A stretch of 64,000 bases of DNA from Allocoleopsis franciscana PCC 7113 (GTDB taxonomy: Bacteria > Cyanobacteriota > Cyanobacteriia > Cyanobacteriales > Coleofasciculaceae). Positions within the stretch are counted from its first letter, which is position 1; each line of letters opens with the position of its first letter. The position numbers were made by a program, and so were the translations under genes. Below, one piece after another: positions 1 to 64,000 of this stretch. Below the pieces are notes generated by a model, which did no database searches, was not told the origin of the DNA, and saw only the letters and a program-made list of their open reading frames with translations. The stretch covers positions 1,617,623 to 1,681,622 of the forward strand of contig NC_019738.1 in the NCBI RefSeq assembly GCF_000317515.1, written 5' to 3'.

Positions 1-1442
1 TAGAACGATATGGTTGTATAGCAGGTTATCCCGACGGCACCTTCCGAGGCAACCGAGCTATGACGCGCTATGAATTTGCCGCAGGTTTGAATGCTTGCTT
101 GCAGCAAGTGGAGCGTTTGACTCAGACTGGAAGTCAAGGATTGCTCACTAAAGCAGATTTAGAAACGCTACAACGGTTGGTGGATGAATTCCGATCCGAA
201 TTGACCGTCTTGGGAACCCGTGTCGATACCCTAGAAGGTCGTGTAGCGTTCTTAGAAGACCATCAATTTTCTACAACAACCAAGCTGGTTGGAGAAGCAA
301 TTTTCGGCGTTGCTGATGCATTTGGAGACGATATTGACGGTCAAGTCAATACAGTCCTTCATGACCGGGTTCGGCTCAATTTTCTCACCAGTTTTAGTGG
401 AAAAGACCAGTTACAAATTCGGCTCCAAGCGGGTAATGCTACACCGCTTTTAGCCAGAGCAGGTGTCACGCTCCAAGATGGATCGAGTGGTACCCAAGAA
501 GGGCGATTTACCTATGACGGAGATGCTAATAACAATGTGTTTATCGACATCTTGCGTTACCGTTTCCCTTTGGGAAAAACAGCCACTGTTCAAATTTTGG
601 CGAACAACGCCCTACACCATTACTATGCAGACACCGTTAACCCCTACCTCGAAGGGTTGGCAGGTGGAGAAAATGCCATCTCGCGATTTGCAGAACGTAA
701 CCCCATTTACCGCATTGGTCCCTTTGGCGCGGGTGCGGCTTTAGCAATCAAACCAAGCAATAACTTAAGAGTTGACTTGGGCTACATCTCGAATACAGCG
801 AGCAATCCCGGGTCAGACAATGGTTTATTTAATGGCAATTATTCGGGAATTGCTCAAGTTGTTTTAGGGAATCGGTTTAAGATTGGATTCACTTACGTAC
901 ATGCCTATGATGATGGTAGTAACACCGATGGTGATGGAGCCAATCGTTTTGCTCTCGGTGGTACGGGTACCGCTTTTGCCAATCTCAATCCAGCCCAACT
1001 GGCAAGAGTCACGAATCTTCCAGCCTCGGTCTTAAGTAGACCGGTTGTGAGTAACTCCTACGGGATACAAACTTCTTTGGGATTTAGCCCTAAGTTTCTC
1101 ATTAATGGTTGGGTGGGTTTAACAGAAGCTCGTCTGATTGGTTTAGGGGATGCTGATATTTGGAACTTTGCAGTCGGTTTTGTCTTTCCTGATTTGGGCA
1201 AAAAAGGTAATATTGCTGCGATTGTTGCGGGTGCCGAACCCACTCTCCGAGGGCTAAATGTTCCGGGGGGTACGCGAAACTTCAATCGGGATTTTGCTTA
1301 TCACATTGAAGGGTTTTACAAGTTTAAGGTCAACAAAAACATTTCCATCACTCCAGGTGTGATCTGGTTAACTTCTCCCAATCAAAATGACAGCAACAGT
1401 GATGCGATTATTGGCACGATTAGAACAACGTTCATTTTTTAA
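1..1442 (+). CDS. 5'-truncated SLH-domain/OprB-family outer-membrane porin. The frame is open from position 3; the ATG at 60 is internal.
   Basis: Translation from position 3 reads ERYGCIAGYPDGTFRGNRAMTRYEFAAGLNACLQQ. This is the tail of an SLH motif and is nearly identical to the SLH segments of the two downstream porins. The C-terminal beta-barrel region ends ...ITPGVIWLTSPNQNDSNSDAIIGTIRTTFIF, like the paralogs. Confidence 0.8.
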   Translation, partial: ERYGCIAGYPDGTFRGNRAMTRYEFAAGLNACLQQVERLTQTGSQGLLTKADLETLQRLVDEFRSELTVLGTRVDTLEGRVAFLEDHQFSTTTKLVGEAIFGVADAFGDDIDGQVNTVLHDRVRLNFLTSFSGKDQLQIRLQAGNATPLLARAGVTLQDGSSGTQEGRFTYDGDANNNVFIDILRYRFPLGKTATVQILANNALHHYYADTVNPYLEGLAGGENAISRFAERNPIYRIGPFGAGAALAIKPSNNLRVDLGYISNTASNPGSDNGLFNGNYSGIAQVVLGNRFKIGFTYVHAYDDGSNTDGDGANRFALGGTGTAFANLNPAQLARVTNLPASVLSRPVVSNSYGIQTSLGFSPKFLINGWVGLTEARLIGLGDADIWNFAVGFVFPDLGKKGNIAAIVAGAEPTLRGLNVPGGTRNFNRDFAYHIEGFYKFKVNKNISITPGVIWLTSPNQNDSNSDAIIGTIRTTFIF

Positions 1443-1523
1443 TTAGGCTGCCGAACACTCTCTTTTTCTATCCCCTAGCTCTTGATGGGCGAGGGGATAT
1501 TCAATTAGATCAGGTCTTCGTGA

Positions 1524-3485
1524 TTAGAACGTAAATGTGGTTCGGACTGTACCAATAAAGATGTCGTCGTTGCGGCTATCATGACCGGGTGCCGTCAGCC
1601 AGATCACACCAGGAGTGATGAGAATATTGGGCGAGAGTTTGTACTTGTATAGAGCTTCAATATGCAAACCCGTATCGCGATCGCTTCTGCGCCCACCACT
1701 CCCCACTAAGAAAGGCCCTACCGTACTGTCGCTACCCGTGAGCTTGGGTTCCATGCCGACGATCAAGCCTAGCGTACTGCCTTTACTACCAACGTCACTG
1801 ATGGCAAGCGTCGCGCCATAAGTCCAGATATCAGCATTACCTTTGCCAATAACAGTGGCATTAGTATAGGCTCCCCAACCACTCAGGATCACTTGGGGCG
1901 AGAAGGCAAAAGAAGCTTCGAGACCGTAGGAGTTACCGACAACCGGATTGTTGCGATTTGCCACATTGACAGGATTCTGCCACTGCATCTGAGACGCGAT
2001 ACTACCCGTACCATGACGTAAGTTGGAGCGATCGTAGGTATTAACATAGGTCGCTCCTAAGCTCAAGGCATTGCTGGGCTTATAGGTAACCTGAGCAAGA
2101 GCGGAGTGGTTGCCATCAAATAGACCAAATTTTTCGTTGGGATTGTTCCCCCCATCTGTTAAGTAAGCCAAGTCTAGGCGGATCGGGTTTTTTACACCAA
2201 TTGAGACTCCAGCCCCTTGACTCTGTCCTCCCATGTAATAAATGGGGCTATAGCGACCAAAGCGGGATAGGGCACCAGTACCATTGCCCTCCAAGCTAGG
2301 GTTCAGTGTAGAGGTAACGTCCTCAAACTTGCCTTGATTGGCAAACAGATAAACTTGGGCAATGTCGTTAACGGGAAAGCGATAGAACAATTTATCAAGT
2401 GCGACATTATTATTCCCGCCTGCTTCAATGGCAAATCGACCCTCGCGGGTGACGTTGAGTCCCGGACCACTCGGCGCTGTAAGAGGGCCAAATGGCTCAA
2501 TGTTCGCAGCCTGAAGGCGAGTGCGTAACAAGTCTTTGCCGGTGAAGCTGGTGTCGAAATTGAGTCGCACCCGGTTTTGAAAGACGGCTTCGTCGTTAGT
2601 GTACTCCGGATTTCCAGCTTGAGAGCCTGCGCGATCGCCAAACAAATCACTAATAGCAAAGACGGCTTCTCCCCGTAGCTTCGTCGTTGTCGAGAACTGC
2701 TGAGCTTCCAAGGATGCCACCCGTCCTTCGATCTGATCCACTCGCCCTCCCAAAGCGGTTAGTTCGGTGCGGAACTCATTCACGAGTCGCTGGATAGTTT
2801 CTAAGTCTGGCTTAGTAACGAAGTTTTCCGTGCTGGACTGAATAATGCGCTCCATTTGCTGCAAACAAGCATTCACACCAGCGGCAAATTCATAGCGCGT
2901 CATTGCCCGGTTGCCTCGGTAGGTGCCATCGGGGTAACCTGCTATACAGCCATAACGCTCGACCAGACTTCGCAGTGCTTCATAAGCCCAATCCGTCGGT
3001 CTTACGTCAGACAGTTGGTTGACATTGGTGACTTGGTCGAGGGAGTCAGCTTTAATGCCACTGTTATATTGTTGAATTTGCTGCAAAACCTCAGTGGTGC
3101 TGCTCTCAGGAGGTGGTACCTGCTGCGCCAGGATAGTTTGGGTGCTCTTCAAGTTGCCACTCGCTTCCTTTGGCATCAACGGGGAAACTGAGGGCTGGAT
3201 GAGTGTACTTTCGGGTAGTTGGCTTAAGGTTTCAACAGTGGGTTGAGCAGCAATGGCTGTTTGCGTCGGGCTGCTGGCAACAATTTGAGATTGAGATGGC
3301 TGATTGGTTTGGCGATCGCTAGGTTGTACAGAAGCCGCAGGTTCGCGGGGAATAACAGTTACTGTGTGCGTAGAAATAACTGGATCGATTGAATACTGGG
3401 TCGCTCGTGCGCTGGGGGTGACTAGTAGAGAAACTACCAGAAGAATCGGAGACGCTTTGAGAGTGTTCCAGATCAGTTTTGACAT
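1524..3485 (-). CDS. SLH-domain / OprB-family (carbohydrate-selective-type) outer-membrane porin, cyanobacterial Som-like
   Basis: 653 aa. It has an N-terminal signal peptide, a Ser/Thr/Pro/Gln-rich linker, the SLH motif DWAYEALRSLVERYGCIAGYPDGTYRGNRAMTRYEFAAG, a coiled coil and a C-terminal OprB-like barrel ending ITPGVIWLTAPGHDSRNDDIFIGTVRTTFTF. Confidence 0.85.
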   Translation of the reverse strand: MSKLIWNTLKASPILLVVSLLVTPSARATQYSIDPVISTHTVTVIPREPAASVQPSDRQTNQPSQSQIVASSPTQTAIAAQPTVETLSQLPESTLIQPSVSPLMPKEASGNLKSTQTILAQQVPPPESSTTEVLQQIQQYNSGIKADSLDQVTNVNQLSDVRPTDWAYEALRSLVERYGCIAGYPDGTYRGNRAMTRYEFAAGVNACLQQMERIIQSSTENFVTKPDLETIQRLVNEFRTELTALGGRVDQIEGRVASLEAQQFSTTTKLRGEAVFAISDLFGDRAGSQAGNPEYTNDEAVFQNRVRLNFDTSFTGKDLLRTRLQAANIEPFGPLTAPSGPGLNVTREGRFAIEAGGNNNVALDKLFYRFPVNDIAQVYLFANQGKFEDVTSTLNPSLEGNGTGALSRFGRYSPIYYMGGQSQGAGVSIGVKNPIRLDLAYLTDGGNNPNEKFGLFDGNHSALAQVTYKPSNALSLGATYVNTYDRSNLRHGTGSIASQMQWQNPVNVANRNNPVVGNSYGLEASFAFSPQVILSGWGAYTNATVIGKGNADIWTYGATLAISDVGSKGSTLGLIVGMEPKLTGSDSTVGPFLVGSGGRRSDRDTGLHIEALYKYKLSPNILITPGVIWLTAPGHDSRNDDIFIGTVRTTFTF

Positions 3486-3872
3486 TGCTTTCTTTTTATC
3501 GCTAGCCGGATCGCTTTTGAAGGCAACCTTACCGACTGGCTCAAACCCTGTCGGTAAGGATTACGAGCGGGATAATTACCTATACCAGGGCAGTGTCATG
3601 GATCAGGACTTTCTCTGGCAGTGTTCCTATTTCCTTTTTCCCTGCTCTTTACGTCTTCTCCAGGGGCAATATTAAAAAAAAATCCCACCCCTTTAAGGGA
3701 TGAGATCGTTATTGCCTTCGCTCAGCGAGCTAGGCAACTGTGAAGTGTCTAGGGATACTGATGGAAAAGAAAGCTGTGTTAAGCGTTTGCGTAGCGTTCC
3801 TGAAAGGTAGTTATCCCGCAGGGAATCGCTCTGTTCAGGACTCGCTGTTCACCCATTTCATCAAAAACGTGA

Positions 3873-5840
3873 CTAGAAGGTGAATGTGGTTCGGAGGGTA
3901 CCGATAAAGATGTCGTCGTTGCGGCTATCATGACCGGGTGCCGTCAGCCAGATTACACCAGGAGTGATGAGAATATTGGGGGATAGTCTGAACTTATAGA
4001 AGCCTTCCAGGTGGAGACTGGTGTCGCGATCGCTGCGACGTCCGGCTTGGAGACCACCAATCCCACTGGCGAGAACTGCACTACTTGTACCCGTAAGCTT
4101 GGGTTCCATACCCACCACGAAACCGAGCGAGCTACCTTTCTTGCCAAAGTCGTTGATTGAGAGTGTGCCGCCGTAGGTCCAAACATCTGCATCACCAACA
4201 CCAATCACTCTGGCAGCCGTGTATGCACCCCAGCCACTCAAAATTAGTTGAGGACTGAAGGCAAAAGAGGCTTCTAGACCGTAGGAGTTGCCGACCACAG
4301 GACTACCATTGACTCGGACATTAGAAGCAAGACTCCCCGTACTGTGATTGAGTCCTATGCCGCTGCCGGTGTACGAATTCACGTAAGTTGCAGCGATTTT
4401 GAAGGCATCGAATGGCTTAAAGGTTAGCTGGGCTAAAGCACTGTAGTTGCCATCAAAAAGACCAGCACCTTCATCAGGATTGCTGCCTTCATTAGTCGAA
4501 TAAACTGCATCAAAACGGAGAGGACGTTTTCCTCCACCCAAGGTTATTGCAGCCCCTGTCCCCTGACCTCCCATACGATAGATGGGGCTAAAACGACCAA
4601 AGCGAGACAAAGCACCCGTGCCACTTGAGTCTAAGCCAGGGTTAACTACATCCACAATGTCTTCAAAGGGAACCCCACTGGCTAGGAGGTATGCTTGACC
4701 GAAGTTTCCCAATGGAAAGCGGTAGAATAATCGATCGATCTCAACGCTGTTGCCTGTATCAGCAGCGAATCCCAATCGACCCTCTCTCGTGATACCAACA
4801 CCTGGACCAGGAGAACTCGTGAGGGGACCAAAATCATTAAAATTCCCGGCCTGAAGACGAGTCCGCAACAAATCTTTCCCGGTGAAGCTAGTATCGAAGG
4901 AAAGCCGTACTCGGTCTTGGAAGACTGTCTCGTCTCTGGCATAATCGTTCCCCGCCCGATCTTGTCCGCCAAATAAATCGCTAATAGCGAAGATAGCTTC
5001 CCCGCGTAGCTTGGTGGTTGTCGAGAACTGATGGTCTTCTAAGAACGCTACCCGTCCTTCCAACTGATCCACTCGCCCACCTAAGGCGGTTAATTCTGTT
5101 CTGAATTCATCAACCAGCCGTTGCAGCGTTTCTAAATCTGCTTTAGTCGCGAATTCGTTACCACCACCTCCGATGATCCGCTCAATTTGCTGTAGGCAGG
5201 CATTCAATCCAGCCGCAAATTCATAGCGTGTCATGGCTCGGTTGCCCCGGAAGGTACCATCGGGATAACCTGCAATACAACCATAGCGCTCAACTAAACT
5301 GCGTAGCGCTTCATAAGCCCAATCCGTCGGTCTGACGTCGCTCAGTTGGGTAACATTGGTAACTTGGTCAAGAGCCTCAGCAGGACTTCCAGCATCGTTT
5401 TCTTGATATTGCTGGATTTGCTGCAAAACTTCGGCAGATTCAGCCGTTGTCTTGTCTGAGGCGGGTACCTGCTGAGCCAGGGTACTGTCGGCGCGGTTGA
5501 AATTGACGCTAGGGTCTGTTGGGGTTACTGGGGAAATGGAGGGTTGGGTCTGTGTAATCTCAGGTAGTTGGGTTGAGACTTCAACTGTACTCTCAGGAAG
5601 TGCCGCTTGGTCAGTGCCGCTGGCTACTGTTGGCTCAGAAATATTTTGGGGAGCAATGGTGCGGCTAGCAATAACTAGAGTTTGAGGCAGCTCAGTTGAC
5701 GGTGCCACCGTAACTTCAGTAGAATTTCCTACTGTCTGTTCAGACGCATTCTCTTGAGCATAAGCGCTCCCACAAAAGAATAGAGAAGCTCCCAGTAGGA
5801 CTGGACTGAGCCTTAAAATTTTCCAAAACAAGGTTGACAT
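3873..5840 (-). CDS. SLH-domain / OprB-family outer-membrane porin (paralog of 1524..3485)
   Basis: 655 aa. It has a signal peptide, the same SLH motif and a C-terminus identical to that of 1524..3485 (ITPGVIWLTAPGHDSRNDDIFIGTLRTTFTF). It is followed by a ~660 bp AT-rich leader region. Confidence 0.85.
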   Translation of the reverse strand: MSTLFWKILRLSPVLLGASLFFCGSAYAQENASEQTVGNSTEVTVAPSTELPQTLVIASRTIAPQNISEPTVASGTDQAALPESTVEVSTQLPEITQTQPSISPVTPTDPSVNFNRADSTLAQQVPASDKTTAESAEVLQQIQQYQENDAGSPAEALDQVTNVTQLSDVRPTDWAYEALRSLVERYGCIAGYPDGTFRGNRAMTRYEFAAGLNACLQQIERIIGGGGNEFATKADLETLQRLVDEFRTELTALGGRVDQLEGRVAFLEDHQFSTTTKLRGEAIFAISDLFGGQDRAGNDYARDETVFQDRVRLSFDTSFTGKDLLRTRLQAGNFNDFGPLTSSPGPGVGITREGRLGFAADTGNSVEIDRLFYRFPLGNFGQAYLLASGVPFEDIVDVVNPGLDSSGTGALSRFGRFSPIYRMGGQGTGAAITLGGGKRPLRFDAVYSTNEGSNPDEGAGLFDGNYSALAQLTFKPFDAFKIAATYVNSYTGSGIGLNHSTGSLASNVRVNGSPVVGNSYGLEASFAFSPQLILSGWGAYTAARVIGVGDADVWTYGGTLSINDFGKKGSSLGFVVGMEPKLTGTSSAVLASGIGGLQAGRRSDRDTSLHLEGFYKFRLSPNILITPGVIWLTAPGHDSRNDDIFIGTLRTTFTF

Positions 5841-6501
5841 GATGCTTATTAATTCCTCACACCGAATAGACGCTCAAGACTCACGAAACATGGATTCATT
5901 ATCCACAGAGTTCTTGATTTAATTAAACACCATCGAAATCACTACTCATAAATTACAGTATCATCCTTTTTTATTTTATAAAAGCTTTTTGAACATACTT
6001 CCTGATAACCAAAACTTCTAGCACTCATTAAGCTAAACTAACATCAATCACTTGTTGTTTATTCAATGAAGTCAGGCGCTTAGAGTCCGGTTGCTGACTT
6101 TTATAATCCCCTACAGCATGGGATTAAAAGGTGGCATGACTAAGTTTTTAAAGGCTATCATGGCAAGGATCAAAGACTATTGTATTAGACATTACCAACC
6201 GAATCATTCAAACAGAACAATTCCCAATAAAGATAATTTAAACTAAAACTTGCTTTTAAACTCACGGTCGATCTGCGTTTGGCAAACACCCTGGGAGGCT
6301 CCTGGGAAAAAATGACAAAAGAAATCCCTGCCACCTAATTCGCGATTTCTGGTTATCAACGAGCCATAGTTCTTGTAAAGATAGTAGGGCAGTCAGTTTA
6401 GGAATCGGTAAGATTTAGGTAATCCTGAGGTTAAGCCAGTGTGAGTTCTGACGAGATTGAGGAATTGAAAAGCAATAACCGTTTTTGATTTTTGACTTTT
6501 T

Positions 6502-7167
6502 CTATCGGTGGCCTGTGACAATGTAAGTCACACGTTGACCAATGTTGGTGGCATGATCAGCCATGCGTTCCAAATGACGAATGACGAGAGCTAACAAAAG
6601 AATCGGTTCCACAACCCCAATAATATTCTGTTGATGAGCTAGGGTGTGGTAAAGTGTGTCGTAAGCCGTATCGACTTTATCATCTAGTTCTTTAATCGAT
6701 CGCCCAGCGTTAGCGTCTAAATCAGCTAATGCGACTAAACTCGTAGCGAGCATCGCTTGAGCATGATGAGACATCACCTCAATCTGAGGTAAGCAATCAT
6801 GACGGGGGTAAGGTAAGAGCTTAAGGGCAATTTCGGCTAAATCTTCGGCATAATCGCCAATTCGCTCCAAGTCTCGCACCAACTGCATAAACGCGCTAAG
6901 GAGGCGTAAGTCCTGAGCCACGGGGGCTTCGAGCGTCATCAGTGTGGCACACTCTAACTCAATGTGGCGATAGTAGCGATCAATTTGCTTATCGAGTAAA
7001 GGAAGGGCTTGAGCCGCTTCCAAGTTTTGGGAGAATAGAGCTTGGTGACTCATGCGGAAAGAGTGTTCAACCAATGCGCCCATACGCAAGACATCTTGCT
7101 CTAAGCGCCTGAGGCTGCGCTGAAAATGAAGACGTTCAGAATTGCTACTTCCAGAAGATAGACTCAC
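6502..7167 (-). CDS. phoU: Phosphate-uptake regulator PhoU (SphU-like)
   Basis: 221 aa, with a duplicated PhoU fold carrying the E/DxxxD-type motifs (DLERIGDYAEDLAEIALK ... HLERMADHATNIGQRV). It lies immediately downstream of a PhoR/PhoB-like pair. Confidence 0.8.
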   Translation of the reverse strand: MSLSSGSSNSERLHFQRSLRRLEQDVLRMGALVEHSFRMSHQALFSQNLEAAQALPLLDKQIDRYYRHIELECATLMTLEAPVAQDLRLLSAFMQLVRDLERIGDYAEDLAEIALKLLPYPRHDCLPQIEVMSHHAQAMLATSLVALADLDANAGRSIKELDDKVDTAYDTLYHTLAHQQNIIGVVEPILLLALVIRHLERMADHATNIGQRVTYIVTGHR

Positions 7168-7235
7168 CTCAAATGCCTTAAAGAATCAGAGCGAGTATTA
7201 ACTACTATTTACAGTGATAGCAAATCAACGTTAAC

Positions 7236-8609
7236 TTATAGTAAATTTTTGCGATCGGGTAGTTTAATTTGTAACCAAGCCCCCTTCGTCTCCGGATGAT
7301 TTTTCGCCTGCACAGTACCTCCATGGGCTTGAATAATTTGTTGGACAATGGAGAGTCCTAAGCCACTACCACTGCTTACAGCTATGGTACAAGGCTCAGA
7401 TGTACTGGGTGACTTTTGCCGTGAGGGATCTCCTCGGTAAAGCCGCTTAAACACATGAGGTAAGTCTGATTCGGTAAAGCCAGCGCCTGAGTCAATGATA
7501 TCGATTTGAATCAGTGAGCCTGAAGTTTCGCCCTCTAGCCCGTTGGAGGCATTGCCCAAGGGGAAAGAATCAACCCTCACCTCAACCTCACTATCGACGG
7601 CTGGTGCTTCTAGGCGAGTCACTTCAACTTGAATGGTTACTTGAGGGAAGCTGTGTTTAATACTGTTATCGAATAAATTCAGAAAAACTTGGGTGAGACG
7701 GGCTTCATCTGCTCTCAGCCAGACAGTATCCAGGCCAAAATAGGCAAGACACAGTTGCTTTTGCTGCGCCAAAGGTTCCAGGGTTTGCCAAGTGGACTGA
7801 ATTAAAGACCGCAGTTCGACAGACTGATAAGTGAGACTTTTGCTAGGGTTTTTCTCCAGATTGCTGAGTTCCAGCCAATTTTGGACAAGGTTGATCAGTC
7901 GGTTAGTTTCGTGCAGCAGTTGTTCAACCCAACGGCGTGCAGGATTCTCCAGACGCCCTTGTAAAGCTTCCGCCACCAAGCGAATTGAAGTTAGAGGCGT
8001 TCTCAGTTCGTGGGCTAAGTCTGAAAACCACTGATTGCGGGATTGAGCAAGTTCGACGAGAGGTTGCCGATTTTCTAGAAAAACTCCCACTTGTCCGTGA
8101 GGGAGAGGCCAACTCGAAGCACGTAGGGTAAGCAATTGCACATCCCCCATCGCTTCCCCATCTAAACAAGGAGGGTGAAAAACCCATTCTTGGATCGTCG
8201 GTTTTTGCTGATGACGAGTTTGTTCAATGAGTTGATCGAGTTCGTAGGAACGCACAAGTTCTAGGAGTAAGCGTAGCTGTCCAGGTTCCCATCGATCAAT
8301 CTGCAACAACTGACGCGCTTGCTCATTACACCAGAGCAACCGATTCTCTTCATCGACCTGCAAATATCCGAAAGGCGCTACCTCTAGCAATCGCCGCCCT
8401 GTTTGCAGTTTTTCTTCCAGCTTTGCTCGATGCTCATTGGCTAGGGCAATTTCTTGTCGCAAGCGAGAAACGGCTGATAGGGCTTTGCTAGAGGAATCTG
8501 TCTGTAATACACCCAACATTTGTTCTAGTTGCCGTTGGAGTCGTTGCCTTTGCCAGAGACAAAACCCAATTCCCACAGCCAGACCCAGTAAAAATGCCAG
8601 TAGGGTCAT
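7236..8609 (-). CDS. sphS: Sensor histidine kinase, PhoR/SphS-like
   Basis: 457 aa. It has an N-terminal transmembrane helix, the H-box FSDLAHELRTPLTSI and HATPase_c motifs (NLFDNSIKHS, DSGAGF, GSGLGLSIV). It is clustered with an OmpR-family response regulator and phoU. Confidence 0.7.
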   Translation of the reverse strand: MTLLAFLLGLAVGIGFCLWQRQRLQRQLEQMLGVLQTDSSSKALSAVSRLRQEIALANEHRAKLEEKLQTGRRLLEVAPFGYLQVDEENRLLWCNEQARQLLQIDRWEPGQLRLLLELVRSYELDQLIEQTRHQQKPTIQEWVFHPPCLDGEAMGDVQLLTLRASSWPLPHGQVGVFLENRQPLVELAQSRNQWFSDLAHELRTPLTSIRLVAEALQGRLENPARRWVEQLLHETNRLINLVQNWLELSNLEKNPSKSLTYQSVELRSLIQSTWQTLEPLAQQKQLCLAYFGLDTVWLRADEARLTQVFLNLFDNSIKHSFPQVTIQVEVTRLEAPAVDSEVEVRVDSFPLGNASNGLEGETSGSLIQIDIIDSGAGFTESDLPHVFKRLYRGDPSRQKSPSTSEPCTIAVSSGSGLGLSIVQQIIQAHGGTVQAKNHPETKGAWLQIKLPDRKNLL

Positions 8610-8759
8610 CGTTTATCGGTTGCAAGGTTGAAGGTTTCCAGGTGGAAAGTTTAAACATTGTAACTTTTCAATACTGGCATAACACATTCAACTCTCGACG
8701 GATCAAAATCTATCACTGTGTCCGAACGCCGCCAACCTTCAACCTTCTAATTTCCATTT

Positions 8760-9512
8760 TTAACCAAAGCGGTAGCCGAAACCCCGAACTGTAATCAGAT
8801 ATTCTGGCTGACTGGGGTCTTGTTCTAATTTTTCCCGCAACCAGCGAATATGAACATCCACTGTTTTTGTGTCACCCAAAAAATCGGGTCCCCATATCTG
8901 ATCGATTAACTGTTCACGTGACCAAACTCGGCGAGGATAACTCATGAATAGTTCTAAAAGCCGGAATTCCTTGGGTGATAAGTTAACTTCTTTCCCCCGA
9001 ACCATGACGCGGCACTCTTGAGGATAGAGGATAACCTCCCGCATTTGCAGCATGGGTGTTTGAGGCAAGGCACTCAAGCGCTGACGACGCAGTAAGGCAC
9101 GGCAACGGGCAATCAACTCCCGCATACTGAAAGGTTTGGTCAGGTAGTCATCTGCGCCGACTTCCAACCCCAAAACCCGGTCGGTTTCACTGGCTTTGGC
9201 ACTGAGAATCAAGATAGGGACAAAATTACCCTGATAACGTAACAAGCGACACAGATCTAAACCATTGATCTGGGGCAACATCAAATCCAAGATAAGTAAG
9301 TCATACTGGAACTCTCCGTCCGCTGGCTCTGCATCTTGAAGCAGTGATAGTGCAGTGCGCCCATCGATGGCAGTGGTCACCTCGAAGCCTTCTTCTTCTA
9401 AAGCTAGAACAAGCATTTCCCGAATTAAATCTTCGTCTTCCACGACCAGAATTCGCGTCGCTTGCGTCAGCTCTGGACGGGTAGGACTCTGCGGTAGATC
9501 GAGAGAAAGCAT
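8760..9512 (-). CDS. sphR: OmpR-family response regulator, PhoB/SphR-like
   Basis: 250 aa. It has a receiver domain (ILVVEDEDLIREML...LILDLMLP) and a winged-helix C-terminus (TVDVHIRWLREKLE...ITVRGFGYRF). The sphR-sphS-phoU gene order supports the assignment. Confidence 0.7.
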   Translation of the reverse strand: MLSLDLPQSPTRPELTQATRILVVEDEDLIREMLVLALEEEGFEVTTAIDGRTALSLLQDAEPADGEFQYDLLILDLMLPQINGLDLCRLLRYQGNFVPILILSAKASETDRVLGLEVGADDYLTKPFSMRELIARCRALLRRQRLSALPQTPMLQMREVILYPQECRVMVRGKEVNLSPKEFRLLELFMSYPRRVWSREQLIDQIWGPDFLGDTKTVDVHIRWLREKLEQDPSQPEYLITVRGFGYRFG

Positions 9513-10030
9513 AAATTAAGTAACCGAGTGTTTTGAAGTTCTAAGCCAAGGTATACACCAAAACTACTTCCTCACACAGAGAAAAAAGGTCTAGGAATAT
9601 ACGTCTTCATTAGTACAGCTTTACACAAACCTGTCAGCCCTAGTGTTTTAAGACTTAATAAGTTTTGCTTGAGTTTGTTGCTGATGGCAACTTATTGCAA
9701 TAATATGCACAGGGTGTAATACAAGTCATACACTTAGTATGACAGATAGGGGGGTTGACAGTATAAAGGCGCAGATCTGTAGATTACGGCTCTCTTACTT
9801 TCACTGTCTCATCAGTTGCAACCATCTGGGTTATCTACTTCAGCTTCAATCTTATAAGTCTCCAATCCCATTGCGGCTTGGAGTGATAAGTGCATCGCTA
9901 TCGTTACGAGTCGCTTTCCTGAAAGAGTCTACTTAGTCAAGATTGAGGTAACCCTCCGGCGCGACAAACTCCTGTCATCGCCTACAGAGCATACAGAGTC
10001 TAAAGATTATCGACGCGAGACTAAATAAAA

Positions 10031-10777
10031 ATGTTGCTACATTTGTGTACTTGGACAGAGGTTGAGGCTTACCTAAAGCAGTCTTCAGGAATTATTTTGC
10101 CCATTGGCTCCACAGAACAACATGGGCCGACAGGGTTAATTGGCACCGATGCGATTTGTGCAGAAGCGATCGCAAAGGGTGTGGGCGAAGCCACTAACGC
10201 TTTAGTTGGCCCAACCATTAACGTCGGGATGGCACTGCATCATACGGGATTTCCCGGCACGATTAGCTTGCAACCGAGCACGCTCATTCAGCTAGTTCGA
10301 GATTATCTCAGTAGTTTGACCAGAGCCGGATTTACTAAATTTTTCTTTATTAATGGTCACGGGGGTAATATTGCTACGTTGAAGGCGGCTTTTGCCGAGA
10401 GTTACGCTCACTTAACAGACTTAAATATTCCTAATGCAGAACACGTTCAGTGTCGCGTTGCTAATTGGTTTACCTGTGCTTCTGTCTATAAATTAGCGAA
10501 AGAGTTGTATGGCAACCAAGAGGGTTCCCATGCCACACCCAGCGAAATTGCCGTTACTCAGTATCTCTATCCTGAATCGATCAAGGATATCCCCTTACTC
10601 ACCTCTGCCGCTTCCGGACATACGATCTATGGTGCAGTAGACTTTCGACGGCGCTATCCCGATGGACGAATGGGTTCTAACCCATCTTTGGCGACGCCGG
10701 AACATGGAAGACAATTTTATGAGCTGTCGGTGAAGGAATTGAGTAGTTGCTATTTGGAATTTTTGAGTGCGGATTGA
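10031..10777 (+). CDS. Creatininase (creatinine amidohydrolase) family protein
   Basis: 248 aa, with the family's metal-binding motifs (LPIGSTEQHGP, FFINGHGGN). Confidence 0.75.
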   Translation: MLLHLCTWTEVEAYLKQSSGIILPIGSTEQHGPTGLIGTDAICAEAIAKGVGEATNALVGPTINVGMALHHTGFPGTISLQPSTLIQLVRDYLSSLTRAGFTKFFFINGHGGNIATLKAAFAESYAHLTDLNIPNAEHVQCRVANWFTCASVYKLAKELYGNQEGSHATPSEIAVTQYLYPESIKDIPLLTSAASGHTIYGAVDFRRRYPDGRMGSNPSLATPEHGRQFYELSVKELSSCYLEFLSAD

Positions 10778-10780
10778 GGG

Positions 10781-10815
10781 GAATGGTAATCGGTAATCGG
10801 TAATTGGTAATTGGT
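10781..10815. repeat. STRR-like heptanucleotide tandem repeat, (GGTAATY)n about 5 copies
   Basis: The sequence ggtaatcggtaatcggtaattggtaattggtaatgg lies between the convergent creatininase and radA genes. Confidence 0.8.
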
Positions 10816-10889
10816 AATGGCAGTCGCACCCTGAATGATTTGCAATCAGCAAGGATTAATGATAGCGAGTCGTTGAAGCCATCACTCCT

Positions 10890-12473
10890 TCACTCTTCGC
10901 TCATTTCCTCATCACCATCATCCGCAAAATTCTGGCGTAAACCTCCAGGCAAGGCAGCAATAATAGCGTCGAGTACTCTAGCTACCGGGATGATTTCTAA
11001 ACCCATATCGGGTAGAGTTTGCCCTTTGGGAATAATCGCTCGCTTGAAGCCTAACTTGGCGGCTTCTTTCAGGCGGAGTTCCATTTGAGAAACCAGCCGT
11101 ACCTGTCCACCCAATCCCACTTCGCCGATCATCACAGTACGGGGATCGACAATGCGATCGCGAAAACTGGCAACGACGGCGATCGCAACCCCCAAATCCG
11201 CCGCCGGTTCTTCAACGCCCAACCCGCCTGATGTGGCAACGTAGGCATCTAACTTCGATAGGGGAATCCCCACTCGCTTTTCCAACACCGCGAGAATTTG
11301 TTGCAATCGGTTATAGTCTACACCGGTGGTGGATCGACGCGGTGAACCATAACTCGCCGGACTGACTAGCGCCTGCAACTCCACCACCAGTGGACGGGTG
11401 CCTTCACAAGCCACAACGGTAGCTGTGCCGGGACTACTTTCATCTCGGTTGCCTAAAAACAGTTCAGAGGGGTTAAGGACTTCCTGCAAGCCTTTATCCA
11501 CCATTTCAAAAATGCCGATTTCGTGGGTGGCACCAAAGCGGTTTTTCACGGAACGGAGGAGGCGATGAGAGGCAAAGCGATCGCCTTCAAAATACAACAC
11601 GGTATCCACCAAGTGTTCTAATACCCTAGGGCCTGCGATCGCGCCTTCTTTGGTAACGTGTCCCACAATCAGCAGCGTGATGTTCTCGCGTTTTGCTACC
11701 TGCATGAGCGCAGATGTACATTCTCGCACCTGCGCCACCGAACCAGGCGCAGACGTTAAAGCGGCAAAGTACAACGTCTGAATACTATCAATCACAGCCA
11801 CCTGCGGCTTGAGAGACTCCAACTCCCGCAGCACTTCTTCTAAATCGGTTTCTGGCAGCACATAGAGATTTAAATCCGGATTGGGTTGGGTGGGTTTCTC
11901 TGGTTTAGCTTGGTTCACGGAACCGGGAGCATCCTGGTGTCCGTTTTGGGATGACTTCCCTCGCTTTTTTGGGGCACTGCTCGATGCCTCTTCCTCAATG
12001 GGTTTAGTCCCCACACCTAGCCGTGAGGCTCGTAGCTTGACCTGTTGTCCTGATTCCTCGGCACAAACATAAAGGATACGATGGTTCTGCGCTAGCTGAT
12101 TGGCTACTTGAAGAAGTAGCGTCGATTTGCCAATTCCTGGATCGCCACCAATCAACACCAATGAGCCAGGAACAATCCCTCCCCCCAGTACGCGATCAAG
12201 TTCAATGTAACCGGACGCAAACCGCATCTGGACATTGTCGGAAATTTCCGAGAACTTCAAAGACGATCTCGGTTGCGCTGGTCCTTTGCTTGGTGACTTG
12301 CGATCAGAACGGGTATTAGATTGCCAACCGCCCCGATTAATATTGAGAGGAGTCGAAGTTAAAACTTCTTCTTCTAGGGAGTTGTAGGTGCCGCAGGCTG
12401 AACATTTGCCAAACCATTGTGAGAAGTGTTCCCCGCATTGGTTACATATATATACAGATTTAGTCTTTGCCAT
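10890..12473 (-). CDS. radA: DNA repair protein RadA/Sms
   Basis: 527 aa. It has an N-terminal C4 zinc ribbon (CNQCGEHFSQWFGKCSACGTYN), Walker A (GGDPGIGKST), the KNRFG motif and a Lon-like C-terminal domain. It also contains a ~60-aa low-complexity insert (EEEASSSAPKKRGKSSQNGHQDAPGSVNQAKPEKPTQPNPDLN). Confidence 0.9.
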   Translation of the reverse strand: MAKTKSVYICNQCGEHFSQWFGKCSACGTYNSLEEEVLTSTPLNINRGGWQSNTRSDRKSPSKGPAQPRSSLKFSEISDNVQMRFASGYIELDRVLGGGIVPGSLVLIGGDPGIGKSTLLLQVANQLAQNHRILYVCAEESGQQVKLRASRLGVGTKPIEEEASSSAPKKRGKSSQNGHQDAPGSVNQAKPEKPTQPNPDLNLYVLPETDLEEVLRELESLKPQVAVIDSIQTLYFAALTSAPGSVAQVRECTSALMQVAKRENITLLIVGHVTKEGAIAGPRVLEHLVDTVLYFEGDRFASHRLLRSVKNRFGATHEIGIFEMVDKGLQEVLNPSELFLGNRDESSPGTATVVACEGTRPLVVELQALVSPASYGSPRRSTTGVDYNRLQQILAVLEKRVGIPLSKLDAYVATSGGLGVEEPAADLGVAIAVVASFRDRIVDPRTVMIGEVGLGGQVRLVSQMELRLKEAAKLGFKRAIIPKGQTLPDMGLEIIPVARVLDAIIAALPGGLRQNFADDGDEEMSEE

Positions 12474-12646
12474 CCTGAGCTAAAGAAGTGTTAAGGATTA
12501 TTAAGGAAACCTTAATAATTAAAGAAATAGGTAAGATAAGCGGCAAACCACCAACAGATAGAGCATTCAACTCTTAAAAAAGCTTCTTATAGCGTTATAT
12601 CTTAGAGATAAGCTACTCAATAAATTAACAATCCGCCGAGCATCTT

Positions 12647-13393
12647 TTGGGAGTACTGAGTCAATTGGAAAATCATAAGGAAAAAATCCTCGTTGTTGAT
12701 GATGAAGCAAGTATCCGCCGCATCTTGGAAACACGTCTTTCCATGATTGGCTACGATGTTGTCACAGCAGCCGATGGAGAAGAAGCTCTGGAAACCTTTC
12801 GTAATGCAGACCCTGACCTAGTGGTTTTGGATGTAATGATGCCGAAGCTCGACGGTTACGGGGTTTGTCAGGAATTGCGAAAGGAATCCGATGTCCCCAT
12901 TATTATGCTAACGGCATTAGGGGATGTTGCCGACCGCATTACAGGTTTAGAGTTAGGGGCAGATGACTATGTTGTCAAGCCCTTTTCGCCGAAAGAGTTG
13001 GAAGCCCGCATCCGTTCTGTATTACGACGGGTTGACAAGGTAGGCGCTTCTGGGATTCCCAGTTCGGGTGTGATCCATGTCAGCCTGATCAAAATCGACA
13101 CCAATAAGCGGCAGGTGTATAAGGGAGATGAGCGCATCCGGCTCACTGGTATGGAGTTCAGTCTCCTAGAGTTATTGGTCAGCCGTTCTGGGGAACCCTT
13201 CTCGCGATCGGAGATTTTGCAGGAGGTGTGGGGTTACACACCAGAGCGCCATGTCGATACCCGTGTGGTGGATGTCCACATCTCACGGCTACGGGCGAAG
13301 CTGGAAGACGACCCCAGCAATCCTGAGCTGATTTTGACGGCACGCGGGACGGGCTATTTGTTCCAGCGAATTATTGAACCTGGGGAGGAGTGA
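12647..13393 (+). CDS. rpaB: OmpR-family response regulator RpaB (Ycf27)
   Basis: 248 aa. The N-terminus ENHKEKILVVDDEASIRRILETRLSMIGYDVVTAADGEEALETF and the rest of the protein match the highly conserved cyanobacterial RpaB. It is divergent from radA, as in other cyanobacteria. Confidence 0.85.
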   Translation: MGVLSQLENHKEKILVVDDEASIRRILETRLSMIGYDVVTAADGEEALETFRNADPDLVVLDVMMPKLDGYGVCQELRKESDVPIIMLTALGDVADRITGLELGADDYVVKPFSPKELEARIRSVLRRVDKVGASGIPSSGVIHVSLIKIDTNKRQVYKGDERIRLTGMEFSLLELLVSRSGEPFSRSEILQEVWGYTPERHVDTRVVDVHISRLRAKLEDDPSNPELILTARGTGYLFQRIIEPGEE

Positions 13394-13479
13394 AGTATGG
13401 GGTATGAAACAGCCTTGGGATGGGGAATACCAATAACGTAAATTCTTCAGCCTTTATCCTTCATCTTTAGTAAAGACGC

Positions 13480-14148
13480 ATGGCTAAACCTGATCAAAAC
13501 TATGTACTGCGACAACTTCCATTGATTGTGGGAGGCGTTGCAGGAGTTCTGCTGCTGACTAACCGTTTGTTGACGCCCCAACTCACGGAATCTCAGGCAC
13601 GTTCAGATGCTTTAGGAGTGATTTTAAGCGCAGTGTTGATTTTGACAGGTTTACTGTGGCAGCAGGTGCAGCCGCGATCGCCGGAAGCGGTTAACCTGAT
13701 CGGAGAGGAGGGGTTGGAATTAGCCCCTGAATTACCGGAAGAGGTGAAGACTGAACTGGCATGGGCGTCACATCTGTTGCTGACGAATACAGTGACGCGA
13801 TCGCTAGTGGTGTTCTATCAAGGCAAGATTTTATTGCGTCGAGGTGTTTTAGGGGCGAATCCAGAAGTCAAGCCAGGAGCTATTTTGAGTCGAGTTATAG
13901 AAAAACAAAAGCCTGTTTATTTAGTGGATCTCAAGCTATATCCTGGACGCATTGAATTTGACTACCTGCCAGAAAATACTCAAGGAGTCATCTGCCAACC
14001 GCTTGGTGATCAGGGGGCACTGATTTTAGCGGCAAATGCCCCCCGTAGTTACACAAAGCAAGATGAGAATTGGATCGAGGGAATTGCAGACAAACTGGCC
14101 AATACCCTTAGCCGATTTGCTGAGGATTTCGCCACTGTTGAGGGTTAA
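13480..14148 (+). CDS. Conserved membrane protein, possibly CCB (cofactor assembly of complex C, DUF2930-like) family
   Basis: 222 aa, with two predicted N-terminal transmembrane helices followed by a soluble domain. The family guess comes from general resemblance only. Confidence 0.35.
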   Translation: MAKPDQNYVLRQLPLIVGGVAGVLLLTNRLLTPQLTESQARSDALGVILSAVLILTGLLWQQVQPRSPEAVNLIGEEGLELAPELPEEVKTELAWASHLLLTNTVTRSLVVFYQGKILLRRGVLGANPEVKPGAILSRVIEKQKPVYLVDLKLYPGRIEFDYLPENTQGVICQPLGDQGALILAANAPRSYTKQDENWIEGIADKLANTLSRFAEDFATVEG

Positions 14149-14700
14149 ATGTTGATCACAATTCTTTACTGGATACTGATTGCTGTGATGTTGGTGGGTG
14201 TTGTCGGGGCGGTGGTTCCCGGCATTCCTGGCCCTAGCTTGATTTTAGGTGCAATTTTAGTTTGGATTATTGTTCAGGTGAGCCAGGGTGTGGCGAATGT
14301 GAACTGGCTACCCCTGATCTCGATATTTTTGATTTTGATTTTGAGTGCTGGCGTTGAATTTTTAGCCACCTACTGGGGGGCTAGACAAGCGGGTGCCAGT
14401 AAATGGGGGCAAATTGGTGCCTTTGTAGGGTTAGTGTTAGGATTTTTCGGTCTTCTGCCAGCTTGGCTGTTTGGAGGGCCACTGGTGGGTATTCTGATTG
14501 GCCCTCTGTTGGGAGCCATTATTGGAGAATTTATCTATCGGCGGGAATTGCCACTCTCAGAAAGAACCCAGCAGTCGGTTAAGGCGGGTGTGGGAGTAGT
14601 CGTGGGTTCGCTGATTGGGAATTTAATTGAAGGGTTACTGGCGATCGCAGCGGTGGTCATTTTTGTCGTCTCTACTTGGCCTCCAGGAGCTGGGGTATAA
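14149..14700 (+). CDS. DUF456-family integral membrane protein
   Basis: 183 aa, very hydrophobic, with glycine-rich transmembrane helices (VVGAVVPGIPGPSLILGAILVW). Its start codon directly abuts the stop of the previous gene (14146..14148 TAA, 14149 ATG). Confidence 0.55.
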   Translation: MLITILYWILIAVMLVGVVGAVVPGIPGPSLILGAILVWIIVQVSQGVANVNWLPLISIFLILILSAGVEFLATYWGARQAGASKWGQIGAFVGLVLGFFGLLPAWLFGGPLVGILIGPLLGAIIGEFIYRRELPLSERTQQSVKAGVGVVVGSLIGNLIEGLLAIAAVVIFVVSTWPPGAGV

Positions 14701-14792
14701 GAAATTTCAATGAAATGCTGATGAATAGTGCAACCATGGGGAATTGCACCTCTCTTCAGTGTGATTTTTAGCACTTTGTTTCCTAGAGGTGC

Positions 14793-15953
14793 TTGTTGGA
14801 CAGGTTATACTACAGGTCTTTGTGTCTATTGGATAACATGGAACAAACCAAAATCACTTTTGCCAAAGAAATTGGATTTAGAAAAGAACTAAATCGCAGA
14901 GTTAAGGATTATTTTAGATCTGAAAATATTTCCCCTAGAGATAATCCGGCAATGTATCTTAAAACAGCCGTTCTGTTGGGGTGGATGATTTCGGCTTGGA
15001 CTTTCATCCTTTTCGCTCCTGTATCAGGTTGGATGAGATTAATCGGCTGCGTCATTCTCGCTTTTGGGATGGCGGGGTTTGTCTTTAATGTGGGTCATGA
15101 TGCCAACCATGGAGGATATTCCAACAATAAATATGTTAATTACATATTGGGTTTGACTTACGATTTTATGGGAGTTTCCAGTTATTTATGGAGATATCGT
15201 CATAACGTTCTGCATCATACTTATACCAACATCCCAGGTCATGATGTTGAAATCGATGGGGATGGTTGGGTGAGGATGTATCCCACACAAGAATACCGAT
15301 GGTATTACCGGTTTCAGCATATTTACATCTGGTTCATTTATTGTTTGGTCCCTCTGTATTGGTCTTACTGCGATGTGAATTTGATTTTAAGTAAGGGCAA
15401 ATATCACAACCATGTCATCCCAACACCTAAACTTTCCGAGAAAATAACGCTGCTGGGATTTAAAGTGATTTGGCTGGGTTACGTGATTGGTATCCCCTTA
15501 GCGGTGGGATACACGCCATGGCAAGTATTTTTGGGTGTGGCGGTTACCTTTATGACCTATGGATTGGTCATCAATATCGTGTTTATGCTGGCTCATGTTC
15601 TGGATTCAGCCGAGTTCTTAACCAGTGAGTCAGAGCAAATCCACATAGAAGATGAATGGGCGATTTTCCAGCTCAAGACAACGGTAGACTTTGCCCCAAA
15701 AAACCACTTCATTAATTGGTATGTCGGAGGATTAAACTATCAAGCCATTCATCACCTTTTCCCCAAAGTTTGTCATATTCACTACCCCAAAATTGCAAAG
15801 ATTGTGCAAGAAGTTTGCCAAGAATTTGGGGTGGAATATAAGGTGTATGAAACTTTTGGAGGCATTTTGAGTTCTAATTATCGCTGGTTGAAAGCATTAG
15901 GACGTGCACCTGCAACGACAAAGCGTGTCAGTGTTGTGAATTCAACTGTATAA
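14793..15953 (+). CDS. desD: Acyl-lipid Δ6 (front-end) fatty-acid desaturase
   Basis: 386 aa. It has the three histidine boxes HDANHG, HNVLHH and HHLFP. Strings nearly identical to Synechocystis DesD are present (FNVGHDANH, LWRYRHNVLHHTYTNIPGHDVEIDGDGWVRM, KGKYHNHVIP, CHIHYPKIAKIVQEVCQEFGVEYKVYETF). Confidence 0.85.
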   Translation: MLDRLYYRSLCLLDNMEQTKITFAKEIGFRKELNRRVKDYFRSENISPRDNPAMYLKTAVLLGWMISAWTFILFAPVSGWMRLIGCVILAFGMAGFVFNVGHDANHGGYSNNKYVNYILGLTYDFMGVSSYLWRYRHNVLHHTYTNIPGHDVEIDGDGWVRMYPTQEYRWYYRFQHIYIWFIYCLVPLYWSYCDVNLILSKGKYHNHVIPTPKLSEKITLLGFKVIWLGYVIGIPLAVGYTPWQVFLGVAVTFMTYGLVINIVFMLAHVLDSAEFLTSESEQIHIEDEWAIFQLKTTVDFAPKNHFINWYVGGLNYQAIHHLFPKVCHIHYPKIAKIVQEVCQEFGVEYKVYETFGGILSSNYRWLKALGRAPATTKRVSVVNSTV

Positions 15954-16006
15954 AAAATGACATCGGCTGGCTCCGTCAGGAGCCAGCTTGTTCTCAGCGT
16001 TAAACT

Positions 16007-16339
16007 TTAGTAGCTATCATTCTCGCCAACGGTCACCCTCTCCAAGCGATGGTTAGCTCGGTTGAGCCGATCGGCGATCGCCTGTCGCCAGGTTAGCGTC
16101 ACTTTGGGGTCGGCTAACACAGCTTGAGCCAATTCTCGATAGAATGCACTACTTGCAATATCTACATCCTCCAAAAGTTTGAGGTTTTCATAGACAGTTT
16201 GAGGAGAGATCAGAACCATAATTCCCTTCCTTTGCTTGTAACGCTCTAAAAAATAGATGGATCGGTGACAATCCACCCCATTCCAATCACCAGAATCCCG
16301 GTGAGGAGTTTGGTAGATATAGAACAGAATTTTCTTCAA
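16007..16339 (-). CDS. Hypothetical protein (110 aa from a TTG start; the first in-frame ATG gives ~70 aa)
   Basis: The ORF starts at a TTG that overlaps the gltD TGA stop (TTGA). No recognisable domain. The call is supported only by its position downstream of gltD. Confidence 0.3.
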
Positions 16340-17817
16340 GGCAGGTCAGTACTACCCATCAGGTAAAGGTCGCACTCACGCGCTGCACCCCGTCCTTCGT
16401 TAAAAGCCCAGACGACAAGGCTTTGACCCCGACGGCAGTCACCCGCCGCAAAGACTCCAGGGAGACTAGTGGCGTATTTTCCATAGTCGGCTTTTACATT
16501 GCTGCGTGGGTCGCGTTCAAGGCCGAGGGCATCAAGCAGGGGTTGTTCAGGGCCGAGGAAACCCATTGCCAGTAAGACCAGTTGTGCAGGTAAGACTTTT
16601 TCCGTGCCAGGGACATGTTTGGGGATGAACTGGCCTTTGTCGTTTTTTTCCCACTCCACTTGTACGGTATGGACGGCTTTGACATTGCCGTTCTCGTCGC
16701 CCTCGAACTTGGTCGCGGTGGTGAGATAGGTGCGGGGGTCGGCACCAAACTTGGCAGCAGCTTCCTCCTGCCCGTAGTCCATTTTGTACACTTTAGGCCA
16801 TTCAGGCCATGGGTTGTTAGAGGCACGTTCTCCTGGGGGTTTGGGCAGAATTTCTAGTTGCACGAGGCTGTTACAGCCGTGGCGAATCGAGGTACCCACG
16901 CAGTCGGTACCAGTGTCACCGCCGCCAATGATCACCACATCCTTGCCTTCAGCACAGAGGGGGCTATGGGATTGCTTGTCCAGAACGGCCTTAGTGTTTG
17001 CCGTCAAGAAGTCCATAGCAAAGTGGATGCCTTGCAAGGAGCGTCCTTCGATCGGCAAGTCACGCGGTTTGGTGGCACCCGTGCAGAGGATGACAGCGTC
17101 GAATTCCTTGAGGAGATTTTCTACGGGCAAGTCCTTACCCACTTCGGTGTTGCAGACAAACTTCACACCTTCTTCCTCAAGCACGTTGAGGCGACGTAAA
17201 ACGACTTGTTCCTTGTCCAGCTTCATGTTGGGGATACCATACATCAGCAGTCCGCCTGGACGGTCGGCGCGTTCAAATACAGTGACCCAATGACCCGCTT
17301 TGTTAAGCTGAGCCGCCGCACTCAAACCCGCAGGGCCGGAGCCAATCACCGCCACTTTTTTCCCCGTGCGCTTGGCTGGGGGTTCGGGTGTAATCCAGCC
17401 TTCATCCCATCCTTTTTCGATGATCGAGTACTCGATATTCTTAATGGTGACAGGCGGGTTGTTAATACCCAGTACGCAAGAGCCTTCACAGGGTGCGGGA
17501 CAGACGCGACCGGTGAATTCGGGGAAGTTATTCGTTTTGTGCAGGCGATCCAGTGCCTCGCGCCAAAGCCCACGATAGACGAGGTCGTTCCATTCGGGAA
17601 TCAGGTTATTGATCGGACAACCACTCGCCATGCCACTGATTAGGGTGCCCGTGTGGCAAAAGGGAATGCCGCAATCCATACAGCGTGCGCCTTGGGTGCG
17701 GAGATTCTCCTCTGGCATGTGAAGGTGGAATTCGTCCCAGTTGTGGATGCGAGCGAGGGGCGCAAGTTCAGAGGGTGATTCCCGAAGAAATTCGATGAAG
17801 CCTGTTGGTTTTCCCAT
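16336..17817 (-). CDS. gltD: Glutamate synthase (NADH/NADPH) small subunit
   Basis: 493 aa. It has N-terminal Fe-S cluster cysteines ([18 protein letters not shown]) and FAD/NAD(P) Rossmann motifs ([27 protein letters not shown]). Confidence 0.9.
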
Positions 17818-17873
17818 AATTTTGTCTCACTAATATTTGTATTTGACTTTAGATTGAGGAGGAGGCTGATCGC

Positions 17874-18479
17874 TCACACCTCTTTCATTTTTAGCCAGCT
17901 AAAAACTTGTTCTACTGTTAGATTTAATTCAATTCCATCCAATAAAATCAAATCATCTTGTCCTTGACGTAATTCGGGTTGTTGTTTTGGCTGGAATACT
18001 AGAATTGAACGATCATCTGGATCGAGCAGCCATCCGAGTTTACAACCATACTTTAAACAGTGCAGGATATTGCCAGTAACACGGTTAGAACTCTGGTCTG
18101 GAGAAAGAATTTCAATCGTCCAATCTGGAGCCATTAACACATCATCGATAGGTTCTCCATTCTCATCAAACTCAATATTCTCCCAACGAAGAACCGACAC
18201 ATCAGGAACCACTGAGCGACCCCCAAAGGTACAACGCAATTCAGGAAAAGCATAGGCAATTCGCCTTTGTTCAACGACTTCATTAACGGCGTTAATTAAT
18301 TTCCCCTGAAGTCTAGAGTGGCGAGCCTTCGGCATTGGTTTTTGCATAATCCTACCACCAATATATTCACGGGCAGGTTGCGTTTCGGGTAATTGCAGAA
18401 ACTCTTCCAGGGTTAAAGTTTTGGATGGGGTTTGTACCATTCGGGGTTGCCTCCAAGATTGCTGCCTCAGTGCGCTCAA
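17874..18479 (-). CDS. Uma2-family (DUF820) putative endonuclease
   Basis: 201 aa, with the typical Uma2 N-terminus (LTLEEFLQLPETQPAREYIGGRI..MPKARHSRLQ) and conserved acidic residues. This family is abundant in cyanobacteria. Confidence 0.7.
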   Translation of the reverse strand: MSALRQQSWRQPRMVQTPSKTLTLEEFLQLPETQPAREYIGGRIMQKPMPKARHSRLQGKLINAVNEVVEQRRIAYAFPELRCTFGGRSVVPDVSVLRWENIEFDENGEPIDDVLMAPDWTIEILSPDQSSNRVTGNILHCLKYGCKLGWLLDPDDRSILVFQPKQQPELRQGQDDLILLDGIELNLTVEQVFSWLKMKEV

Positions 18480-18481
18480 AC

Positions 18482-18501
18482 AAGGGGCTTAAGCCCCTTG
18501 T
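18482..18501 (-). terminator. Perfect 20-bp palindrome CAAGGGGCTTAAGCCCCTTG; a candidate intrinsic terminator for gltB, or bidirectional
   Basis: It lies 28 bp downstream of the gltB stop and is followed by a T-run on both strands (ttttatgg / tttgag). Confidence 0.5.
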
Positions 18502-18529
18502 TTTATGGTTAGAATTTCACGATTGAATT

Positions 18530-21500
18530 CTAACTCCCACCAATACGAGCAACATCGCGGGCGTTTTCTTCAAACGCTGCCGTCAGCGCATCATCACCAC
18601 TCAAGCCGGCGGCGATCGCCTTCTCAATCGCCTGCAACACACGCTTGTAATCCTTCGGCATCACCTTGACGAACTTCGGCACCATGTCTTTCCAAGAGGC
18701 AAGCACTTTGGATGCTTTCTCGCTCCCGGTGTAGTCGGCATGGCGCTGGATCATCTGGTACAAGTCGTCGATCTCTTCCGCATCTTCCAGGGTTTCTAGT
18801 CCAACCATTTGCTGGTTGCAGCGCGTGGCAAAGTCGCCTGCCTCATCGAGGATATAGGCAACGCCACCACTCATGCCTGCTGCAAAGTTGCGACCGGTTG
18901 CCCCTAGCACAACAACTTTACCGCCCGTCATGTATTCACAACCATGGTCACCAACGGCTTCAACCACCGTGTTCACACCGGAGTTACGGACGCAGAAACG
19001 CTCACCGGCCATCCCTCGGATGTAGGCTTCGCCACCGGTTGCCCCGTAGAAGGCAACATTACCCGCAATGATGTTTTCCTCGGCAACAAACGTGGAAGCC
19101 ACGGGCGGATAGAGAATGATTTTACCGCCACTGAGACCCTTACCCAGGTAGTCATTGGCATCCCCTTCCAGTTCGAGGGTCACACCTTTCGGTACGAATG
19201 CGCCAAAACTTTGGCCTGCGCTGCCCTGGAAATGTAGATGTACCGTATCTTCTGGCAGTCCCTCCCAGTGGCGCTTGGTGATTTCGTTACCGAGGATGGT
19301 GCCAACCACACGGTTCACGTTCTTAATCGGTAACGTGGCTTTCACTTTTTCACCCTTCTCGATCGCCGGTTGGCACAAATCGAGCAGAGTGGTTATATCG
19401 AGGGATTTGTCAAGTCCGTGGTCTTGGGGGATTTGACAATAGCGACCCACCTCTGGCCCGACTTCCGGCTGATAAAGAATCTTCGAGAGGTCGAGGTTCT
19501 TTGCCTTCCAATGCTCCACAGCCTTCTTTGGCTCAAGGATATCGGTGCGACCGACCATTTCATTGATCGTGCGGAAACCGAGTTCTGCCATGAGTTCGCG
19601 GGCTTCCTGCGCGATGAACTTCATGAAGTTCACCGTGTGTTCCGGATCGCCAGTGAAGTTCTGACGCAGTTGCGGGTCTTGTGTGGCGACGCCAACTGGG
19701 CAAGTGTTGAGGTGGCACACGCGCATCATGATGCAGCCGAGGGTGACTAGAGGGGCGGTGGCAAACCCAAACTCCTCAGCACCCAGCAGTGCGGCAATGA
19801 CCACGTCCCGTCCTGTCTTCATCTGACCATCGGTTTCGACCACAATCCGCGATCGCAAGTTGTTCAGAACCAAAGTCTGGTGGGTTTCCGCTAGTCCCAG
19901 TTCCCAAGGCAATCCGGCGTGCTTGATCGAAGTCTGGGGTGATGCGCCTGTCCCGCCGTCGTAACCGGAAATCAGGACAACATCAGCATGGGCTTTGGAA
20001 ACACCAGCAGCAATAGTGCCAACGCCCACTTCGGACACCAACTTGACACTCACCCGTGCCTCGCGGTTGGCGTTCTTCAAGTCGTGAATCAACTCAGCCA
20101 GGTCTTCGATGGAGTAGATGTCGTGGTGCGGCGGTGGCGAAATCAGTCCCACGCCGGGGGTGGAGTGGCGCACCTTAGCAATCCATGGATACACCTTTTT
20201 GCCAGGAAGTTGTCCGCCTTCACCCGGTTTTGCCCCCTGCGCCATCTTAATCTGGAGTTCTTTGGCTTGGGACAAATAGAGGCTGGTCACACCAAAGCGA
20301 CCGGATGCCACCTGTTTGATCGCGCTGTTCTTCGAGTCGCCCTGCTCATTCGTCCAAGTATAACGGTCTGGGTCTTCACCCCCTTCACCGGTGTTGGATT
20401 TGCCACCGAGGCGGTTCATGGCGATCGCTAAGGCTTCGTGTGTTTCCTTTGAGATGGAACCATAGCTCATCGCACCCGTTTTAAAGCGCTTGACGATCGC
20501 CTCAACGGGTTCCACTTCCTCAATGGGCACGGGTTCGCGCGGCTTGAATTCCAACAGTCCGCGCAGCGTGAAGTGCCTTTGGTTCTGCTCATTCACCAGC
20601 CCTGCATATTGCTTGTAAAGGTCGTAACTACCGACCCGTACTGCCTTTTGCAGCGTGTGGATAGTCTCCGGACTAAATAGGTGCGCCTCTCCACCTTTAC
20701 GCCACTGATATTCACCACCGACATCCAGAGTGTGACCATTGGCTGGACGGTCAGGGAAAGCCTGAGAGTGCCGTAAAATCGCTTCTTGGGCAATGACTTC
20801 GAGGTCTGCCCCCTGAATCCGTGATGCTGTCCAACTAAAGTATTTGTCAATCACTGATTGGTTGAGTCCAATCGCCTCGAAAATCTGGGCACCCCGATAA
20901 CTCTGAATCGTGGAGATGCCAATCTTGGAGGCGACCTTCACCACACCTTTCGTCGCAGCTTTGACGTAGTTTTTACAGGCTGTTTTGTGGTCAATGTTGA
21001 CCAGCAAGCCTTCGTGGATCATGTCCGCGATCGTCTCGAAGGCGAGATAGGGATTGATCGCACCGCAGCCGTAGCCAATCAGGGTTGCATAATGATGCAC
21101 CTCACGGGGTTCACCGGATTCGAGGACAAGTCCGACTCTGGTGCGTGTGCCTTCGCGGATCAGGTGGTGATGCAGCCCGGAAACTGCCATCAAGGCTGGA
21201 ATCGGGGCGTTATCGGGGTTCACACCGCGATCGCTGAGGATGATCAGATTCACGCCTGCTTCAATGGCACGGTTCGCCTGGGCGCAAATCTCTTCCATCG
21301 CCGTTTCCAGTCCCTTCACACCCTGTTTCGGGTCGAATAGAATCGGCAGGGTAACGGATTTAAACTGACCCTCGTTGATGTGCTTGAGCTTCGCCAGTTC
21401 TTCGTTACTCAGGATCGGTGTTTTCAGCTCGATCAGATGGCAACTCTCCGGTTCAGGCTTGAGCAAGTTGCGTTCCGAACCAATGGTTGTCTCCGCCGAG

Positions 21501-23128
21501 GTGATAATCTCTTCTCGGATGGAATCGATAGGTGGATTTGTAACCTGGGCAAATAGTTGCTGGAAATACTCGTAAAGCAGTTTGGGACGGTCAGACAAAA
21601 CAGCCAGGGGGGTATCTGCACCCATGGCACCGACGGCTTCAACCCCATCACGAGCCATTGGCGTCAGCAGCAGGCGTAGCTCCTCAAAGGTATAACCAAA
21701 GGCCATCTGGCGCTGGAGTAGGGGTGGGGTTCCGGTGTCGGCTACGGTGTCCGCTACGGGTGCATCTTTCACCTGCGCGAGTTCGACCATGTGTTGGTTG
21801 ATCCACTCGCGATAAGGGTGTTCGGTGGCAATTTTATGTTTAATCTCTTCATCGGCGACGATCCGACCCTCTTCCATGTCCACCAGGAACATCCGTCCGG
21901 GTTGCAGGCGACCTTTCAGGGCTACCCGTTCGGGTTCAATGGGCAATACACCGGCTTCGGAGGCCATGATCACCAGGTCATCTTTGGTGACGTAGTAACG
22001 CGAGGGGCGCAAACCGTTGCGATCCAGTACCGCACCCATCATGGTGCCATCGGTGAATGCGATCGAGGCAGGGCCGTCCCAGGGTTCCATCAGACAGGAG
22101 TGGTATTCGTAGAACGCCTTTTTCTCATCGCTCATCGACTCGTGGGCTGTCCACGGTTCGGGAATCATCATCATCATCGCATGGGGAAGCGATCGCCCCG
22201 CCAGTACGAGCAATTCCATGGCATTGTCGAAGATCAGCGAGTCACTCCCGTCCATGTTGATCACCGGCTGAATCTTCTTCATGTCCTCGCCGAATAACTC
22301 CGACTCGAACAGCGACTGCCTCGCGTGCATCCAGTTGATGTTGCCGCGTAGCGTGTTGATTTCGCCGTTATGGGCGATGTAACGATAGGGGTGACTTCGC
22401 TCCCAGCTTGGGAAGGTGTTGGTGCTGAACCGGGAGTGTACCAGTCCCAAGGCACTTTCCATATCCGGGTCTTGCAGGTCGGGGTAATACAATCCCACCT
22501 GTACCGGCATCAACATGCCTTTGTAAACAATGGTGCGACACGACAGGCTGGAGGGATACCAATAGGGGTCAATGTGGGTGGCGCGGATGGCGGTGTGAGA
22601 CCGCTTGCGGATGACGTAGAGCTTCCGCTCGAATGCCATATCATCAGGCAGTTCAGGGTTGCGCTGGATGAATACCTGCTCCATGAACGGTTCGCTGGAT
22701 TTCGCGGTATTACCCAGGGACGAGTTATCCGTGGGTACGTCGCGCCAGCCCAGAACCTGCTGACCTTCCTCAGCTACAATTTTTTCAAAAATCCGCCGAC
22801 TCTGCTCTCGCTCAGCCGGATCGGGCGAGGAGTAAATCATACCCACGCCATACTGACCCGCTTCTGGCAGTGTGATGCTTTGGGCCGCTGCCACCTTTTT
22901 CAGGAACTTGTGCGGCACTTGCATCAAAATGCCTGCTCCGTCACCCGTATTCGTTTCACAACCACACGCACCCCGGTGGTCGAGGTTTAAGAGGATCGTC
23001 AGTGCCTGCTCTACGATCTCGTGCGACTTCTTCCCCTTCATGTGCACGATGAACCCGACACCACAGGCGTCGTGTTCAAACTGTGGATCGTATAGGCCCT
23101 GTTTTGGTGGCAGTTTGTTGCTGTTCAT
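18530..23128 (-). CDS. gltB: Glutamate synthase large subunit (ferredoxin- or NADH-dependent GOGAT)
   Basis: 1532 aa. It has an N-terminal amidotransferase domain with the catalytic Cys ([12 protein letters not shown]...CGVGFI), the central FMN/3Fe-4S domain and the C-terminal GXGXG domain. Confidence 0.95.
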
Positions 23129-23657
23129 TTTGATGGCCTAAAAGTAGTAAAGAGAGTTTCATCTAGAGGGCGGGAAGCTGTCAACTCTAGCTAGTCAGGA
23201 TTCTCTAACGAGAGCGGCATGTAGTCTTGAGATCTTAAGGAAATTGTCAGATCTGCCTACCGTCGGACTCCTGCAACGGTCAAATCCGATACCGATGAGC
23301 GCTAGAAGCCAGACCTCGGTAAGGCAGTCGGTGAAATTCTGAAATTTTCCAGCAACTATTACACGCTTTTTGACAACATCTGTAGAATTTTACGTTAATT
23401 CTTTAGGGGTGACAAATTCTGTTTTGTCGTTAGAGACAATAACTTTTAATCTTTTCATGATTGGGTCGTGACGGATGTTGATACGTAGGGTTTGATTCCT
23501 TGCCAAGCTGAAGTTTATTTATTCCCTAAAAAATGAGTATATACACCTAAGAAAGTCGCAAGGTACCCGGCTTATTCAAGAAGTCGGGTATCTGAACAGC
23601 CCCAGGAAAGTAACTCAATAAGATTGTTATATAGGCTCTAAAAAGTAATATAAACAA

Positions 23658-24446
23658 TCACGGAATACGACTATTTATAGTTCTAATGGTTAGTACATGT
23701 GGAGGTGTTGAATCAGGAGGATAAATGAAGTCTAATTGCACCGATTTACGACTTCCGGGCGGCATTACCAACGTTTCCAAGGGTTCCAGAACCTCACTCG
23801 TGCGGTGCCATAAATGCACGTAGCGAGTCTTTTCCTGACCTTGATCATCTTTGTAGCGGAGGCGGACAGTCCCGCGCAAGAATGGCCAATCGCGGGGTGG
23901 TTTTTGGAACAGGAGTCCCCCCCGGCTCAATTTCTCCTCTTTTAAAGGAGTTTCAACGGTCAGAGCCACCTTTTGGGGTTTATCGGTGGGATTATAAAGA
24001 GGGATGTTCAGGTTATATTCAACAGCATAGTTTCCATGTGCTTCATAGGCCGTGTCGGGATAACGTACAAGCATTCGCGCTGTCTGATTTTGATTGGTAC
24101 CTAGCCGTCCTCCCCGCAGGGTGTTGAGACCATAGGAAACAGCTTGACCAGATTGAGGAATGGTGAAATCTTTAGAGGTAGGGCTATCAACAATCTTTCC
24201 CTGCCACTTTGAGCCTTGTTGCACACCGGCAACACGACCATAAATCAGTTGACCACTGGTCTGTTCTGGGGGAGTGGGAGCTTTATCTCGTGGCCCTGCT
24301 AAACGGCCTGTATTTAGGAGAGTTTGCCATTCTTTTAAAGTCGGTGCTTTGTCACTACCATCGGGATTTTTTTTGGCAAACATGGTTAAACTAGCGGCAT
24401 AAACCTGACCATTACTGTTTAATCGCATCAAAGCCGATGGGAGCAT
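23658..24446 (-). pseudogene. C-terminal half (262 codons) of a conserved cyanobacterial secreted protein of unknown function, possibly DUF3370, split by an IS insertion
   Basis: Once the IS and one copy of the 8-bp duplication are removed, the reading frame of 26132..26941 runs straight into this ORF (...EKPINGRSA|LMRLNSNGQVY...). The apparent ATG is supplied by the IS terminal repeat. Confidence 0.7.
24431..24438. repeat. Target-site duplication AAGCCGAT (left copy)
   Basis: An identical 8-mer at 26212..26219 directly flanks the other terminal inverted repeat. Confidence 0.75.
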
Positions 24447-24476
24447 CCCAATTGTGCAAAAATAAAGGGACAGCCA

Positions 24477-24502
24477 TTATTCGCGAGTAATAATCGCGAA
24501 TA
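24477..24502. repeat. IS-internal palindrome TTATTCGCGA-gtaataa-TCGCGAATA (copy 1, subterminal)
   Basis: Perfect 9-bp arms. Two further copies occur at 24938..24965 and 26142..26170, and none was seen elsewhere in the window. Confidence 0.7.
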
Positions 24503-24513
24503 CTTCGGGAGAT

Positions 24514-24924
24514 TCAATCCTGCGGTTTTTCTTCCTCCTGCTCGGCTCCAGAAGTAATATCCAGCAAGCAATCATCTAGGGAACGGATGAGCTTCTGTAT
24601 CTCATCGATAACAGAACGCCTAAAAACAGACATGACAGCATCTATATGGTCAGTAGTACCAGCTTTCCCCAGATGCTTGTATTTACTCAACTCTTCGGAG
24701 GTCGCGCATGGGAAGTATGGAGTCGGCACTTGTAATTTGTAGTACCAATATTTCTTATTATTTTGCCGAACTTGATAACGCGCTACCCAAGCCCCGGATG
24801 GAGCCAGCTCACCCTGTTTTAATATTTGTCTTTGTTGTTTTTCTAACGCTGCTATCGCCTTTTTAATACGCTCAAATCGAGCGAGTTTATCTCGCTCAAT
24901 ATCCTTGGAAGTCTTTCGAGGCAT
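24514..24924 (-). CDS. IS passenger/accessory ORF (136 aa), hypothetical
   Basis: It lies inside the IS, downstream of the transposase on the same strand. It is a charged protein that is Lys-rich at the N-terminus and acidic at the C-terminus, with no recognised domain. Confidence 0.4.
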   Translation of the reverse strand: MPRKTSKDIERDKLARFERIKKAIAALEKQQRQILKQGELAPSGAWVARYQVRQNNKKYWYYKLQVPTPYFPCATSEELSKYKHLGKAGTTDHIDAVMSVFRRSVIDEIQKLIRSLDDCLLDITSGAEQEEEKPQD

Positions 24925-24937
24925 AAAGATAAATCCT

Positions 24938-24965
24938 AATTATTCGCGATTGTAACTCGCGAAAA
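24938..24965. repeat. IS-internal palindrome (copy 2, between the transposase and the passenger ORF)
   Basis: The sequence is tattcgcga-ttgtaac-tcgcgaa. Confidence 0.6.
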
Positions 24966-25003
24966 AAAGCAGCGTGCTTCTTTTCATACTGTTTTTGGGT
25001 TTT

Positions 25004-25858
25004 TTAAGCGCTTGGAGCAAGCTGTCGATTCAGATAAGCGCACCGCAGTTGCAGCATTTGCGGTAAATTTTGGGACTTCCATTGAGCGCCGACTATTTGT
25101 AGCCGCTTGTCTATCTGTTTGACCGCAGACTCTACAGCTCCCGAAGCAATCGAACTTAATTGTTCGGCTTGAAAGTACATATAATTGACTAAGCGATGCC
25201 TATGTTTACGTAGATAACTTATAAAGTTAGTAGCCCCGACATAGTTAGTTTTCCGGAGTTTACTAATCGCTTCTTCGACCACTCCTTGCCACAAATCTGC
25301 TTCGATTTGTTCTAAAAACTTTTTCGATGCCTGAATTTTATAGAGGTTCTCTTTCAAATGATACCAGTCAAGAATTTCTTGTCGGGTCTGGTCGTCGGCT
25401 ATTTGTGCAAATAGGTTCCACACCCCATCGTGTCCATCACCCAAGCAATAAATGGTTCGAGCCAGGTTTTGGCTGTTCACCCAATTAATTAGAGAAAAAT
25501 TATCTTGAAAGAAGGCTCCGTAATATATTCCTTGTAGTCGTCCGGTTTTATACTCCTTCCAGTAGGCGGGTTTACCTTTTTCCTGTGAGCGTAAACGCAC
25601 TTTCCCACCATCGAGACAAACTTCTGTCAGTTTTTGTTTAATATTAGGTGGCGATAGCTCTACTTTCTGGGCTTGGCGATGATGAGTGCTGTGACCTACT
25701 TCTACCCCGGTCAAGACTTTCAGGTCATTCTCTGCATCTTGAAATGATTCATTTGCTGCAAGTAATAAACAGCATTTTTCCAGAAGAGGACTTAACCGTC
25801 GATACGGCTCAATTCCTAAACGTGACGCTTGTTTTTGAGTGATTTTTATCCGACCCAC
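25004..25858 (-). CDS. DDE transposase, catalytic part (284 aa from a GTG start)
   Basis: The candidate DDE residues are CLDGGK, CLGDGHDGVWN and the C-terminal SGAVESAVKQIDKRLQIVGAQW (an E followed by K/R, as in IS256/ISL3/ISKra4-type enzymes). Confidence 0.6.
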   Translation of the reverse strand: MGRIKITQKQASRLGIEPYRRLSPLLEKCCLLLAANESFQDAENDLKVLTGVEVGHSTHHRQAQKVELSPPNIKQKLTEVCLDGGKVRLRSQEKGKPAYWKEYKTGRLQGIYYGAFFQDNFSLINWVNSQNLARTIYCLGDGHDGVWNLFAQIADDQTRQEILDWYHLKENLYKIQASKKFLEQIEADLWQGVVEEAISKLRKTNYVGATNFISYLRKHRHRLVNYMYFQAEQLSSIASGAVESAVKQIDKRLQIVGAQWKSQNLPQMLQLRCAYLNRQLAPSA

Positions 25859-25866
25859 ACAACTTC

Positions 25867-26082
25867 TTATCGTTCGGATGCGTCCCGATTCTGTTCCCGT
25901 CTTTTCTCCGATAAAAAAAAGGTTATTTGGGGGCTGACATGTTCTAGCACTTGGTCGCGCACCGCTGTTTCAATACCCTCTAACGTCTCAATTTTCTCTT
26001 GTGGAGTATTTTTATAGAGAATTTTAGCTATCGCCTTGATATGGTCGGCTAAAAGTTTTTTGTCTTCTGGTGTCATTGTCAT
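25867..26082 (-). CDS. N-terminal segment (71 aa) of the IS transposase, in a different frame
   Basis: It overlaps the start of the 284-aa ORF by 10 nt in another frame. A T8 homopolymer (A8 on the + strand at ~25913..25920) lies just upstream of the overlap, which suggests either a programmed frameshift or a slippage-inactivated gene. Confidence 0.4.
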   Translation of the reverse strand: MTMTPEDKKLLADHIKAIAKILYKNTPQEKIETLEGIETAVRDQVLEHVSPQITFFLSEKRREQNRDASER

Positions 26083-26131
26083 AAAGAGGCTCCCTAACTA
26101 ATTAAATTGTCGCAGTTAGGGCAACATCCGC

Positions 26132-26941
26132 CTAGTCGGCCTTTATTCGCGAGTAAAAATCGCGAATAAACTTCCCGTTCTCTTGCCTTCTTGCAAAATT
26201 GGGATGCTCCCAAGCCGATCGCCCATTAATTGGCTTTTCTAAATTCCCCACAGGTGTGGGATGATTCAGCAACATCCGGCTTTGTCCCGGTGGAATCACC
26301 AATTTTGCTGGAAAATCCGCCTGTCGTTTACCTTGGAGGACGTCGTGTACGGCGCGATCGCCTGGGCCAGCATAAGCCGTATTGTTCGGATTTTCTTGAT
26401 AGGTGGGTAAGGGAATGTAAGGTGCTTCTTGCGTCAGATAAGTTGCCCCTTGCAGCACATCGACTGTTACGGGTTGTTTGCCTGGATTATGTAAAATAAA
26501 TCCTAGATAAAAGGTCTGTAAATCTTTGGGAGTATGAGTTTGGTGGTGAAGAAATACATCAAATCGTCCCTGAAATGGAAAGTTGAGATGAGCGGCTGGA
26601 ACCGCTTTTCCACTTGGGGGAAAGGTAGACAGTAAAATCCCTTCCATCTTCACCCATTCCGGGCTATTACTATTAAACATCGGTACTGTATCCAACTGAC
26701 CGGGTAAAGCTTTCACGGGTTGGGGTTGTACGATGATTTGAGGTGTTGGCTTCGGTGTGGGTGTTGTTTGGGCTAAGGCTTCTGAAAGAGGTGCAGATTT
26801 TTTGGCGAATAACCAAGACGCACCACCACCTGCAAGAGCAAGAACTAGGAGGTAAATGATAGGAGGAAGATTAAATTTTTTCTGAGTCATAAGAATTGAA
26901 GCCTGACACCGATTATTCGATTTTCTTCTTTCTGATTCCAC
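26132..26941 (-). pseudogene. N-terminal half of the IS-disrupted conserved secreted protein (see 23658..24446)
   Basis: It has a signal-anchor N-terminus. Its last 26 codons (WEHPNFARRQENGKFIRDFYSRIKAD) are read from IS sequence before it reaches a stop. Confidence 0.7.
26142..26170. repeat. IS-internal palindrome (copy 3, subterminal) TTTATTCGCGA-gtaaaaa-TCGCGAATAAA
   Basis: Perfect 11-bp arms. Confidence 0.7.
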
Positions 26942-27528
26942 AGCGCCTTCACCAGATTGGGTGAGAAGGCGATCGCATGTTCCGCGCTGAAAGATGACAA
27001 TCTTTTGTCCCTACAAGTTCCTTAAAGGGTGTCTTTTAGCAGTCAGCTAGAGCGCCGATACAGAAATAGTCGATAGAGCGTTTTTCTCCTGGAAAGGCGA
27101 AGCATTGGGACACGAACTGGGGTTTGAGCGATATAATTGTCGCCCAAATGCTTCGTCCCTACCCCTAATTTTCATTACTGAACCGGCACCTAAGTTTTGT
27201 TGAGGGATATAGGAGTTAAGCCCTGAGAGGGATGAACCGCTCTATGTCTTAAAAAGATGCTCCTCCAGCCTCGAACTACTGCCATCCGTTGCAACAACAA
27301 TCTTTTGAGCCACAACTGGCATATCCCTGAAATTTATAGTGTATATTTGACTAGCCAGCAAATAACCCCAGTTTAAGCTGGGGTTATTTCAGTTATACCC
27401 TGTGGTAATTCAGGTACCTAACAGATGTCATGGACTCAGGTGGTTGTCGTTGCCTTCCGTGATTAATTATAACTTTATGAACTTTAGGGCTTATTTAAAG
27501 CTTGAATAAAAATGTTTTTAACTATTTA

Positions 27529-27605
27529 TTGCTATAATCCGGACAATTTTGGCTGTAATCTAACTTATCTTTATAATCTAGGCAGTCTTGGCTATAATCT
27601 AACTT
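27529..27605. repeat. Four degenerate ~20-bp tandem units, TTGGCTRTAATCTAACTT-like, each containing a TATAAT or TGTAAT hexamer
   Basis: The units are ttgctataatcc / ttggctgtaatctaactt / tttataatctagg / ttggctataatctaactt, in an ORF-free region. Confidence 0.6.
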
Positions 27606-27907
27606 TTGAGCCAGCAATCTGTAACTAAAAGTACTTGTCTAATTGGGTTGGAATTGAGACTTTGCACCATTCTCAATAAGCCTTATAACCAGCCAAAAAT
27701 TTAAGTTCTTGGCTAATAGCTCAAGTTAACTAACATGGACTAGAATTATTATTATTATCGAGTCGTCTTGAGACGACTTTAGCTATTAGCCAGGGGTTTA
27801 AACCCCTGGCAGGTTATTGCGACTGGTGCAAGATCTGAGTCTTAACCGAGCAGTATTGAGACTAATAAGAGCGATCGCACTCTAATAGATAGTAAAGCGT
27901 GACACCT

Positions 27908-28180
27908 CTACTCCTGCTCTTCAACTAACTCACCTAAATACAATTCCACAAACTTCTTTGCCGCAGCAGGTTCAATTCCCTTCAAAGCTTGAACTATCTC
28001 TACAATTGCCTCCCCAGAAGGGTCTGTTTGCTCGTGAAACCAACGAAAAACAATAGAACGATCCACGCTTAAAGCTACCGCCAACTTGTTTTGGCTAATC
28101 CGGTACGTTTCCAATGCCTGTTTGAGGGCTTTACCTGCTCTTCCCATGCCTCCGATCGCAAAGCGTGTCCTTTGCACCAT
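27908..28180 (-). CDS. Small XRE-type helix-turn-helix transcriptional regulator
   Basis: 90 aa, with the helix-turn-helix core ISQNKLAVALSVDRSIVFRWFHEQ. Confidence 0.55.
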   Translation of the reverse strand: MVQRTRFAIGGMGRAGKALKQALETYRISQNKLAVALSVDRSIVFRWFHEQTDPSGEAIVEIVQALKGIEPAAAKKFVELYLGELVEEQE

Positions 28181-28205
28181 CGTGTCAGAGGAGCATGACA
28201 GAGTA

Positions 28206-28289
28206 AATGTTGATTAATTGTCCTACTAATGTTGATTTATTATCCCACTTCAAGATAAACTTAGCGATGTTAGCAAATATATCAACATT
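28206..28289. promoter_or_regulatory. Candidate operator: three copies of AATGTTGATWWATT (two direct, one inverted) between divergent genes
   Basis: The copies are at 28206..28214, 28228..28236 (22 bp later) and, as the reverse complement, 28281..28289. Confidence 0.4.
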
Positions 28290-28314
28290 GCAGTCAAAAA
28301 TGAGGTAAACCCCA

Positions 28315-28569
28315 ATGACTGAAGAATTTATCCGAGATACAGACAAAGTCCCCACTCCTGAAGCCCTCACCAATGCTTCCAGCAAATCCTCTCAACGTGG
28401 AGAACTGGTCAAAGTGCTAATTATTGGTTCTCCCAAAGGGGTCAACAATACAATTCGCACCTTGTACAGCCGAAGATTTGCCGAAGTTACCGCGTGGAGT
28501 CCCCTACAACCGACATCCAACCCCGGTGAGGTAATGAGCGTTTTGAGTCGGCAGATTCTGATTAAATAA
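28315..28569 (+). CDS. Hypothetical small protein (84 aa), divergent from the helix-turn-helix regulator
   Basis: It is an ORF with an ATG start and no recognised domain. Confidence 0.35.
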   Translation: MTEEFIRDTDKVPTPEALTNASSKSSQRGELVKVLIIGSPKGVNNTIRTLYSRRFAEVTAWSPLQPTSNPGEVMSVLSRQILIK

Positions 28570-28671
28570 TTGCTTCAGAGCAAACGCTAGCGCACCCAGA
28601 CTTTCACCAGTGCGTTAGCGCTGCGCTATCTAACTAAATACAGCGGATTTCAATTTGATGAGGTACATTTT

Positions 28672-28706
28672 GACCCCCCTAACCCCCCCTTATTAAAGGG
28701 GGAACT
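28672..28706 (+). repeat. Dispersed G/C-run hairpin element, CCCCCCTAACCCCCCCTT-atta-AAGGGGGAACT (copy C)
   Basis: It shares about 30 bp with copies at 56499..56532 and 60456..60489, and with 60564..60597 in inverted orientation. Confidence 0.7.
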
Positions 28707-28842
28707 GTACTTCATTTACCTGAAATCTGCTGTAGATGAACAGTTAGGCGATCGCTTATCATCAAACCAAAAACAGAAGCCATGCCAACATCTCATCATA
28801 ATGGATTAGTCTGCCTACACAGACTCTCCAGCCGAGGTTGTT

Positions 28843-30210
28843 ATGCTTTCCGAGAAATTTCGTCGCCAGTTACGCCAAGAAGTAGAGCAATGGCGCACTG
28901 AAGAATTAATTGATGATTTTTTGTACCAACAACTATCCCAACGCTACCGATTTAGTGAGATTGAAGCATCTGCCCGTAACCGTTTCATCATCATTTTGCT
29001 GGGACTCGGTAGTGTCCTATTAGGCTTAGCCATCATCACCTTTGTCGCTGCGAATTGGCAAGCCTGGTCACGAGGACTAAAAGTTACCTTACTGTTGAGT
29101 GGGTTTGTGGGCATCAACACTGTCGGCTTCTACCTATGGCGACGCCCCACGGAAGGATGGCAACGCCGCTTGGGACAGGGCTTATTACTCTTAGGGGCTA
29201 TGGTGCTAGGGGCAAATATGGCGCTAATGTCCCAAATGTTTCACCAGAGTGGGTTGCTGTATCAGTTGTATCTGGTTTGGGGCTTGGGCGTCTTAGCCAT
29301 GGCTTATTGCCTACGGTTGACATTGTTGGGCATGTTGTCCGCCCTCTTAATTGGGCTAGGGTATTTGACGTATCTGTGGGGTCCCTCAGAATTTGGCACT
29401 CTAGACGAGTTTTCTTGGCTGCGACTGATGGTGCAATATATGCCCGTGTTAGCAGGTTTGCTGTTTATCCCTCTAGCTTACTGGTGCCGATCGCGCTGGC
29501 TGTTTCGTATTGGTGCGATCGCGATGGTTTTTTCCCTAGAGACTAGCTTAATTCGCCTGGATGTGATAGGTTCATCCGGTTGGATGGCGGCGATCGCTTG
29601 TGCCCTACCCCCTGCACTTTTATGGGCTTATAGTGATTCCCAATGGAAAATTCCACCGACAGCCGAGTCATTCGATGGCATAGCCCGGACTCTTGCCGTC
29701 ACCTTTCTCAGTCTTCTGTTTTATGTCCTCTCATTCCTGGGTATATGGAACACGCCATCAGGACTGTCTGCTGATGTCAGCTCAAATCTACCGTTTCCTT
29801 TGCAAGTCGATATCCTGCTTTTAAGCAGCTTTACTCTCTGGGAATGGGGGCGACTGTTACTGTTGCGTCGAGTCAATCTGACAACAAGCCTTGTCGCTGG
29901 CATGATTGTCCTCAGTGCCTTCGTTCCCTATTGGCATTTAAGCGTCAGTAGAAGTCCAGCCGTGGCGGTGCTAATCTTCAACCTACTCTTATTTCTGCTG
30001 GCGGTGGGTTTAATTCGTAAAGGATTAGCACAGGGAGAACGGCGCTTATTTTGGGGGGGGATGGTGCTACTCACTCTACAGATTTTCAGTCGAATGCTGG
30101 AATATAACACCGATTTACTGTTTAAATCCTTCGTCTTGCTCTTGTGTGGTTTGGGCGTGATTGCCGCCGGATTATGGTTTGAGCGCTACGTCCGAACCAT
30201 GAGAAGTTAG
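28843..30210 (+). CDS. Polytopic membrane protein, DUF2157-type (possibly a DUF2157 + DUF4401 fusion)
   Basis: 455 aa. It has a charged N-terminal cytoplasmic segment followed by about 12 predicted transmembrane helices. A GDYXXLXY-family gene follows immediately, which is the conserved pairing. Confidence 0.5.
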   Translation: MLSEKFRRQLRQEVEQWRTEELIDDFLYQQLSQRYRFSEIEASARNRFIIILLGLGSVLLGLAIITFVAANWQAWSRGLKVTLLLSGFVGINTVGFYLWRRPTEGWQRRLGQGLLLLGAMVLGANMALMSQMFHQSGLLYQLYLVWGLGVLAMAYCLRLTLLGMLSALLIGLGYLTYLWGPSEFGTLDEFSWLRLMVQYMPVLAGLLFIPLAYWCRSRWLFRIGAIAMVFSLETSLIRLDVIGSSGWMAAIACALPPALLWAYSDSQWKIPPTAESFDGIARTLAVTFLSLLFYVLSFLGIWNTPSGLSADVSSNLPFPLQVDILLLSSFTLWEWGRLLLLRRVNLTTSLVAGMIVLSAFVPYWHLSVSRSPAVAVLIFNLLLFLLAVGLIRKGLAQGERRLFWGGMVLLTLQIFSRMLEYNTDLLFKSFVLLLCGLGVIAAGLWFERYVRTMRS

Positions 30211-30251
30211 AACGTGAAACTTTTAACCGGCCAACTCTCAACGTTCAACTC

Positions 30252-30986
30252 ATGACTGCTACCTCAGAATCTCCCCCTCCCACACCTGAATCTCCTCGTC
30301 CCATCTCTATCTGGCGATTTTGGGCACCTCTTTTATTTCAAACGGCGCTAATTCTTGCCGTGCCAGCTCAAGCTGTTTACACTCAACTCACTGGCAAAAC
30401 CGTTATCCTCCAAACCATACCCGTAGACCCTTATGAACTCTTGCGGGGCTACTCCCAGACATTGAGATATGACATTTCGATTCAGGATAATTTACGTAAG
30501 CTTCCGGGTTGGCGGAAATTGCCCAAAAACCTGGCTAATGGGAAGGATCTCGCCTTTATCCAGCCCGGTACTTACGTCTATGTAATTTTGCAAGCCCCAA
30601 AACCACCCGCAACCCCGGCTTCAACTCAACTACCAAAAGCTTGGAAGCCGATAGCCATCAGCCACGTTAGCCCTTCCCAACTTCCTGCGAATCAAGTGGC
30701 TCTCAAAGGATTGGCTAAACATGGCTTTGTCGAGTACGGACTGGAAACTTACTACATCCCTGAAGACCAACGGGAGCAAATTAACGCCGATTTACGTGCA
30801 GCTCGTTCAGACAACCCGAACGAGTCACCTCAAATTTTACAGCCAGTGGAGCCAAGTCAGCGATCACTCAAACCGCCCATTGTGATGGAAATTAAGGTTA
30901 GTGCCCAAGGTGACAGTGTCCCCGTTAGCCTTTGGGCACGGGTGAGGCAAGGCTCCAAACAGTGGGTTCGCAACTATCGTTTCTGA
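30252..30986 (+). CDS. GDYXXLXY-domain membrane-anchored protein
   Basis: 244 aa, with an N-terminal transmembrane helix and the motif VDPYELLRGYSQTLRYDI. Confidence 0.5.
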   Translation: MTATSESPPPTPESPRPISIWRFWAPLLFQTALILAVPAQAVYTQLTGKTVILQTIPVDPYELLRGYSQTLRYDISIQDNLRKLPGWRKLPKNLANGKDLAFIQPGTYVYVILQAPKPPATPASTQLPKAWKPIAISHVSPSQLPANQVALKGLAKHGFVEYGLETYYIPEDQREQINADLRAARSDNPNESPQILQPVEPSQRSLKPPIVMEIKVSAQGDSVPVSLWARVRQGSKQWVRNYRF

Positions 30987-31198
30987 GGACTGGAGACTGG
31001 AAGAAGAGTTTAGGACTTACGCCAAGCCTCGAGCTGTACGGTGTATTAACGTAGCGCACCTGACCGCTATAGATGGTGTCGTTGGGTAAGTCCTGATTGG
31101 AAAGTTGAATGTTGGCAGGGAAAGGAGGTTGATGCGTTCAAACCTACCCCTACGGGGAACGCTCTCGCGTTCAACCTTCAATCCAATCCCCACATCTA

Positions 31199-31435
31199 TC
31201 ACGGACGCTTCACTTGGAAAGCGGCACCAACCGCCGCGCCAGCGCCTGCTAATAAGCCAACACTCATGCCTTGAATGGTTTTGGTTACTGGGTCTTGGGT
31301 TAGGCACTCGCTCGTCAGATGCTCAGCTTGCAAGCACTGATTAGTAGAGGCCCAGCTCGCCGTTCCTCCAAGAATGACGCCTGCTACACTACAGGCTGCA
31401 ATCAGAATCAGGAAGCGCTTATTTTTTATACCCAT
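31199..31435 (-). CDS. Small hypothetical protein (78 aa) with a signal peptide, Gly/Ala-rich
   Basis: It has an N-terminal signal peptide (LILIAACSVAGVILGG) and lies 96 bp downstream of sppA on the same strand. Confidence 0.3.
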   Translation of the reverse strand: MGIKNKRFLILIAACSVAGVILGGTASWASTNQCLQAEHLTSECLTQDPVTKTIQGMSVGLLAGAGAAVGAAFQVKRP

Positions 31436-31531
31436 GGATAGATGTGTAAAGTCTTAGTTGGTGAAATGTCTTCATCTACTTTACTCATCTTCTCGTCAAA
31501 TGTAACCGTATTTTCACTGAATTTTGGTTGA

Positions 31532-33349
31532 CTAATCAATCCGCCAGTTAAAAGGCAGACGCGCATAAATGCTTTTAGGGTCGTTCAGAGCTTGGAAAAT
31601 GACCAAATCTCCTTGTAATTTCATAAATTCTGCCGTTAATGGATCAGAAATTTTCGGGCTTTGGACGCTTACCTTGCCAATCAGTTTCTTCAAAATCCGT
31701 TCTTCCAAGCTCCGAGATTGTGAATACTCTTCCACTTCCCAATCCTCGCCCAGCTTGGCTTGTTGGGCTGCATATTGGATGGCATCCTCAATACCCCCAA
31801 ACTTATCCACCAAACCCAACTGCTTGGCTTCTTGACCCGACCAAACCCGTCCCTGAGCAATTTGTGCCACTTTTTGCTTCGGCAGTTTTCGAGCCTGTGC
31901 TACCTTATCAAGAAATTGATCATAAATCTGATTGACGATTTTTTGCGCGATCGCTAACTCTTGGGGAGTCTTGGGACGGAAGATGGTGCGGCTGTCGGCA
32001 AACTGACTCGTTTTAACCACATCCCAGCTCAAACCATTATCGGTACCGAGCTTTTGGATATTAAACTGCAACCCAAAAACCCCAATCGAACCCGTAATCG
32101 TATTGGGTTCGGCAAAAATATGATCCGCTCCCGTCGCAATCCAGTAGCCACCCGAAGCCGCATAGTCCCCCATGGAGACAATCACCGGCTTTTCTTTACG
32201 GGTTAAAAGAACCTCCCGTTGAATCCTCTCTGAACCGGTGACGCTACCTCCAGGACTATTAATTCGTAACACCACCGCCTTTACGTCTTCATCCTGTCGC
32301 ACTTCACGCAGTCGTTTGGCAAAGGTGTCACCCCCGACTTGCTGCACACCGCCTTGACCATCAACAATTTCACCCTCAGCATAGACAATAGCAATCTTAT
32401 TTTTAGAATTGCGTGGCTGGAAGTCAGGGCTTTGAGCTTTGGTATAAGTGGAGAAGGAAATTTGTCGGAATGATTTATCCTCTTCGTCACTATCGGTGAG
32501 CTTTTTCAAATCAGCGACTATTTCATCGAGGTAGGCAACTCGATCCACCAAGCGACGTTGACGCGCCTCTGATGCTGTAAACTCCCCTTGAGTATTGGCG
32601 ATCGCTTGTAGCTGTTGAGGAGGAATTTTACGGTTTTCCCCAACCGTTGCGAGAAATTCACCCCAAAGTGTACTTAATAAGGTTTGAGTTTGTTGTCGAT
32701 TCTCCGGACTGAGCTTTTTGAGAATAAACGGTTCCACCGCTGATTTAAATTTCCCCACCCGGATCACCTGCACCCCAACGCCATATTTTTCCATCGCCCC
32801 TGTATAAAATATGGGCTGAGAGCTAAAGCCATTGAGTTCCACAGTTCCCATCGGGTTGAGAACAAGGGTATCTGCCACTGAACTCAGGTAATATTCCCGC
32901 TTCTCTAAGTCCACATCGTAGGCAATAATTTTTTTCCCAGCCGCTTTAAAACGCTCCAGCGCTTGGCGAACTTCTTTGAGCGTTGCCAATCCAGTACTCA
33001 TGCCACCCGCGTTGCGACTTCCGTCTAGGTAGATGGCGATAATTCGCTTGTCTTGACGTGCCTTGTCGAGAGTCTCTAAAACTGTGCGTAGGGTCACTGA
33101 TTTGGCCTTTTCGCCCGAAAGTGCTTCCCCAATCACATCGCTAGTGCTGGAAGTCGGTACACTATCGGTAATATTTAAGGATAAATCGAAAACCAGTACG
33201 GATTTATCTTTAACTTCCGGACCCGTATCTTTAACCGCCGCCGCAATCAGTAAAAACAGCAGTCCGCCTGTTCCTAAGCTAAAAAACAAAATCAGACCTG
33301 CAAGGCTACCAATTGTGCTTGCAAAAGTTTGCTTGAGAAATTGATTCAT
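31532..33349 (-). CDS. sppA: Signal peptide peptidase SppA, 67K type (protease IV)
   Basis: 605 aa, with an N-terminal transmembrane helix and two tandem ClpP/crotonase-like S49 domains (catalytic-Ser region DYAASGGYWIA). Confidence 0.85.
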   Translation of the reverse strand: MNQFLKQTFASTIGSLAGLILFFSLGTGGLLFLLIAAAVKDTGPEVKDKSVLVFDLSLNITDSVPTSSTSDVIGEALSGEKAKSVTLRTVLETLDKARQDKRIIAIYLDGSRNAGGMSTGLATLKEVRQALERFKAAGKKIIAYDVDLEKREYYLSSVADTLVLNPMGTVELNGFSSQPIFYTGAMEKYGVGVQVIRVGKFKSAVEPFILKKLSPENRQQTQTLLSTLWGEFLATVGENRKIPPQQLQAIANTQGEFTASEARQRRLVDRVAYLDEIVADLKKLTDSDEEDKSFRQISFSTYTKAQSPDFQPRNSKNKIAIVYAEGEIVDGQGGVQQVGGDTFAKRLREVRQDEDVKAVVLRINSPGGSVTGSERIQREVLLTRKEKPVIVSMGDYAASGGYWIATGADHIFAEPNTITGSIGVFGLQFNIQKLGTDNGLSWDVVKTSQFADSRTIFRPKTPQELAIAQKIVNQIYDQFLDKVAQARKLPKQKVAQIAQGRVWSGQEAKQLGLVDKFGGIEDAIQYAAQQAKLGEDWEVEEYSQSRSLEERILKKLIGKVSVQSPKISDPLTAEFMKLQGDLVIFQALNDPKSIYARLPFNWRID

Positions 33350-33447
33350 TTACGGTGAGGAGTAGGCAGTGGTCAGTGGAACGTAGGGGATGAACAGTTG
33401 GGAGAGCTACCTCAGGGCAGTACCCTTACGCCCTCAGTTTTGAATCA

Positions 33448-33472
33448 AGAACTCGACTTGCAATTCGTAATT
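33448..33472. repeat. Heptamer tandem repeat (AATTCGT) x~2.5
   Basis: The sequence caattcgtaattcgtaattccc lies in the idi-sppA intergenic region. Confidence 0.6.
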
Positions 33473-33496
33473 CGTAATTCCCAACGCTCTATACCT

Positions 33497-34525
33497 TTAT
33501 GCTAGCTTTTGCAAGACGTTAGAGTGCTGGAGCTGAGCTAAAGTAGCGTTACTGGTGCAAAAAAGGACGGTGGTGAGTTCGGCGATTAATAGCTGCACCA
33601 AGGCATCGACGGCTTCGGTTGACTCAGCGGCAGCTTGTAAGAAGGGCCATGCCAAACCGCCAAGATCGGCACCTAATGCGATCGCCTTTGCCACATCTAA
33701 GCCATTCCGCAATCCCCCAGACGCAATTAACGGCAGCTTCGGGGCAATCGCTCGAATATCGACAATGCACTCCGCCGTTGGCAGTCCCCAGTCGGCAAAG
33801 GTTAGTCCCAAGCGGCGCTGTTGTTCGTTTAAGGCTCGCTCACTTTCTACCTTCGCCCAAGATGTGCCACCCGCCCCAGCCACATCAATGGCACTGACTC
33901 CCGCCTCGATTAGCTTTTGCGCCATGGCGGCTGAAATGCCATTTCCTACTTCTTTGACAATCACGGGGACTGGGAGCTTATTACACAAATTGTGAATTTT
34001 GTCAATTAATCCTCTAAAATTAATGTCCCCGTTAGGCTGAATGCACTCTTGTAAAGGATTGAGATGCAAAATTAAGGCATCGGCTTCTAAAAGTTCAACC
34101 ACGCGCAGACACTCATCAAGTCCGTAACTGTAATTCAGTTGAACAGCACCGAGATTCGCTAATAAGAGGATATCAGGAGCTTGCGATCGCACGGCAAAGG
34201 TATCGGCAACCTGGGGATTCTCGACCGCAACCCGTTGGGAACCCACCCCCATCGCCAGCTTATACTGTTGGGCTATCTCAGCCAGACGAAAATTGATCGT
34301 CTTCGCTTGTTGGGTACCACCGGTCATCGAAGAAATCAGCAAGGGAACTCCCAGCGATTTGCCCAAGAAGGTAGTTGTTAGATCAATCTCACTACGGTTC
34401 AGTTCGGGTAAACAACAGTGGGTGAAGCGGTAACGTTCCAATCCATTCGTATTTTTATGAAATTGTACGTCTTCCTCCAGGCAAATCCTGAGGTGGTCTG
34501 CCTTCCGCGTCTGGGTTTCTCTCAT
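33497..34525 (-). CDS. fni: Isopentenyl-diphosphate delta-isomerase, type 2 (FMN-dependent)
   Basis: 342 aa, a TIM-barrel FMN enzyme with SSMTGGT, the GG loop and the AGAGGTSWA motif. Confidence 0.85.
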
Positions 34526-34594
34526 AATTCAAAAATTGAACAATCTCGATTGTCCCATCGAGATTGCACCTCATCCCGCTTAATCACTCAAAAC

Positions 34595-35146
34595 TCACCC
34601 ATCAGACTTAGACGCTCTCATTAACTCCACACCATCCCGCCCATCGATATCTTGGAAATACACCTTCACCTGCTCTTCAGAAGCCGTTGATAAATGCTTA
34701 CCGATGAAGTCAGGATGAATGGGTAACTCACGATGACCTCTATCGACCAAAACCAATAACCGAATCACTTGGGGTCTACCGTATTCCGTTACCGCATTTA
34801 GAGCGGCGCGAATCGTCCGTCCTTTATAAATGACATCATCCACAAGAATGACTGTTTTGCCAGACAAATCGCAAGCAATATCGCTTTTTGCAGGTGTTCG
34901 TAGTTCAATCTGATCCAAATCATCTCGATAAAAGGTAATATCTAGCGCGCCTAAAGGCACCGACACCTGCTCTAAAACTTCAATCTGACGCACCAGTAGC
35001 TGAGCGAGAACGACACCCCGGGTGTAAATACCCACCAGTACCAATTGAGACAAATCTCCCGATTGCTCAATGATTTGCGAGGCCAAACGGTTGACCGTGC
35101 GGCGTAGTTCTTCAGCGGAAAGAATATTAACAATTTGAGTAGACAT
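34595..35146 (-). CDS. pyrR: Bifunctional pyrimidine operon regulator / uracil phosphoribosyltransferase PyrR
   Basis: 183 aa, with the PRTase motif [18 protein letters not shown] and a PyrR-type N-terminus. Confidence 0.85.
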
Positions 35147-35309
35147 CCTGATGGGTTGATTAATCGCTACCGAAAGGCAAGCTGCATCAGAAAAATTCTA
35201 TCTGTCATCTCTAAGAGAAAGAAATTTTTCCCAGCCCTCACTATATTTATACGCTTGGGAGGTATTCGGCTGTATGAATGGGCGAGTTGCGATCGCTTCC
35301 TACTGCCCT

Positions 35310-36392
35310 TTAAGCAATCGCTGTACGATTACGATGGGGAGAAACGTTCTGTAATGCCCCTAAAGTGGTTGGCCCAGCAATGCCATTGACACTTAATCCT
35401 CTAGATCTCTGAAATTTTCTCACGGCTGCCTCCGTCAACTCCCCATAGTAGCCAGTCACAGGCCCGTTATAAACACCCACAGCTCTCAATCGATTTTGCA
35501 GTTGGCTCACAGCCTGACCCTGGCTACCTCGCCGAAGTATAGTTGTCGAGTTACTGCCAAGATTACCCTGTAATGCCGCCAAGGTCGTTGGGTCAGCAAT
35601 GCCATTCACCCTCAGTCTCCGAGAACGCTGAAAATCTCTGACGGCGGACTCCGTTAACTCACTATAAAATCCAGTGATTGGCCCTTGGTAGAAACCTAAA
35701 GCGCTTAACCGATTTTGCAGTTGAGTGACAGCCGAACCACTGTTACCAAACTGTAGCTGTGTGCCTGTCAGGATGGCACCGATGTCAGAATTACCCCCTA
35801 AAGCTGACAAGGTATTGGAGCCAGCCATCCCATCGATTGATAATCCCTTGGCTTGCTGAAATTTCCTCACCGCTTCCTCGGTTAACCCACCATAGTATCC
35901 CGTCACCGGTCCTTGGTAGAATCCTTGGGCTTTTAAGGTAGTTTGCAACTGGGTGACAGAGGTTCCCCGGCTGCCGCGTCGCAACAAGATATCGATGGGC
36001 AGGCTACTCCTACCGCCAGATGTGCCATATAAAACAGATATGGTGTTGGGTCCTGCAATCCCATCCACAGGTAATCCCTGATCTTGCTGAAATCGTCTAA
36101 CGGCTTCCTGGGTGGTCGATCCGTAGAATCCAGTAATCTGTCCTTTGTAGAAGCCAGCGGCTGTCAATTTTTGCTGAAGAGCCGTGACTTGTGAACCCTG
36201 ATTGCCTGTTTGAAGGGCTAAAGCGCTACTACTGGCAATCCCCAACACCGCTAAGGAGATGGCTATTGCGCCCAAATGTATCCAGGCGGAACTCGGCAGT
36301 TTTTTCCAGTTGAACTGCTCAAAGCACCTGATTTGTGTGCTTTCGAGGCTTTCAGAAGATGCCGCCAAATGTACGTAAGCAAGTGTTTCCAT
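35310..36392 (-). CDS. Secreted protein with four or five peptidoglycan-binding (PG_binding_1) repeats
   Basis: The repeat unit is LQ..L...GFY.G..TG.Y...T..AV..FQ...GL..DG.AG..T. Confidence 0.75.
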   Translation of the reverse strand: METLAYVHLAASSESLESTQIRCFEQFNWKKLPSSAWIHLGAIAISLAVLGIASSSALALQTGNQGSQVTALQQKLTAAGFYKGQITGFYGSTTQEAVRRFQQDQGLPVDGIAGPNTISVLYGTSGGRSSLPIDILLRRGSRGTSVTQLQTTLKAQGFYQGPVTGYYGGLTEEAVRKFQQAKGLSIDGMAGSNTLSALGGNSDIGAILTGTQLQFGNSGSAVTQLQNRLSALGFYQGPITGFYSELTESAVRDFQRSRRLRVNGIADPTTLAALQGNLGSNSTTILRRGSQGQAVSQLQNRLRAVGVYNGPVTGYYGELTEAAVRKFQRSRGLSVNGIAGPTTLGALQNVSPHRNRTAIA

Positions 36393-36440
36393 CGCTTGGC
36401 TACCCGACTTTTACTAATCAATCATCAAAGGGATAATTAA

Positions 36441-37586
36441 TTATTGAAGATTTAGACCCGAAACGGATTGCCCAATCAGGAATAAAGCGGCGATCGCACC
36501 ACCCAACCACATTAAGACACAATACCGTGTCAGTCCTAAGGCTTGGTCAATTTTTTCTCCTGTAATCGGGTAAACCGGGTCACCCAACAGGGGTTTAGAT
36601 TTTGCCACACCCTGATACCAGTTCGTGCCTCCCACTTGAACGCCCAAAATGGCTGCATAAGCGCACTCACTCCAGCCGGAATTAGGGCTGGGGTCTTTAA
36701 TGGCATCACGGAGGCACAGACGCCAGACTTGTTGGGGTTTTCCGGACAGCAGCGCCAGGGTAGTTACGGTTAATCGACAGGGTAACCAGGTGAGGTAGTC
36801 TTCGAGTTTGGCGCTAAACCAACCCAAATCGGTGTAAGGCTCGACACGATAGCCGACCATGGAATCTAGGGTACTGGCGGCTTTGTAAGCAAGAGCCAGG
36901 GGAACACTCCCGACTCCAGGCAAAAAGGCTCCGATAATGCCATAGAACAAGGGCGCTGTTACCCCATCGGTCGCATTTTCCGTCACCGTCTCTAAAATCG
37001 CTCGCAGGATTTCTGGTTCGTCTAGTTTTTCGGTATCTCGACCGACATACTGACTTAATTGAGAACGCGCCTGAATTAATTGCCCAGCGGCTAAGGGTTG
37101 TAATACATCAGCGGCAGCATTTCGTAAACTTCGACCTGCCAAACAAGTGGCAAGTAAAATGCTTTCTACCACAACACCCACCCAGGGATGAATCCAATTT
37201 GCACCTCGAACGATTAGCCAGCCAGCCAGTCCGCTGCCTAGGATGAGTCCAACGGCTAATAGGATGCCAGCGAAACGGCGTTGCCACTGAATAACAGCAG
37301 AATTTTCTTCAGGGATGTTAGTCGAAGCCTCTTGCTCTGTACTAGGAGTTGTATCTTTCCCTTCTTTTGAGGTGACCGGCTCTTGCTCTTGTTTCCGATT
37401 CCATTTTTGGATTACAAACTGAGTGTATTGAGAAATGACCCACCCCATGACTCGCACGGGATGAGGCCAGCCCCAAGGGTCACCTATGATGTAATCCAAA
37501 CTAGCCGCCATCAGTAAAACAGTAGCTGTGGGAAGTGAGTTTGCCGCGATGATGCTGGGCACAGCCGCAAAGCTTTTCGCATCCAT
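36441..37586 (-). CDS. cobD: Cobalamin biosynthesis protein CobD/CbiB (adenosylcobinamide-phosphate synthase)
   Basis: 381 aa, with the N-terminal motif DYIIGDPWGWPHPVRVMGW and a polytopic membrane core. It carries a ~50-aa low-complexity insert (KQEQEPVTSKEGKDTTPSTEQEASTNIPEENS). Confidence 0.8.
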   Translation of the reverse strand: MDAKSFAAVPSIIAANSLPTATVLLMAASLDYIIGDPWGWPHPVRVMGWVISQYTQFVIQKWNRKQEQEPVTSKEGKDTTPSTEQEASTNIPEENSAVIQWQRRFAGILLAVGLILGSGLAGWLIVRGANWIHPWVGVVVESILLATCLAGRSLRNAAADVLQPLAAGQLIQARSQLSQYVGRDTEKLDEPEILRAILETVTENATDGVTAPLFYGIIGAFLPGVGSVPLALAYKAASTLDSMVGYRVEPYTDLGWFSAKLEDYLTWLPCRLTVTTLALLSGKPQQVWRLCLRDAIKDPSPNSGWSECAYAAILGVQVGGTNWYQGVAKSKPLLGDPVYPITGEKIDQALGLTRYCVLMWLGGAIAALFLIGQSVSGLNLQ

Positions 37587-38203
37587 TTATTAAAGTGTTT
37601 TGCACCTGACTACTTTATTAATATAGTTTTCCGTTTTTTACTGAACTAGGATTTTTAAGCAGCAGTGCGTCCACCTCTTCCACTTCAGGCGTTAAAAATG
37701 AGTCTAAAGTTTCAGGAGCTTGTATATCCTTCGTGTACCCTTATCTGTATTCCTGGCGGCTTGCTCATATCTTTAGTTCGTAACACAAACCTTGATTCTT
37801 GAGCAATCGCTGTTCCTTGAGCAGTCAGTCGATACAGCCCTACATCTAGGGAGTCCTATTAAAGGAGGTCACCTATCGCTTGGAATCGTCCTCGTTTATG
37901 GCGAAATCTCTCTCTATCGGTAAGACTCAACGGCTTCTATTCTGGTAAGATTAAACAATCCAAAACTGTAACTTCGGCATTCGGCATAAAGCTCTTCTTG
38001 GAAGAAAGATAAAAGGGTGAACAAATTCCCTCGATGATGAATGGGTTCGTCTCGTGTTTCTTCGAGGTAGCACTCATGTATTTCATCCGCTTCCCCAAAG
38101 TTTGTTGAAAAGCCGTAGAAGCGATCCGGTAATTCTTCTCTAAATTCGGAATCAACGTCCTCATGACAGGCTTTCTACCTTTTTTGAGATTTTTGCCGAA
38201 AAA

Positions 38204-38647
38204 TTAAACAACAAAGCTCGTTTCTTCTCCCCTTGCCGCTTGCCAGCTACGAGCATCATAGTAAAGGTCAGCTAACGTTATGCTGTACAATGCTTCTTTC
38301 AGCTTTTGATGTAATCGATGCCAAAGTGTGAAGGTTACCCAGTCTTCGGCTTGAGCCGCGTCTGGTGTATGTCCACGCAGGGGTTCGATTGTTTCACCCA
38401 CAGCTTCTAAGATTTGACCGAGAGAAATTTGTGCGGGTTGGCGGGCTAATTGATAACCTCCTTGAGCACCGCGAACCGAGTTAACTAAACCGGCACGACG
38501 CATCTCAATCAACAGCTTCTCTAAATAAGGAGCTGGAATGTCTTGTCGCTGTGCGATCGCTTTAACAGATGTTGGTCCAAACCCTTGCTGTAAGCTTAAA
38601 TCTAACAGCGCTTTGACACTATAGTGTCCGCGAGTTGTGAGCTTCAT
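38204..38647 (-). CDS. Rrf2-family transcriptional regulator
   Basis: 147 aa, with the Rrf2 helix-turn-helix (MKLTTRGHYSVKALLDLS...VNSVRGAQGGYQLAR). Confidence 0.8.
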   Translation of the reverse strand: MKLTTRGHYSVKALLDLSLQQGFGPTSVKAIAQRQDIPAPYLEKLLIEMRRAGLVNSVRGAQGGYQLARQPAQISLGQILEAVGETIEPLRGHTPDAAQAEDWVTFTLWHRLHQKLKEALYSITLADLYYDARSWQAARGEETSFVV

Positions 38648-39129
38648 AAAAATTGAAAATTCAGGCAGTACAGTACTTGGTTGAAAACAATCCTAGGCTG
38701 GAGGAATGCCAGAGGACTCAAGGCTAAGATTGCTTTTGTCTTCTTCTTGAGGTCGCTCATGTGAATTGAGCAATTAGTTGTCGGGGTCTCCAGCGAAGGC
38801 TGTACTACCAACCTGACACATTATGTCTGGATCTGTAGGCTTGATTTTGGCTCAAATCGAGGTAGCCGTGAACCGAGATTATTTTTCCTTCTGTGAGACA
38901 TCGCCGATGGAACTAACAGTATCGAGATGTATCAGTTATTCACAAACTCTTGCGGAGGTTTCGCGTCAGTTACAAACCCTGAGTAAACAAATATAGCGAA
39001 CGAACTTGACCTATTTTGTGTAATATAGTTTAAGAAGCTGATACAACACTAAGATTTTGTTATCTTAGTTTCTAGTCAGTCAAGCAAAATCACTGCATAC
39101 CCGTTAATCTCCATAGTTTTACATTCAAG

Positions 39130-39531
39130 TTGATGGCTAAAAAGAAAAAAATGGACCCCTTAGAGGGTGAGGCGCTGATTCTGAAAGTTAAAGAGCTGGG
39201 GAATCTCAGCAAAGAAGAAAAAGCGAGAGCCTGTGGCTACTTCACCGTTACAAAAAACGGGGTAGAGCGAGTCAATATGATGAAATTTCTCAACGCACTC
39301 ATCGATGCGGAGGGAATTGAGTTAGACAGCAAAGCCAATGGCAATGGACGTGGGGGACGTAGCGCTAGTTATCGCATTAGTGTTCAGTCTAACGGTAATT
39401 TACTGATTGGCTCTGCCTATACTAAACAGATGGGTTTACAGCCCGGAGATGAATTTGAAATCACTCTAGGCCGCAAGCATATTCACCTGAAGCAACTTGA
39501 CGCTCTCGAAGAAACGGCTGAGGCGTCTTGA
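39130..39531 (+). CDS. Cyanobacterial AbrB-family regulator (cyAbrB / CalA-like)
   Basis: 133 aa, with the C-terminal AbrB/SpoVT swapped-hairpin domain (LLIGSAYTKQMGLQPGDEFEITLGRKHIHLKQ) and the typical cyAbrB N-terminal region. Confidence 0.85.
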   Translation: MMAKKKKMDPLEGEALILKVKELGNLSKEEKARACGYFTVTKNGVERVNMMKFLNALIDAEGIELDSKANGNGRGGRSASYRISVQSNGNLLIGSAYTKQMGLQPGDEFEITLGRKHIHLKQLDALEETAEAS

Positions 39532-39681
39532 GAATTGGGTCAAAAGTGAAGGATAAAGTCAGAGTTACGGTCTGTTAAACAAAACCCCCTAGGTTCAACC
39601 AGAGCGAGGAACATTTGGTTTTTGAGTAAGGGCAATTGTTATTACTCAAGATTTTCGCCACGCATTTCTCTGACGGCTTAG

Positions 39682-39723
39682 GGGCAAAGCACCTGTGGCA
39701 CAATCAACATCGGTACTTTGCCC
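39682..39723 (+). terminator. Stem-loop (11-bp stem GGGCAAAGyAC with a ~20-nt loop) about 150 bp downstream of cyAbrB; a candidate terminator or sRNA element
   Basis: The sequence is ggggcaaagcac ... gtactttgccc. Confidence 0.3.
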
Positions 39724-40121
39724 AATGTTTTGAATAAAACCTATATCCAGGAGGAGGCAGTTCCCTACGATTCGGTTGAAGGCAGGGGGCGGTATTTGAT
39801 GCGGAGAATTTTTAAGGAAAGACTCTCCGCGTTAACTCTTAACTAAACAAGATTGAGAAGACCCTCAATACTTCCATACCCATCGAAAGCCCATGGCGAA
39901 AATTCGCAGAAACAGGCAGGGTTGTCTGTGGGCGACACACAGTTGTCCGAATACCACTTCCAGAGGTTTTATTCTGGAAGCTAATGGGGTATGGAGTTCA
40001 GTTCTACCCCTTCTTTTTATGGCTTAATTCCCCGTCCCTGGCTGGATAATATTCATAACAATAGCTGCTGTTTATTCATTACACCTGGAAAGAAACACGA
40101 GATAGCAAACCGATTGTTCCT

Positions 40122-41756
40122 TCAGTTAGATTTTTGGGTGATCAACACCCAGCTAGAGTCGTTGGTTTTACCCACCACTACAGCTGGCTCTAAATGCAAT
40201 CGATCGCGGGTTTTATTGTCCAGTAATAAGTAGAGTGGTTTTTCTTGTTTCCAGTGCTGTTTGATTTCTGAATCAGAGGCTGGAATAACTTCGCGTTCGC
40301 TATAAAACTTCAGAGCAGGACGTTGCCCAGGCAAAGAGGCGTAAATCTTTTGTTGTGCGAGGGTACCCCGTTTGAGGATGGCAGCAACCTCTTTAACCGG
40401 ATAAGCCGCTTCTAATTCCCAACTCCAGTAAGGAGAGGTCATAAAAAGCAGCAGTGAGATATACATCCCCCAAAACAGAATTAGAATAAATTGCAGATCA
40501 CGTCGAGCCACTAGCACCGCCGAGACGCTCATTGTCAAAGCCAAAGAAGCCAAAATGACCGACAAGGAGCGGTCAGTTGTGGGTAAAATAGCGAAGACAA
40601 TGCTACCGGCGATCGCACCTAAACCCATAACAATCAAGCCTATGCTCCAGAGACGGGGATAGGATTGGCGTTTCGGCCCATTCCAGAGTTCCGCCAGATA
40701 AGCTCCACCCGCCAGTGCTAAAGCTGGGTAAACAGGCAAGACATACCAGGACAACTGGTTGACCAATACCAAAATCGCCAAAAGATAAAGGCTAGACCAA
40801 ACGAGTACTAATTTAGCCCAGCCCCAAATCCGATTATCCCAAGCGAGTCGCAACCCGTAAGGCCAGAAAAGTAACCAGGGGACTGAGAATTTTAAGACTT
40901 GGATCAGGTGATACCCAACCAGGTTCTGGGAAGCCGTCGTCGGTGCCCCAAAACTCCCCACAGCAGAGCTGACGAGAGATTTGGAAAGGAACATCTCAGG
41001 GTTAGAACTCAGCCATATCCCACCCCAAGCCAAGCCAGGGGTACTCCCCAAGAGCAAACCGATCCACCAATACCCTGAGGTTAAGAGCCTGGGAGTATCC
41101 CACGCCAGAAACCCGAAGGCAATACCCAAGAGTAAAAGGGTCAGGGGGATACCTTGAGTTAGGCCAATCAACCCTAATCCCATCCCGATACCGACTGACC
41201 AACGGAAGTCACGGCGCGATCGCAGCACACTCCACATCACGAGCATGACAAAGCACAGCGTTGCCCCATCCACACTCGCCAGACGCCCCCAACAGACTAC
41301 GGGTAAAAACGTCAGATAAATTAAGCTCGAAAAAATCGCGCTCTGACGGGAGGGAAAGACTTCTCGTCCAATACTATACAAAAGCGGTACGGACAGGGCG
41401 CTGAGGATTGCACCCGGTAAACGTGTCATCCATTCATTAAAACCACCAATTTTATAAGCTCCCGCAATGAGCAACTCAAGGAGAGACGGCTCTTGCAGAT
41501 AAGGCTTACTTCCCAGCTTGGGATGAAGCCACTGCCAAATCTCTAATGGTGCTTTTGTGATTTCACGAGCTGCCAGGGCAACTGAGCCTTCACCCCCCTC
41601 CAAGAGGGGCGGACTGCCCAAATTAATCCCAAATAAGAGCAGCGCGGCTAAAAGTAATCCTACAATCCACAGTCCTTCAACCCAGCGTTCAGTTTTACGA
41701 CTTCTATTACCTGAACGACCCCAAGTAAAAGTTTGATGATCCATCTCTACCAACAA
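40122..41756 (-). CDS. GT39/ArnT-like (PMT_2) dolichyl-phosphate-mannose-type glycosyltransferase
   Basis: 544 aa. It is a polytopic membrane protein with an N-terminal PMT_2-type region (GEGSVALAAREITKAP..., conserved Asp-containing first loop). Confidence 0.65.
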   Translation of the reverse strand: MLVEMDHQTFTWGRSGNRSRKTERWVEGLWIVGLLLAALLLFGINLGSPPLLEGGEGSVALAAREITKAPLEIWQWLHPKLGSKPYLQEPSLLELLIAGAYKIGGFNEWMTRLPGAILSALSVPLLYSIGREVFPSRQSAIFSSLIYLTFLPVVCWGRLASVDGATLCFVMLVMWSVLRSRRDFRWSVGIGMGLGLIGLTQGIPLTLLLLGIAFGFLAWDTPRLLTSGYWWIGLLLGSTPGLAWGGIWLSSNPEMFLSKSLVSSAVGSFGAPTTASQNLVGYHLIQVLKFSVPWLLFWPYGLRLAWDNRIWGWAKLVLVWSSLYLLAILVLVNQLSWYVLPVYPALALAGGAYLAELWNGPKRQSYPRLWSIGLIVMGLGAIAGSIVFAILPTTDRSLSVILASLALTMSVSAVLVARRDLQFILILFWGMYISLLLFMTSPYWSWELEAAYPVKEVAAILKRGTLAQQKIYASLPGQRPALKFYSEREVIPASDSEIKQHWKQEKPLYLLLDNKTRDRLHLEPAVVVGKTNDSSWVLITQKSN

Positions 41757-43291
41757 TTCAGATTGCTGCTCGTTGCTAATTGCAGTCCTCGTGGCATCCT
41801 ACCCATTGATCGCTCTTTGTCGTTGCTCAAAGCAGCAGTATGCTTTTCCAAGGTAACTTTCCAGTTTTGTAGTACAAGCCTTACCGAATGGTTGAAGGAA
41901 ATTCTTCCGACATTAACTCGTTAAGGGTTTTGTGCGCTATCACACCCCGCTCCGCTAACACAAGCCCCCTAGCCACTCCTGGGAAATCCAGATTGTGGTT
42001 ACTTTTTTGAGTATCGTTGCCGCACCCTTGCAATCCGCATTTAGGAAGGTGCTATTTCAAGGATGTTCCTCTGGTGTTAACGCAGGTTGCCCGGTTGTCT
42101 AATCCTGGAACGATGAAGAGCGTCTTATTTTGATCGAGATCAACTCAAGTCAGTTTTTCCTCGATCATGAACTCTACCTCGAATTGCGTTCTTGTGTGTG
42201 AGAAACATAGGCTAATTTTTACTAATAATCTGATTTTATAGCGAATTGAACACAGGAACAAGAGTGGGGCACGGTCTCCCTCCCTAGACCAGGAGAAGGG
42301 TTTTGAAACCGAACCGTCAAATGCACTACTCTATGAAGGGGTGAAAGAGGAGATCATTGTCCTCAAAGCTCTATCCGATGAGGTATTAATCGTTTAAATT
42401 GAGAGCGATTATGTAAAACACAGCCCTCAAGGCCGTGCAAAAATTAACGCCTCGCCTTCAACGGTGGACACCAGCAAGATTTAGGAGCCAAAGTCTCTTG
42501 GAGAAGACTTTCGCCACTAAACCTAGGTGCTAAAATACCCGGCATGAATCCCAATTTAACTTTTCTTTCAAAATAAAAACCCAAATTTGAAAAATTGTAG
42601 ACAGGCGATGCCATTGAGTTATCTCTCTTCATAAATTTTTACGGAGGCAATCGGTGAAATTAAAGTGAGAATCACACACCCTACAAACACAATTCATTGG
42701 CCTAGGAGGAGAAACACTTTACCAAAACCCTGAATTTACAGAGTGTTCGCTCTTTTTTATGGCAGATTTCAGAGTCACCTGTGTTCTACATCGGCACATC
42801 GCTGCTTTATTGAGCCTAGTGCAACAACAGCCCAGTTTTCTAGATGGAGAGTAAGAACACGCCCCGCCCATCTTCCTACCTGCCTAACAGGAATAAATCC
42901 GGAATAATAAAAACATGAGAACTAAATTGGCAGAATTCATCACACACTAGAAAAAAATCTCTCCATGTCGTCAATAAATCCCTAACCGGAAAATAACTCT
43001 GTAATAAATCCAACTCGTCTATTCAACCAAAACTTGTTCACTGTCTCGCCTTCTTGAGTTCCAGCCCAATGAGAGCGATCTAGGGTGATAAGCTTACCAC
43101 TCCTTCTCTGACCTAGGCCTTATCCATACCTGGATTTGTTGAAAGTAATACCCTGATATGAAGTATCTTGTTCATTTCCAATCGTCAGATTCTAGACCCC
43201 AAATGTTATGGCTTCTAAACCCGCTTTTGCCATTGAATACAGCCAATGAGGCATTTAAATCTGAATTGATCACCTGCGATACTTAACGCAT

Positions 43292-45289
43292 ATGGAAGGA
43301 TCATTTGAACTCACACTACAGATGATCGTGGCTGTTCTTGCCGGGATCAGCGCTCAGGTCATCGCGGAATATCTCAAGGTTCCGAGCATCGTCTTTCTGC
43401 TGATGTTTGGTATGCTCTTGGGGCCAGATGGCTTGGGTGTATTGCACCCCCAGAGCCTGGGAGTCGGTCTGGAAGTGATTGTCGCGCTCTCCGTGGCGGT
43501 CATTCTTTTTGAGGGAGGATTGAACCTGGAACTGCGGGACTTAGGTAAAGTGTCCGGAAGTCTCAGGAACTTAGTCACCCTCGGCACTCTGATCACGTTG
43601 CTGGGGGGTGGCATGGCGGCTCACTGGCTGGGTGAATTTCCCTGGTCAATTGCTTTTCTTTATGCGTCTTTAGTCGTCGTCACAGGTCCTACGGTGATTA
43701 GCCCTCTGCTCAAACATGTACAAGTGGATCGGCAAGTCGCGACGATTCTAGAGGGAGAAGGCGTTTTAATTGACCCCGTGGGAGCCATTCTTGCCGTTGT
43801 CGTGTTAGACACGATTTTAAATGGGGATGCGAGTCCGTCAGAAGCCATTATTGGCTTGAGCTTGCGCCTCGGTATCGGTGCTAGCATCGGCGCGGCGGGA
43901 GGTTGGTTGCTGGGATTGGTTCTTAAACGTGCCAGCTTTATCTCAGAAGAACTGAAAAATCTAGTTGTGCTGGCTGGCATGTGGGGCTTGTTTGGCTTGG
44001 CGCAAATGATTCGATCGGAATCCGGGTTAATGGCTACGGTGGTTTCCGGAATGGTCGTGGGCGCGTCTGCCCTCCCTGAAGAGCGGTTATTGCGGCGGTT
44101 TAAAGGACAATTAACCGTTCTCGGCGTCTCGGTACTCTTCATTCTGCTGTCGGCTGACTTATCCATCGCCAGTATTTTTGCTCTGGGTTGGGGTAGCTTG
44201 TTCACCGTCCTGGTACTCATGTTAGGGGTGCGTCCCATCAGCATCCTCTTGTGTACCTGGAACAGTGGTCTGAACTGGCGACAGAAATTGTTTTTGTCCT
44301 GGATTGCTCCGAGAGGAATTGTCAGTGCGTCTGTTGCGTCCTTGTTTGCCATTCTCTTGACACAACGAGGGATTAATGGTGGTGCTTCGATTAAAGCCCT
44401 GGTCTTTCTCACGATCATGTTGACGGTTTTTTTGCAAGGGCTGACGGCACGCTGGGTCGCCCAGTGGCTGCAACTGAATCAGCACTTTGGTGCAACAGGG
44501 GCTGTGATTATTGGCTGTAATCCGTTAAGCCGTCTAATTGCTCGTTTGTTTCAAGAGCGAGGAGAGTCTGTGGTACTCATCGATACTGACCCCGAAGCCT
44601 GTGCAAAAGCAGAACAAGAAAATCTGCCGGTGATTCAAAGCAGCGGTTTGGATATCAAAGCCTTGGAAGAAGCAGGACTTGACTCAATGGGCACGTTCCT
44701 CGCGATGACAAGTAATGGTGAGGTCAACTCAGTCCTAGCACAACGAGCGGCTGAGGAGTTTCAACCCCCGCGTGTATTAGCCGTATTTCCTCGCGACCCT
44801 CAGGGTAATGCTCCAACGACCCAAGGCAAGGTCAGTCAGGCGTTTATCCCCCAACTTCCGATCAAGGTCTGGAATCAGTACCTAAGTGAGGGGCAAGTCA
44901 AGTTGGGCAAAACGGCATTAAAAGAACCCGGATTTGCGTTTCAGCGGGCACATTTACAAGCCTTAATTCGGTCTGGCGAACTTTTGCCCTTATTGGTGGA
45001 ACGGGGGGAATCGAGTTTTCAAATTGTTCCAGCAACCGATAATTGGCAACCTGGTGATCAAATCATTTACCTACTGCACGACCCCAGACCAAAACTGTTG
45101 AAGCGCTTATCCGGTGCTAGTGCCTCCTCTCGTCTGGCACTCGAAAAATTGCCCGAAGTCGAGGAAGTGCCTATTTCGGCTTCCGTTTCGGGAATGGGGA
45201 TGGCCTCAAAGGGACAGCGGGAAGCGATCGCAGAAATTGTCAAACCGTCTCAACAGGAAGTTCTACAACCGCCAGCACAAGGATTGTAG
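43292..45289 (+). CDS. CPA1/NhaP-type Na+(K+)/H+ antiporter with a C-terminal TrkA-N (RCK) regulatory domain
   Basis: 665 aa. It has a Na_H_exchanger core (LLGPDGLGVL, FEGGLNL) and a C-terminal Rossmann fold (GAVIIGCNPLSRLIARLFQERGESVVLIDTD). Confidence 0.8.
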   Translation: MEGSFELTLQMIVAVLAGISAQVIAEYLKVPSIVFLLMFGMLLGPDGLGVLHPQSLGVGLEVIVALSVAVILFEGGLNLELRDLGKVSGSLRNLVTLGTLITLLGGGMAAHWLGEFPWSIAFLYASLVVVTGPTVISPLLKHVQVDRQVATILEGEGVLIDPVGAILAVVVLDTILNGDASPSEAIIGLSLRLGIGASIGAAGGWLLGLVLKRASFISEELKNLVVLAGMWGLFGLAQMIRSESGLMATVVSGMVVGASALPEERLLRRFKGQLTVLGVSVLFILLSADLSIASIFALGWGSLFTVLVLMLGVRPISILLCTWNSGLNWRQKLFLSWIAPRGIVSASVASLFAILLTQRGINGGASIKALVFLTIMLTVFLQGLTARWVAQWLQLNQHFGATGAVIIGCNPLSRLIARLFQERGESVVLIDTDPEACAKAEQENLPVIQSSGLDIKALEEAGLDSMGTFLAMTSNGEVNSVLAQRAAEEFQPPRVLAVFPRDPQGNAPTTQGKVSQAFIPQLPIKVWNQYLSEGQVKLGKTALKEPGFAFQRAHLQALIRSGELLPLLVERGESSFQIVPATDNWQPGDQIIYLLHDPRPKLLKRLSGASASSRLALEKLPEVEEVPISASVSGMGMASKGQREAIAEIVKPSQQEVLQPPAQGL

Positions 45290-45462
45290 CTTGAAGCGAG
45301 GAAGTCCTATTGGCTGGAGAGATGATGCTCAATCACGGTATTCAAGAACATCTGCAAAAAAGCCCGGTAAAATAACAGTCGGTAATGGTCTTTTGGATTT
45401 TAGATTGTGGATAGACAGTTCAAAACAGGTCATGATCGATCCGTATTCATCAAACTTAACCA

Positions 45463-46191
45463 GTGAATCCCGTACCCGTTGGCACACTCTACGGTATAAG
45501 CGTCGGACCGGGCGATCCGGAACTGATCACCCTCAAAGGACTGCGTCTGTTAAAGCAATCACCTGTATTGGCTTTTCCTGAGGGTATTCAAGGTAAGCCA
45601 GGAGTGGCTCAACAAATTGTCGCTCCATGGCTGGGAAGGGATCAAGTGCAACTCGCCTTGGCCTTTCCTTATGTGCAGGATATGGAGACTCTGACTCAAG
45701 CGTGGCAAATTGCAGCGAAGCAGGTTTGGCATTATCTCCAGTTCGGTCAAGATGTGGCGTTTGTGTGTGAAGGAGATGTCAGTTTTTATAGCACCTTTAC
45801 TTATTTAGCCCAGACGCTGCAACAGCTACATCCTGAAAGTAGGGTGCAGACGGTACCCGGAGTGTGTTCGCCCATGGCGGCAGCGTCAGTTTTAGGCATA
45901 CCCTTAACCGTGAGGCAAGAGCGCCTGGTTGTACTCCCGGCTCTTTATAATGTGGGGGAACTGGAAACAATTTTAGACTGGGCAGATGTCGTGGTACTTA
46001 TGAAAGTCAGTTCAGTCTACCCGGAGGTGTGGGAAGTCCTACGGCGGCATCAGCTATTGGATCATGCTTGTGTGGTAGAACGAGCCACCCTACCAGAGCA
46101 AGTGATTTATGCAGATTTACGCGATCGCCCCACCTTGAAATTGCCCTACTTTTCTCTACTGATCGTAAAAGTTTCTCAATCGCGTCACTAA
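45463..46191 (+). CDS. cobI: Precorrin-2 C20-methyltransferase (CobI/CbiL)
   Basis: 242 aa, with the TP_methylase N-terminus GTLYGISVGPGDPELITLKGLRLL. Confidence 0.8.
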   Translation: MNPVPVGTLYGISVGPGDPELITLKGLRLLKQSPVLAFPEGIQGKPGVAQQIVAPWLGRDQVQLALAFPYVQDMETLTQAWQIAAKQVWHYLQFGQDVAFVCEGDVSFYSTFTYLAQTLQQLHPESRVQTVPGVCSPMAAASVLGIPLTVRQERLVVLPALYNVGELETILDWADVVVLMKVSSVYPEVWEVLRRHQLLDHACVVERATLPEQVIYADLRDRPTLKLPYFSLLIVKVSQSRH

Positions 46192-46372
46192 AGGTGTAGT
46201 CTTTGTTTTGTAGCAATACAACTCAAAAACACGGGACTTAATCGCGCTCTTAAAAGAAGCCGTACTCGACTATCATTAAAAGTCAAACTCGTTATTCTTG
46301 GCGGATACTGCTGTAAACGGATTGAACTAACAAACTGTCTGCAATGACCCAGCGGAGTGAACTGTAACTGCT

Positions 46373-48271
46373 ATGTCTTACGCATCTTCTTCCAAAAGCT
46401 TCCCGGACTTCCTCAAAACTTTACCCCATAAGTTGAGTCAGCCAACAGCTATTGCTGTTATCGCTTCTGTCGGTATTCATGCCGCTCTAGGATTCTCTTT
46501 ACCTTACTTTTCAACTTCTTCCCAGGAAAAGCCCAAGCCGATCCGGAATGTCCAACTGCTGGAATTAAAACCAGAAGAATTGAGCCGTGTCCCTCCGTCT
46601 CCTCTACCTTTAGATCCCCTATCACCCTCGCTCAATCAGCAGCTAACGCCGTTGTCACCCTCTGGGTCTTCCACTTTCCCGTCGCTGCCATCCTTCTCTT
46701 CTAACACTCCGTCTCTTGGGGATTTACCCTCATTTGACCCTCTGCCCTCCCTGGGCGGCTCTGGGAACGTTCCGGGGCGAGCCACTAACCTCGGTAAGCT
46801 AGCCCGTAACAGCCCTGTACGGACTCAGATCAAAAGAAACCCAGGAGAGCCTCCCCTGCCATCGGAGGTGTTTAATAGTCAAGGGGGAAAATCTTCTGCC
46901 AATCCTCAGTTTAAGATTGCTACGGGTTCTAAGATAACGAGTAGCCCGAATCTGCGTCCGGATGTGGGTGGCTTGACCAGAGGACTGCTCCCTGCCAATG
47001 ACAATCTGCCCCTATTAGAGAGGTTCAATTCCAACCAAACCTCTCGGTCATTCCCTCCACCGCCTCCAGCCGGAGCGATCGCCGTTAATCCGGGTGTAAC
47101 AGGGACACCGTTTCAAAATCAAGTCGGAGCCACTCCGTCTATGTCAGCTTTTGGCCAAACAACCCAGGCAACTGCTCCGGCTTCAGGTCAGGGAAGTTTG
47201 ACAAGCGAAACAGCGACTAGGAATTTCAACGCTTTCGTCCAACGTCAAGAAGATTGGAAAAAGCGCCATCAAGTGAGTGGCGAACTGCAAGAACTGCCCC
47301 TAACCGTTGGCAAGTATCCCGAAAAAGCTCGTGCTGCCGGAGTAGACCGTGGCAGCCTTCAGGTTAATTGGATGGTCGATAAAAACGGCAACATCATCGC
47401 CGACAGCCTGGAGATCATTGGGAGTTCTGGAGATGGAGTTTTTGACGAGGAAGCGCTCGCCGCCGTTAGAAAGCTTTCCATTCCAGCCACAGGTCAAGAC
47501 AAGGCTTACACGGTTCGGGTTATATTTTATGACGATAGCGCAGTTCCTGGGAGTGTAACAGGTTCACCCAACTCAACGGATGGGAAAAATTCAGCCGATC
47601 GCCAAAACTTACCGCAGCGACTCACCCCAACCGATCGCCAAAACTCACCGCAGCGACTTAGCCCAGCAGAGCAATTAACTCCTCCTGAACAGCGAAACTC
47701 ACCGGAGTGGTCTACCCCCAGTGAGCGAAAAATCCCATCAGTTCGCCCTAATTCTTCAGAACAGCCCAATCCAACGGAAGGGAAAAACCCAACTGAGCAA
47801 CCCAATTCCTCACAACAACCCAACCCAACGGAGGAGAAAAAACCAACACAGCCGTTAACTCCTCCAAAAGGAGAAAACTCAACAGAACGTTCCACTCCAA
47901 CGGAGCAAATTTCTCCTCCCAAACGGGAAAACTCAACAGAACGCTCCACCCCAACGGAGCAAATTTCTCCTCCCAAACGGGAAAACTCAACAGAACGTTC
48001 CACCCCAACGGAGCAAATTTCTCCTCCCAAACGGGAAAACTCAACAGAACGTTCCACCCCAACGGAGCGAATCTCTCCTCCCAAACGGGAAAACTCAACA
48101 GAACGTTCCACCCCAACGGAGCGAATCTCTCCTCCCAAACGGGAAAACTCAACGGAACCGCGCAGCTCATCGGAATCACAAAATTCTGAAAAGCCTCAAA
48201 AATTACCACAACCGCAAAGTTCCGAAAAGCCTCAACGATTGCCGCAACTGCCCAATTCAGTCAAACCTTAA
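46373..48271 (+). CDS. TonB-like energy-transducer protein with an atypical repetitive C-terminal extension
   Basis: 632 aa. It has an N-terminal transmembrane anchor, a Pro/Ser-rich spacer and a TonB_C-like domain (YPEKARAAGVDRGSLQVNWMVDKNGNI...IIGSSGDGVFDEEALAAVRKLSIP). About 250 aa of S/T/P/E-rich sequence follows, including 18-aa tandem repeats. Confidence 0.65.
   Translation: MSYASSSKSFPDFLKTLPHKLSQPTAIAVIASVGIHAALGFSLPYFSTSSQEKPKPIRNVQLLELKPEELSRVPPSPLPLDPLSPSLNQQLTPLSPSGSSTFPSLPSFSSNTPSLGDLPSFDPLPSLGGSGNVPGRATNLGKLARNSPVRTQIKRNPGEPPLPSEVFNSQGGKSSANPQFKIATGSKITSSPNLRPDVGGLTRGLLPANDNLPLLERFNSNQTSRSFPPPPPAGAIAVNPGVTGTPFQNQVGATPSMSAFGQTTQATAPASGQGSLTSETATRNFNAFVQRQEDWKKRHQVSGELQELPLTVGKYPEKARAAGVDRGSLQVNWMVDKNGNIIADSLEIIGSSGDGVFDEEALAAVRKLSIPATGQDKAYTVRVIFYDDSAVPGSVTGSPNSTDGKNSADRQNLPQRLTPTDRQNSPQRLSPAEQLTPPEQRNSPEWSTPSERKIPSVRPNSSEQPNPTEGKNPTEQPNSSQQPNPTEEKKPTQPLTPPKGENSTERSTPTEQISPPKRENSTERSTPTEQISPPKRENSTERSTPTEQISPPKRENSTERSTPTERISPPKRENSTERSTPTERISPPKRENSTEPRSSSESQNSEKPQKLPQPQSSEKPQRLPQLPNSVKP
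47873..48165 (+). repeat. Five near-perfect 54-bp tandem repeats plus a partial sixth, encoding ENSTERSTPTE(Q/R)ISPPKR, inside the TonB-like CDS
   Basis: The repeats were read directly from the sequence. The copies differ only at 1 to 3 positions (caaatt/cgaatc). Confidence 0.9.
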
Positions 48272-48471
48272 AACAGGGAAATCTTTGCTTGAGCGGAATC
48301 GATCACTTGTCCCCGGCGTGGGTGCTAACCCATCCCTCCCCATTGCGGGGAGGGATCAAGATTTCTTTCGCTCAGATTAGAGAGATTGAGCCGGAGTTTA
48401 TACTAGGCGGGACATTTGACTTTTGTAAGAACTCTAATGATTAGCCTGCTCTCAATGCATCTCACAAAGTA

Positions 48472-48882
48472 TCAATTGAGAGATGGGTTTTTGGGTTGAA
48501 TCTCTAACTCTTGATAGCCAGTACTTTCATCCATGGTTCTAAGAAAGACGAAATCTTCGCTGGTGCCGATGACGATTTCAGCCGTTGTATAGATTATGCA
48601 ACCCTCTAGCAAATGTCCACCGAGGGTTTTACCCTGTCTATTCGATAGAGAAATATGTATATGAATTCCGTGGGTGGAAAGAGTACCGACTAAGGAGACA
48701 ATCTCGAATTGTTGCTTGAAAACTTGAGAGTAATTCTGGCTGGCAAAACGTAGCGTTGCCTGTTTGAGGCTGCCAACACCGGTAAGGATAAAACCAGCTT
48801 GAATATTATTCTGTTGGACGAAATGTATTAGGCTTTGTCTTAGATCTTCATCAGGTTTTAAGCGAATCGCGAAAATATTCAT
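48472..48882 (-). CDS. DUF296 / PPC-domain protein (predicted DNA-binding, PD1-like)
   Basis: 136 aa, with the motif pattern ...FEIVSLVGTLSTHGIHIHISLSNRQGKTLGGHLLEGCIIYTTAEIVI. Confidence 0.5.
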   Translation of the reverse strand: MNIFAIRLKPDEDLRQSLIHFVQQNNIQAGFILTGVGSLKQATLRFASQNYSQVFKQQFEIVSLVGTLSTHGIHIHISLSNRQGKTLGGHLLEGCIIYTTAEIVIGTSEDFVFLRTMDESTGYQELEIQPKNPSLN

Positions 48883-48979
48883 TTTGGGGATTTGGAACCG
48901 CAGATAAACACTAAGACAAAAATTATAAAACCCCCCTGGAGTGAAATGGCTCTAGGGGGAAATCCATCATTAATTTTGG

Positions 48980-49285
48980 TTATTTACCGCTGTAATAAAA
49001 AGCGATTTCTTTGTCTTTTAAAGGGGCAAATTGGGCATTGCTAAGCATTTGATTTAGTTCCTCCTGAGGAATATGTTTCGCCCCAATTCGCACAATTCTA
49101 GAACGCATTGTATTCGATACGCCGCTGCGCTGCCGTCCAGCTTCCAAACCCATGACTTTGTGATAAAGTTCTAGTTTTTCGGCTGGAATCGGAGAACCAT
49201 CAAAGTCAATTCCGTTTGCGATCGCTTCATCAATCGCATCCGCACCTAAGGTTGAGGACGTCGGTATGTTTGTTTCGGTAGACAT
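48980..49285 (-). CDS. Hypothetical protein (101 aa)
   Basis: It is an ORF with an ATG start and no recognised domain. Confidence 0.35.
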   Translation of the reverse strand: MSTETNIPTSSTLGADAIDEAIANGIDFDGSPIPAEKLELYHKVMGLEAGRQRSGVSNTMRSRIVRIGAKHIPQEELNQMLSNAQFAPLKDKEIAFYYSGK

Positions 49286-49424
49286 TGCCGCCTGGGATCA
49301 TGATGTACAAAAGTATTTTAGGAGGAAAACGCTCAAGATTCTGATTAGGCTGCCTTAAGCTCCGCCAAAAGATAGATTTACAGCGTCAAACCTGTGGACT
49401 TAGCTCCTAACCGAACTCCTCGGT

Positions 49425-49838
49425 ATGTATACTTTAAATGTAGAAAACATTCAACCCACAATGACACACGTCCTACTCGTCGATGATGAAGAGGCATTGC
49501 GGGCTAGTCTCAGCTACGCGTTAATTAAAGACGGTTATCAGGTAACAACAGCCGCAGATGGGCAAAGTGCCCTCAAATTGTTTCACAAACAAGTACCGGA
49601 TGTAATCATTTTAGATTTGATGCTACCGGGAATCGATGGCATGGAACTGTGCTGGCGCATCCGTGCCTTCTCGAAAGTGCCGATATTAATGCTAACGGCT
49701 AAAGACCAGCCCATTGACAAAGTTTGGGGATTAGAAGCGGGTGCAGATGACTATATCACCAAACCTTTTAACACACGTGAACTTCTAGCACGGATTAAAG
49801 CGGTCTTACGGAGTCGTGCGGCTGGTCAAAACTCTTAA
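49425..49838 (+). CDS. Single-domain response regulator with an OmpR-type receiver and linker but no DNA-binding domain
   Basis: Receiver motifs are present (HVLLVDDEEALR, DVIILDLMLPGIDG, ILMLTAKD). It ends after the OmpR-like linker LLARIKAVLRSRA. The true start is probably the M of MTHVLL at ~49461. Confidence 0.7.
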   Translation: MYTLNVENIQPTMTHVLLVDDEEALRASLSYALIKDGYQVTTAADGQSALKLFHKQVPDVIILDLMLPGIDGMELCWRIRAFSKVPILMLTAKDQPIDKVWGLEAGADDYITKPFNTRELLARIKAVLRSRAAGQNS

Positions 49839-49960
49839 ATAAGCAACCAGGGATAAGTGGAGAATCGGGAGGAAAGGTGAGTTGTTTTGCCACCTCACAA
49901 AAGTACTGAAGACATTTTAGAAATAATTTCCCCCTTTCCCCTGATGAGGAACAAACTCTA

Positions 49961-51391
49961 ATGGATTGGTCACCCATTCGCATTCGATGGAATTCAATCT
50001 ACCGAAAATTGTTAGTCACCTATGTGGCGCTCACAGCACTAGGAACATCCATCCTAGCCATCTATATCCTGTGGTCTTTCTACGGCTATTTTATGAAGTC
50101 CAGGCAGGCCGATTTAGATGCCTGGAGTGCGGCGCTAGGCGAGAGTATTGCTGATGCATTGGAGGAAAAAGATCTGGATCGAGCCAAACTGACGGTTCAG
50201 CGCTATGGTGCACGAGAATCTGTAACACTGCGGCTCTTTGGGGCTGATGGTCACTTGCTTTCCACGTCTGCCCCAGAGATAGATCGGCAAGTCAGCGACT
50301 GGTATGCGGTTGCGGGCGTGAAAGAAGCGCTTCAAAATAAATTCACCCACGGCGTAGCCAAAGGTATTTTATCTAATGATGACCGATTGTTCGTTGCCAA
50401 ACCGATCGTTCGCAATGGCCAAATGCTCGGTGTTTTACGCATGTCAATCACCTTAGACCAGTTCCAGCGTCAGTTTCGCAGCGTGATTTTTACCATTCTG
50501 GGAACGCTAGTGTTCACGGTTTTGCTCTGTGCAGTGATTAGCGAACGGTTGGCCCGTAACATGGCAAGGCCAATCAAGGCCATGTCTAGCTTTGCGCTCC
50601 AGATCGGTCAAGGTCATCTTGATGGAAATTTGAGCATCCACCAAGATGATGAAATTGGTCAACTTGCCACAGAGTTGAACCGAATGAGCCAACGTTTGGC
50701 ATCACTCGAAAAAGAGCGACGAGCCTTCCTGGCTAACGTGTCTCACGAACTGCGTACTCCTGTGAGTAACGTTTTGGTTACGGTGGAGGCACTGGCAAAC
50801 GGAGCGATTGAGGAACCCGAACTGCGCGATCGCTTTCTCCATACGGCTCAGGACGAGATCTCTCGCCTATCACGGCTGATTCAAGACCTCCTGGATTTAG
50901 GTCGGCTCGAAGCGGGTGTTACCCTCCTCGAAGAACAGCCCCTCCGCCTGCAAGACCTCATTGATCGCGCTGTCAGAGCGGTGGAGTCGCGAATGCGTTC
51001 CCAAAGTGTAGGCATCGACGTTGAGATTCCTAGTGTTCAGCTTTATGGCGATCCAGAACGGCTCCTGCAAGCGTTTCTCAACATCTTGGACAACGCTATT
51101 AAACACTCAATCCCGAACTCTACAGTTTTTATTGTTGGCAAGATCGAGAGTGGTCAGATTGGTGTGCAAATCCGAGATCAAGGGCCAGGGATTAGCCAGA
51201 GCGATCTGCCCCATATTTTTGAACAGTTTTACACTGTGGATCGGTCGCGTCAAGGCAGCGGAACGGGTTTGGGTTTAGCGATCGCACGGCGTATTGTGGA
51301 AGCTCATGGGGGATCGATCGTCGCTAGCAGCAAAGGTGAAGGGAAAGGGGCTATCTTTACAATTCACTTACCCATCGATAAACTTTTGTAA
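49961..51391 (+). CDS. Sensor histidine kinase (two transmembrane helices, periplasmic sensor, HAMP, HisKA, HATPase_c)
   Basis: 476 aa, with the H-box LANVSHELRTPVSNV and the N/G1/G2 boxes (ILDNAIKHS, DQGPGI, GTGLGLAIA). Confidence 0.85.
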   Translation: MDWSPIRIRWNSIYRKLLVTYVALTALGTSILAIYILWSFYGYFMKSRQADLDAWSAALGESIADALEEKDLDRAKLTVQRYGARESVTLRLFGADGHLLSTSAPEIDRQVSDWYAVAGVKEALQNKFTHGVAKGILSNDDRLFVAKPIVRNGQMLGVLRMSITLDQFQRQFRSVIFTILGTLVFTVLLCAVISERLARNMARPIKAMSSFALQIGQGHLDGNLSIHQDDEIGQLATELNRMSQRLASLEKERRAFLANVSHELRTPVSNVLVTVEALANGAIEEPELRDRFLHTAQDEISRLSRLIQDLLDLGRLEAGVTLLEEQPLRLQDLIDRAVRAVESRMRSQSVGIDVEIPSVQLYGDPERLLQAFLNILDNAIKHSIPNSTVFIVGKIESGQIGVQIRDQGPGISQSDLPHIFEQFYTVDRSRQGSGTGLGLAIARRIVEAHGGSIVASSKGEGKGAIFTIHLPIDKLL

Positions 51392-51413
51392 AAAATATTA
51401 ATAATTTATAATT

Positions 51414-52061
51414 TTGATTTTGAGGAAAAATTTGATGTCAGCCAGTTCTTGCCTCTCTCTAGCCAGAAAGCTTACAACCTTACTAGGTCTTGCCAGTCTG
51501 AGTACTTTGATCAGTTTTCCGGCTACAGCTCAAATCACCATCAATTCAGGAGAAATCAATAAGTTAGCTACCAATTCCAACCCAACCCAGCAGGTTCCCT
51601 TAAGGGCCACATCTGGCATCAACCTTCTAGCTCAAGCTGGTGTGAGAAGTATTGCTGACGAGTTAGTTACAGCTAACGATGCCTTCTCTACCCTCAGCAC
51701 GGCTATTAGAGCAGCCGGACTCACGGAAGCACTGGCTGGGAGAGGCCCGTTTACCATCTTCGCCCCTACAGACGAAGCCTTCAACGCACTGCCTCAAGGC
51801 ACTGTACCAACGCTCCTAAGACCGGAGAACAGATCCAAATTAACCCGAATTTTGACTTATCATGTCGTGCCTGGAAACATCACCACCTTTGATTTGGCTC
51901 CCGGTCGAACTTTAAGGTTGAGAACTCTGGCCGGTCAATCCTTAACAGTACGGGTTTCTGGTGCTAGCGAGGTCTTCGTCAATGGGGTAAAAGTCATCAT
52001 GGCAGATATCCCGGCTAGGAATGGCACCATTCATGGCATTGGTGCTGTGCTGATGCCGTAG
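51414..52061 (+). CDS. Fasciclin (FAS1) domain secreted protein
   Basis: 215 aa, with a signal peptide and the FAS1 motifs TIFAPTDEAF and LTYHVVPG. Confidence 0.85.
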   Translation: MILRKNLMSASSCLSLARKLTTLLGLASLSTLISFPATAQITINSGEINKLATNSNPTQQVPLRATSGINLLAQAGVRSIADELVTANDAFSTLSTAIRAAGLTEALAGRGPFTIFAPTDEAFNALPQGTVPTLLRPENRSKLTRILTYHVVPGNITTFDLAPGRTLRLRTLAGQSLTVRVSGASEVFVNGVKVIMADIPARNGTIHGIGAVLMP

Positions 52062-52204
52062 GCAGTGACAAGTGACTGTTATCAGTTACTAGTTCCAGTT
52101 TTTTCTGGCTGATCTAGGGGGAGTAAAAATCCCCCTTGAATACACCCTGATAAGTGATAACTGGTAACTAACGACGGGTCACTGATAACTGGAGATTTAA
52201 TTCC

Positions 52205-54973
52205 CTAGGGCAATTGACTTAACCAAAAGCTGACATCTACGGCTAGTTTTTCACCCAACTGGAGCAGGTGGCGGAGCTGGATCGTGTTGCAATCCGTGTT
52301 CGTCGTTAAATGAGCCACCGCACTCTCACCGTGAAGCTCGGAAGTCAACTGGACTTGCATCGCTTGTTGGAACAGGGGTTCAATGCGAGGCTGCAAACAG
52401 TTGAAGTAGAGTTCCTGACATTGAGCGAGTGAAAGTCCCAGATTGAGCTGATTCCCCACCTCAATCAAACGGCGAATAAACTCAATATCGGCGGAAAGGG
52501 TGGGCACATTGGTATCATGCAGCAGTTGCCACAGCGATCGCAAAATCAACTTCTCCAAGGTGGGTTTCCCCTCTGGGATTTTTAGCTGACAACGCATGTG
52601 GTTGGCTTCTGTTGCGATCGCTTCCAATTCAGCCAAATGACTCCATACCCTTTGGGGATCGCTCATGGCAGAGTCCAGCGCCCCGATCTCGGTCAGCGCT
52701 CGGTTCGATAAGGCAATCTCGGCAGCAACTTGTAACTCTTGCGGTACCGGCAACTCATCTCGATGGAAGGCCATCAACACCCCATAGTTGTCCCGATAAA
52801 CCTGAGTGTAGAGCTGATCTAATCGTGTTAAGGTTTCCTGACTCAACAGTCCCATAATCCGATGACGCTCTTCCGCAAACAGACTCTGCAAGCTAAAAGA
52901 CTCAGCCCCAAACATCTGATGCATTGCCAGAATGGCATGAGCCGCACTCGCCTGTTTCAGGGAGTCGAACACCTTATCCTTGAGTTTGCTGTAAGCCCGA
53001 CGCCCCGCAAACGGTTGTATGCAGCAGTGGAAATCCCAGCCCCCCAAGTGCAACACGGCAAACACCAGATGAGCGCTCTCCCAAGTAATCTCTGAAACGA
53101 GCCGCAGTTGACCCACCGCCAAAGTTAGCGATCCCATGCGTTGGATCTGGTAGTCTAGCTGCTGGGCGTCATAGCAGTAAACCCGTTGTTGTCGGGCATA
53201 ACTGGTAAACAGAGAAGTGATCGCATAGTGGGCGGCAACTTGCTTAAAGGTGATTTGGGACGAGATCACCAGATGCCGATAAACCGCTGCCCCATTTTTG
53301 AAAAAGTCAACATTACTGGGAGCGAGGGCAAGACGCTTAACAAAGCATTTTTCCAACTGCACGCCCGCCACATCTCCGGCTAATTCCAAGGCACGAGCGG
53401 CATAGCGCAGAATCTGGACACCTTCAGGACGGGAGATTTCCTCAAAAAACCAACCACAACTGGTGTACATCAGCAACGAGTGACGCTGCATTTCCAACAA
53501 GCGGAGGGCGTCAATTTGTTCGGATGCCGTCAGTTTGCGACTGCGGTGACGCCCCAGAAAGTTCTCCACATTCTCTGGGGAGCGATCGCGAATTACTTGG
53601 ATATACTCATCCCGTGCTGCCCAGGGATCGCGGAAGAATTGGTGACCCGCCTCTTCATAAACCTTCACTAACTTATCCCGTAACCAATCCAGGGCATCCC
53701 GTAAGGGACGTCGCCATTTTTGGTTCCAGACTCCACCGCCACCACAACCACAGTCATCCTGCCAGCGGTTCACGCCGTGTGAGCAACTCCAAGCCGTCAC
53801 GGGCTTCAAAACGACTTCCCAAGTCGGCGGATTAATGCTGAGATAGTGGGCAAAGTTCGTTACCGTCCAACCTCGGTTAGGAAGCTCTTGGGTAAAGGTA
53901 TAGGCGAGACATTTTTCCGTACCGCCTTTGTGATGCCCGAAGGTTTCTCCATCGGTGGCGACGGAAATAAGCTGTGCTGGTCGATGATCCCCGCGCACAG
54001 CTTGACCAACGCGCCCTGCGAAGTTATGGGCATCGCTGAGCACATCATTAAATCCCATATCTCGCGAGATCGGGCCGTCATAGAAAAAGATATCGATGTA
54101 TCGCCCATCTGCCAGGAAACAGCGGTAAGGGCGAGTGGGATCGATCTGAGAACCACCAACTTCATGCCATTGGGTAACGGGTTGGTGATCACTGGGGATC
54201 GCTCGACAGCGCTCGGCTTGAGAGGGAGCGAGGACGATAAATTGAATCCCCTCGTCCACCAGTACCTCTAGGGAGGGATAATCGACAGCGGTTTCCGCCA
54301 GCCACATGCCTTCGGGATCGCGGTTGAAGCGAGAGCGGAAATCTTCTTTGCCCCAGCGGATTTGGGTGTATTTGTCCCGTTCGTTGGCGAGGGGCAAAAT
54401 GATATGGTTGTAAGCTTGTGCGATCGCATTGCCGTGTCCATTGAGACGCTTACAACTGTTGCGATCCGCTTCCAGAATCCGCTGATAGACCTCAACATCG
54501 TAACGTTCGAGCCACGACATCAGCGTTGGGCCAATGTTGAAGCTTAAATACTCATAGTTATTGACGATCCCGATAACTTCGCCCCGCTCATTCAACACCC
54601 TGGCAAAAGCATTGGGGCGATAGCACTCGTGGTGAATTCGCTCATTCCAGTCGTGGAAAGGAGCCGCACTTGGCTGACGCTCAATGGTGTCCAGATAAGG
54701 ATTTTCACGCGGTGGTTGGTAAAAATGACCGTGGACAGTCACGTAAACACCGGTCGCCGTCCTTAGGGGATCGCTAGCGATCCCCGCGTCAACTTGCAAG
54801 TCTGCAATGGACACCATTGCATCAGCTTGAGAAGCTGGAATCTCAGCAGCAGAAGTCATGGGATTACCAAATTCTAAAAAACTAGTCAGATAGCTTTCCC
54901 GCTCTACACATCCATGTTCGAGACAGAGAACCTCCCTGATCCCGAAAGCTACAGTTGTTTTCAAAGTCAGCAA
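52205..54973 (-). CDS. Glycoside hydrolase family 57 protein (alpha-glucan branching/amylase-like) with a long C-terminal extension
   Basis: It has a GH57 N-terminus (YVTVHGHFYQPPRENPYL, with catalytic Glu/Asp regions). The ORF as given is 922 aa, but the likely true start is MTSAAEIP, about 38 codons in. Confidence 0.75.
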   Translation of the reverse strand: MLTLKTTVAFGIREVLCLEHGCVERESYLTSFLEFGNPMTSAAEIPASQADAMVSIADLQVDAGIASDPLRTATGVYVTVHGHFYQPPRENPYLDTIERQPSAAPFHDWNERIHHECYRPNAFARVLNERGEVIGIVNNYEYLSFNIGPTLMSWLERYDVEVYQRILEADRNSCKRLNGHGNAIAQAYNHIILPLANERDKYTQIRWGKEDFRSRFNRDPEGMWLAETAVDYPSLEVLVDEGIQFIVLAPSQAERCRAIPSDHQPVTQWHEVGGSQIDPTRPYRCFLADGRYIDIFFYDGPISRDMGFNDVLSDAHNFAGRVGQAVRGDHRPAQLISVATDGETFGHHKGGTEKCLAYTFTQELPNRGWTVTNFAHYLSINPPTWEVVLKPVTAWSCSHGVNRWQDDCGCGGGGVWNQKWRRPLRDALDWLRDKLVKVYEEAGHQFFRDPWAARDEYIQVIRDRSPENVENFLGRHRSRKLTASEQIDALRLLEMQRHSLLMYTSCGWFFEEISRPEGVQILRYAARALELAGDVAGVQLEKCFVKRLALAPSNVDFFKNGAAVYRHLVISSQITFKQVAAHYAITSLFTSYARQQRVYCYDAQQLDYQIQRMGSLTLAVGQLRLVSEITWESAHLVFAVLHLGGWDFHCCIQPFAGRRAYSKLKDKVFDSLKQASAAHAILAMHQMFGAESFSLQSLFAEERHRIMGLLSQETLTRLDQLYTQVYRDNYGVLMAFHRDELPVPQELQVAAEIALSNRALTEIGALDSAMSDPQRVWSHLAELEAIATEANHMRCQLKIPEGKPTLEKLILRSLWQLLHDTNVPTLSADIEFIRRLIEVGNQLNLGLSLAQCQELYFNCLQPRIEPLFQQAMQVQLTSELHGESAVAHLTTNTDCNTIQLRHLLQLGEKLAVDVSFWLSQLP

Positions 54974-55325
54974 ATTTAATTAGGGTAAGGCAAGAAGCCA
55001 AACTGTAGCGCCGATTAAAAAAGTTTAGTGTATGGGCTGGTGTGAAGGGGTGAAAGCTTTGAAATGATGGGTACTATTCTTAGTAAACCGCAATCTCAGC
55101 CTTAGACCGACAGGACTTCAAGGAACTTGCGGTAAGTTTATAGAACTTAACTAAGGATAAAAGTTCCTCTGGGCGATGGTACCCACCCAATGACATATTT
55201 GGGTTCGCGGTGAGATGCGATTATTCTAGAGTCCGAAACTGTTGTGCAGGTAACTTGCATGACTGGGACGGGCAATCCTGCCCATCCCCCAAAAAATCTC
55301 TGCTCTTAAGGTACAGAAACCCTAG

Positions 55326-56441
55326 ATGCTCAACAAGAATACAATTTTGTCGCTCTTGCTCCTGTTTGTCCCCGTCTCGATTGCCGCTCACTTTTTGGAA
55401 TGGGGAGCAGCAGTGGTTTTCATCACGTCCTGTATCGCGATTGTCCCCCTTGCCGCTTGGATGGGTACGGCTACTGAAGAAATCGCTGTAGTGGCAGGTC
55501 CCACGTTGGGGGGGCTACTCAACGCCACATTCGGCAATGCCACAGAACTGATTATTGCCCTAATTGCCCTGAATGCGGGCTTAGTCAGTGTTGTCAAAGC
55601 CACCATCACGGGATCAATCATCGGTAACTTACTGCTGGTGATGGGGTTGTCCATGCTGTTGGGGGGCTTGCGCTATAAGGAGCAAGACTTTCAGCCTATC
55701 GTAGCGCGGGTGAATGCATCCTCTATGAACCTAGCCGTAATTGCCATTCTCCTCCCCACGGCGATGGATGCCACCTCTGTTGGCTTGAGTGAAGTCACAA
55801 TCCAGCGCCTTTCTATCGCGGTTGCAGTGGTGTTAATCCTGGTTTATGGGCTAACGTTGCTGTTTTCCATGAAAACCCACAGTTATCTGTTCGATGTTGG
55901 CATGGCGGACATGGAAAACCTGGCGGAGTCGAACCTCGCCCCAGAGGAACCTAAACACAAGCCGAATCTTTGGCTATGGATTGGGGTGCTTTTGGTTGTC
56001 ACTCTTTTTGTCGCTGGAGAATCAGAACTGCTGGTTGACAGCTTAGAAGAAGCCACCTCTGAACTAGGGTTATCTGCCCTATTTACTGGAGTCATTCTGC
56101 TGCCGGTAATTGGGAATGCGGCTGAACACGCGACAGCCGTTACCGTGGCGATGAAAAATAAGATGGATCTTTCTGTTTCAGTTGCGGTAGGGTCTAGTAT
56201 GCAAATTGCCTTATTTGTCGCCCCCGTGTTAGTTCTTGCTGGGTGGTTGATGGGTAAGCCAATGGATTTAAACTTCAATACCTTTGAACTGGTGGCGGTG
56301 GTCGTTTCGGTTTTAATTGCCAATTCCATCAGTTCTGATGGGAAGTCGAACTGGTTAGAGGGGACTTTGCTTTTAGCTACTTATTTGGTTTTAGGGTTTG
56401 CCTTTTACTTCCATCCCGTGAGTGAGGGTTTGGGTTTGTAA
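55326..56441 (+). CDS. cax: Ca2+/H+ antiporter (CaCA family, ChaA/Cax)
   Basis: 371 aa, with the two alpha-repeat signatures GNATELIIALIAL and GNAAEHATAVTVA. Confidence 0.85.
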   Translation: MLNKNTILSLLLLFVPVSIAAHFLEWGAAVVFITSCIAIVPLAAWMGTATEEIAVVAGPTLGGLLNATFGNATELIIALIALNAGLVSVVKATITGSIIGNLLLVMGLSMLLGGLRYKEQDFQPIVARVNASSMNLAVIAILLPTAMDATSVGLSEVTIQRLSIAVAVVLILVYGLTLLFSMKTHSYLFDVGMADMENLAESNLAPEEPKHKPNLWLWIGVLLVVTLFVAGESELLVDSLEEATSELGLSALFTGVILLPVIGNAAEHATAVTVAMKNKMDLSVSVAVGSSMQIALFVAPVLVLAGWLMGKPMDLNFNTFELVAVVVSVLIANSISSDGKSNWLEGTLLLATYLVLGFAFYFHPVSEGLGL

Positions 56442-56498
56442 ATGCTCAGCACTCTTTAGCACTCTTTCTTCTCAGTGTTAATGATGCATCTCCCGAAA

Positions 56499-56532
56499 TC
56501 CCCCCTACCCCCCTTGAAAAAGGGGGGAACTA
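56499..56532 (+). repeat. Dispersed G/C-run hairpin element (copy D), CCCCCCTACCCCCCTT-gaaa-AAGGGGGGAACT
   Basis: See the copy at 28672..28706. Confidence 0.7.
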
Positions 56533-56708
56533 GACCAGATTGGCAGCAGGCGAGTGACTACCTCCCTTAAAGAAGGGGGACATTCTGGGGCAAACGTTTG
56601 AGCGATCGCATTCTCAGATCTCCTTTATGCTTACAGAATGTGCGATTAATAACGGTACCCCCGTAAAAAGCGATCGCCCTAACAGGAAGTACGATTCAAC
56701 AGGGTCTT

Positions 56709-58940
56709 ATGAGCTACTGCATTAATCCCAAATGCCCAAAGCCAGCCGATCCCCTTAATGCTCAAAACTCGATCTGCTGCCACTGTGGCTCTCAGCTTTG
56801 GCTACAAGAGCGTTACCGGGTAAAGCAGTTAGTGGATGAAGTCGGTTTTAGCAAAATCTATGAGGTAGAAGAGCAAGGGACATCGAAAATATTAAAAGTT
56901 CTTCTCCTCAATGACCCAAAGGCTGTAGCCGTATTTCAGCAAGAAGCGCGGGTGTTGAGCCAATTGCATCATCCAGGTATTCCCCACATTGAGCCGGATG
57001 GCTACTTTACCTTTTTACCCAAAAACCGACACCAGCCCTTACATTGCCTGGTGATGGAGAAGGTTAAAGGCATAAGTTTAGAAAAATGTCAATTCCAGCC
57101 AGAAAATCAACCTCTTTCTCAACCCCAAGTGCTGAACTGGCTCAAACAGCTCGTAGAAATCTTATATCAAGTCCACCAACAACTGTATTTTCACCGCGAC
57201 ATCCAGCCATCTAACATCATCCTCACTCCCAACGGACAACTGGTATTGATTAATTTTGGTAGTGCCAGAGCTGCTAGCGATACTTATCTGGTGACAGCGA
57301 GGGGTGAGCAGGATGTGAGGAGTATGAGTTCTCCTGGCTACACCCCCATTGAGCAAGCGAAGGGCAAAGCTGTACCGCAATCGGATTTCTTTGCATTGGG
57401 GCGAACCTTTGTTTATCTACTTACGGGTAAATCCCCCAATGATTTTCCTGAAGATCCGCGCACTGGAGAATTACTCTGGCAGCACCAAGCCCCTCAGGTT
57501 TCTAAGTCGGTGACGGACTTGATTGATTATTTAATGGCTCCGTTCCCCCACCATCGACCGCACAATGCTCAGATTATATTACAGCGCATCGCGGCGATCG
57601 ACCACACCTGGCAACCCCCTCAGCTACCTCCGCAGACGCCTGAATTTGCTAACTCTTTGCAGGGTTTACGCTTGCAATCGTGGGTACGTCACCAGCGTTC
57701 ATCCACAACACGTCTGAGAAAACTATTCACCAAATTGGTTAAGCCGAAAAATCTGTTTCTGGCTAGCGCTTTTCTCGGTACTGTGGGAGTAGCAGGAACG
57801 CTGATATATGGAGATTTAACTACTCTAAATAATCAGCATAATCAGCAATCTCTCGTATCGTCTAATCATCGGTTATTATCGGCTTCATCCTTGGCAAAGC
57901 GATCCCCAAAGTCGGTTACTGTGCCGCCTCGAACAACTTCAAACTATCCTGCCACCCTAACTCACCGGAATGACGAAGCTAAGCGCGTAGAGCGCAGTAG
58001 TGAAGTGGGACAACAGTTAGAACCGATCACCAGCATTGACACTGGGGCTTCAAATGGAATCAACACAGTTGCAGTTAGCCCGAATGGGAAGATGATTGCT
58101 AGTGGCAGTCGAGACGGCTTGCTCAAACTTTGGCATCTGGGCAAAAATAGAGCGGGTACAACTCCCACCTCTGGACGCACTTTAGGAGAAGATTTATACG
58201 GAGAAAATACGGTTGCTTTTAGCCCAGATGGTAAGACGTTAGCCAGTGGGAGCGATGACAATATTATTAGAATTTGGGATATTGGTAAGGGTAAGCTATT
58301 ACACACCCTCAAGGGACATTCGGCTTGGATATCTGACTTAGTTTTTAGTGCAGATGGCAAAACATTAATGAGTAGCAGTTTTGACCGCACTATTAAAGTT
58401 TGGGATTTGAGCCAAAAAGTCAATACTCAACCGATTGAGAAACGCACCCTTAAAGGACATACGGCTTGGGTTTTTGCTATTGCCATGACACCTGATGGGA
58501 AAACATTAGCGAGTTGTAGTTTTGACAATACAATTAAAGTCTGGAATCTGGAAAAAGGGGAAGTTCGTCATACTCTCAAAGGCAATCCCAATCGGGTGTT
58601 TGCTCTCGCGATTAGTTCAGATGGGGAAACCTTAGCGAGTGGCAATGGAGATGGGACGATTCAGGTATGGAATTTAACCACAAATCAACTGACGAAAACG
58701 TTTAATGGGCATCAAGATTGGGTGCGTGCTCTTGCCATGACGCCCGATGGCAAAATGCTTGCGAGTGGGAGTGGGAGCCAGGATAATACGATTAAACTTT
58801 GGAATTTGCGATCAGGGAAACTTCTGGGCACTCTCGAAGGGCATTCTGATGATGTTCGTTCTGTGGCGTTTAGTCCAGATAGTAGTACTTTAGTTAGTGG
58901 CAGTTTTGATAATACGATTAAGATTTGGCGAATGCCTTAA
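56709..58940 (+). CDS. Ser/Thr protein kinase with an N-terminal zinc ribbon and C-terminal WD40 repeats (about seven)
   Basis: It has a zinc ribbon (CINPKCPKPADP...CCHCGSQL), the kinase catalytic loop HRDIQPSNIIL, the DFG-equivalent NFGSA and APE-like PGYTPIEQ, then WD40 repeats (GH..WV....SPDGKTLASGS.D.TIK.W). Confidence 0.85.
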   Translation: MSYCINPKCPKPADPLNAQNSICCHCGSQLWLQERYRVKQLVDEVGFSKIYEVEEQGTSKILKVLLLNDPKAVAVFQQEARVLSQLHHPGIPHIEPDGYFTFLPKNRHQPLHCLVMEKVKGISLEKCQFQPENQPLSQPQVLNWLKQLVEILYQVHQQLYFHRDIQPSNIILTPNGQLVLINFGSARAASDTYLVTARGEQDVRSMSSPGYTPIEQAKGKAVPQSDFFALGRTFVYLLTGKSPNDFPEDPRTGELLWQHQAPQVSKSVTDLIDYLMAPFPHHRPHNAQIILQRIAAIDHTWQPPQLPPQTPEFANSLQGLRLQSWVRHQRSSTTRLRKLFTKLVKPKNLFLASAFLGTVGVAGTLIYGDLTTLNNQHNQQSLVSSNHRLLSASSLAKRSPKSVTVPPRTTSNYPATLTHRNDEAKRVERSSEVGQQLEPITSIDTGASNGINTVAVSPNGKMIASGSRDGLLKLWHLGKNRAGTTPTSGRTLGEDLYGENTVAFSPDGKTLASGSDDNIIRIWDIGKGKLLHTLKGHSAWISDLVFSADGKTLMSSSFDRTIKVWDLSQKVNTQPIEKRTLKGHTAWVFAIAMTPDGKTLASCSFDNTIKVWNLEKGEVRHTLKGNPNRVFALAISSDGETLASGNGDGTIQVWNLTTNQLTKTFNGHQDWVRALAMTPDGKMLASGSGSQDNTIKLWNLRSGKLLGTLEGHSDDVRSVAFSPDSSTLVSGSFDNTIKIWRMP

Positions 58941-59372
58941 AACGGAGATGTTGCACCCTTTTCATGGATGTCATAACCTGCCAAGAACTTTAGTTCTTGG
59001 CTCATATTTCAAGTCTACTAAAGTGGACTGAAAATAGTATACAGTCGTCTTTAGAGACAGCCTCTTATTTTCCTCCGCCTAGAGTGATGAAAGAGCGCTA
59101 CTTAGTGACTAACAGGAATATTTATCCCAAAGACTTGCCGACTCTGCCTCCTGCCCTTTTTTAGTTCGTCGAACTCACGTTATTTTATAGGCTTTAAATA
59201 ACTTAATTACGGGTCGCAAAACGATTTGTTGCTCAACTGTTACAGCGACAGATGGTCAGACAGGTCTAGAAAAAGCCAGAAGTCTTATCCCTGACTTAAT
59301 TGCTGGTTATACTGAAAGGCATGGCGTTCAGTCATCTGGTTTATCGCAGCAATGTAAAGAGAAAGCAACACC

Positions 59373-59810
59373 ATGATGTTGAGTACAGAATATACTGAGA
59401 TTCAAGCTGAAATTGAGTCTGGTTTAAAAGAAATAATGGCTTCGCAGGGTGCGCTCGTTGTGGCACTGGGAAATTGGAAAACTGGGCAGTGCATTTGCCA
59501 CGAAGGTATTGATAGTCCTCTGTTCCCCAATAGCAAAATTAGCATGGCGGTAACAGGCAACGCTAAAGTCATCCAAGCCAAGATGGAGGTTGCCAAGGCG
59601 CTCCAGTTTTCAGATAAAATTGATCAGATATTAATTGCACTCTCATCGCAGTGGCACTTAATGAATATTCTATCGGCAGAAGACTATTTTATTTATTTAG
59701 CTCTAGATCGAAAATTTTCCAACATTGCAGATGGTACGTTAAAAATAATGAAGGTTGACAGGAAACTATCGCCACTACTCAATTCATACTTGCCGCTTCC
59801 TAGTTTTTAG
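59373..59810 (+). CDS. Hypothetical protein (145 aa)
   Basis: It is an ORF with no recognised domain. Confidence 0.3.
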   Translation: MMLSTEYTEIQAEIESGLKEIMASQGALVVALGNWKTGQCICHEGIDSPLFPNSKISMAVTGNAKVIQAKMEVAKALQFSDKIDQILIALSSQWHLMNILSAEDYFIYLALDRKFSNIADGTLKIMKVDRKLSPLLNSYLPLPSF

Positions 59811-59830
59811 ACAATAAGGGAAATCTCTTT

Positions 59831-60374
59831 TCAGCGAGGAATAAAAACCCAGGAGCGATCGCCAGGAGAGTCCTCGAAAATAGCCCCGCGTCGCTTTAAG
59901 TCAAGTTTCATCTCTTCAGTCAGTCCTAAAAATACATATCCATCTCTTAAACTTACCGAGAGTTTGGCTCCAAACTCCACCGGGCTTCCGGCTTTCCCTC
60001 TCACTATTGGACGAATATGCTGTTGACTCAAACTGAGATATAGGGTTTTCTTTGATTTGTTCTACTGTTTCCCGATCGCTTATTCCCAACTTCTCTTTGA
60101 TTATTAATGAACCTAATGCCATCCGAAACGGTAGGGCGGATGCTCCTATATCTTCGGTAAAAGTTTGGGCGTATTCCTCTTCAAACTCATCCCAGGGTAT
60201 TAGATTAGCTATCCTTACCCAACGGTTGTCTTGTGATAACTTTCCCTCAAAGGGTAACTCAAACTTGGACGGTGGCGTGGGAAGTGATTCAACTTTTCGG
60301 TACATTTTCCCTGGTTGAGGTACAAGGGTTTTGCCAGATTTTACCTGATTTCCTTGGACTTGAGCAACTCTCAA
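59831..60374 (-). pseudogene. Remnant of an IS4/IS5-superfamily DDE transposase: N-terminal ~220 codons in two frames, with the C-terminal catalytic half missing
   Basis: The strings LIIKEKLGISDRETVEQIKENP and IRPIVRGKAGSPVEFGAKLSVS are typical N-terminal transposase motifs. The reading frame is broken between the 152-aa and 66-aa ORFs and is truncated at ~59831. Confidence 0.55.
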
Positions 60375-60455
60375 GACCGCTTAACCTATTGATAACTAAG
60401 GGTTTCCGCTTTTCGCAGCAAGCCCTAATTAGTAGTTCGTTGATATCCTCAAATC

Positions 60456-60489
60456 GACCCCCCCTGCCCCCTTTAGTAAGGGGGGAGTT
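60456..60489 (+). repeat. Dispersed G/C-run hairpin element (copy A)
   Basis: The sequence is gaccccccctgccccctttagtaaggggggagtt. Confidence 0.7.
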
Positions 60490-60563
60490 GGAAACAGAAG
60501 CTTTTTCAAGTTTCTTCCCCTTTAATACAATTGTGTTTAAAGCTTGGGGCCTATTCTCTGATT

Positions 60564-60597
60564 GCTCCCCCCTTAACAAGGGGGGTTGGGGGGGGTC
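60564..60597 (-). repeat. Dispersed G/C-run hairpin element (copy B), inverted relative to copy A. Together A and B look like the terminal repeats of a ~140-bp MITE-like unit.
   Basis: The reverse complement of 60564..60597 is gaccccccccaaccccccttgttaaggggggagc, which is about 85% identical to copy A. Confidence 0.65.
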
Positions 60598-60631
60598 TTC
60601 AAGTGTCGCATTCACCCGATCTAGAATGAGT

Positions 60632-61700
60632 TTATTGATCGTGCGATCGCATCAGTTCTCGCCAATCATCAGGATATTCGCTCTTTTCAAAAGCAGCCAG
60701 AGAACGCACAGGTGCTTGATGTTTGCGGCTAAATTCGATTTCTCCCCCTAACTCATTCAACAGTTTTTCTGGACGGATTCCTAAATCTTTATCCTCTGGT
60801 ACAAATAAACGCAGTTGATTCGATAAATCCAGGTACGTTTTGTTATACGGGGTAGCGGTTAGCAAAATACATCGACTTTCATTCAGCGCAATATATTCCT
60901 GAATTGCCCGATAACGCTTACCCTGCCGATTCCGCAAGTTATGACTTTCGTCAATCAATACCACCCGATAACGACGTTCATTCGGTAACTCCGTCTGCAC
61001 CCGACTAATGGAGAGAACTTTTGCCCGGAGTCCATAGCGGTGAACATAGTCCTCCCACATCGTTACTAAGTTTTTAGGGCAAATAATTAGGGTTTATAAG
61101 AAAAAATCTTCTTCTAAAATCTTGGCTAACGTTGTTGCAATTAACGTTTTGCCCAACCCCACCACATCCCCGATTAATACCCCACCTCTACGGTTGACGT
61201 GACGCGCAGCAATTTGAACCGCAGCTTTTTGGAAGTCAAACAACTGATTCTTAACATCGCGAGGAATCTGATATTCAGCTAATCCCGCCCTGGCTTCCTG
61301 GGATAAGTGATAAGCAATTTTCAGATAAATATAGTAAGGCGGAATCAGCTTTTCTCTCGCCCAACTGTTATCGATAATTTCAACCAATTCTTGGGAAATA
61401 TCGATACACCAACGGTCATTCCATCGGTCATCAAACCACTTTTGCAGCTTTTGACAAGCATCATGGTCTAAAACATCAATATTCAATTCCCCTTGATGTT
61501 CTAGCCCAGACAAAGTAAGATTGCTACTTCCCAAAAACCCAATCGTGGGATTAATGATATCACTGCGATGAACTAGGTAAAGTTTGGCATGAAGAGGATG
61601 TCTGAGAAACAGTTTAACAATAACTTTCTGATTTTTTAGCTTAGAACCGCCAACAAAAAAGCGCCCCCCTTGCGGAGAGCGCTTTTTTTAAGCTAAATTC
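60632..61700 (-). pseudogene. Decayed PLD(HKD)-nuclease / SNF2-family helicase gene, truncated at both ends and frameshifted
   Basis: The upstream in-frame extension reads ...HAKLYLVHRSDIINPTIGFLGSSNLT (an HxK(x)4D PLD motif) with no start codon. A stop at 61700 sits directly against the psbA terminator. Walker A is GDVVGLGKT, and the second fragment has DESHNLRN (motif II) and LLTATP (motif III). The frame is broken between 61060 and 61094, and there are no helicase C-terminal motifs. Confidence 0.6.
61650..61692 (-). terminator. psbA intrinsic terminator: a GC-rich hairpin flanked by an A-run and a T-run
   Basis: The sequence aaaaaagcgccccccttgcggagagcgcttttttt lies 20 to 50 bp downstream of the psbA stop. 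Confidence 0.6.
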
Positions 61701-61707
61701 TTAAGAA

Positions 61708-62790
61708 TTAGCCATTGATGACAGGAGCGGTTAGAGCCACAGGAGCCGCTTCACCAGCCGCTAAGTCGAGGGGGAAGTTGTGAGCGTTACGCTCGTGCAT
61801 TACTTCAAATCCCAAGTTAGCGCGGTTGAGTACATCAGCCCAGGTGCCAATCACGCGACCTTGTGAGTCGATGATGGACTGGTTGAAGTTGAATCCATTC
61901 AGGTTGAACGCCATGGTGCTGATGCCCAAAGCGGTGAACCAAATGCCAACTACAGGCCAAGCAGCGAGGAAGAAGTGCAAGCTACGGCTGTTGTTGAAAG
62001 AAGCATATTGGAAAATCAACCGACCGAAGTAACCGTGAGCAGCAACGATGTTGTAGGTTTCTTCTTCTTGACCGAACTTGTAACCGTAGTTCTGAGATTC
62101 GGTTTCAGTTGTCTCACGCACCAAGCTGGAGGTGACCAAAGAACCGTGCATTGCACTGAACAAGGAACCGCCGAACACACCAGCCACACCGAGTTGGTGG
62201 AAGGGGTGCATCAGGATGTTGTGCTCAGCTTGGAACACGAACATGAAGTTGAAGGTTCCAGAGATGCCCAGGGGCATACCATCAGAGAAAGAACCTTGTC
62301 CGATGGGGTAAATCAGGAATACAGCGGTTGCAGCCGCCACAGGAGCGCTGTAAGCAACAGCAATCCAAGGGCGCATCCCTAAGCGGTAGCTGAGTTCCCA
62401 CTCACGTCCCATGTAGCAGAAGACGCCGATGAGGAAGTGGAAAATTACCAACTGGTAAGGGCCACCGTTGTAAAGCCACTCGTCTAAGCTAGCTGCTTCC
62501 CAAATTGGGTAGAAGTGCAAGCCGATGGCGTTAGAAGAAGGAACAACGGCTCCACTGATGATGTTGTTACCAAACAGCAGAGAGCCAGCAACAGGCTCAC
62601 GGATACCATCGATGTCCACAGGAGGAGCAGCGATGAAGGCGATGATAAAGCAGGTAGTGGCAGTTAGCAGGGTAGGAATCATCAGGACACCGAACCAGCC
62701 TACATAGAGGCGGTTGTTGGTGCTAGTGACCCACTCGCAAAACCGTTCCCACACGTTCGCAGATTCGCGACGCTGTAATGTGGTTGTCAT
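61708..62790 (-). CDS. psbA: Photosystem II reaction-centre protein D1
   Basis: 360 aa, nearly identical to the canonical D1 ([42 protein letters not shown]...[26 protein letters not shown]...[23 protein letters not shown]). Confidence 0.97.
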
Positions 62791-62917
62791 GTTTTTATGA
62801 TGGCTTAATAATTTTTCAAGGTTCAGCGGGCGCTTTTGTGTTCGCCCATACTTAACTTAACCCATCTGTTGCGTTTTGTAAAGTTCTTCAAACTTTTTTT
62901 AGAATCCCTCAGTCGTG

Positions 62918-63280
<363 letters not shown>

Positions 63281-63415
63281 TTATGAAAGCGACTCAGACT
63301 GCTAGCAATTTTACGTAATCAGCATCCTGGAACGAAACTAAATCCAGTAATTTCCCGGTTCAGTAACCCAGAGGACAAGCCCTATACTCGCGCTTAAGTG
63401 TCAGGGGAATTGAGA

Positions 63416-64000
63416 TGCTAGCTAGAGTTTGGAGCGCTTCTATTGTAGGAATCGATGCGGTTAAGGTGGGTGTTGAAGTGGATGTGTCTGGTGGGTTGCC
63501 GGGAATTGTCGTGGTTGGTTTACCCGATACAGCCGTTCAAGAATCACGAGAACGAGTCAAGGCGGCACTGAAGAATGCGGGTTTTGCCTTTCCCATGCGG
63601 AAGATTGTGGTGAACCTGACACCGGCTGACTTGCGTAAAGAAGGGCCAAGCTTTGATTTACCCATTAGTGTGGGCATTATGGCGGCTTCAGAGCAGGTGA
63701 GTGCCGAATTGTTGGGCGATTACCTATTTTTAGGAGAAGTTTCCCTGGATGGCAATCTGCGACCCGTTGCGGGTGTATTACCGATTGCGGCGGCGGCTAA
63801 ACGACTGGAGATTGCGGGTTTGATCGTTCCGGCGGATAATGCACGAGAGGCGGCAGTTGTACAGGGATTAGTGGTTTACGGTTTCCAGAATTTAGCGCAA
63901 GTGGCTGACTTTCTGAATCAGCCAGAGCGTTACTCCCCGGTGCAGATGGATGGGTTACAGGCGTTGCGAACCTCTCGGTCAACGGGGCCAGACTTAAAAG
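63416..64000 (+). CDS. comM: YifB/ComM-family Mg-chelatase-like AAA+ ATPase (3'-truncated by the window end)
   Basis: The N-terminal ChlI/Lon-like domain reads MLARVWSASIVGIDAVKVGVEVDVSGGLPGIVVVGLPDTAVQESRERVKAAL. The ORF runs off the window end without a stop. Confidence 0.75.

Follow-up and report, generated by a model that had tools for sequence, protein, structure and literature searches.

The DUF3370 gene and its insertion sequence

The stretch of the Allocoleopsis franciscana PCC 7113 genome that was analysed (64,000 nucleotides, hereafter the window) contains a gene of the DUF3370 family that is split by a complete insertion sequence (IS) of 1,773 bp, with a GC content of 42.8% compared with 48.0% for the window (Table 1). 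The IS encodes a transposase in two reading frames and an accessory protein, and it contains three copies of a palindromic sequence. Neither an Rfam search (gathering thresholds) nor tRNA scanning gave any match in the whole window.

Table 1. Features of the interrupted DUF3370 locus (window coordinates)
Feature	Position	Strand	Remarks
DUF3370 gene, C-terminal part	23658..24430	(-)	Stop codon 23658-23660; profile match, homologue alignment
Target-site duplication copy AAGCCGAT	24431..24438	.	
Complete ISKra4-family (ISMich2-group) IS	24439..26211	(-)	
Right terminal inverted repeat GGGAGCATCCCAATTGTGCAAAAA	24439..24462	(+)	
Site 3, palindrome TATTCGCGA-N7-TCGCGAATA	24478..24502	.	Just past accessory stop codon, 39 nt from right IS end
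Accessory gene	24514..24924	(-)	136-aa protein, uncharacterised family
Site 2, palindrome	24941..24965	.	Transposase-accessory intergenic region
Transposase -1 frame, catalytic part	25004..25911	(-)	NF033572 match, conserved D/D/E
Transposase frame-0 ORF, N-terminal part	25867..26082	(-)	71 aa if no frameshift
Slippery run, T8 then A on coding strand	25912..25920	(-)	Heptamer U_UUU_UUA in frame 0
Site 1, palindrome TATTCGCGA-N7-TCGCGAATA	26144..26168	.	Element positions 44-68, between left repeat and transposase start
Left (transposase-proximal) terminal inverted repeat GGGAGCATCCCAATTTTGCAAGAA	26188..26211	(-)	
Target-site duplication copy AAGCCGAT	26212..26219	.	At transposase-proximal IS end
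DUF3370 gene, N-terminal part	26220..26890	(-)	Signal-anchor segment, residues 1 to ~224; profile match, homologue alignment

Deletion of 24439..26219 from the window leaves an open frame of 1,503 nt that reads ...LEKPINGRSALMRLNSNGQVY... across the junction. Translated from the ATG at 26890, the joined protein has 483 aa and matches the PF11850 (DUF3370) profile over positions 1-422 of 422 (E = 1.6e-192; 640.5 bits, gathering cut-off 25). With a syntenic orthologue whose gene is uninterrupted it shares 94% identity, and it aligns to 12 homologues with no gap across the junction, near which N222, G223, R224, S225 and R229 are invariant. This ATG is likely to be the real start codon; the GTG at 26941 probably is not, because homologues begin at MTQKK. 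The initial annotation had joined two ORFs into one secreted or signal-anchored protein, possibly DUF3370; the end-to-end profile match and the alignment establish the single gene and its family, and an N-terminal hydrophobic stretch, LPPIIYLLVLALAGGGASWLF, fits the signal anchor. Full-length DUF3370 homologues spanning the junction position, on which that reading had been made to depend, are cyanobacterial and number in the thousands. The ORFs as it delimited them (26132..26941 and 23658..24446) belong to this gene, but they extend 80 nt and 8 nt, respectively, into the IS. A PDB search with the joined protein found no relative, a look-up of the 262-aa C-terminal fragment gave no recorded protein, and a literature search for DUF3370 or PF11850 found no paper.

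The 8-bp direct duplication AAGCCGAT is exact, and its copies abut both ends of the element; the chance of a match for one specific pair of 8-mers is 4^-8 (~1.5e-5). The terminal inverted repeats, GGGAGCATCCCAATT[G/T]TGCAA[A/G]AA, are identical at 22 of 24 positions, and the 21-nt inverted-repeat pattern occurs at only two places in the window, the two IS ends, versus 0.01 expected. Homologous elements in other genera have the same GGGAGCATCCC termini, with 8-bp duplications in most cases, so that the ends given in Table 1 are the true ends of the IS. In a relative with 92-93% nucleotide identity, the site is uninterrupted and ATCGGCCC is present once; the syntenic contig concerned (L001) has the DUF3370 gene followed by glutamate synthase. 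In the independent Logan assemblies of SRR610357 and SRR610358, the contigs are broken precisely at the IS: one of them (L211) starts within the IS, 27 nt from its end, and continues across the duplication into the DUF3370 gene, and the IS forms its own contig of 1,771 nt, a collapsed repeat that is 100% identical to the window copy. The PCC 7113 genome has at least four copies that encode an identical accessory protein.

Thus, what had been proposed from the initial annotation, a complete IS with a clean 8-bp duplication at ends correctly placed, agrees with the duplication, the repeats, the junction in independent assemblies and the termini of homologous elements, and the empty site that it had suggested seeking does exist in a relative. 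Its claim that the insertion is recent is upheld by gene halves that have no other lesion, by the identity of the IS with the collapsed repeat contig, and by the identical accessory proteins of the other copies. The insertion is real, recent and ordinary, and the IS is a modestly novel variant. It is almost certain that the locus as a whole is best explained by transposition of this ISKra4-family (ISMich2-group) IS into the DUF3370 gene, an event in which an 8-bp target would have been duplicated and the gene interrupted after about codon 226. To judge from the structure of the locus, the DUF3370 product is probably inactivated. It is reasonable to infer that DUF3370 is dispensable under current conditions, as had been suggested; a paralogue or a mixed culture population is possible.

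Transposase and conserved slip site

The conceptual -1 fusion of the two transposase frames is a protein of 359 aa that matches NF033572 (ISKra4 family) from profile position 2 to 422 (of 422) with 304.9 bits, versus a curated cut-off of 205; the second ORF alone scores 266.3 bits (positions 100-422). Three acidic residues, D158 (in LDGG), D216 (in CLGDGH) and E318 (in AVES), are invariant among five aligned transposases of 46-58% identity, and are assumed to be the catalytic residues. The IS, whose transposase is of the Mutator-like DDE type, is a member of the ISKra4 family (ISMich2 group) and looks functional. Elements of the ISMich2 group have 8-bp direct repeats and GGG termini, with which the GGGAGC termini and the 8-bp AAGCCGAT duplication of the window IS agree.

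The two frames meet at the slip context ACC UUU UUU UUA, which contains an in-frame X_XXY_YYZ heptamer. A run of seven to ten T residues is present at this frame junction in almost every relative checked, in long and short forms alike (42 distinct junction sequences), and is kept down to 45% transposase identity. Nine of 13 complete elements yield a -1 fusion of 357-365 aa, and the other four have extra disruptions. Annotated coding lengths of 1,064, 1,067 and 1,076 nt in several relatives leave a remainder of 2 on division by 3, as would be the case had the annotators fused the two frames through a -1 slip. No obvious conserved hairpin or other structure was found downstream of the slip site in the 42 aligned junctions. 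A conserved -1 frameshift, with the transposase in two ORFs, is a trait of the ISMich2 group (Guerillot et al. 2014, PMC3942029). Frameshifting probably takes place in the window IS: the ribosome, or possibly RNA polymerase, would slip by -1 at U_UUU_UUA, joining an N-terminal frame of 57 residues to a catalytic frame of 302 residues, and only then would transposase be made, the product of translation with no slip being an N-terminal protein of 71 aa.

Accessory protein and palindromic sites

All ISMich2 elements have been described as simple ISs, with the transposase gene only (Guerillot et al. 2014, PMC3942029). The window IS also has a conserved second gene, encoding 136 aa, and therefore represents a variant lineage of the group. 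NCBI labels this accessory protein, along with several hundred others of its type, "transposase", and no meaningful match to it was found in Pfam, NCBIfam, PHROGs or PDB sequences. Its N-terminal half is basic and its tail acidic. The predicted structure (pLDDT 92, from an alignment with distant homologues added) combines a helical hairpin and a small sheet of three strands, and no DNA-binding fold is recognisable in it; an earlier model from a shallow alignment of close homologues was set aside (pLDDT 56). One accessory homologue is fused to TniQ, a transposition protein. Distant homologues have precomputed "faint" hits to Pfam DUF6788 (PF20586), but the window protein (no Pfam match at E <= 0.1) and its homologues (none at E <= 1) fell below any reportable Pfam score on re-scanning. 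DUF6788 and the accessory homologues presumably share a motif in which a conserved glycine-lysine segment comes after a basic, aromatic beta-hairpin.

The palindrome TTATTCGCGA-N7-TCGCGAATAA, with perfect 10-bp arms and a 7-nt spacer, is present inside each end of the IS and over the -10 box of the accessory gene. It is matched exactly by 39 of 39 sites in 13 elements of ~71-90% nucleotide identity, and is kept in elements whose transposases are only 57-63% identical. The arms do not vary, and the three sites of one element have the same arms, whereas their spacers drift. The spacer of site 2 contains a -10-like TACAAT, which reads TATAAT in most relatives and precedes the accessory start codon by ~25 nt, and the conserved TTGCAA of the left terminal inverted repeat could be a -35 box. 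These promoter assignments are based on conserved positions and not on a consensus scan, since consensus promoter and terminator hits in the IS were no more numerous than in shuffled sequence. Non-autonomous derivatives of 103-107 bp retain one site between their two termini.

The sites and the accessory gene occur together. In metagenome loci anchored on the transposase, the sites are present in every one of ~16 elements with the accessory gene, and ~28 of 29 elements that lack this gene have none; the short ISMich2 relatives examined (1,180-1,305 bp) consist of the transposase only. Accessory homologues of ~30% identity are also encoded downstream of unrelated Tn5-like transposases (PF14706 with DDE_Tnp_1), where the three sites occupy the same three positions but have the sequence TGGTTAGCGA-N7-TCGCTAACCA; in a Pleurocapsales subgroup of these Tn5-type elements the positions are kept and the sites are non-palindromic (TTAGCGAA-N5-GTTACACAAC). 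The site sequence varies together with the accessory protein. The accessory gene and its flanking sites are sometimes found with no intact transposase beside them.

We tentatively propose, at somewhat short of even confidence, that the small protein of a new family and its three cognate sites constitute a portable control module that is independent of transposase type, recruited independently by Mutator-like (ISKra4) and Tn5-like (IS4) cyanobacterial ISs, with the site sequence co-evolving with the protein; it would be an undescribed class of IS regulator or end-pairing factor. The accessory protein would bind the three TTATTCGCGA-N7-TCGCGAATAA sites, of which that at the left end lies just downstream of a promoter-like -35/-10 pair, the second over the accessory -10 box and the third inside the right end. 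It would thereby autoregulate itself and either repress the transposase or help to pair the two ends.

Alternative explanations

An assembly chimera, or two separate native genes with no real insertion between them, is an extremely improbable account of the locus, given that the same IS-gene junction is present in independent assemblies of two sequencing runs, that the joined protein aligns gap-free to its homologues and that a relative has the empty site; neither support for this account nor evidence against the insertion itself was found. The split transposase frame might instead be a decay mutation in a dead IS copy, as the presence of two ORFs instead of one and the extra disruptions in four of 13 relatives could suggest. 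This is very unlikely, because 42 distinct elements, with transposase identities as low as 45%, have the T run at the same junction, a -1 frameshift has been published for the ISMich2 group (PMC3942029), and the window copy has no other lesion and shares its exact accessory protein sequence among at least four genome copies.

The accessory gene itself may be selfish or beneficial cargo, such as an anti-defence or addiction factor unrelated to the control of transposition, with the repeats as its own regulatory sequences or cassette boundaries. Its association with two unrelated transposase families, sometimes with no intact transposase, and its lack of a recognisable DNA-binding fold fit such a role, which is nevertheless unlikely: in both IS families the far (transposase-proximal) end always has a third cognate site, which mirrors the one at the opposite end, the 103-107-bp derivatives retain a site between their termini, and one homologue is fused to TniQ. 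Alternatively, the palindromes could act as nucleic-acid hairpins (terminators, mRNA stabilisers or structures recognised by the transposase) rather than as binding sites of the accessory protein, for their perfect arms and 7-nt loop can fold, and sites 2 and 3 lie on either side of the accessory gene, like hairpins at transcript ends. We consider this quite improbable. Structure as such would permit independent compensatory changes, yet the arms are identical at three sites while the spacers drift; no palindrome is followed by a U-tract, and none of three terminator-like scan hits coincides with a palindrome; the Pleurocapsales sites keep their positions although non-palindromic; and transposases of the same group work in short elements that have no such sites.

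Significance and comparison with known elements

The insertion itself is of small importance, and the IS is the more useful lead. The insertion points to an IS that is currently active in A. franciscana PCC 7113, and if DUF3370 is indeed dispensable, it is not essential in culture and this strain is a natural knockout for its study. Its accessory protein comes with defined candidate binding sites, in an arrangement that recurs with two unrelated transposase families, which makes the IS a clean case for testing. If the protein does bind these sites, this would be a modular means of self-regulation or end pairing in ISs, and the database label "transposase" on several hundred accessory-type proteins should be corrected.

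Some elements encode repressors or architectural proteins that bind an internal operator and both element ends: InsA of IS1 binds the IS1 inverted repeats, and the repressor of phage Mu binds the operator/internal activation sequence. With these proteins, the accessory protein has in common that it is small and encoded by the element, and that the sites to which it would bind lie close to the termini and at a promoter within the element. In contrast, it has no sequence or fold relationship to either, and the accessory module recurs with two unrelated transposase families, a recurrence that to our knowledge is not established for InsA or the Mu repressor. The OrfA/OrfAB arrangement of IS1, IS3 and IS911 resembles that of the window IS in having a slippery X_XXY_YYZ heptamer where an N-terminal frame overlaps the catalytic frame downstream of it, and in an unshifted short product that is probably an N-terminal domain. 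However, the transposases belong to unrelated superfamilies, the slip site of the window IS consists of U residues, not A6G or A7, and its predicted frameshift could be ribosomal or transcriptional. The closest known elements are those of the ISMich2 group, such as ISOni1 of Oscillatoria nigro-viridis (PMC3942029), which share with the window IS a Mutator-like DDE transposase matching NF033572, a two-frame transposase restored by a conserved -1 slip at a run of T, GGGAGCATC(C/T)CA termini, 8-bp target duplications and cyanobacterial hosts; compared with the short relatives in this group, the window IS, at 1,773 bp, adds the conserved 136-aa gene and the three palindromes.

Insertion into a DUF3370 gene

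With nucleotides 24439..26219 deleted, the minus strand reads through as a single open frame of 1,503 nt, and the product from its conserved ATG at 26890 (483 aa) matches the whole of Pfam PF11850 (DUF3370; positions 1-422 of 422, E = 1.6e-192). The initial annotation had taken the two flanking ORFs for one gene, possibly of the DUF3370 family, split by a complete and recent IS with a clean 8-bp duplication and 22/24 inverted repeats, and each of these points was borne out. The junction (...EKPINGRSA-LMRLNS...) falls without gaps among invariant residues when aligned to 12 homologues. The joined protein has more than 3,000 matches in the database, of which the best, likewise of 483 aa, is 94% identical over 100% of its length. 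No record of the exact joined protein was found by exact-protein look-up, and searches of the PDB and the literature found no structural relative of DUF3370 and no paper on it. The annotated ORFs had overlapped the IS because its right terminus (…GGGATGCTCCC, 24439-24446) contributes an in-frame ATG to the C-terminal gene fragment, and the N-terminal fragment stays open for 80 nt of IS sequence (26132-26211) before a stop. The IS ends are inverted repeats, GGGAGCATCCCAATT(G/T)TGCAA(A/G)AA, identical at 22 of 24 positions, and the 21-nt repeat pattern occurs at only these two places in the 64-kb window (0.01 expected).

Coordinates of the insertion sequence, its parts and related loci (window positions unless a database contig, L, is named)
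Feature	Position	Strand	Remarks
IS	24439..26211	-	1,773 bp; all three ORFs on the minus strand, that of the interrupted gene
Target duplication AAGCCGAT	24431-24438 and 26212-26219		both copies directly adjoin the element ends
Accessory ORF, 136 aa	24924..24514	-	downstream of the transposase
Site 1	element positions 44-68		between left repeat and transposase start
Site 2			intergenic, about 25 nt before the accessory start codon
Site 3			follows the accessory stop codon directly; 39 nt from the right IS end
Non-autonomous derivatives, 103-107 bp	L010 4028-4131; L046 1076-1182; L088 429-535; L116 4621-4723
Internally deleted derivative, 979 bp	L060 2584-3562
Abutted right and left IS ends	L142 1627-1649; L169 3-31		metagenome contigs; 1-nt and 7-nt spacers
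Long-type element	L126 2852-4232		Gloeothece verrucosa PCC 7822 plasmid
Accessory genes of Tn5-like (IS4-family) ISs	L213 4001-4396; L216 3313-3708; L217 3473-3880; L218 1768-2175
Tn5-like (IS4-family) ISs with accessory homologue	L222; L226; L227 (3001-3393)

The empty site was found in L001, the contig encoding the 94% homologue, which is syntenic with the window (DUF3370, then a 1,532-aa glutamate synthase, then a 493-aa oxidoreductase) and 92-93% identical to it on either side of the element, lacks window nucleotides 24439-26213, and carries one ATCGGCCC where the window has ATCGGCTT twice (gene strand). Read assemblies of sequencing runs SRR610357 and SRR610358, found via exact-protein look-ups, break at the IS: contig L211 begins with 27 nt of the IS end, followed by the duplication and the C-terminal part of the gene. 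As expected for a repeat, the IS assembles into a contig of its own (1,771 nt), which begins precisely at the terminus and shows 100% identity to the window copy. The window comes from Allocoleopsis franciscana PCC 7113, and the accessory protein has at least four accessions in that genome, including the adjacent AFZ17305.1 (the window glutamate synthase being AFZ17304.1), and therefore at least four copies encode an identical protein. With this independent support, and with no lesion in the gene halves besides the IS, it follows that the insertion is real, that it is recent and that the IS family is active in the PCC 7113 genome. The disruption itself is routine; since the sequenced culture carries the insertion, DUF3370 is probably dispensable.

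The target lies within GGGCGATCGGCTT, a near-HIP1 sequence (window 24431-24438, L001 about 3411-3418); no target preference is evident among other copies, whose 8-bp duplications are unrelated. The window has 47 copies of the cyanobacterial HIP1 octamer GCGATCGC, against an expectation of 0.73; none is inside the IS, the GC content of which is 5 points lower (42.8% vs 48.0%). Both features fit a recent arrival from Nostocales-like genomes, the home of most relatives.

Transposase and derivatives

Both the family and group of the IS and its frameshift have been described before. A 284-aa ORF matches positions 100-422 of NCBIfam NF033572 (ISKra4 family transposase), and an upstream 71-aa ORF matches positions 2-70. 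The frames overlap at ACC UUU UUU UUA, where slipping by -1 on the heptamer U_UUU_UUA would yield a protein of 359 aa whose match spans the profile from end to end (304.9 bits, cut-off 205). The ISMich2 group is defined by this same conserved -1 arrangement, for which programmed frameshifting has been proposed (Guerillot et al. 2014, PMC3942029). A possible alternative, slippage of transcription along the T run, would yield the same protein; no conserved structure downstream of the slip site was obvious in 42 aligned junctions. In these distinct junction sequences, whose transposases are as little as 45% identical, the run is T7 to T9; a few further loci have T10, and T8 stands at the same place in all full-length relatives (1,768-1,790 bp, about 71-90% nucleotide identity; Nostoc, Fischerella, Aphanizomenonaceae, Rivularia and others). 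Most relatives have 8-bp duplications. The -1 fusion is 357-365 aa in 9 of 13 complete elements, and several annotated coding sequences of relatives leave a remainder of 2 on division by 3, which is what joining of the two frames over a -1 slip by the annotators would produce. D158, D216 and E318 are invariant in diverged relatives.

The two termini with one palindrome between them make up the non-autonomous derivatives of 103-107 bp; a target duplication flanks at least one of these, that in L088. Two metagenome contigs with abutted ends look like IS-circle or tandem-dimer junctions, L142 resembling a circular permutation of the element. Such junctions would fit copy-out/paste-in transposition, which is known for IS256 relatives.

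An accessory gene and its three candidate sites

The accessory protein has 307 close homologues, nearly all of about 136 aa, in which no Pfam domain was found and which NCBI often names "transposase". They are 74-94% identical, above the DNA identity of most full-length IS relatives (71-76%). The pattern TTATTCGCGA-N7-TCGCGAATAA occurs three times in the element (0.02 expected), and its core, TTCGCGA-N7-TCGCGAA, is exact in 39/39 sites of 13 non-identical elements, in which spacer sequence varies freely at sites 1 and 3. The spacer of site 2 is conserved as GTTATAA, reading TATAAT with the next base. Immediately upstream of site 1 are a conserved TTGCAA and, after a gap of 17 nt, an nAnnnT hexamer, a possible -35/-10 pair. 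The three-site pattern persists in elements with transposases only 57-63% identical. In the window element, sites 1 and 3 have nearly identical 7-nt spacers in direct orientation; in the Nostoc flagelliforme element (L002) the two spacers are identical in inverted orientation. This suggests that spacers may occasionally be flipped or converted between these sites.

Short ISMich2-type elements (ISOni1, 1,180 bp; a Microcystis element, 1,262 bp; a Nostoc element, 1,305 bp) have similar termini and the T run; neither the accessory gene nor a TCGCGA palindrome is present in them. Retrieval by transposase alone gave 80 metagenome loci, which are phylogenetically non-independent; about 16 of them have the accessory gene, all with sites, and 28 of about 29 informative loci without the gene have no sites. 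The exception, L138, in which only transposase residues 3-308 matched, is read as a truncated long element. The L126 element has an IS630-family element nested in its accessory gene and still has its site 1 ahead of the transposase.

More telling are distant homologues of the accessory protein (about 30% identity), which in marine and Pleurocapsales cyanobacteria are encoded just downstream of an unrelated 460-aa Tn5-like transposase (PF14706 and DDE_Tnp_1). These elements have three sites at the same three positions with another sequence, TGGTTAGCGA-N7-TCGCTAACCA; the site ahead of the accessory gene once more has a TATA(C/A)T-like centre. A Pleurocapsales subgroup has three non-palindromic sites, TTAGCGAA-N5-GTTACACAAC, the two subterminal ones mutually inverted, as expected for parts of ends, and a further variant, GTTAGCGTAA-N3-TTACGCTAAC, flanks another homologue. 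Two proteins (P0271, 465 aa; P0249, 232 aa) fuse the accessory domain to one partner each, the C-terminus of a TniQ domain (PF06527) in one and an HU/IHF-type DNA-binding domain (PF00216) in the other.

As judged by sequence comparison, site sequence goes with the subfamily of the accessory protein and not with the family of the transposase, and sites can do without palindromic symmetry. Both points favour a site read by a sequence-specific protein over a hairpin. For protein sites, the accessory protein would be the obvious reader. It may bind the candidate site at its own promoter, which would make it autoregulated, and may also occupy both IS ends, thereby repressing the transposase promoter or pairing the ends; this model of an autoregulated DNA-binding protein is our best reading, to which we give an even chance or slightly less.

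These genes stand as hypothetical proteins in the annotation of the PCC 7113 genome, which became public years ago, and a search of a library of papers found none on an accessory gene with sites in an ISMich2-type IS. The window IS, with a conserved second gene and candidate cognate sites, departs from the published statement that "all ISMich2 TEs are IS" (Guerillot et al. 2014, PMC3942029).

Follow-up and report, generated by a model that had tools for sequence, protein, structure and literature searches.

Positions 46373..48271 (forward strand, stop codon included) of the 64,000-nucleotide stretch of the Allocoleopsis franciscana PCC 7113 genome analyzed here (the window) encode a 632-residue TonB-family protein that is 100% identical to the NCBI entry "energy transducer TonB [Allocoleopsis franciscana]". 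The gene model, taken from the list of open reading frames, and the TonB-like protein with a long repeat-bearing tail that the initial annotation had derived from it were both confirmed. Two antisense ORFs (47527..48138 and 47748..48209, together spanning 47527..48209 of the minus strand) lie wholly within this sense frame, which is conserved in orthologs with dN/dS below 1, and they are probably by-products of the repeats and not genes, as had been proposed.

Directly ahead of the coding sequence, comparison of orthologous loci delineated a conserved 5' leader or translation-initiation region (agcGGAGTGAACtgtaactgct, 46349..46372, plus strand). The leader is near-identical across all Coleofasciculaceae-type loci and recognizable in the orthologs from Nostoc and Anabaena; outside it, the intergenic region of these loci diverges. 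No Rfam family reached its gathering score anywhere in the window, the leader included, and thus no cobalamin riboswitch or other known RNA is found near the TonB-family gene. Scans of 46100..48500 returned no sigma-70-like promoter, and the sole terminator-like matches were minus-strand hairpins within the repeat units.

The gene immediately upstream is cobI, an assignment made in the initial annotation and borne out by a score of 388 bits against NF004614 (cut-off 251). This gene sits in an extended conserved block whose genes have no functional relation to one another, and it does not lie beside the Nostoc orthologs; its adjacency reads as conserved synteny only. A PMT/PMT_2-family GT-C glycosyltransferase gene is located 4.6 kb upstream on the opposite strand (40122..41756, minus), separated from the TonB-family gene by a cation/proton antiporter gene and cobI. 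A Pfam scan of window ORFs, covering all of those between 35.3 and 49.9 kb plus 10 other large ORFs (with about 20 ORFs of at least 180 aa at 1-34 kb lying outside it), detected no exbB, exbD or TonB-dependent transporter gene, so that coupling to ExbBD is suggested here by the motifs of the protein itself. In one relative (L004), a MotA_ExbB gene lies 1.2 kb downstream of the TonB-family gene.

Anchor, linker and TonB_C domain

The N-terminal portion of the protein is organized as a membrane anchor followed by an extended linker. The predicted anchor, read from the sequence, comprises aa 24-46 (46442..46510), with the AlphaFold2 (AF2) model placing the anchor helix at aa 24-38. Within it, the motif S32-x3-H36-x6-L43(-x3-S47) has the spacing of the TonB/TolA "SHLS" motif, with all four positions matching that of E. 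coli. The S-x3-H-x6-L motif couples E. coli TonB and TolA to an ExbB/ExbD-type proton-driven motor; S32, H36 and L43 are invariant in both family alignments (A1 and A2) and S47 is not conserved. The proline-rich, predicted periplasmic linker that follows (aa 47-277; 46511..47203) was delimited by composition and low pLDDT, which falls below 50 over most of its length, consistent with disorder. The composition of the linker region (aa 48-313) is 14.3% P, 13.2% S and 10.9% L, and the linker evolves with a dN/dS of 0.21-0.25.

The only folded part of the AF2 model is aa 278-390 (47204..47542; pLDDT 85-94), where a helix at aa 278-298 precedes a TonB_C fold. The TonB_C assignment made in the initial annotation was upheld by both curated cut-offs, as Pfam TonB_C (PF03544) matches aa 314-383 (47312..47521) with 38.3 bits against a gathering cut-off of 24.6, and TIGR01352 (tonB_Cterm) scores 37.0 bits against 27.1. 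The YP motif is present as Y315-P316 (KYPEKA) at the start of the C-terminal domain, with P316 invariant in A1. Searching PDB sequences with the domain gave marginal matches at best (E of at least 0.04) and a fold comparison was therefore needed. Using Foldseek, 15 of the top 16 PDB matches were C-terminal domains of TonB, HasB or FusB, for example 2grx_C (TM 0.73, rmsd 2.3 Å over 78 columns) and 2gsk_B (TM 0.71). Identity with TolA was considered and rejected, TolA appearing at rank 16 with a TM of 0.45 and a sequence E of about 0.5, and with no tol genes nearby.

For a TonB_C the domain is divergent: exhaustive searching of 1.84 billion representatives returned only 154 matches at E of 1e-3 or below. 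In canonical TonB the C-terminal domain normally ends the protein, and in most of the matches from outside the family the TonB_C match stops 10-30 residues before the C-terminus. In the A. franciscana protein 242 residues lie beyond the domain.

Sliding-window DNA identity identifies the TonB_C domain as a recombined cassette. The domain is 38-40% identical to those of relatives whose flanks are 80-93% identical, and dS is discordant between domain and flanks. At the approximate 5' breakpoint (47152..47212), identity to relatives P0002 and P0004 drops from 74-94% to 47-66% while identity to a third, P0005, climbs to 90-92%; at the approximate 3' breakpoint (47522..47542), the pattern reverses, with identity to P0002 and P0004 back at 79-86% and that to P0005 down to 53-75%.

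The C-terminal tail and its repeats

The 242 residues that follow the domain (aa 391-632; 47543..48268) form a tail that is in frame, rich in S, T, P and E, and predicted to be disordered from its composition and its AF2 pLDDT (below 50 over aa 391-619), in agreement with the initial annotation. The tail consists of 18.6% P, 15.7% S, 12.0% E and 11.2% T (S+T+P, 45.5%) and is balanced in charge, with 36 K+R and 32 D+E. No tail segment makes a confident contact with TonB_C in the AF2 model, and intramolecular docking was not seen. A PEP-CTERM, LPXTG or other C-terminal sorting signal was rejected by inspection, as no terminal hydrophobic helix or motif is present.

Much of the tail is built from tandem repeats. 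At 47859..48158, Tandem Repeats Finder detects an array with a period of 54 bp (5.6 copies, 96% matches, score 530), within which five in-frame units of 18 residues, ENSTERSTPTE[Q/R]ISPPKR, are translated from 47873..48142. The initial annotation had counted one peptide five times; the five units stand, but they encode two versions of the peptide, three reading ENSTERSTPTEQISPPKR (with TEQIS) and two ENSTERSTPTERISPPKR (with TERIS), and hence are not five identical peptides. Its estimate that copies differ by 1-3 nt likewise needs correction to pairwise differences of 0-3 nt, because units 4 and 5 are identical. A sixth unit opens with ENSTE at 48143 but soon gives way to the conserved extreme C-terminus (aa 591-632; 48143..48268), which was recognized by alignment identity and reads ENSTEPRSSSESQN-SEKPQKLPQPQS-SEKPQRLPQLPN-SVKP. 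Repeats make up the remainder of the tail as well: a 36-bp unit (DRQNLPQRLTPT / DRQNSPQRLSPA) occurs twice in tandem at 47595..47665 (91% matches), with an equivalent repeat present in relatives L005 and L001, and the tail end carries a twofold 12-aa motif, SEKPQ[KR]LPQ. Recent amplification of the 54-bp array, as the initial annotation had surmised, is evident from a mean divergence of 2.0 nt per 54 within it, against 8-14 nt within the arrays of relatives and 11.5-13.7 nt per unit between arrays.

Spread and variation of the tail among relatives

Every complete family member found carries a P/S/T/E-rich repeat tail; these tails measure 60-314 aa, resemble one another in composition and have a net charge close to zero. 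Tail-bearing relatives were found in Coleofasciculaceae (Coleofasciculus), Lyngbya, Microcoleus (including FACHB strains) and Nostocales. The taxa named for family members are all filamentous except for one Stenomitos MAG, which was also the sole return from a scan of genome contigs. The tail had been called unusual, which is true against canonical TonB but not within the family, where it is a general trait in filamentous cyanobacteria.

The type and copy number of the repeat unit differ between relatives, and among distant members the unit sequences are unrelated. Variants can be lineage-specific, with ISPPKR occurring here alone, TTPPKR in P0002 and ENAS in P0003. The copy-number variation anticipated in the initial annotation was observed among relatives, as the five 54-bp units of the window compare with about 4 in P0004, 8-9 in P0002 and about 11 in P0003, all three counted in short-read metagenome assemblies. 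In the same kind of assembly, the metagenome allele L017 is near-identical to P0003 apart from having one repeat unit fewer, such that copies differ between close alleles as in a length-variable in-frame tandem-repeat protein. L017 was the sole TonB tail among the 14 loci returned by a metagenome scan with the repeat junction, the other 13 being unrelated chance matches. Three further members (P0159, P0161 and P0162; 524, 545 and 565 aa) also differ in copy number. Since the repeat periods (54, 36, 69 and 18 bp) are all multiples of 3 and every unit is in frame, variation alters length and not expression, and a phase-variable (on/off) contingency locus was rejected.

Outside the repeats, the tail is under purifying selection, with a dN/dS of 0.15-0.31 that is about equal to that of the linker, and premature stops were seen in no ortholog. 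The best-conserved part is the last 42 residues (dN/dS 0.05-0.42), which are 88-95% identical in the nearest relatives and 55-83% identical in more distant members of the clade, compared with 28-63% for the repeat block. In Nostocales, the tail ends in an invariant element, a KLIxxLR helix in which L469 and L473 are invariant and R474 is conserved at 90% or more; AF2 models it as a helix at 466-483 (pLDDT about 85) that follows some 80 disordered residues. This helix of other branches is absent from the clade of the window protein, which has its own conserved 42-residue end, and thus both branches combine a variable spacer with a conserved end.

The Nostocales orthologs fall below Pfam thresholds, show a weak fold match to TonB C-terminal domains (TM 0.44-0.56) and are annotated as hypothetical. 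The positional ortholog in Anabaena is P0317 (BAB77779.1), which lies about 8.6 kb downstream of sjdR/alr0248; the screening primers for sjdR match its locus, L024, at 328 and 1742, while those for tonB2, tonB3 and tonB4 have no match. Orthology with TonB2, TonB3 or TonB4 (all3585, all5036, alr5329) was rejected on the basis of this different locus, and P0317 is accordingly not TonB3, whose part in siderophore uptake has been validated by experiment. With its place near sjdR, the gene for P0317 adds a fifth, unstudied TonB-like gene to Anabaena. It is probably alr0255, a nitrogen-step-down-induced gene and predicted Yfr1 target never counted among the TonB-like proteins; the Yfr1 complement (GTGTGAGGAGT) was not found at the start region of the ortholog.

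Proposed role and comparison with known systems

From the architecture, the predicted disorder, the purifying selection acting outside the repeats of the tail, the recent array amplification and the copy-number differences among relatives, we propose that the protein is a TonB-family envelope protein in which the tail would serve as a spacer of variable length with a conserved motif at its end, a reading that we hold with modest confidence to be right. The anchor helix with its S-x3-H-x6-L motif would hold the protein in the cytoplasmic membrane and may couple it to ExbBD, the disordered proline-rich linker of about 230 aa would span the wide cyanobacterial periplasm, and the TonB_C domain with its intact YP motif would be a docking module, possibly for Ton boxes. 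Past the domain, the charge-balanced tail could act as a second spacer of changeable length, whose repeat block would gain or lose 54-bp units without leaving the frame, either through slippage during replication or through unequal recombination between the units. Such changes would be tolerated because the block need only keep its composition and solubility. The conserved 42-residue terminal motif would then be the selected element, potentially contacting a partner away from the TonB_C domain.

The strongest competitor, although we regard it as rather unlikely, is that the family spans the envelope of filamentous cyanobacteria as a separate protein resembling TolA or a tether, and not as a transporter-energizing TonB, with the TonB_C-like module and the tail end binding peptidoglycan, outer-membrane proteins, septal components or other structural partners. 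A role of this kind fits the filamentous habit of the named taxa (bar the Stenomitos MAG), the location of the Anabaena ortholog near sjdR and away from TonB2, TonB3 and TonB4, the degenerate domain of the Nostocales members, and the lack of transporter or exbBD genes among the window ORFs scanned against Pfam; moreover, PMC8262864 and PMC8597729 already assign non-transport roles to other Anabaena TonB-like proteins. The window protein itself is less accommodating, as it retains the SHL anchor and YP motifs and a TonB_C score above threshold, its fold is much closer to TonB (TM 0.73) than to TolA (0.45), its linker is proline-rich and disordered and not helical as in TolA, and relative L004 has a MotA_ExbB gene close downstream. 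The S+T+P content of the tail could instead denote a mucin-like O-glycosylated periplasmic region, modified on Ser/Thr by the membrane GT-C (PMT-family) enzyme, which would make the tail stiffer or less open to proteolysis, or would fix it within the peptidoglycan/polysaccharide layer. We consider this unlikely: the PMT-family gene recurs in the conserved neighborhood of relatives L002-L005, L007 and L008, but that block holds many unrelated housekeeping genes, the gene is not in an operon with the TonB-family gene, and it is absent near the tail-bearing Nostoc and Anabaena orthologs. In addition, its sole NCBIfam match is ArnT (lipid A) far below threshold (29.6 bits against a cut-off of 567), and the literature searched held no glycan evidence.

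The free change of units and copy number between lineages, together with the unrelated unit sequences of distant members, would also be expected of a functionless tail, that is, tolerated low-complexity sequence drifting by slippage at the gene end. This is improbable given that a tail of the same composition and charge occurs in every complete member across at least two cyanobacterial orders, that its non-repeat part is constrained, and that the terminal motif is conserved with no premature stops in any ortholog. As near-identical 54-bp repeats are hard to assemble, copy number needs reads to verify it; nevertheless, it is highly improbable that the block is a collapsed, expanded or chimeric assembly artefact, since the array takes up no more than about 300 bp of a 7.47-Mb contig and homologous arrays occupy the same position and frame in independent assemblies of relatives. 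More speculatively, the proteins could form a distinct family of filamentous-cyanobacterial envelope-spanning proteins, marked by an MSYAS... N-terminus, that joins an exchangeable TonB_C-like cassette to a C-terminal repeat-tail ruler. At least two deeply diverged domain types would recombine between lineages, the cassette would bind partners, and the tail would be an evolvable ruler for the reach of the terminal motif, matching envelope geometry or partner repertoire, or evading phage or bacteriocin piracy of TonB, and not simply energizing siderophore uptake; as a joint proposition, we find this doubtful.

TonB is a textbook protein with its C-terminal domain as the working tip. In this conserved family the working tip sits mid-protein, between two disordered spacers of which the distal one changes rapidly in length and ends in a conserved motif. 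Such an architecture hints that, in the thick cyanobacterial envelope, the protein makes an additional contact or helps to set a length. The Anabaena genetic model offers a fifth TonB-like gene open to direct knockout, and the swapped domain cassette may constitute a natural experiment on TonB_C/partner specificity. The repeat copy number could also be a strain marker, and marks a spot where assemblies may err.

The protein resembles canonical TonB (E. coli; PF03544, TIGR01352) in its single-pass N-terminal anchor with S-x3-H-x6-L, its proline-rich spacer, and its TonB_C domain with YP motif and matching fold. It departs from it in a linker roughly twice as long, the lack of an adjacent exbBD gene, the disordered residues after the domain, and a domain that appears to be a recombining cassette. 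A published parallel is provided by TonB2, TonB3 and TonB4 of Anabaena sp. PCC 7120, which the Fig. 1 legend of PMC8597729 describes with a "C-terminal extension" and which share the order of transmembrane segment, linker, TonB-box-binding region and extension; they are not orthologs, and neither repeats nor a function are reported for their extensions. In the literature searched, the C-terminal extension of cyanobacterial TonB is drawn and nowhere analyzed further. TolA has an SHLS-type anchor, spans the periplasm and has a C-terminal domain with an established TonB-like fold (as cited in PMC8597729), but its domain II is a long helix, unlike the linker here. SjdR (Alr0248, formerly TonB1) of Anabaena is likewise membrane-anchored with a periplasmic P/T/S/Q-rich low-complexity region, but its N-terminus is extended on the cytosolic side, its total length is only 218 aa and it is without a TonB_C domain. 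The streptococcal alpha C protein and the fungal Als adhesins exemplify envelope and surface proteins with in-frame tandem repeats, in which slippage or recombination alters the length. The tail shares with them near-identical in-frame repeats, a strain-dependent copy number and a spacer with a functional end (here putative), but those proteins are exposed at the surface, where immunity or adhesion exerts selection on them, whereas the tail is predicted to be periplasmic.

A TonB-family protein with a repeat tail beyond its domain

The feature described in the initial annotation is real, and the coordinates given for it are correct. The ORF at 46373..48271 (+) encodes a 632-aa protein identical (100%) to NCBI 'energy transducer TonB [Allocoleopsis franciscana]', which is encoded on a 7.47-Mb contig. 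Its TonB_C assignment held on HMM search, with aa 314-383 matching Pfam TonB_C at 38.3 bits (cut-off 24.6) and the protein matching TIGR01352 at 37.0 bits (cut-off 27.1). The hydrophobic N-terminal helix (aa 24-46) carries S32-x3-H36-x6-L43-x3-S47, the spacing of the SHLS motif of E. coli TonB and TolA; S32, H36 and L43 do not vary in either family alignment. From there a linker extends to about aa 277, with 14.3% P and 13.2% S computed over aa 48-313. In an AF2 model with 14 homologs as input, aa 278-390 are the sole folded part (pLDDT 85-94), forming a helix and then a beta-alpha-beta-beta-alpha-beta TonB_C unit, and pLDDT is below 50 in the linker and across aa 391-619, consistent with the long disordered tail first read from the sequence. 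Foldseek searches of the PDB returned TonB, FusB and HasB C-terminal domains as 15 of the 16 best matches (TM 0.73 to TonB in the FhuA complex and 0.71 in the BtuB complex), whereas TolA first appeared at rank 16 with a TM of 0.45. The YP motif is present as Y315-P316, of which P316 is invariant.

The tail (aa 391-632) consists largely of P (18.6%), S (15.7%), E (12.0%), T (11.2%) and R (8.7%), with 36 basic and 32 acidic residues and 7.9% hydrophobic residues; by composition it is a well-mixed, proline-rich polyampholyte. Tandem Repeats Finder reports a 54-bp period at 47859..48158 (5.6 copies, 96% matches) and a two-copy 36-bp repeat at 47595..47665. Five in-frame 54-bp units occupy 47873..48142 and encode not five identical peptides, as first proposed, but three copies of ENSTERSTPTEQISPPKR and two of ENSTERSTPTERISPPKR; the units differ by 0-3 nt rather than 1 to 3, at three synonymous sites and one giving Q/R. 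Because two-copy 12-aa units also occur near the tail start and at the tail end (SEKPQKLPQPQS / SEKPQRLPQLPN), besides the fivefold 18-aa block, the entire tail is repeat-derived. On the minus strand, every 54-bp unit contains a hairpin with an 8-bp stem (GCTCCGTTGGGGTGGA; 47891..48125 (-)), scored terminator-like by a terminator scan, which could favour replication slippage.

A full-length search recovered 15 homologs, most covering 100% of the query. When the domain alone was searched exhaustively with HMMER, 1.84 billion representatives yielded just 154 hits at E<=1e-3. The domain is internal in all single-stretch hits with the 'MSYAS...' N-terminus. A profile search added Coleofasciculus, Lyngbya aestuarii, Microcoleus FACHB strains, Mastigocladopsis, Nostoc piscinale and Calothrix, whose tails bear unrelated tandem units, such as 29-aa x7 in P0188, 12-aa x7 in P0165, and runs of EKPQGSTERPTS and ERPSAEKPPASP in P0159, P0161 and P0162. 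Post-domain length in 22 members is 60-314 residues, dominated by P, S, T and E (or Q, N) with similar basic and acidic counts. The tail, judged by these sequences, is thus a family trait. Its position had been called unusual, which stands relative to most non-family TonB_C hits, where the match stops 10-30 residues before the C-terminus (to 302 of 309 aa in P0042; to 710 of 719 aa in P0092), but not within the family. Many members carry F[VI][ED]KLRR or KLIxxLR near the tail end (P0014, P0015, P0017, P0023, P0026, P0037, P0164 and the Nostocales alignment). This KLR-type motif does not vary within Nostocales, and AF2 confidently predicts it to be helical; the clade of the window protein, here the window clade, lacks it and has SEKPQ[KR]LP x2 in its place.

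Exchange of the domain and turnover of the repeats

Compared with its nearest relatives, the window protein is least conserved in the folded domain. Against P0002, P0003 and P0004, domain identity is 38-40% and that of the N-terminus, linker and tail 78-95%; against P0005 and P0006 the domain is 81% identical and the linker and tail only 41-67%. Abrupt changes in sliding-window DNA identity and in dS mark both domain borders (~47152-47212 and 47522-47542), indicating that the TonB_C module (47152..47542, aa ~270-390) was exchanged between lineages as a cassette. One domain type recurs in four independent assemblies and the other in at least five, making a chimeric assembly unlikely. A third domain variant occurs in P0010, with a P0006-like N-terminus.

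Mean divergence per 54 nt is 2.0 between units of the window array, compared with 8.3-13.7 inside relatives' arrays and 11.5-13.7 between arrays, and a 'SIPLEQL' unit common to P0002, P0003, P0004 and the metagenome contig L017 is missing here. A single unit type was therefore amplified recently to give the PCC 7113 array, as the near-identity of its copies had suggested. Tail length does vary, as was also anticipated, in comparisons that rely on short-read assemblies: L017 has one 18-aa unit fewer than the otherwise near-identical P0003, and copy number differs among the close trio P0159, P0161 and P0162.

Gene neighbourhood and readings of the tail

cobI lies directly upstream, as initially noted (NF004614, 388 bits). 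The other upstream neighbours encode a cation/proton antiporter with a TrkA_N domain, a PMT-family GT-C glycosyltransferase, AbrB-like, Rrf2 and CobD proteins; PCC-domain, DUF4090 and response-regulator genes lie downstream. The order is the same in relatives of 44-71% identity, Lyngbya aestuarii and Microcoleus FACHB-SPT15, and the Nostoc piscinale and Anabaena loci retain only the antiporter and a hydrolase as adjacent genes. Among the Pfam-scanned window ORFs, a set comprising all those from 35.3 to 49.9 kb and 10 of the other large ORFs, there was no TonB-dependent transporter, exbB or exbD. The cobI adjacency thus represents conserved synteny in a block of unrelated genes rather than a demonstrated B12 link. 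A MotA_ExbB-family gene lies 1.2 kb downstream of the TonB gene, after an LmeA-domain gene, on the P0007 contig (L004 11160..11819), and none was seen in the window or the other loci. Lyngbya aestuarii also has the block CobD, Rrf2, AbrB-like, PMT, antiporter, cobI, TonB. The window glycosyltransferase (PMT/PMT_2 family) has 544 aa (40122..41756 (-)), and a 360-aa protein of four PG_binding_1 repeats adjoins cobD (35310..36392 (-), 36441..37586 (-)).

About 24 nt before the start and the first codons (46349..46382, GGAGTGAACTGTAACTGCT-ATGTCTTACG) are almost invariant in the family; Nostoc and Anabaena have GAGTGAACGATAACAGYT-ATGTCTTACG, with the remaining intergenic region diverged. This leader, which gave no Rfam match, may be a site of post-transcriptional control. 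A G+C-rich hairpin, CCCTCCCC-ATTGC-GGGGAGGG (48335..48356), 64 nt after the stop codon, may mark the transcript end; the terminator scan made no call there, the T-run being weak.

The evidence best fits a TonB-family protein with an internal docking domain and a length-variable spacer as its tail. The soluble spacer, of changeable length, would present a conserved terminal element, either the SEKPQ[KR]LP x2 motif in the window clade or the KLR-type helix in Nostocales and several other branches, and, with constraint acting on composition only, its repeats would change through slippage or unequal recombination. Motifs and modelled fold point to coupling to ExbBD and Ton-box docking, and the conservation pattern suggests a role for the tail end.

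As a rival reading, and an unlikely one, the tail could be a neutral appendage. Identity of the repeat block to that of more distant clade members is 28-63%, and the last 42 residues are 55-83% identical to theirs and 88-95% to those of the nearest relatives. In comparisons with five orthologs, dN/dS was 0.15-0.31 for the tail outside its repeats, 0.05-0.42 for its last 42 codons and 0.21-0.25 for the linker, and the tail values indicate that it is translated and constrained. Ortholog arrays have periods that are all multiples of three (54 bp x8.6, 54 bp x3.7, 69 bp x3.8, 54 bp x2.2). A further rival, and a very unlikely one, is that the repeat block is an assembly artefact. The tail could also be a glycosylated mucin-like region. 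A GT-C glycosyltransferase gene lies near the TonB gene in Coleofasciculaceae, Lyngbya and Microcoleus FACHB relatives and not in Nostoc or Anabaena, and the sole NCBIfam match of the window enzyme is ArnT, far sub-threshold. Finally, the family could be a non-transport tether. The initial interpretation is supported in part: the gene encodes a TonB-family protein with a conserved disordered repeat tail after the domain.

The Anabaena ortholog and studied TonB-like proteins

With the Nostoc piscinale member as query, 484 Nostocales homologs were found, nearly all labelled 'hypothetical protein' and lacking a recorded Pfam hit. As modelled by AF2 from 60 input sequences, the A. variabilis ortholog is folded at 275-378, a weak match to TonB C-terminal domains, disordered at 385-465 and confidently helical at 466-483, where L469, L473 and R474 are each conserved at >=90%. 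The PCC 7120-type member, BAB77779.1 (P0317; 491 aa, 'hypothetical protein'; 10001..11476 of locus L024), is considered orthologous to the window gene because they share an N-terminus, synteny and the leader GAGTGAAC-N9-ATGTCTTACG. Judging from its position and from accession arithmetic, this gene is probably alr0255, given in two papers as unknown and heterocyst-clade-specific, with 8.5-fold and 4.9-fold induction upon nitrogen step-down, and as a predicted Yfr1 target.

Cassette exchange and this unstudied ortholog lift the locus above ordinary annotation. Published work on Anabaena covers four TonB-like proteins: TonB1 (SjdR), which shapes septal peptidoglycan, TonB3 (all5036), which is required for schizokinen uptake, and TonB2 and TonB4, both with envelope phenotypes; the Fig. 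1 legend of PMC8597729 gives a 'C-terminal extension' for TonB2, TonB3 and TonB4. Published sjdR screening primers match L024 at 328 and 1742, either side of a 218-aa gene (sjdR/alr0248, 720..1376). The tonB2, tonB3 and tonB4 primers had no match in the L024 locus, which rules out the ortholog being any of these. These matches and non-matches place the ortholog ~8.6 kb downstream of sjdR and make it a fifth TonB-like gene beside the four already studied.

Follow-up and report, generated by a model that had tools for sequence, protein, structure and literature searches.

The minus strand from position 61645 to 59927 of the window, the whole 64,000-nt stretch of DNA analysed here, very probably carries the dead remains of a horizontally acquired two-gene operon resembling a restriction-modification (R-M) system, which was formerly situated downstream of psbA and on its strand. 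The locus is an ordinary pseudogene relic whose breakpoints can be read to the single base (Table 1). The host is a filamentous cyanobacterium, and the relic lies just downstream of psbA, a photosystem gene. No working nuclease, helicase, methylase or transposase can be encoded by what remains, and nothing suggests a residual function.

Table 1. Coordinates of the features of the relic and its borders in the window.
Feature	Positions	Strand	Basis
HKD(PLD)-SNF2 helicase-nuclease pseudogene fragment	60647..61642	-	tblastn, Pfam, PADLOC, NCBIfam, motif positions
HAKLYLVHRSD	61591..61559	-	translation, same frame as the other motifs
GSSNLT	61531..61514	-	PLD catalytic GSxN motif
GDVVGLGKT	61171..61145	-	SNF2 motif I
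DESHNLRN	60952..60929	-	SNF2 motif II (DExH)
LLTATP	60865..60848	-	SNF2 motif III
In-frame nonsense codon TAA	61094..61096	-	three-frame translation; relatives have GAA (Glu) in ...FLETLIICPK...
Eco57I-like N6-adenine DNA methyltransferase remnant	60433..60651	-	tblastn and alignment of both halves to L170, L105, L177, L001, L087
Deletion junction, 5-nt overlap TGCGA	60647..60651	-	DNA comparison with intact helicase and methylase genes
141-nt palindromic insert	60457..60597	.	inverted repeat I1/I2; in variable linker of methylase remnant
psbA intrinsic terminator	61655..61700	-	stem 61679..61665, then T-run and conserved GTTGGC tail; terminator scan
Downstream relic boundary	59919..59930	.	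blastn of L090-L097 against window, and junction sequences
Left terminal inverted repeat of IS5-family element, CTAATTAGGGCTTGCTG	60416..60432	-	match to ISMae6 terminal repeats TTAATTAGGGTTTGCTG
IS5 transposase, codons 1-92	60030..60305	-	tblastn 73% identity, E 5e-37, to 498-aa ISMae6 transposase
IS5 transposase, codons 296-332	59927..60037	-	tblastn 76% identity, E 4e-13; other frame, joined directly to codon 92

Translation from 61642 to 60647 gives a single reading frame, equivalent to residues ~122-458 of a protein of ~1120-1156 aa. When tblastn was run with the intact Nostoc punctiforme protein (WP_012413138, pNPUN01), a check proposed in the preliminary description, residues 122-458 aligned to 61642..60641 with 73% identity (E = 4e-160), and the fragment is 90% identical to an intact metagenomic gene of 1121 aa (locus L104). 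The HKD and SNF2 motifs quoted in that description are all present on the minus strand in one frame, the fragment retaining the HKD and GSSN motifs as well as motifs I-III of SNF2. Pfam profiles matched PLDc_2 (1.9e-9), RE_NgoFVII (3.8e-6), SNF2-rel_dom (1e-13) and ResIII (1.1e-9). The HxK(x)4D ... GSxN signature of the PLD fold is present, the domain being reduced to its C-terminal half (residues 1-121 are gone), and the N-lobe of an SNF2/SF2 ATPase is represented by motifs I (GxGKT), II (DExH) and III. The Helicase_C lobe and an uninterrupted ORF of ~1100-1160 aa are absent, homology ending at residue 458, which agrees with the earlier claim that the gene stops before the helicase C-terminal domain. 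The fragment thus lacks a start codon, the first ~121 codons and the last ~660 codons including the helicase C-lobe; ~30% of the helicase is retained, and tblastn found no further pieces of the protein anywhere in the 64-kb window. Because homology ends at residue 458 and the frame holds a TAA codon, we regard the fragment as a pseudogene derived from the family and not as a functional member of it. A search of PDB sequences returned only generic SNF2 and DEAD-box matches.

The interruption within the fragment had been described as a frame break at 61060..61094, but the ORFs 61534..61094 and 61060..60632 share one frame and are separated by a single TAA (61096..61094), the gap from 61094 to 61060 being only the distance to the next ATG. 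This codon, a GAA to TAA change, is the sole stop in the frame. An exact 32-nt pattern spanning it, with N at the mutated base, had no match in the metagenome contigs. A 12-nt match to an IS terminal repeat at the same place (61084-61095) was considered as a solo IS end and rejected, homology being unbroken on both sides; these nucleotides are the codons for a conserved T-L-I-I. The pseudogene reading was said to fail if the pieces were two small genes intact in relatives, or if the breaks were sequencing errors. It holds on both counts: relatives carry one gene of 1110-1156 aa, and even without the TAA the gene would be 121 N-terminal and about 660 C-terminal codons short.

Could the two pieces, of 146 aa (61534..61094) and 142 aa (61060..60632), be functional as they stand, for instance as a decoy or regulator, or by counteracting restriction in a dominant-negative way? 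Both are open ORFs with possible start codons, the near-invariant residues of the family in the homologous stretch are all still there (112/112), and nonsynonymous changes on the relic branch are few, the N/S of 11/38 being no higher than that of the intact sister (20/32). Nevertheless, recent inactivation explains the low N/S equally well, and neither ORF holds a complete domain. The 146-aa ORF lacks the catalytic histidine and lysine because its internal TTG start lies past the HKD motif (H at 61591). Moreover, the site is right behind a strong terminator, promoter-like sites in the relic region show no excess (6, against 5.8 expected from shuffled sequence), and no homologue listed matches either short ORF as a complete gene. 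We give this explanation almost no credence. The first homologue search had listed only proteins of 593 aa or less, many of them frameshifted halves of full-length genes, and a family of short proteins was rejected as an artefact of fragments or of a length filter.

Intact relatives of the helicase are single genes of 1110-1156 aa, found in N. punctiforme, on Synechocystis pSYSX, on Pelobacter and A. cylindrica plasmids and at metagenomic locus L104. In all 52 metagenome loci with a complete helicase gene and at least 1.5 kb of downstream sequence, the helicase is followed by an Eco57I-like methylase, on the same strand in 51 and with a median gap of 27 nt; the pairing also occurs in 4/4 annotated plasmids. 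Profile matches of the partner methylase are Eco57I/N6_Mtase/DrmMI-like. No conserved third gene was found beside the pair in 80 metagenome loci and the 4 plasmids, where the largest neighbour cluster comprised 7 loci. Recurrent neighbours, classified with Pfam in the ten largest clusters, included Uma2, Hsp70, DnaJ, PIN, GmrSD_N, DprA and others. The strict pairing and the lack of a conserved third gene indicate that the relic derives from an R-M-like module of two genes, often carried by plasmids.

The missing partner was also found in the window. A remnant of the methylase at 60651..60433, absent from the preliminary description, immediately follows the helicase fragment on the same strand and consists of 27 codons (CDRTINKLILDRVNATLED...RFEDINEL), equivalent to residues ~355-385 of proteins of 1100-1340 aa, together with a 47-codon insert. 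In tblastn, 13/14 residues were identical to the methylase of A. cylindrica and 17/28 to that of N. punctiforme. The remnant is read in another frame than the helicase fragment and is split in two by the insert, and ~2-3% of the methylase is retained. The remnant of the cognate methyltransferase adjoins the helicase in the order and orientation of the intact operons, which strengthens the reading of the locus as acquired and inactivated.

From the domains and one published knock-out experiment, the intact operon probably works as follows. The product of gene 1 (~1120 aa, an N-terminal HKD/PLD nuclease with an SNF2-type translocase) would be an ATP-driven restriction subunit cutting unmodified DNA, and that of gene 2, which lies some tens of bases further on (an Eco57I-like N6-adenine methyltransferase of ~1100-1340 aa), would protect the host DNA. 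HKD and SF2-helicase fusions have been read as Type I/III-like restriction subunits (PMC10853773, PMC12839542), and this role is likewise only a presumptive one for the HKD-SNF2 protein. For the Synechocystis partner methylase Slr6050 (M.Ssp6803IV, tentatively GAAGGC), complete knock-out was not achieved (PMC6105098), which would fit a lethal cognate restriction activity.

The closest known proteins are the HKD+Snf2 proteins (PADLOC PDLC01075 'C3a139, HKD+Snf2'; RefSeq 'helicase-related protein') paired with an Eco57I-like methylase, exemplified by WP_012413138 of N. punctiforme pNPUN01 and WP_011153866 of Synechocystis pSYSX, the methylase of the latter host being the Slr6050 mentioned above. 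The window copy shares with them the domain order of PLD/HKD and SNF2 N-lobe, followed in intact members by Helicase_C, 60-90% identity across the 336 codons that survive, and the same downstream methylase, of which a piece can still be recognised. It differs in being a pseudogene on the chromosome beside psbA, whereas the annotated intact copies found are on plasmids. A profile for a 'phospholipase D-like domain-containing anti-phage protein' (NF042964) was rejected, as the relic scored 67 bits and intact relatives 160-163 against a cut-off of 1100; it has a related architecture and is a different family.

Class 1 DISARM consists of the DrmD SNF2 helicase, the DrmC PLD nuclease, the DrmMI adenine methylase, DrmA and DrmB. 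The same set of activities, an SNF2 ATPase, a PLD nuclease and an Eco57I/DrmMI-like N6-adenine methylase, is combined in the present pair, which probably follows, by analogy, a similar methylation-based logic of self and non-self. Here, however, a single protein fuses PLD with SNF2, and there are no DrmA or DrmB (DUF1998) genes. The Type-2 'BREX-related' (BR)/Hma systems, which are also predicted to be R-M-like, contain a DUF499 ATPase, an N6-methylase, an HKD-Swi2/Snf2 helicase and a standalone DUF3780 (PMC12839542), and resemble the pair in the N-terminal HKD endoDNase joined to a Swi2/Snf2 helicase and in the N6-adenine methylase partner. The helicase fragment might accordingly have come from a class 1 DISARM or a DUF499-centred system of this kind and not from a two-gene module, and secondary PADLOC and NCBIfam matches to DrmD and DrmMI, together with the HKD-Swi2/Snf2 fusion of Type-2 BR (PMC12839542), point that way. 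We consider this origin very unlikely. The NCBIfam DISARM_DrmD scores of the intact relatives were 116-143 bits against a curated cut-off of 610, the DrmMI scores were likewise far under the family cut-off, and no DrmA/DrmB neighbours were found, so that the DrmD-like kinship suggested in the preliminary description is not upheld and membership of Class 1 DISARM is rejected. Membership of Type-2 BR/Hma is rejected as well, because the 84 intact loci show no conserved DUF499 or DUF3780 gene next to the pair, as judged from Pfam matches in the ten largest neighbour clusters.

Inspection of the point where the two remnants meet revealed a 5-nt overlap. Comparison with intact copies of the helicase gene (L104, L105) and of the methylase gene (L087, L145, L147, L105, L001) showed that TGCGA is common to the helicase sequence ...ATG CGA (Met-Arg 457-458) and to TGC GAT (Cys-Asp ~355) of the methylase. 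This fusion indicates a deletion of ~3.1 kb, comprising the C-terminal 660 codons of the helicase, the spacer and some 354 codons of the methylase. A HIP1 sequence (GCGATCGC) is present at the helicase breakpoint, but a role for it in recombination was rejected; it is native to the methylase codons for Cys-Asp-Arg in intact relatives and hence is not evidence of a HIP1-mediated event.

Beyond the methylase remnant lies an insertion sequence. A left terminal repeat follows directly after methylase codon ~385 (...FEDINEL), which marks the insertion point of the IS in the methylase gene, and TTAATTAGGGTTTGCTG repeats are present at both ends of an intact ISMae6 element in locus L088. The preliminary description had reported an IS4/IS5-type transposase remnant, and the remnant is real (transpos_IS5_1) and belongs to an ISMae6-like element of the IS5 family, not to IS4. 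The NCBIfam profile matched codons 1-92 with 1.3e-27 and the second piece with 3.5e-10 (profile positions 262-299 of 419), its score being under the 275-bit cut-off because the transposase is truncated, and Pfam DUF772 matched codons 1-92. The transposase was also said to be frame-broken and truncated; it is truncated after codon 332, with everything 3' of this codon including the right IS end absent, and the supposed frame break is an internal deletion of ~610 nt (codons 93-295). Compared with ISMae6 of Microcystis aeruginosa, the copy shows 73-76% transposase identity over both surviving pieces and a near-identical terminal inverted repeat, (C/T)TAATTAGGG(C/T)TTGCTG. Unlike a complete element, with a DDE transposase of ~500 aa and two terminal inverted repeats, it keeps 129/498 codons and one end, and cannot transpose.

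On the upstream side, the relic is bounded by the psbA terminator, which is native host sequence. The hairpin and T-run are kept in 10 related cyanobacterial loci, whose sequences diverge directly past the T-run. Terminator and GTTGGC tail end no more than ~10 nt from the first homologous helicase codon, as expected from the earlier remark that the gene lacks a start and adjoins the terminator. On the other side, 59178-59930, which holds the conserved hypothetical orf145, is 98.5% identical to eight metagenome contigs (L090-L097, blastn), and these diverge at 59919/59930 into two other arrangements. The left limit given previously, 59831, lies too far out, ~100 nt into native host sequence, since the transposase homology ends at 59927. 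The region had been called the inactivated relic of an acquired defence island at psbA, and this core reading is supported; the term island is generous, as the surviving wreckage amounts to ~1.7 kb from one operon and one IS.

For the synteny comparison that had been proposed for this psbA copy, a genome scan with the HIT protein showed that the order yifB-HIT-psbA is widespread (80 cyanobacterial loci), and in none of the 80 was this helicase, the IS or orf145 found downstream of psbA, so that no relative with the relic or an intact version was recovered there; in the closest genome, Potamolinea (HIT protein 88% identical), the region downstream of psbA is rearranged. The relic is very probably of foreign origin, as it is absent from these 80 psbA loci and relatives of the helicase with 70-80% identity are spread over several phyla and found on plasmids. 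Base composition does not independently support this view, because the relic, with 41-44% GC, lies only a little under the window mean (48%) and resembles the adjacent native block.

Decay was recent and proceeded by deletion: there are no indels in the 1-kb helicase fragment, and the 112/112 retained residues and the N/S values given above point the same way. The individual events can be read from the sequence, and their order is presumptive. An ISMae6-like IS5 element inserted at methylase codon ~385. The ~3.1-kb deletion between two TGCGA pentamers joined codon 458 of the helicase to codon ~355 of the methylase, so that the C-lobe of the former and the N-terminus of the latter were lost at a single stroke. 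Helicase codons 1-121 were lost by a deletion halting at the psbA terminator, the GAA to TAA mutation arose in the helicase fragment, and the IS lost codons 93-295. A final deletion took the remaining IS and methylase up to the native orf145 flank.

Alternatively, the operon may never have been complete here, a pre-fragmented foreign piece having entered behind psbA at one go, through illegitimate recombination or with the help of an IS. No intact operon was found downstream of psbA among the relatives compared (cyanobacterial loci and metagenome contigs), the very low point-mutation load is as expected for a recently arrived piece, and strains 98.5% identical around orf145 have very different neighbours, which shows rapid rearrangement and IS traffic. 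We nevertheless consider this unlikely: the five breakpoints (psbA terminator, TGCGA, IS insertion, IS internal deletion and IS 3' truncation) are explained more simply by stepwise decay, and the upstream breakpoint lies so close to the terminator that selection on psbA seems to have set the limit of the deletion. Arrival in pieces and decay in situ give the same end product, a dead relic of the same operon.

Loss of methylation while restriction stays active is lethal; the restriction gene must therefore have been disabled before the methylase or in the same event. The TGCGA deletion is exactly such a joint loss. It is conceivable, if rather doubtful, that the locus preserves the very event by which a toxic R-M system was safely lost, in one microhomology deletion, with the psbA terminator marking the limit set by selection on a second deletion. 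If true, joint loss of the C-lobe of the restriction motor and the methylase N-terminus would avoid post-segregational killing. A more remote idea is that the HKD/SNF2 N-lobe fragment is still expressed, with a role such as interference or anti-restriction.

In annotation, the pieces should be entered as fragments of pseudogenes (for an HKD-SNF2 helicase-nuclease, an Eco57I-like methylase and an IS5 transposase) and not as hypothetical ORFs. The importance of the locus beyond annotation is small. It offers a base-resolved example of an R-M-like operon dismantled by IS insertion and microhomology deletions, not by point mutations. The intact family, strictly paired (52/52), 70-80% identical across phyla and often plasmid-borne, is a sensible choice for testing in a defence-system assay; the dead window copy is not.

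The palindromic insert in the methylase remnant consists of two G6/C6 hairpin units arranged as 30-nt inverted arms (DNA fold z = -4.2). It keeps the methylase reading frame without stops, so that translation runs through. The window contains 4 sites with its motif CCCCCCTTnnnAAGGGGGG, where 0.03 would be expected, and the insert is a member of a dispersed hairpin-repeat family.

The region downstream of psbA contains a minus-strand fragment of an HKD(PLD)-SNF2 helicase-nuclease gene, and all of the HKD and SNF2 motifs quoted in the preliminary description were located there in a single frame. The earlier observation is real, though partly mis-described: in place of the frame break proposed near 61060..61094, the ORFs 61534..61094 and 61060..60632 share one frame and are parted by a single TAA alone. 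Right at this stop codon, 12 nt (61084-61095, TAATTAGGGTTT) are identical to the ISMae6-type terminal repeat; they are the codons for the conserved T-L-I-I, and the match seems coincidental. The fragment carries the Pfam domains PLDc_2, RE_NgoFVII, SNF2-rel_dom and ResIII, its top PADLOC model was 'C3a139, HKD+Snf2' (1.4e-22), and its top NCBIfam match was the PLD anti-phage family, with a score far under the cut-off of that family. The proposed tblastn check with an intact protein, that of Nostoc punctiforme, matched residues 122-458 (73% identity, E 4e-160), and no further pieces of this helicase were found elsewhere within the 64-kb window. About 30% of the gene remains in the window; codons 1-121, the entire Helicase_C lobe and the C-terminal region are missing, in agreement with the earlier claims of an absent start and an end before the helicase C-terminal domain.

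Features of the relic and its flanks (window coordinates)
Feature	Position	Strand	Remark
psbA	62790..61708	minus	
psbA hairpin terminator	61679..61665 plus T-run	minus	
Helicase pseudogene fragment	61642..60647	minus	one reading frame throughout
HAKLYLVHRSD	61591..61559	minus	in helicase frame
GSSNLT		minus	in helicase frame
GDVVGLGKT	61171..61145	minus	in helicase frame
In-frame TAA stop	61096..61094	minus	GAA in FLETLIICPK of relatives
DESHNLRN	60952..60929	minus	in helicase frame
LLTATP	60865..60848	minus	in helicase frame
Helicase/methylase junction	60651..60647	minus	TGCGA overlap: ...GAA CTG ATG CGA / TGC GAT CGC ACG...
Methylase remnant	60651..60433	minus	frame differs from helicase; CDRTINKLILDRVNATLED-(47 aa)-RFEDINEL
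47-aa (141-nt) insert	60457-60597		two G6/C6 hairpins as 30-nt inverted arms
IS5 left terminal repeat	60432..60416	minus	CTAATTAGGGCTTGCTG; resembles ISMae6 ends; directly after ...FEDINEL
Transposase codons 1-92	60305..60030	minus	498-aa ISMae6-like protein
Transposase codons 296-332	60037..59927	minus	498-aa ISMae6-like protein
Downstream boundary	59919/59930		native block 59178-59930 with orf145 begins
Further hairpin motif copies	28684-28702; 56508-56527		

Full-length helicases (1110-1156 aa), each encoded by one undivided gene, were found by tblastn on four plasmids, Nostoc punctiforme pNPUN01, Anabaena cylindrica pANACY.05, Synechocystis 6803 pSYSX and Pelobacter propionicus pPRO1; the copy on Leptolyngbya boryana pLBY is shorter and annotated as a 673-aa CDS. 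The closest intact relative, from the metagenome scan (locus L104), encodes 1121 aa and is 90% identical to the window fragment. A first homologue search with a 339-aa query listed only matches of 386-593 aa, and on inspection many of these were halves of full-length genes split by frameshift; a family of short proteins was therefore rejected, and this list, which seems length-limited or fragment-enriched, is no guide to the family size of approximately 1120 aa. Relatives with 70-80% amino acid identity over 336 residues occur in Cyanobacteria, Proteobacteria, Planctomycetota, Acidobacteriota, Gemmatimonadota and Thermodesulfobacteriota as well as on plasmids, an unusual degree of conservation for such distant phyla; this spread fits frequent horizontal transfer. 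GC content gave no independent signal for a foreign origin of the relic.

Downstream of the helicase, a methyltransferase of 1088-1341 aa is encoded on all four plasmids with the full-length gene, matching Eco57I, N6_Mtase and MmeI_Mtase (Pfam) and type IIG and DrmMI-like models (PADLOC). Of the 80 metagenome loci, 69 extend as far as the helicase C-terminus, and 52 of the 69 include 1.5 kb or more of downstream sequence; the methylase was present at all 52, on the same strand in 51, and the gap before it had a median of 27 nt. It is far less conserved than its partner (about 35-65% identity). No conserved third gene was found beside the pair in the 80 loci, where the biggest neighbour cluster comprised 7 loci and the recurring neighbours were Uma2, Hsp70, DnaJ, PIN, GmrSD and similar genes. 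The family is a self-contained module of two genes. At L104, a TIGR04096 'DNA phosphorothioation-associated putative methyltransferase' gene (102-1631, 751 bits) lies upstream of the helicase and a Uma2-family endonuclease gene (5144-5713) downstream; at L161 and L177 the same Uma2 gene sits between helicase and methylase.

The window retains a piece of this methylase, corresponding to residues ~355-385 of the intact proteins, with the counterparts CDRTINKLILDQVNQLVAPRKFDSINDL in A. cylindrica and CDRTIHKLIVDRVNDGLSDRYKPFEDINELL in locus L170 and further matches in L105, L177 and N. punctiforme. Intact genes read ATG CGG/CGA CTG TAT (helicase) and TT(A/G) TGC GAT CGC AC (methylase) at the same spot, and the TGCGA junction marks a microhomology deletion that removed about 3.1 kb. 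A HIP1 octamer at the junction was dismissed, since it forms part of the methylase codons and intact relatives have it too. Since its left terminal repeat directly follows ...FEDINEL, the IS landed in methylase codon ~385, just upstream of the expected site of the catalytic LDPACGSGAF motif. Of the IS4/IS5-type assignment, IS5 (ISMae6-like) was retained and IS4 rejected; of the transposase fragment, described as truncated and frame-broken, the truncation stands, codons 1-92 and 296-332 of 498 remaining.

The first helicase-homologous codon lies within about 10 nt of the GTTGGC tail of the psbA terminator, as expected from a 5′ end said to abut it. Terminator and tail are kept in ten related loci, all of which diverge just past it. 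In the proposed synteny comparison, the yifB-HIT-psbA order (window 61708-64000) was widespread in the 80 cyanobacterial loci fetched (L003-L082), with the top HIT identity (85-89%) in Microcoleus, Potamolinea and Coleofasciculaceae, and helicase, IS or orf145 was found downstream of psbA in none of the 80. This yifB(comM-like)/HIT/psbA order and a near-identical terminator hairpin recur across many cyanobacterial orders, and synteny with the window stops right past the terminator in every comparison. On the far side lies the block of orf145, a hypothetical gene conserved in cyanobacteria. Eight metagenome contigs (L090-L097) match this block at 98.5% identity, break at 59919 or 59930 and run on into two arrangements other than that of the window; in the comparison with window 59117-59930, such contigs had at least three different right-hand neighbours. 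Two of the contigs diverge also on the left, at 59178, into transposase C-terminus-like sequence. The pattern indicates strong rearrangement among strains around orf145.

These results identify the region as the 1.7 kb that are left of a single R-M-like operon of two genes and of one IS5, lying between the psbA terminator and native orf145. The earlier interpretation as an inactivated, acquired defence relic holds, sharpened by the methylase remnant that it had missed. Over the stretch with homology, 112 alignment columns show conservation of 98% or more among 120 relatives, and the relic has retained every one of them; its only two mismatches sit at the 5′ junction itself, and there are 0 indels over 1 kb. 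With L105-L107 as outgroups, 11 nonsynonymous and 38 synonymous substitutions fall on the relic branch, and 20 and 32 on that of the intact sister L104. Purifying selection acted on the helicase gene until recently, and its destruction was the work of the IS and deletions, not of slow point-mutation decay. The relic is biologically ordinary and non-functional, its legible breakpoints being one of two notable features; the other is the intact family itself, which combines strict pairing with high conservation and mobility and has apparently not been explored by experiment.

An affiliation with DISARM, whose DrmD-like proteins had been named earlier as tblastn queries, was rejected for this family, as DrmD scores far under its cut-off and no DrmA or DrmB was found. 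The DUF499-centred Type-2 BR/Hma system was rejected because neither DUF499 nor DUF3780 was detected in the ten largest neighbour clusters, and NCBIfam NF042964 was also rejected as its family. All three have activities in common with the module and probably share its logic. In the literature, we found no direct assay or experimental characterisation of the HKD-SNF2 and methylase module. The knock-out of Slr6050 (M.Ssp6803IV), the partner methylase in Synechocystis, with the tentative target GAAGGC, could not be brought to full segregation (PMC6105098). On pSYSX (L085, 43696-51129), slr6050 lies two genes downstream of the helicase homologue, with a VapC toxin pair in between. We read the incomplete segregation as fitting a cognate restriction activity that is lethal and whose gene lies two genes upstream, and the apparent essentiality may be a mere consequence of an active cognate restriction subunit.

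The insert in the methylase remnant leaves its frame open, being in frame with zero stops. Its dispersed, palindromic hairpin motif CCCCCCTTnnnAAGGGGGG has 4 sites in the window versus 0.03 expected, two of them making up the insert, and a 33-nt near-identical copy lies within an annotated BREX pglX gene of Planktothrix agardhii plasmids (L184, 6001-6033). The motif looks like a small mobile repeat tolerated by coding regions.

Follow-up and report, generated by a model that had tools for sequence, protein, structure and literature searches.

Allocoleopsis franciscana PCC 7113 carries, at positions 60456–60597 of a stretch of 64,000 nucleotides that was analysed as a whole and is referred to here as the window, a genuine inverted pair of a tiny G/C-run hairpin repeat, as our analysis confirmed. 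The pair (the unit in what follows) is made up of two arms and a spacer and lies between an internally deleted insertion sequence (IS) and the remnant of a helicase gene; further copies of the same repeat are found elsewhere in the window, one of them inside a small carrier element (Table 1). The window has a G+C content of 48% and contains 47 HIP1 octamers, and its kinase is identical to WP_015181489.1 of A. franciscana PCC 7113.

Table 1. The unit, its surroundings and the other family copies in the window, with coordinates as window positions
Feature	Position	Strand	Description or evidence
Left arm (half-element)	60456..60489	+	GA-C7-TG-C5-TTT-AGT-AA-G6-AGTT; own hairpin 60464-60487
Spacer	60490..60563	.	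Unique sequence; weak hairpin CCCCTTTAA...TTTAAAG..GGGG at ~60517-60549
Right arm (half-element)	60564..60597	-	GA-C8-AA-C6-TT-GTT-AA-G6-AG
IS5-family IS remnant, internally deleted	59831..60428	-	Pfam DUF772, plasmid BLAST, alignment to Oscillatoria nigro-viridis IS
IS terminal-repeat end CAGCAAGCCCTA	60417-60428		27 nt from the unit
PLD-domain/SNF2 helicase gene remnant	60647..61642	-	Internal stop, both ends truncated; 49 nt right of the unit
PCC 7113-specific 2.7-kb block	58943..61647	.	IS remnants, unit and helicase remnant; BLAST against related strains
Doublet, second family copy	56498..56590	+	Between Na/Ca exchanger and kinase genes
Solo half-element, third family copy	28672..28705	+	GA-C6-TAA-C7-TTATTAAA-G5-AAC
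92-nt carrier element	28641..28732	.	27-nt imperfect terminal inverted repeats CAGCGGATTTCA... / ...TGAAATCTGCTG; alignment, split BLAST, junctions

The surroundings of the unit are as an earlier note on this DNA had described them from the letters, a transposase remnant on one side and a helicase pseudogene on the other, and its phrase for the region, a junkyard of mobile DNA, is borne out by the decay of both neighbours and by the lack of any counterpart to the 2.7-kb block in two related strains. The IS5 remnant is 70–77% identical by BLAST to IS5 elements of cyanobacterial plasmids. The intact IS of Oscillatoria nigro-viridis has 19-nt terminal repeats ending in ...CAGCAAGCCCTA, and alignment with it places the end of the remnant at 60417–60428. 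We considered whether the unit is a piece of this IS and ruled it out: the terminal repeat stops at 60428, 27 nt short of the unit, and the arms do not resemble it. On the other side, tblastn matches the helicase remnant (61642–60647) to residues 122–453 of a Leptolyngbya boryana homologue. Insertion of the unit within the helicase gene was likewise ruled out, as the homology ends at 60647 and does not resume past either the unit or the IS. PLD/SNF2 helicases of this kind are frequent on cyanobacterial plasmids.

In Microcoleus sp. FACHB-53 and FACHB-1, the flanking genes of which are 90–95% identical to those of PCC 7113, just 65 nt separate the kinase stop codon from the psbA terminator region, in place of 58943–61647; the block is therefore specific to PCC 7113. 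It is missing from both strains as a whole, and the unit cannot be separated from it in this comparison.

The two arms (60456–60489, GACCCCCCCTGCCCCCTTTAGTAAGGGGGGAGTT; 60564–60597, CTCCCCCCTTAACAAGGGGGGTTGGGGGGGGTC) are real inverted copies, as had been claimed. A repeat search aligned 60458–60487 with 60565–60594 over 30 nt with 83% complementarity and a gap of 77 nt, which becomes 74 nt with the limits given in Table 1; aligned with gaps, the arms are 75% identical (27 of 36 positions). Each arm also has the hairpin of its own that the earlier note had read in it, with C5–6/G6 stems in both: the repeat search gave a stem of CTGCCCCCTT/AAGGGGGGAG in the left arm, and the right-arm hairpin is CCCCCC-TTAACAA-GGGGGG. 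Both arms belong to the same repeat family, matching a profile built from 149 half-elements with nhmmer E values of 1.8e-7 (left) and 3.3e-8 (right). A 154-nt stretch containing the unit folds into one long hairpin, at −76.9 kcal/mol (z = −6.1) as single-stranded RNA and at −35 kcal/mol (z = −4.2) as DNA.

The arms are no more alike than members of this family are in general. They are 75–78% identical to unrelated copies in the window and 84–89% identical to copies on Planktothrix plasmids, and the likeness of one arm to the other is thus family background and not the trace of a recent inverted duplication. The two hairpins have loops, TTTAGTAA and TTAACAA, that are not complementary to one another. 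The immediate flanks of the unit, GA...TC, are inverted, as they are across the whole hairpin family.

The half-element of this family follows the pattern (R)AT-C6-NN(N)-C6-TT-loop-AA-G6, in which the C run upstream of the hairpin directly repeats the sequence of the stem's 5′ arm. A scan with such a pattern over one genome per species matched at least 120 stretches. Among the matches listed, about 40% are cyanobacterial and the remainder come from Desulfobacterota, Nitrospirota, Beta- and Gammaproteobacteria, Chloroflexota, Planctomycetota, Omnitrophota, CPR and others. The same hairpin forms are abundant among the matches listed for IMG/VR viral contigs, of which one recurrent group looks Mu-like to judge from a portal-type ORF. 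Together, the matches listed in genomes and viral contigs amount to at least hundreds of copies. Plasmid BLAST adds plasmids of Planktothrix agardhii, which carry the motif inside annotated genes. The search pattern imposed the G/C runs, and their conservation across phyla is consequently in part a matter of ascertainment; the pattern demanded neither the (A/G)AT that stands directly 5′ of the first C run in nearly all of the matches listed nor the inverted partner that lies close by in many of them. Among the matches listed, the copies favour neither one gene orientation nor one type of spacer, be it convergent, divergent or co-directional. A crude tally of compensatory changes in the stems was set aside, since it was confounded by register shifts. 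Exact-sequence and topic searches of open-access full text returned no paper in which the motif is described.

The usual form of the family is a doublet. In its canonical version, 63–90 nt long, it reads (R)AT-C6-TAA-[C6 TT loop AA G6]-spacer-[C5 TT loop AA G5]-ATTTA-G5-AT(Y), with outer C and G runs that are able to pair and with two halves that mirror one another. We collected 26 inverted pairs from the loci among the matches listed and from the window, the pair of the unit included. The spacer is 7–31 nt in 19 of them, and the longer spacers hold tandem repeats or extra partial hairpins. An alignment of 19 short doublets, which come from eight groups including cyanobacteria, Desulfobacterales, Omnitrophota, Schekmanbacteria, Gammaproteobacteria and Isosphaeraceae, gave a single asymmetric consensus that is kept across phyla: C6-TAA-C6-TT-loop-AA-G6 on the left and (AAGT)C5-TT-loop-AA-G5-ATTTA/ATTGA-G5-AT(Y) on the right. 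The two loops of a doublet are fully complementary in 10 of the 20 pairs with loops of the same length, against a mean of 1.6 and a maximum of 6 when partners were permuted (2000 trials). Because their loops complement each other, the halves of the canonical doublet are true mirror copies. At the flanks of the 26 doublets an inverted 3-mer match is found in 18 and a direct 3-mer match in none; the sole 'direct' match is AT, which is self-complementary.

Among these doublets the pair at 60456–60597 is atypical, since it combines a long, unique spacer with arms that are not twins and with flanks free of any target duplication. It may be an old doublet that has expanded, or else a pair of solo copies lying next to each other.

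In the window, CCCCCYT-N5-RAGGGGG occurs 13 times (a count that takes in overlapping registers and both strands) compared with 0.17 expected from shuffled sequence, and nhmmer finds four strong half-elements and one weak one. The doublet at 56498–56590 has an intact left half, AT-C6-TA-C6-TTGAAAAA-G6, followed by a 33-nt spacer and a degenerate right half, CCTCCC-TTAAAGAA-G5-ACATTCT-G4. At the same site FACHB-53 has a degenerate copy and FACHB-1 has another insertion instead. The half-element at 28672 is central in the 92-nt carrier element at 28641–28732, which has TA on both sides and terminal inverted repeats starting CAGCGG and CAGCAG. The site is empty, with one TA in place of two, in FACHB-53 and in a JGI metagenome contig. 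[quoted passage not shown] What moved at this site was the carrier and not the hairpin, which is a passenger or a nested insertion; the filled and empty sites demonstrate movement of the carrier, while mobility of the hairpin repeat itself is something that we infer. A split-BLAST search over all loci for further filled and empty pairs returned this site alone.

Most copies of the family are intergenic, but a quarter to about 30% of those among the matches listed lie inside long ORFs, and such insertion is tolerated. Pfam confirms ten real genes with inserts; the domains that flank the insert are those of LeuRS, RecJ (from Nitrospirota), RsmE, a histidine kinase, two NRPS adenylation domains, a CbiG-methylase, a radical-SAM protein and a CHAT protein. 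The inserts encode a loop of the form PPxPPLxKGG(x)GG. In pglX, two Nostoc orthologues are without the insert, Nostoc ATCC 53789 has at that position a variant of the CCTCTCC type that preserves the pairing of all three possible helices, and Planktothrix has a doublet, the spacer of which varies between strains by in-frame 30-nt repeats. The behaviour of the family fits selfish insertion filtered by selection and not a terminator or regulatory role.

Taking these observations together, we put it at somewhat better than an even chance that the stretch at 60456–60597 is two inverted copies of a widespread non-coding hairpin repeat, probably inert in decayed mobile DNA, and that the family to which they belong has been spread in trans. 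In this location the unit is most probably a passive relic that does nothing for the cell. The family would be selfish DNA that spreads with the help of an enzyme acting in trans; this enzyme would recognise folded hairpins in single-stranded DNA and would insert them with no duplication of the target, by analogy with REPINs and their RAYT enzymes or with IS200/IS605 elements and their Y1 transposases. Three features make us deem transposition in the style of REPINs or of IS200/IS605 to be the likeliest means of spread: the build of the doublet, its mirror-image halves and the lack of duplications.

The search for a mobilising enzyme yielded none: with jackhmmer, Y1 (IS200-like) genes were found at two of the 120 loci listed, which is about the chance level. 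At one locus, L096, a doublet has a Y1 transposase about 240 nt away. Candidate partners were rejected. The RAYT gene of a second locus, L026, was ruled out as it is flanked by a different REP of its own; for that of L096, the flanks of four plasmid homologues are free of G/C-run hairpins, a check that covers few RAYT clades; and the DUF4351 gene between two doublets in L096 has no equivalent at any other locus. No autonomous version was seen either, and where halves lie 1–3 kb apart they enclose genes that look ordinary by eye, such as those for a TrpD-like protein and a permease. All-against-all clustering of the ORFs gave one sizeable cluster in the genome loci (13 of the 120 loci listed), while the clusters of the viral loci look, from representative sequences, like structural genes of related phages; beyond these the clustering revealed no recurrent neighbour gene.

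A first alternative to spread in trans is that the motif has never transposed, and was instead made and homogenised in place, through replication slippage or template switching at G/C runs and through conversion of one copy by another, or is the site of a conserved host DNA-binding protein. Several features speak for this. The upstream C run directly repeats the 5′ arm of the stem, spacers grow by tandem duplication (the 30-nt repeats in Planktothrix pglX and in another locus, L075), the loops of some doublets are 'flipped', and the copy at 56498, while still intact in PCC 7113, is degenerate in FACHB-53 and has diverged beyond the level of the flanking DNA. The extended asymmetric consensus, however, is common to distant phyla and to phage contigs, which is why we favour common descent and transfer over repeated origin in place, and the insertions break into conserved domains at unrelated positions. 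We regard this alternative, in either form, as unlikely.

The earlier note had read the whole of 60456–60597 as a MITE-like unit and had tied that reading to further copies of the unit in the genome and to flanking target duplications. The part that stands is the repeat nature of the arms, which are inverted copies of a dispersed non-coding hairpin repeat; as a statement about the full 142 bp the reading largely fails. In its classical form it would make the 34-nt arms the terminal inverted repeats of one element that was cut and pasted by a DDE transposase encoded elsewhere. Terminal inverted repeats are indeed present (30 nt, 83% complementary), the unit folds into a single long hairpin (z = −6), doublets are the usual form of the family, and a true TA-flanked MITE with the same hairpin lies in the window at 28641–28732. 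Against this, the sequences ...aaatc|GA and TC|ttcaag on either side have no direct repeat in common, and the unit is unique in its interior: a search for further copies of the spacer (74–81 nt) came up empty in the window, in the metagenome collection and in about 260 loci. A scan of that collection with the right flank gave zero matches. A Logan k-mer contig of the same strain (L136, 100% identical) spans 60237–61681 and reads through the entire unit, breaking only at true repeats on both sides, the IS remnant and psbA, which argues indirectly against near-identical copies elsewhere in the genome; it is on this behaviour of the assembly that the single-copy status of the 142-bp unit in its genome rests. 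The arms are no closer to each other than to random family members and have non-complementary loops. In the search for an IS with ends matching the arms, the terminal repeats of the adjoining IS5 proved to be unrelated, as described above, and no transposase was found between distant halves (about 240 loci). A classical MITE at 60456–60597 is accordingly an unlikely explanation, as distinct from the inverted pair of dispersed hairpin repeats that we prefer.

It is similarly improbable that the hairpins are kept for work in RNA, as a bidirectional terminator, a stabiliser of mRNA 3′ ends or a small structured RNA. REP sequences stabilise mRNA, the stems of the present family are very stable, and AAAT...ATTT(T) brackets the outer stem of many copies from outside the cyanobacteria, like the A-tract and U-tract of bidirectional terminators. 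A scan with a terminator consensus nevertheless passes over the unit, neither arm is followed by a T-run, and the kinase gene and psbA have their actual terminators at other positions. The family, moreover, has no preference for the 3′ ends of genes or for one orientation, about a quarter of the copies among the matches listed lie within coding sequences, and the unit itself lies between two dead genes. Rfam gave nothing at the gathering score in the window, with generic hairpin (miRNA-precursor) matches below threshold only.

That the element is a mobile peptide module (PPxPPLxKGGxGG), selected for its contribution to proteins, is very improbable: there is one open frame per strand, many copies are translated within real genes and the pglX insert varies in-frame by 30-nt units among Planktothrix strains, but most copies are intergenic, the unit of the window lies in non-coding junk and the ORFs across it match no family, the encoded peptide finds no model in Pfam or NCBIfam, and the inserts fall in loops and linkers, as expected of insertions that are merely tolerated.

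Of the systems with which these repeats can be compared, the family would appear to work most like REPINs and, within genes, like the Rickettsia palindromic element (RPE). With REPINs, which are mobilised by RAYT enzymes (Bertels & Rainey, 2011; PMC3116915), it shares palindromes of 20–40 nt, an inverted doublet with a short spacer that gives a long hairpin, the absence of target duplication, many dispersed copies and the occurrence of solo halves. It lacks the GTAG/CGTC tag of REPs (Di Nocera, 2013; PMC3733652), having instead a 5′ flank of (A/G)AT, which in the unit is GA. REPs are also typically lineage-specific and extragenic, whereas the hairpin family spans many phyla and phage contigs and is often found in genes. 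Halves that evolve together, as in REPINs, are seen in the family; the unit, by contrast, has a spacer of 74–81 nt and non-complementary loops. No cognate RAYT flanked by the same repeats, as expected for REPs, was found among the few RAYT clades covered, those of L026 and L096. The likeness to RPEs (PMC10969869) consists in in-frame insertion into unrelated housekeeping genes, where a peptide is added and the gene is not destroyed, and it is true of the family, whereas the unit of the window is non-coding. RPEs differ in that they are about 100–150 bp long, occur in Rickettsia only, show no sequence relationship to the present repeats and have a curated protein-domain model of their own.

Bacterial MITEs occur in cyanobacteria and can fuse with ORFs (PMC3184786, PMC10969869). 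Nezha of Anabaena and Nostoc, for instance, and the TA-duplicating MITEs of the IS630/Tc1 type have in common with the unit their small size, non-coding nature, inverted ends and a stable predicted fold. The unit differs from them (Nezha being compared by description) in that its interior is unique and that it has neither a target duplication nor an autonomous IS to match. The carrier at 28641–28732, with its TA flanks and filled/empty polymorphism, is a true example of a MITE that duplicates TA.

Rather tentatively, we suggest that the family may be one of hitherto undescribed double hairpins across bacterial phyla, possibly phage-borne, which spread neither by DDE transposition with target duplication nor by a REP–RAYT system and which routinely enter protein-coding genes in-frame, where they add a PPxPPLxKGGxGG loop to enzymes such as LeuRS, RecJ and RsmE; in calling it undescribed we set it apart from the small dispersed repeats (SDRs) and Nezha elements by their descriptions. 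The locus itself matters little. The family behind it is of more interest and deserves a dedicated survey, as one short asymmetric double-hairpin consensus is common to cyanobacteria, sulfate reducers, Nitrospirota, Gammaproteobacteria, Planctomycetota and (pro)phage contigs; it also occurs inside conserved domains of housekeeping genes, with the reading frame unbroken. If it is truly undescribed, it could be set beside the Rickettsia palindromic elements as their counterpart among bacteria at large, with a far broader taxonomic range, would give rise to assembly breaks and to annotation artefacts in the form of spurious PPL..KGG 'hypothetical proteins', and would offer a way to a new hairpin-recognising mobilisation enzyme.

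Hairpin repeats of comparable build are found in organelles and in other cyanobacteria. Mitochondria of Allomyces contain G+C-rich double-hairpin elements. The GC clusters of yeast mitochondria (PMC4478555) are G+C-rich hairpins of 30–80 nt that are intergenic and sometimes lie in coding regions, as do those described here; they differ in belonging to organelle genomes and in having short flanking repeats, and the comparison is one of architecture. The SDR elements of Nostoc punctiforme (Elhai et al., 2008, Genome Res. 18, 1484) are reported to be likewise tiny cyanobacterial hairpins that are nested in mini-transposons, adjoin heptamer tandem repeats and have no identified mobilising enzyme. 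By that description, SDRs are shorter (21–27 nt) and belong to one cyanobacterial subgroup, whereas the present family is longer and crosses phyla. SDR-like nesting in a mini-transposon is seen at 28641–28732, and the two families may overlap. Heptamer tandem repeats lie within 40 nt of six of 141 copies of the hairpin family, a weak excess over the roughly three given by a rough estimate of chance.

The solo half-element (a single copy of the G/C-run hairpin) at 28672-28705 of the window lies at the centre of a MITE, the features of which are listed in the table. This site is filled in PCC 7113; the related strain Microcoleus sp. FACHB-53 and a JGI metagenome contig have it empty, with a single TA. 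Searches of the window and of the fetched loci gave no second copy of the terminal repeats of this MITE. PCC 7113 also carries an extra CTAA 5 nt upstream of the MITE.

Strain comparison also marks out the surroundings of the hairpin unit at 60456-60597, which is part of a 2.7 kb block between a kinase gene and psbA; FACHB-53 and Microcoleus sp. FACHB-1 lack the block and have 65 nt instead. The 145-aa ORF in the block gave no family match. About 70 nt at 59118-59195 are 80-87% identical to plasmid sequences of Nostoc and Pseudanabaena that lie at or beside IS982-family transposase genes. The segment probably represents either a derived MITE or the end of an IS982. The PCC 7113 assemblies break at 59210. 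FACHB-1 further has a 1.3 kb insertion in place of the spacer that bears the doublet (two inverted half-elements) at 56498-56590 in PCC 7113; the insertion holds two small genes, one of which has a weak PIN-domain match.

Coordinates of the features (window positions unless a locus, L, is named)
Feature	Position	Details
MITE	28641-28732	92 nt; 27-nt imperfect terminal repeats CAGCGGATTTCA.../...TGAAATCTGCTG; TA on either side
54-nt steps	~47985-48160	Three matches to contig L001
Strain-specific block	58943-61647	145-aa ORF (59373-59810), two IS remnants, hairpin unit, plasmid-type helicase remnant
Insertion, FACHB-1	L138 8647-10001
pglX doublets, Planktothrix agardhii plasmids	L004 1500-1676; L005 1415-1531	In BREX methyltransferase gene
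pglX doublet, Nostoc sp. ATCC 53789	L127 ~245-350
Palindrome, Dulcicalothrix desertica PCC 7102	L096 929-956
Viral contigs sharing half-element position	L175, L177, L178, L184, L189, L194, L195, L218, L222, L235, L250

The pglX doublets of Planktothrix agardhii have a spacer built from in-frame tandem repeats of 30 nt. NIES-204 and No.365 differ in repeat number, and this may make the protein encoded by this defence gene vary in length. Nostoc sp. ATCC 53789 also has a doublet at this point of pglX, with CCTCTCC-like C runs, in which complementarity is kept in the outer stem and in both inner hairpins. It is an anecdotal example of compensatory change, and a sign that the hairpin family extends beyond the C6 search pattern.

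Tandem repeats recur in other settings. Three places in the window, set apart by 54-nt steps, match the opening 66 nt of assembly contig L001 (100%, 98.5% and 95.5%); this indicates a 54-nt tandem repeat there, and the assembly breaks at it. Period-7 tandem repeats occupy 0.37% of the sequence in the fetched loci, roughly 6-20 times the share of period 5, 6, 8 or 9, and six of the 141 elements (in L016, L030, L043, L080, L100 and L123) have tandem heptanucleotide repeats no more than 40 nt away. Among the viral contigs, a set of related ones with high G+C shares a single conserved position for the half-element; short tandem repeats (catagt or accaca) precede it, and a conserved gene start comes after it.

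The Dulcicalothrix desertica locus has a perfect GTAG-tagged palindrome, GTAGAGACGTTACATGTAACGTCTCTAC, immediately downstream of a gene for a 255-aa Y1 (RAYT-like) transposase, and this palindrome is probably the own REP of that gene. The next gene encodes a DUF4351 protein and is flanked by a G/C-run doublet on each side.
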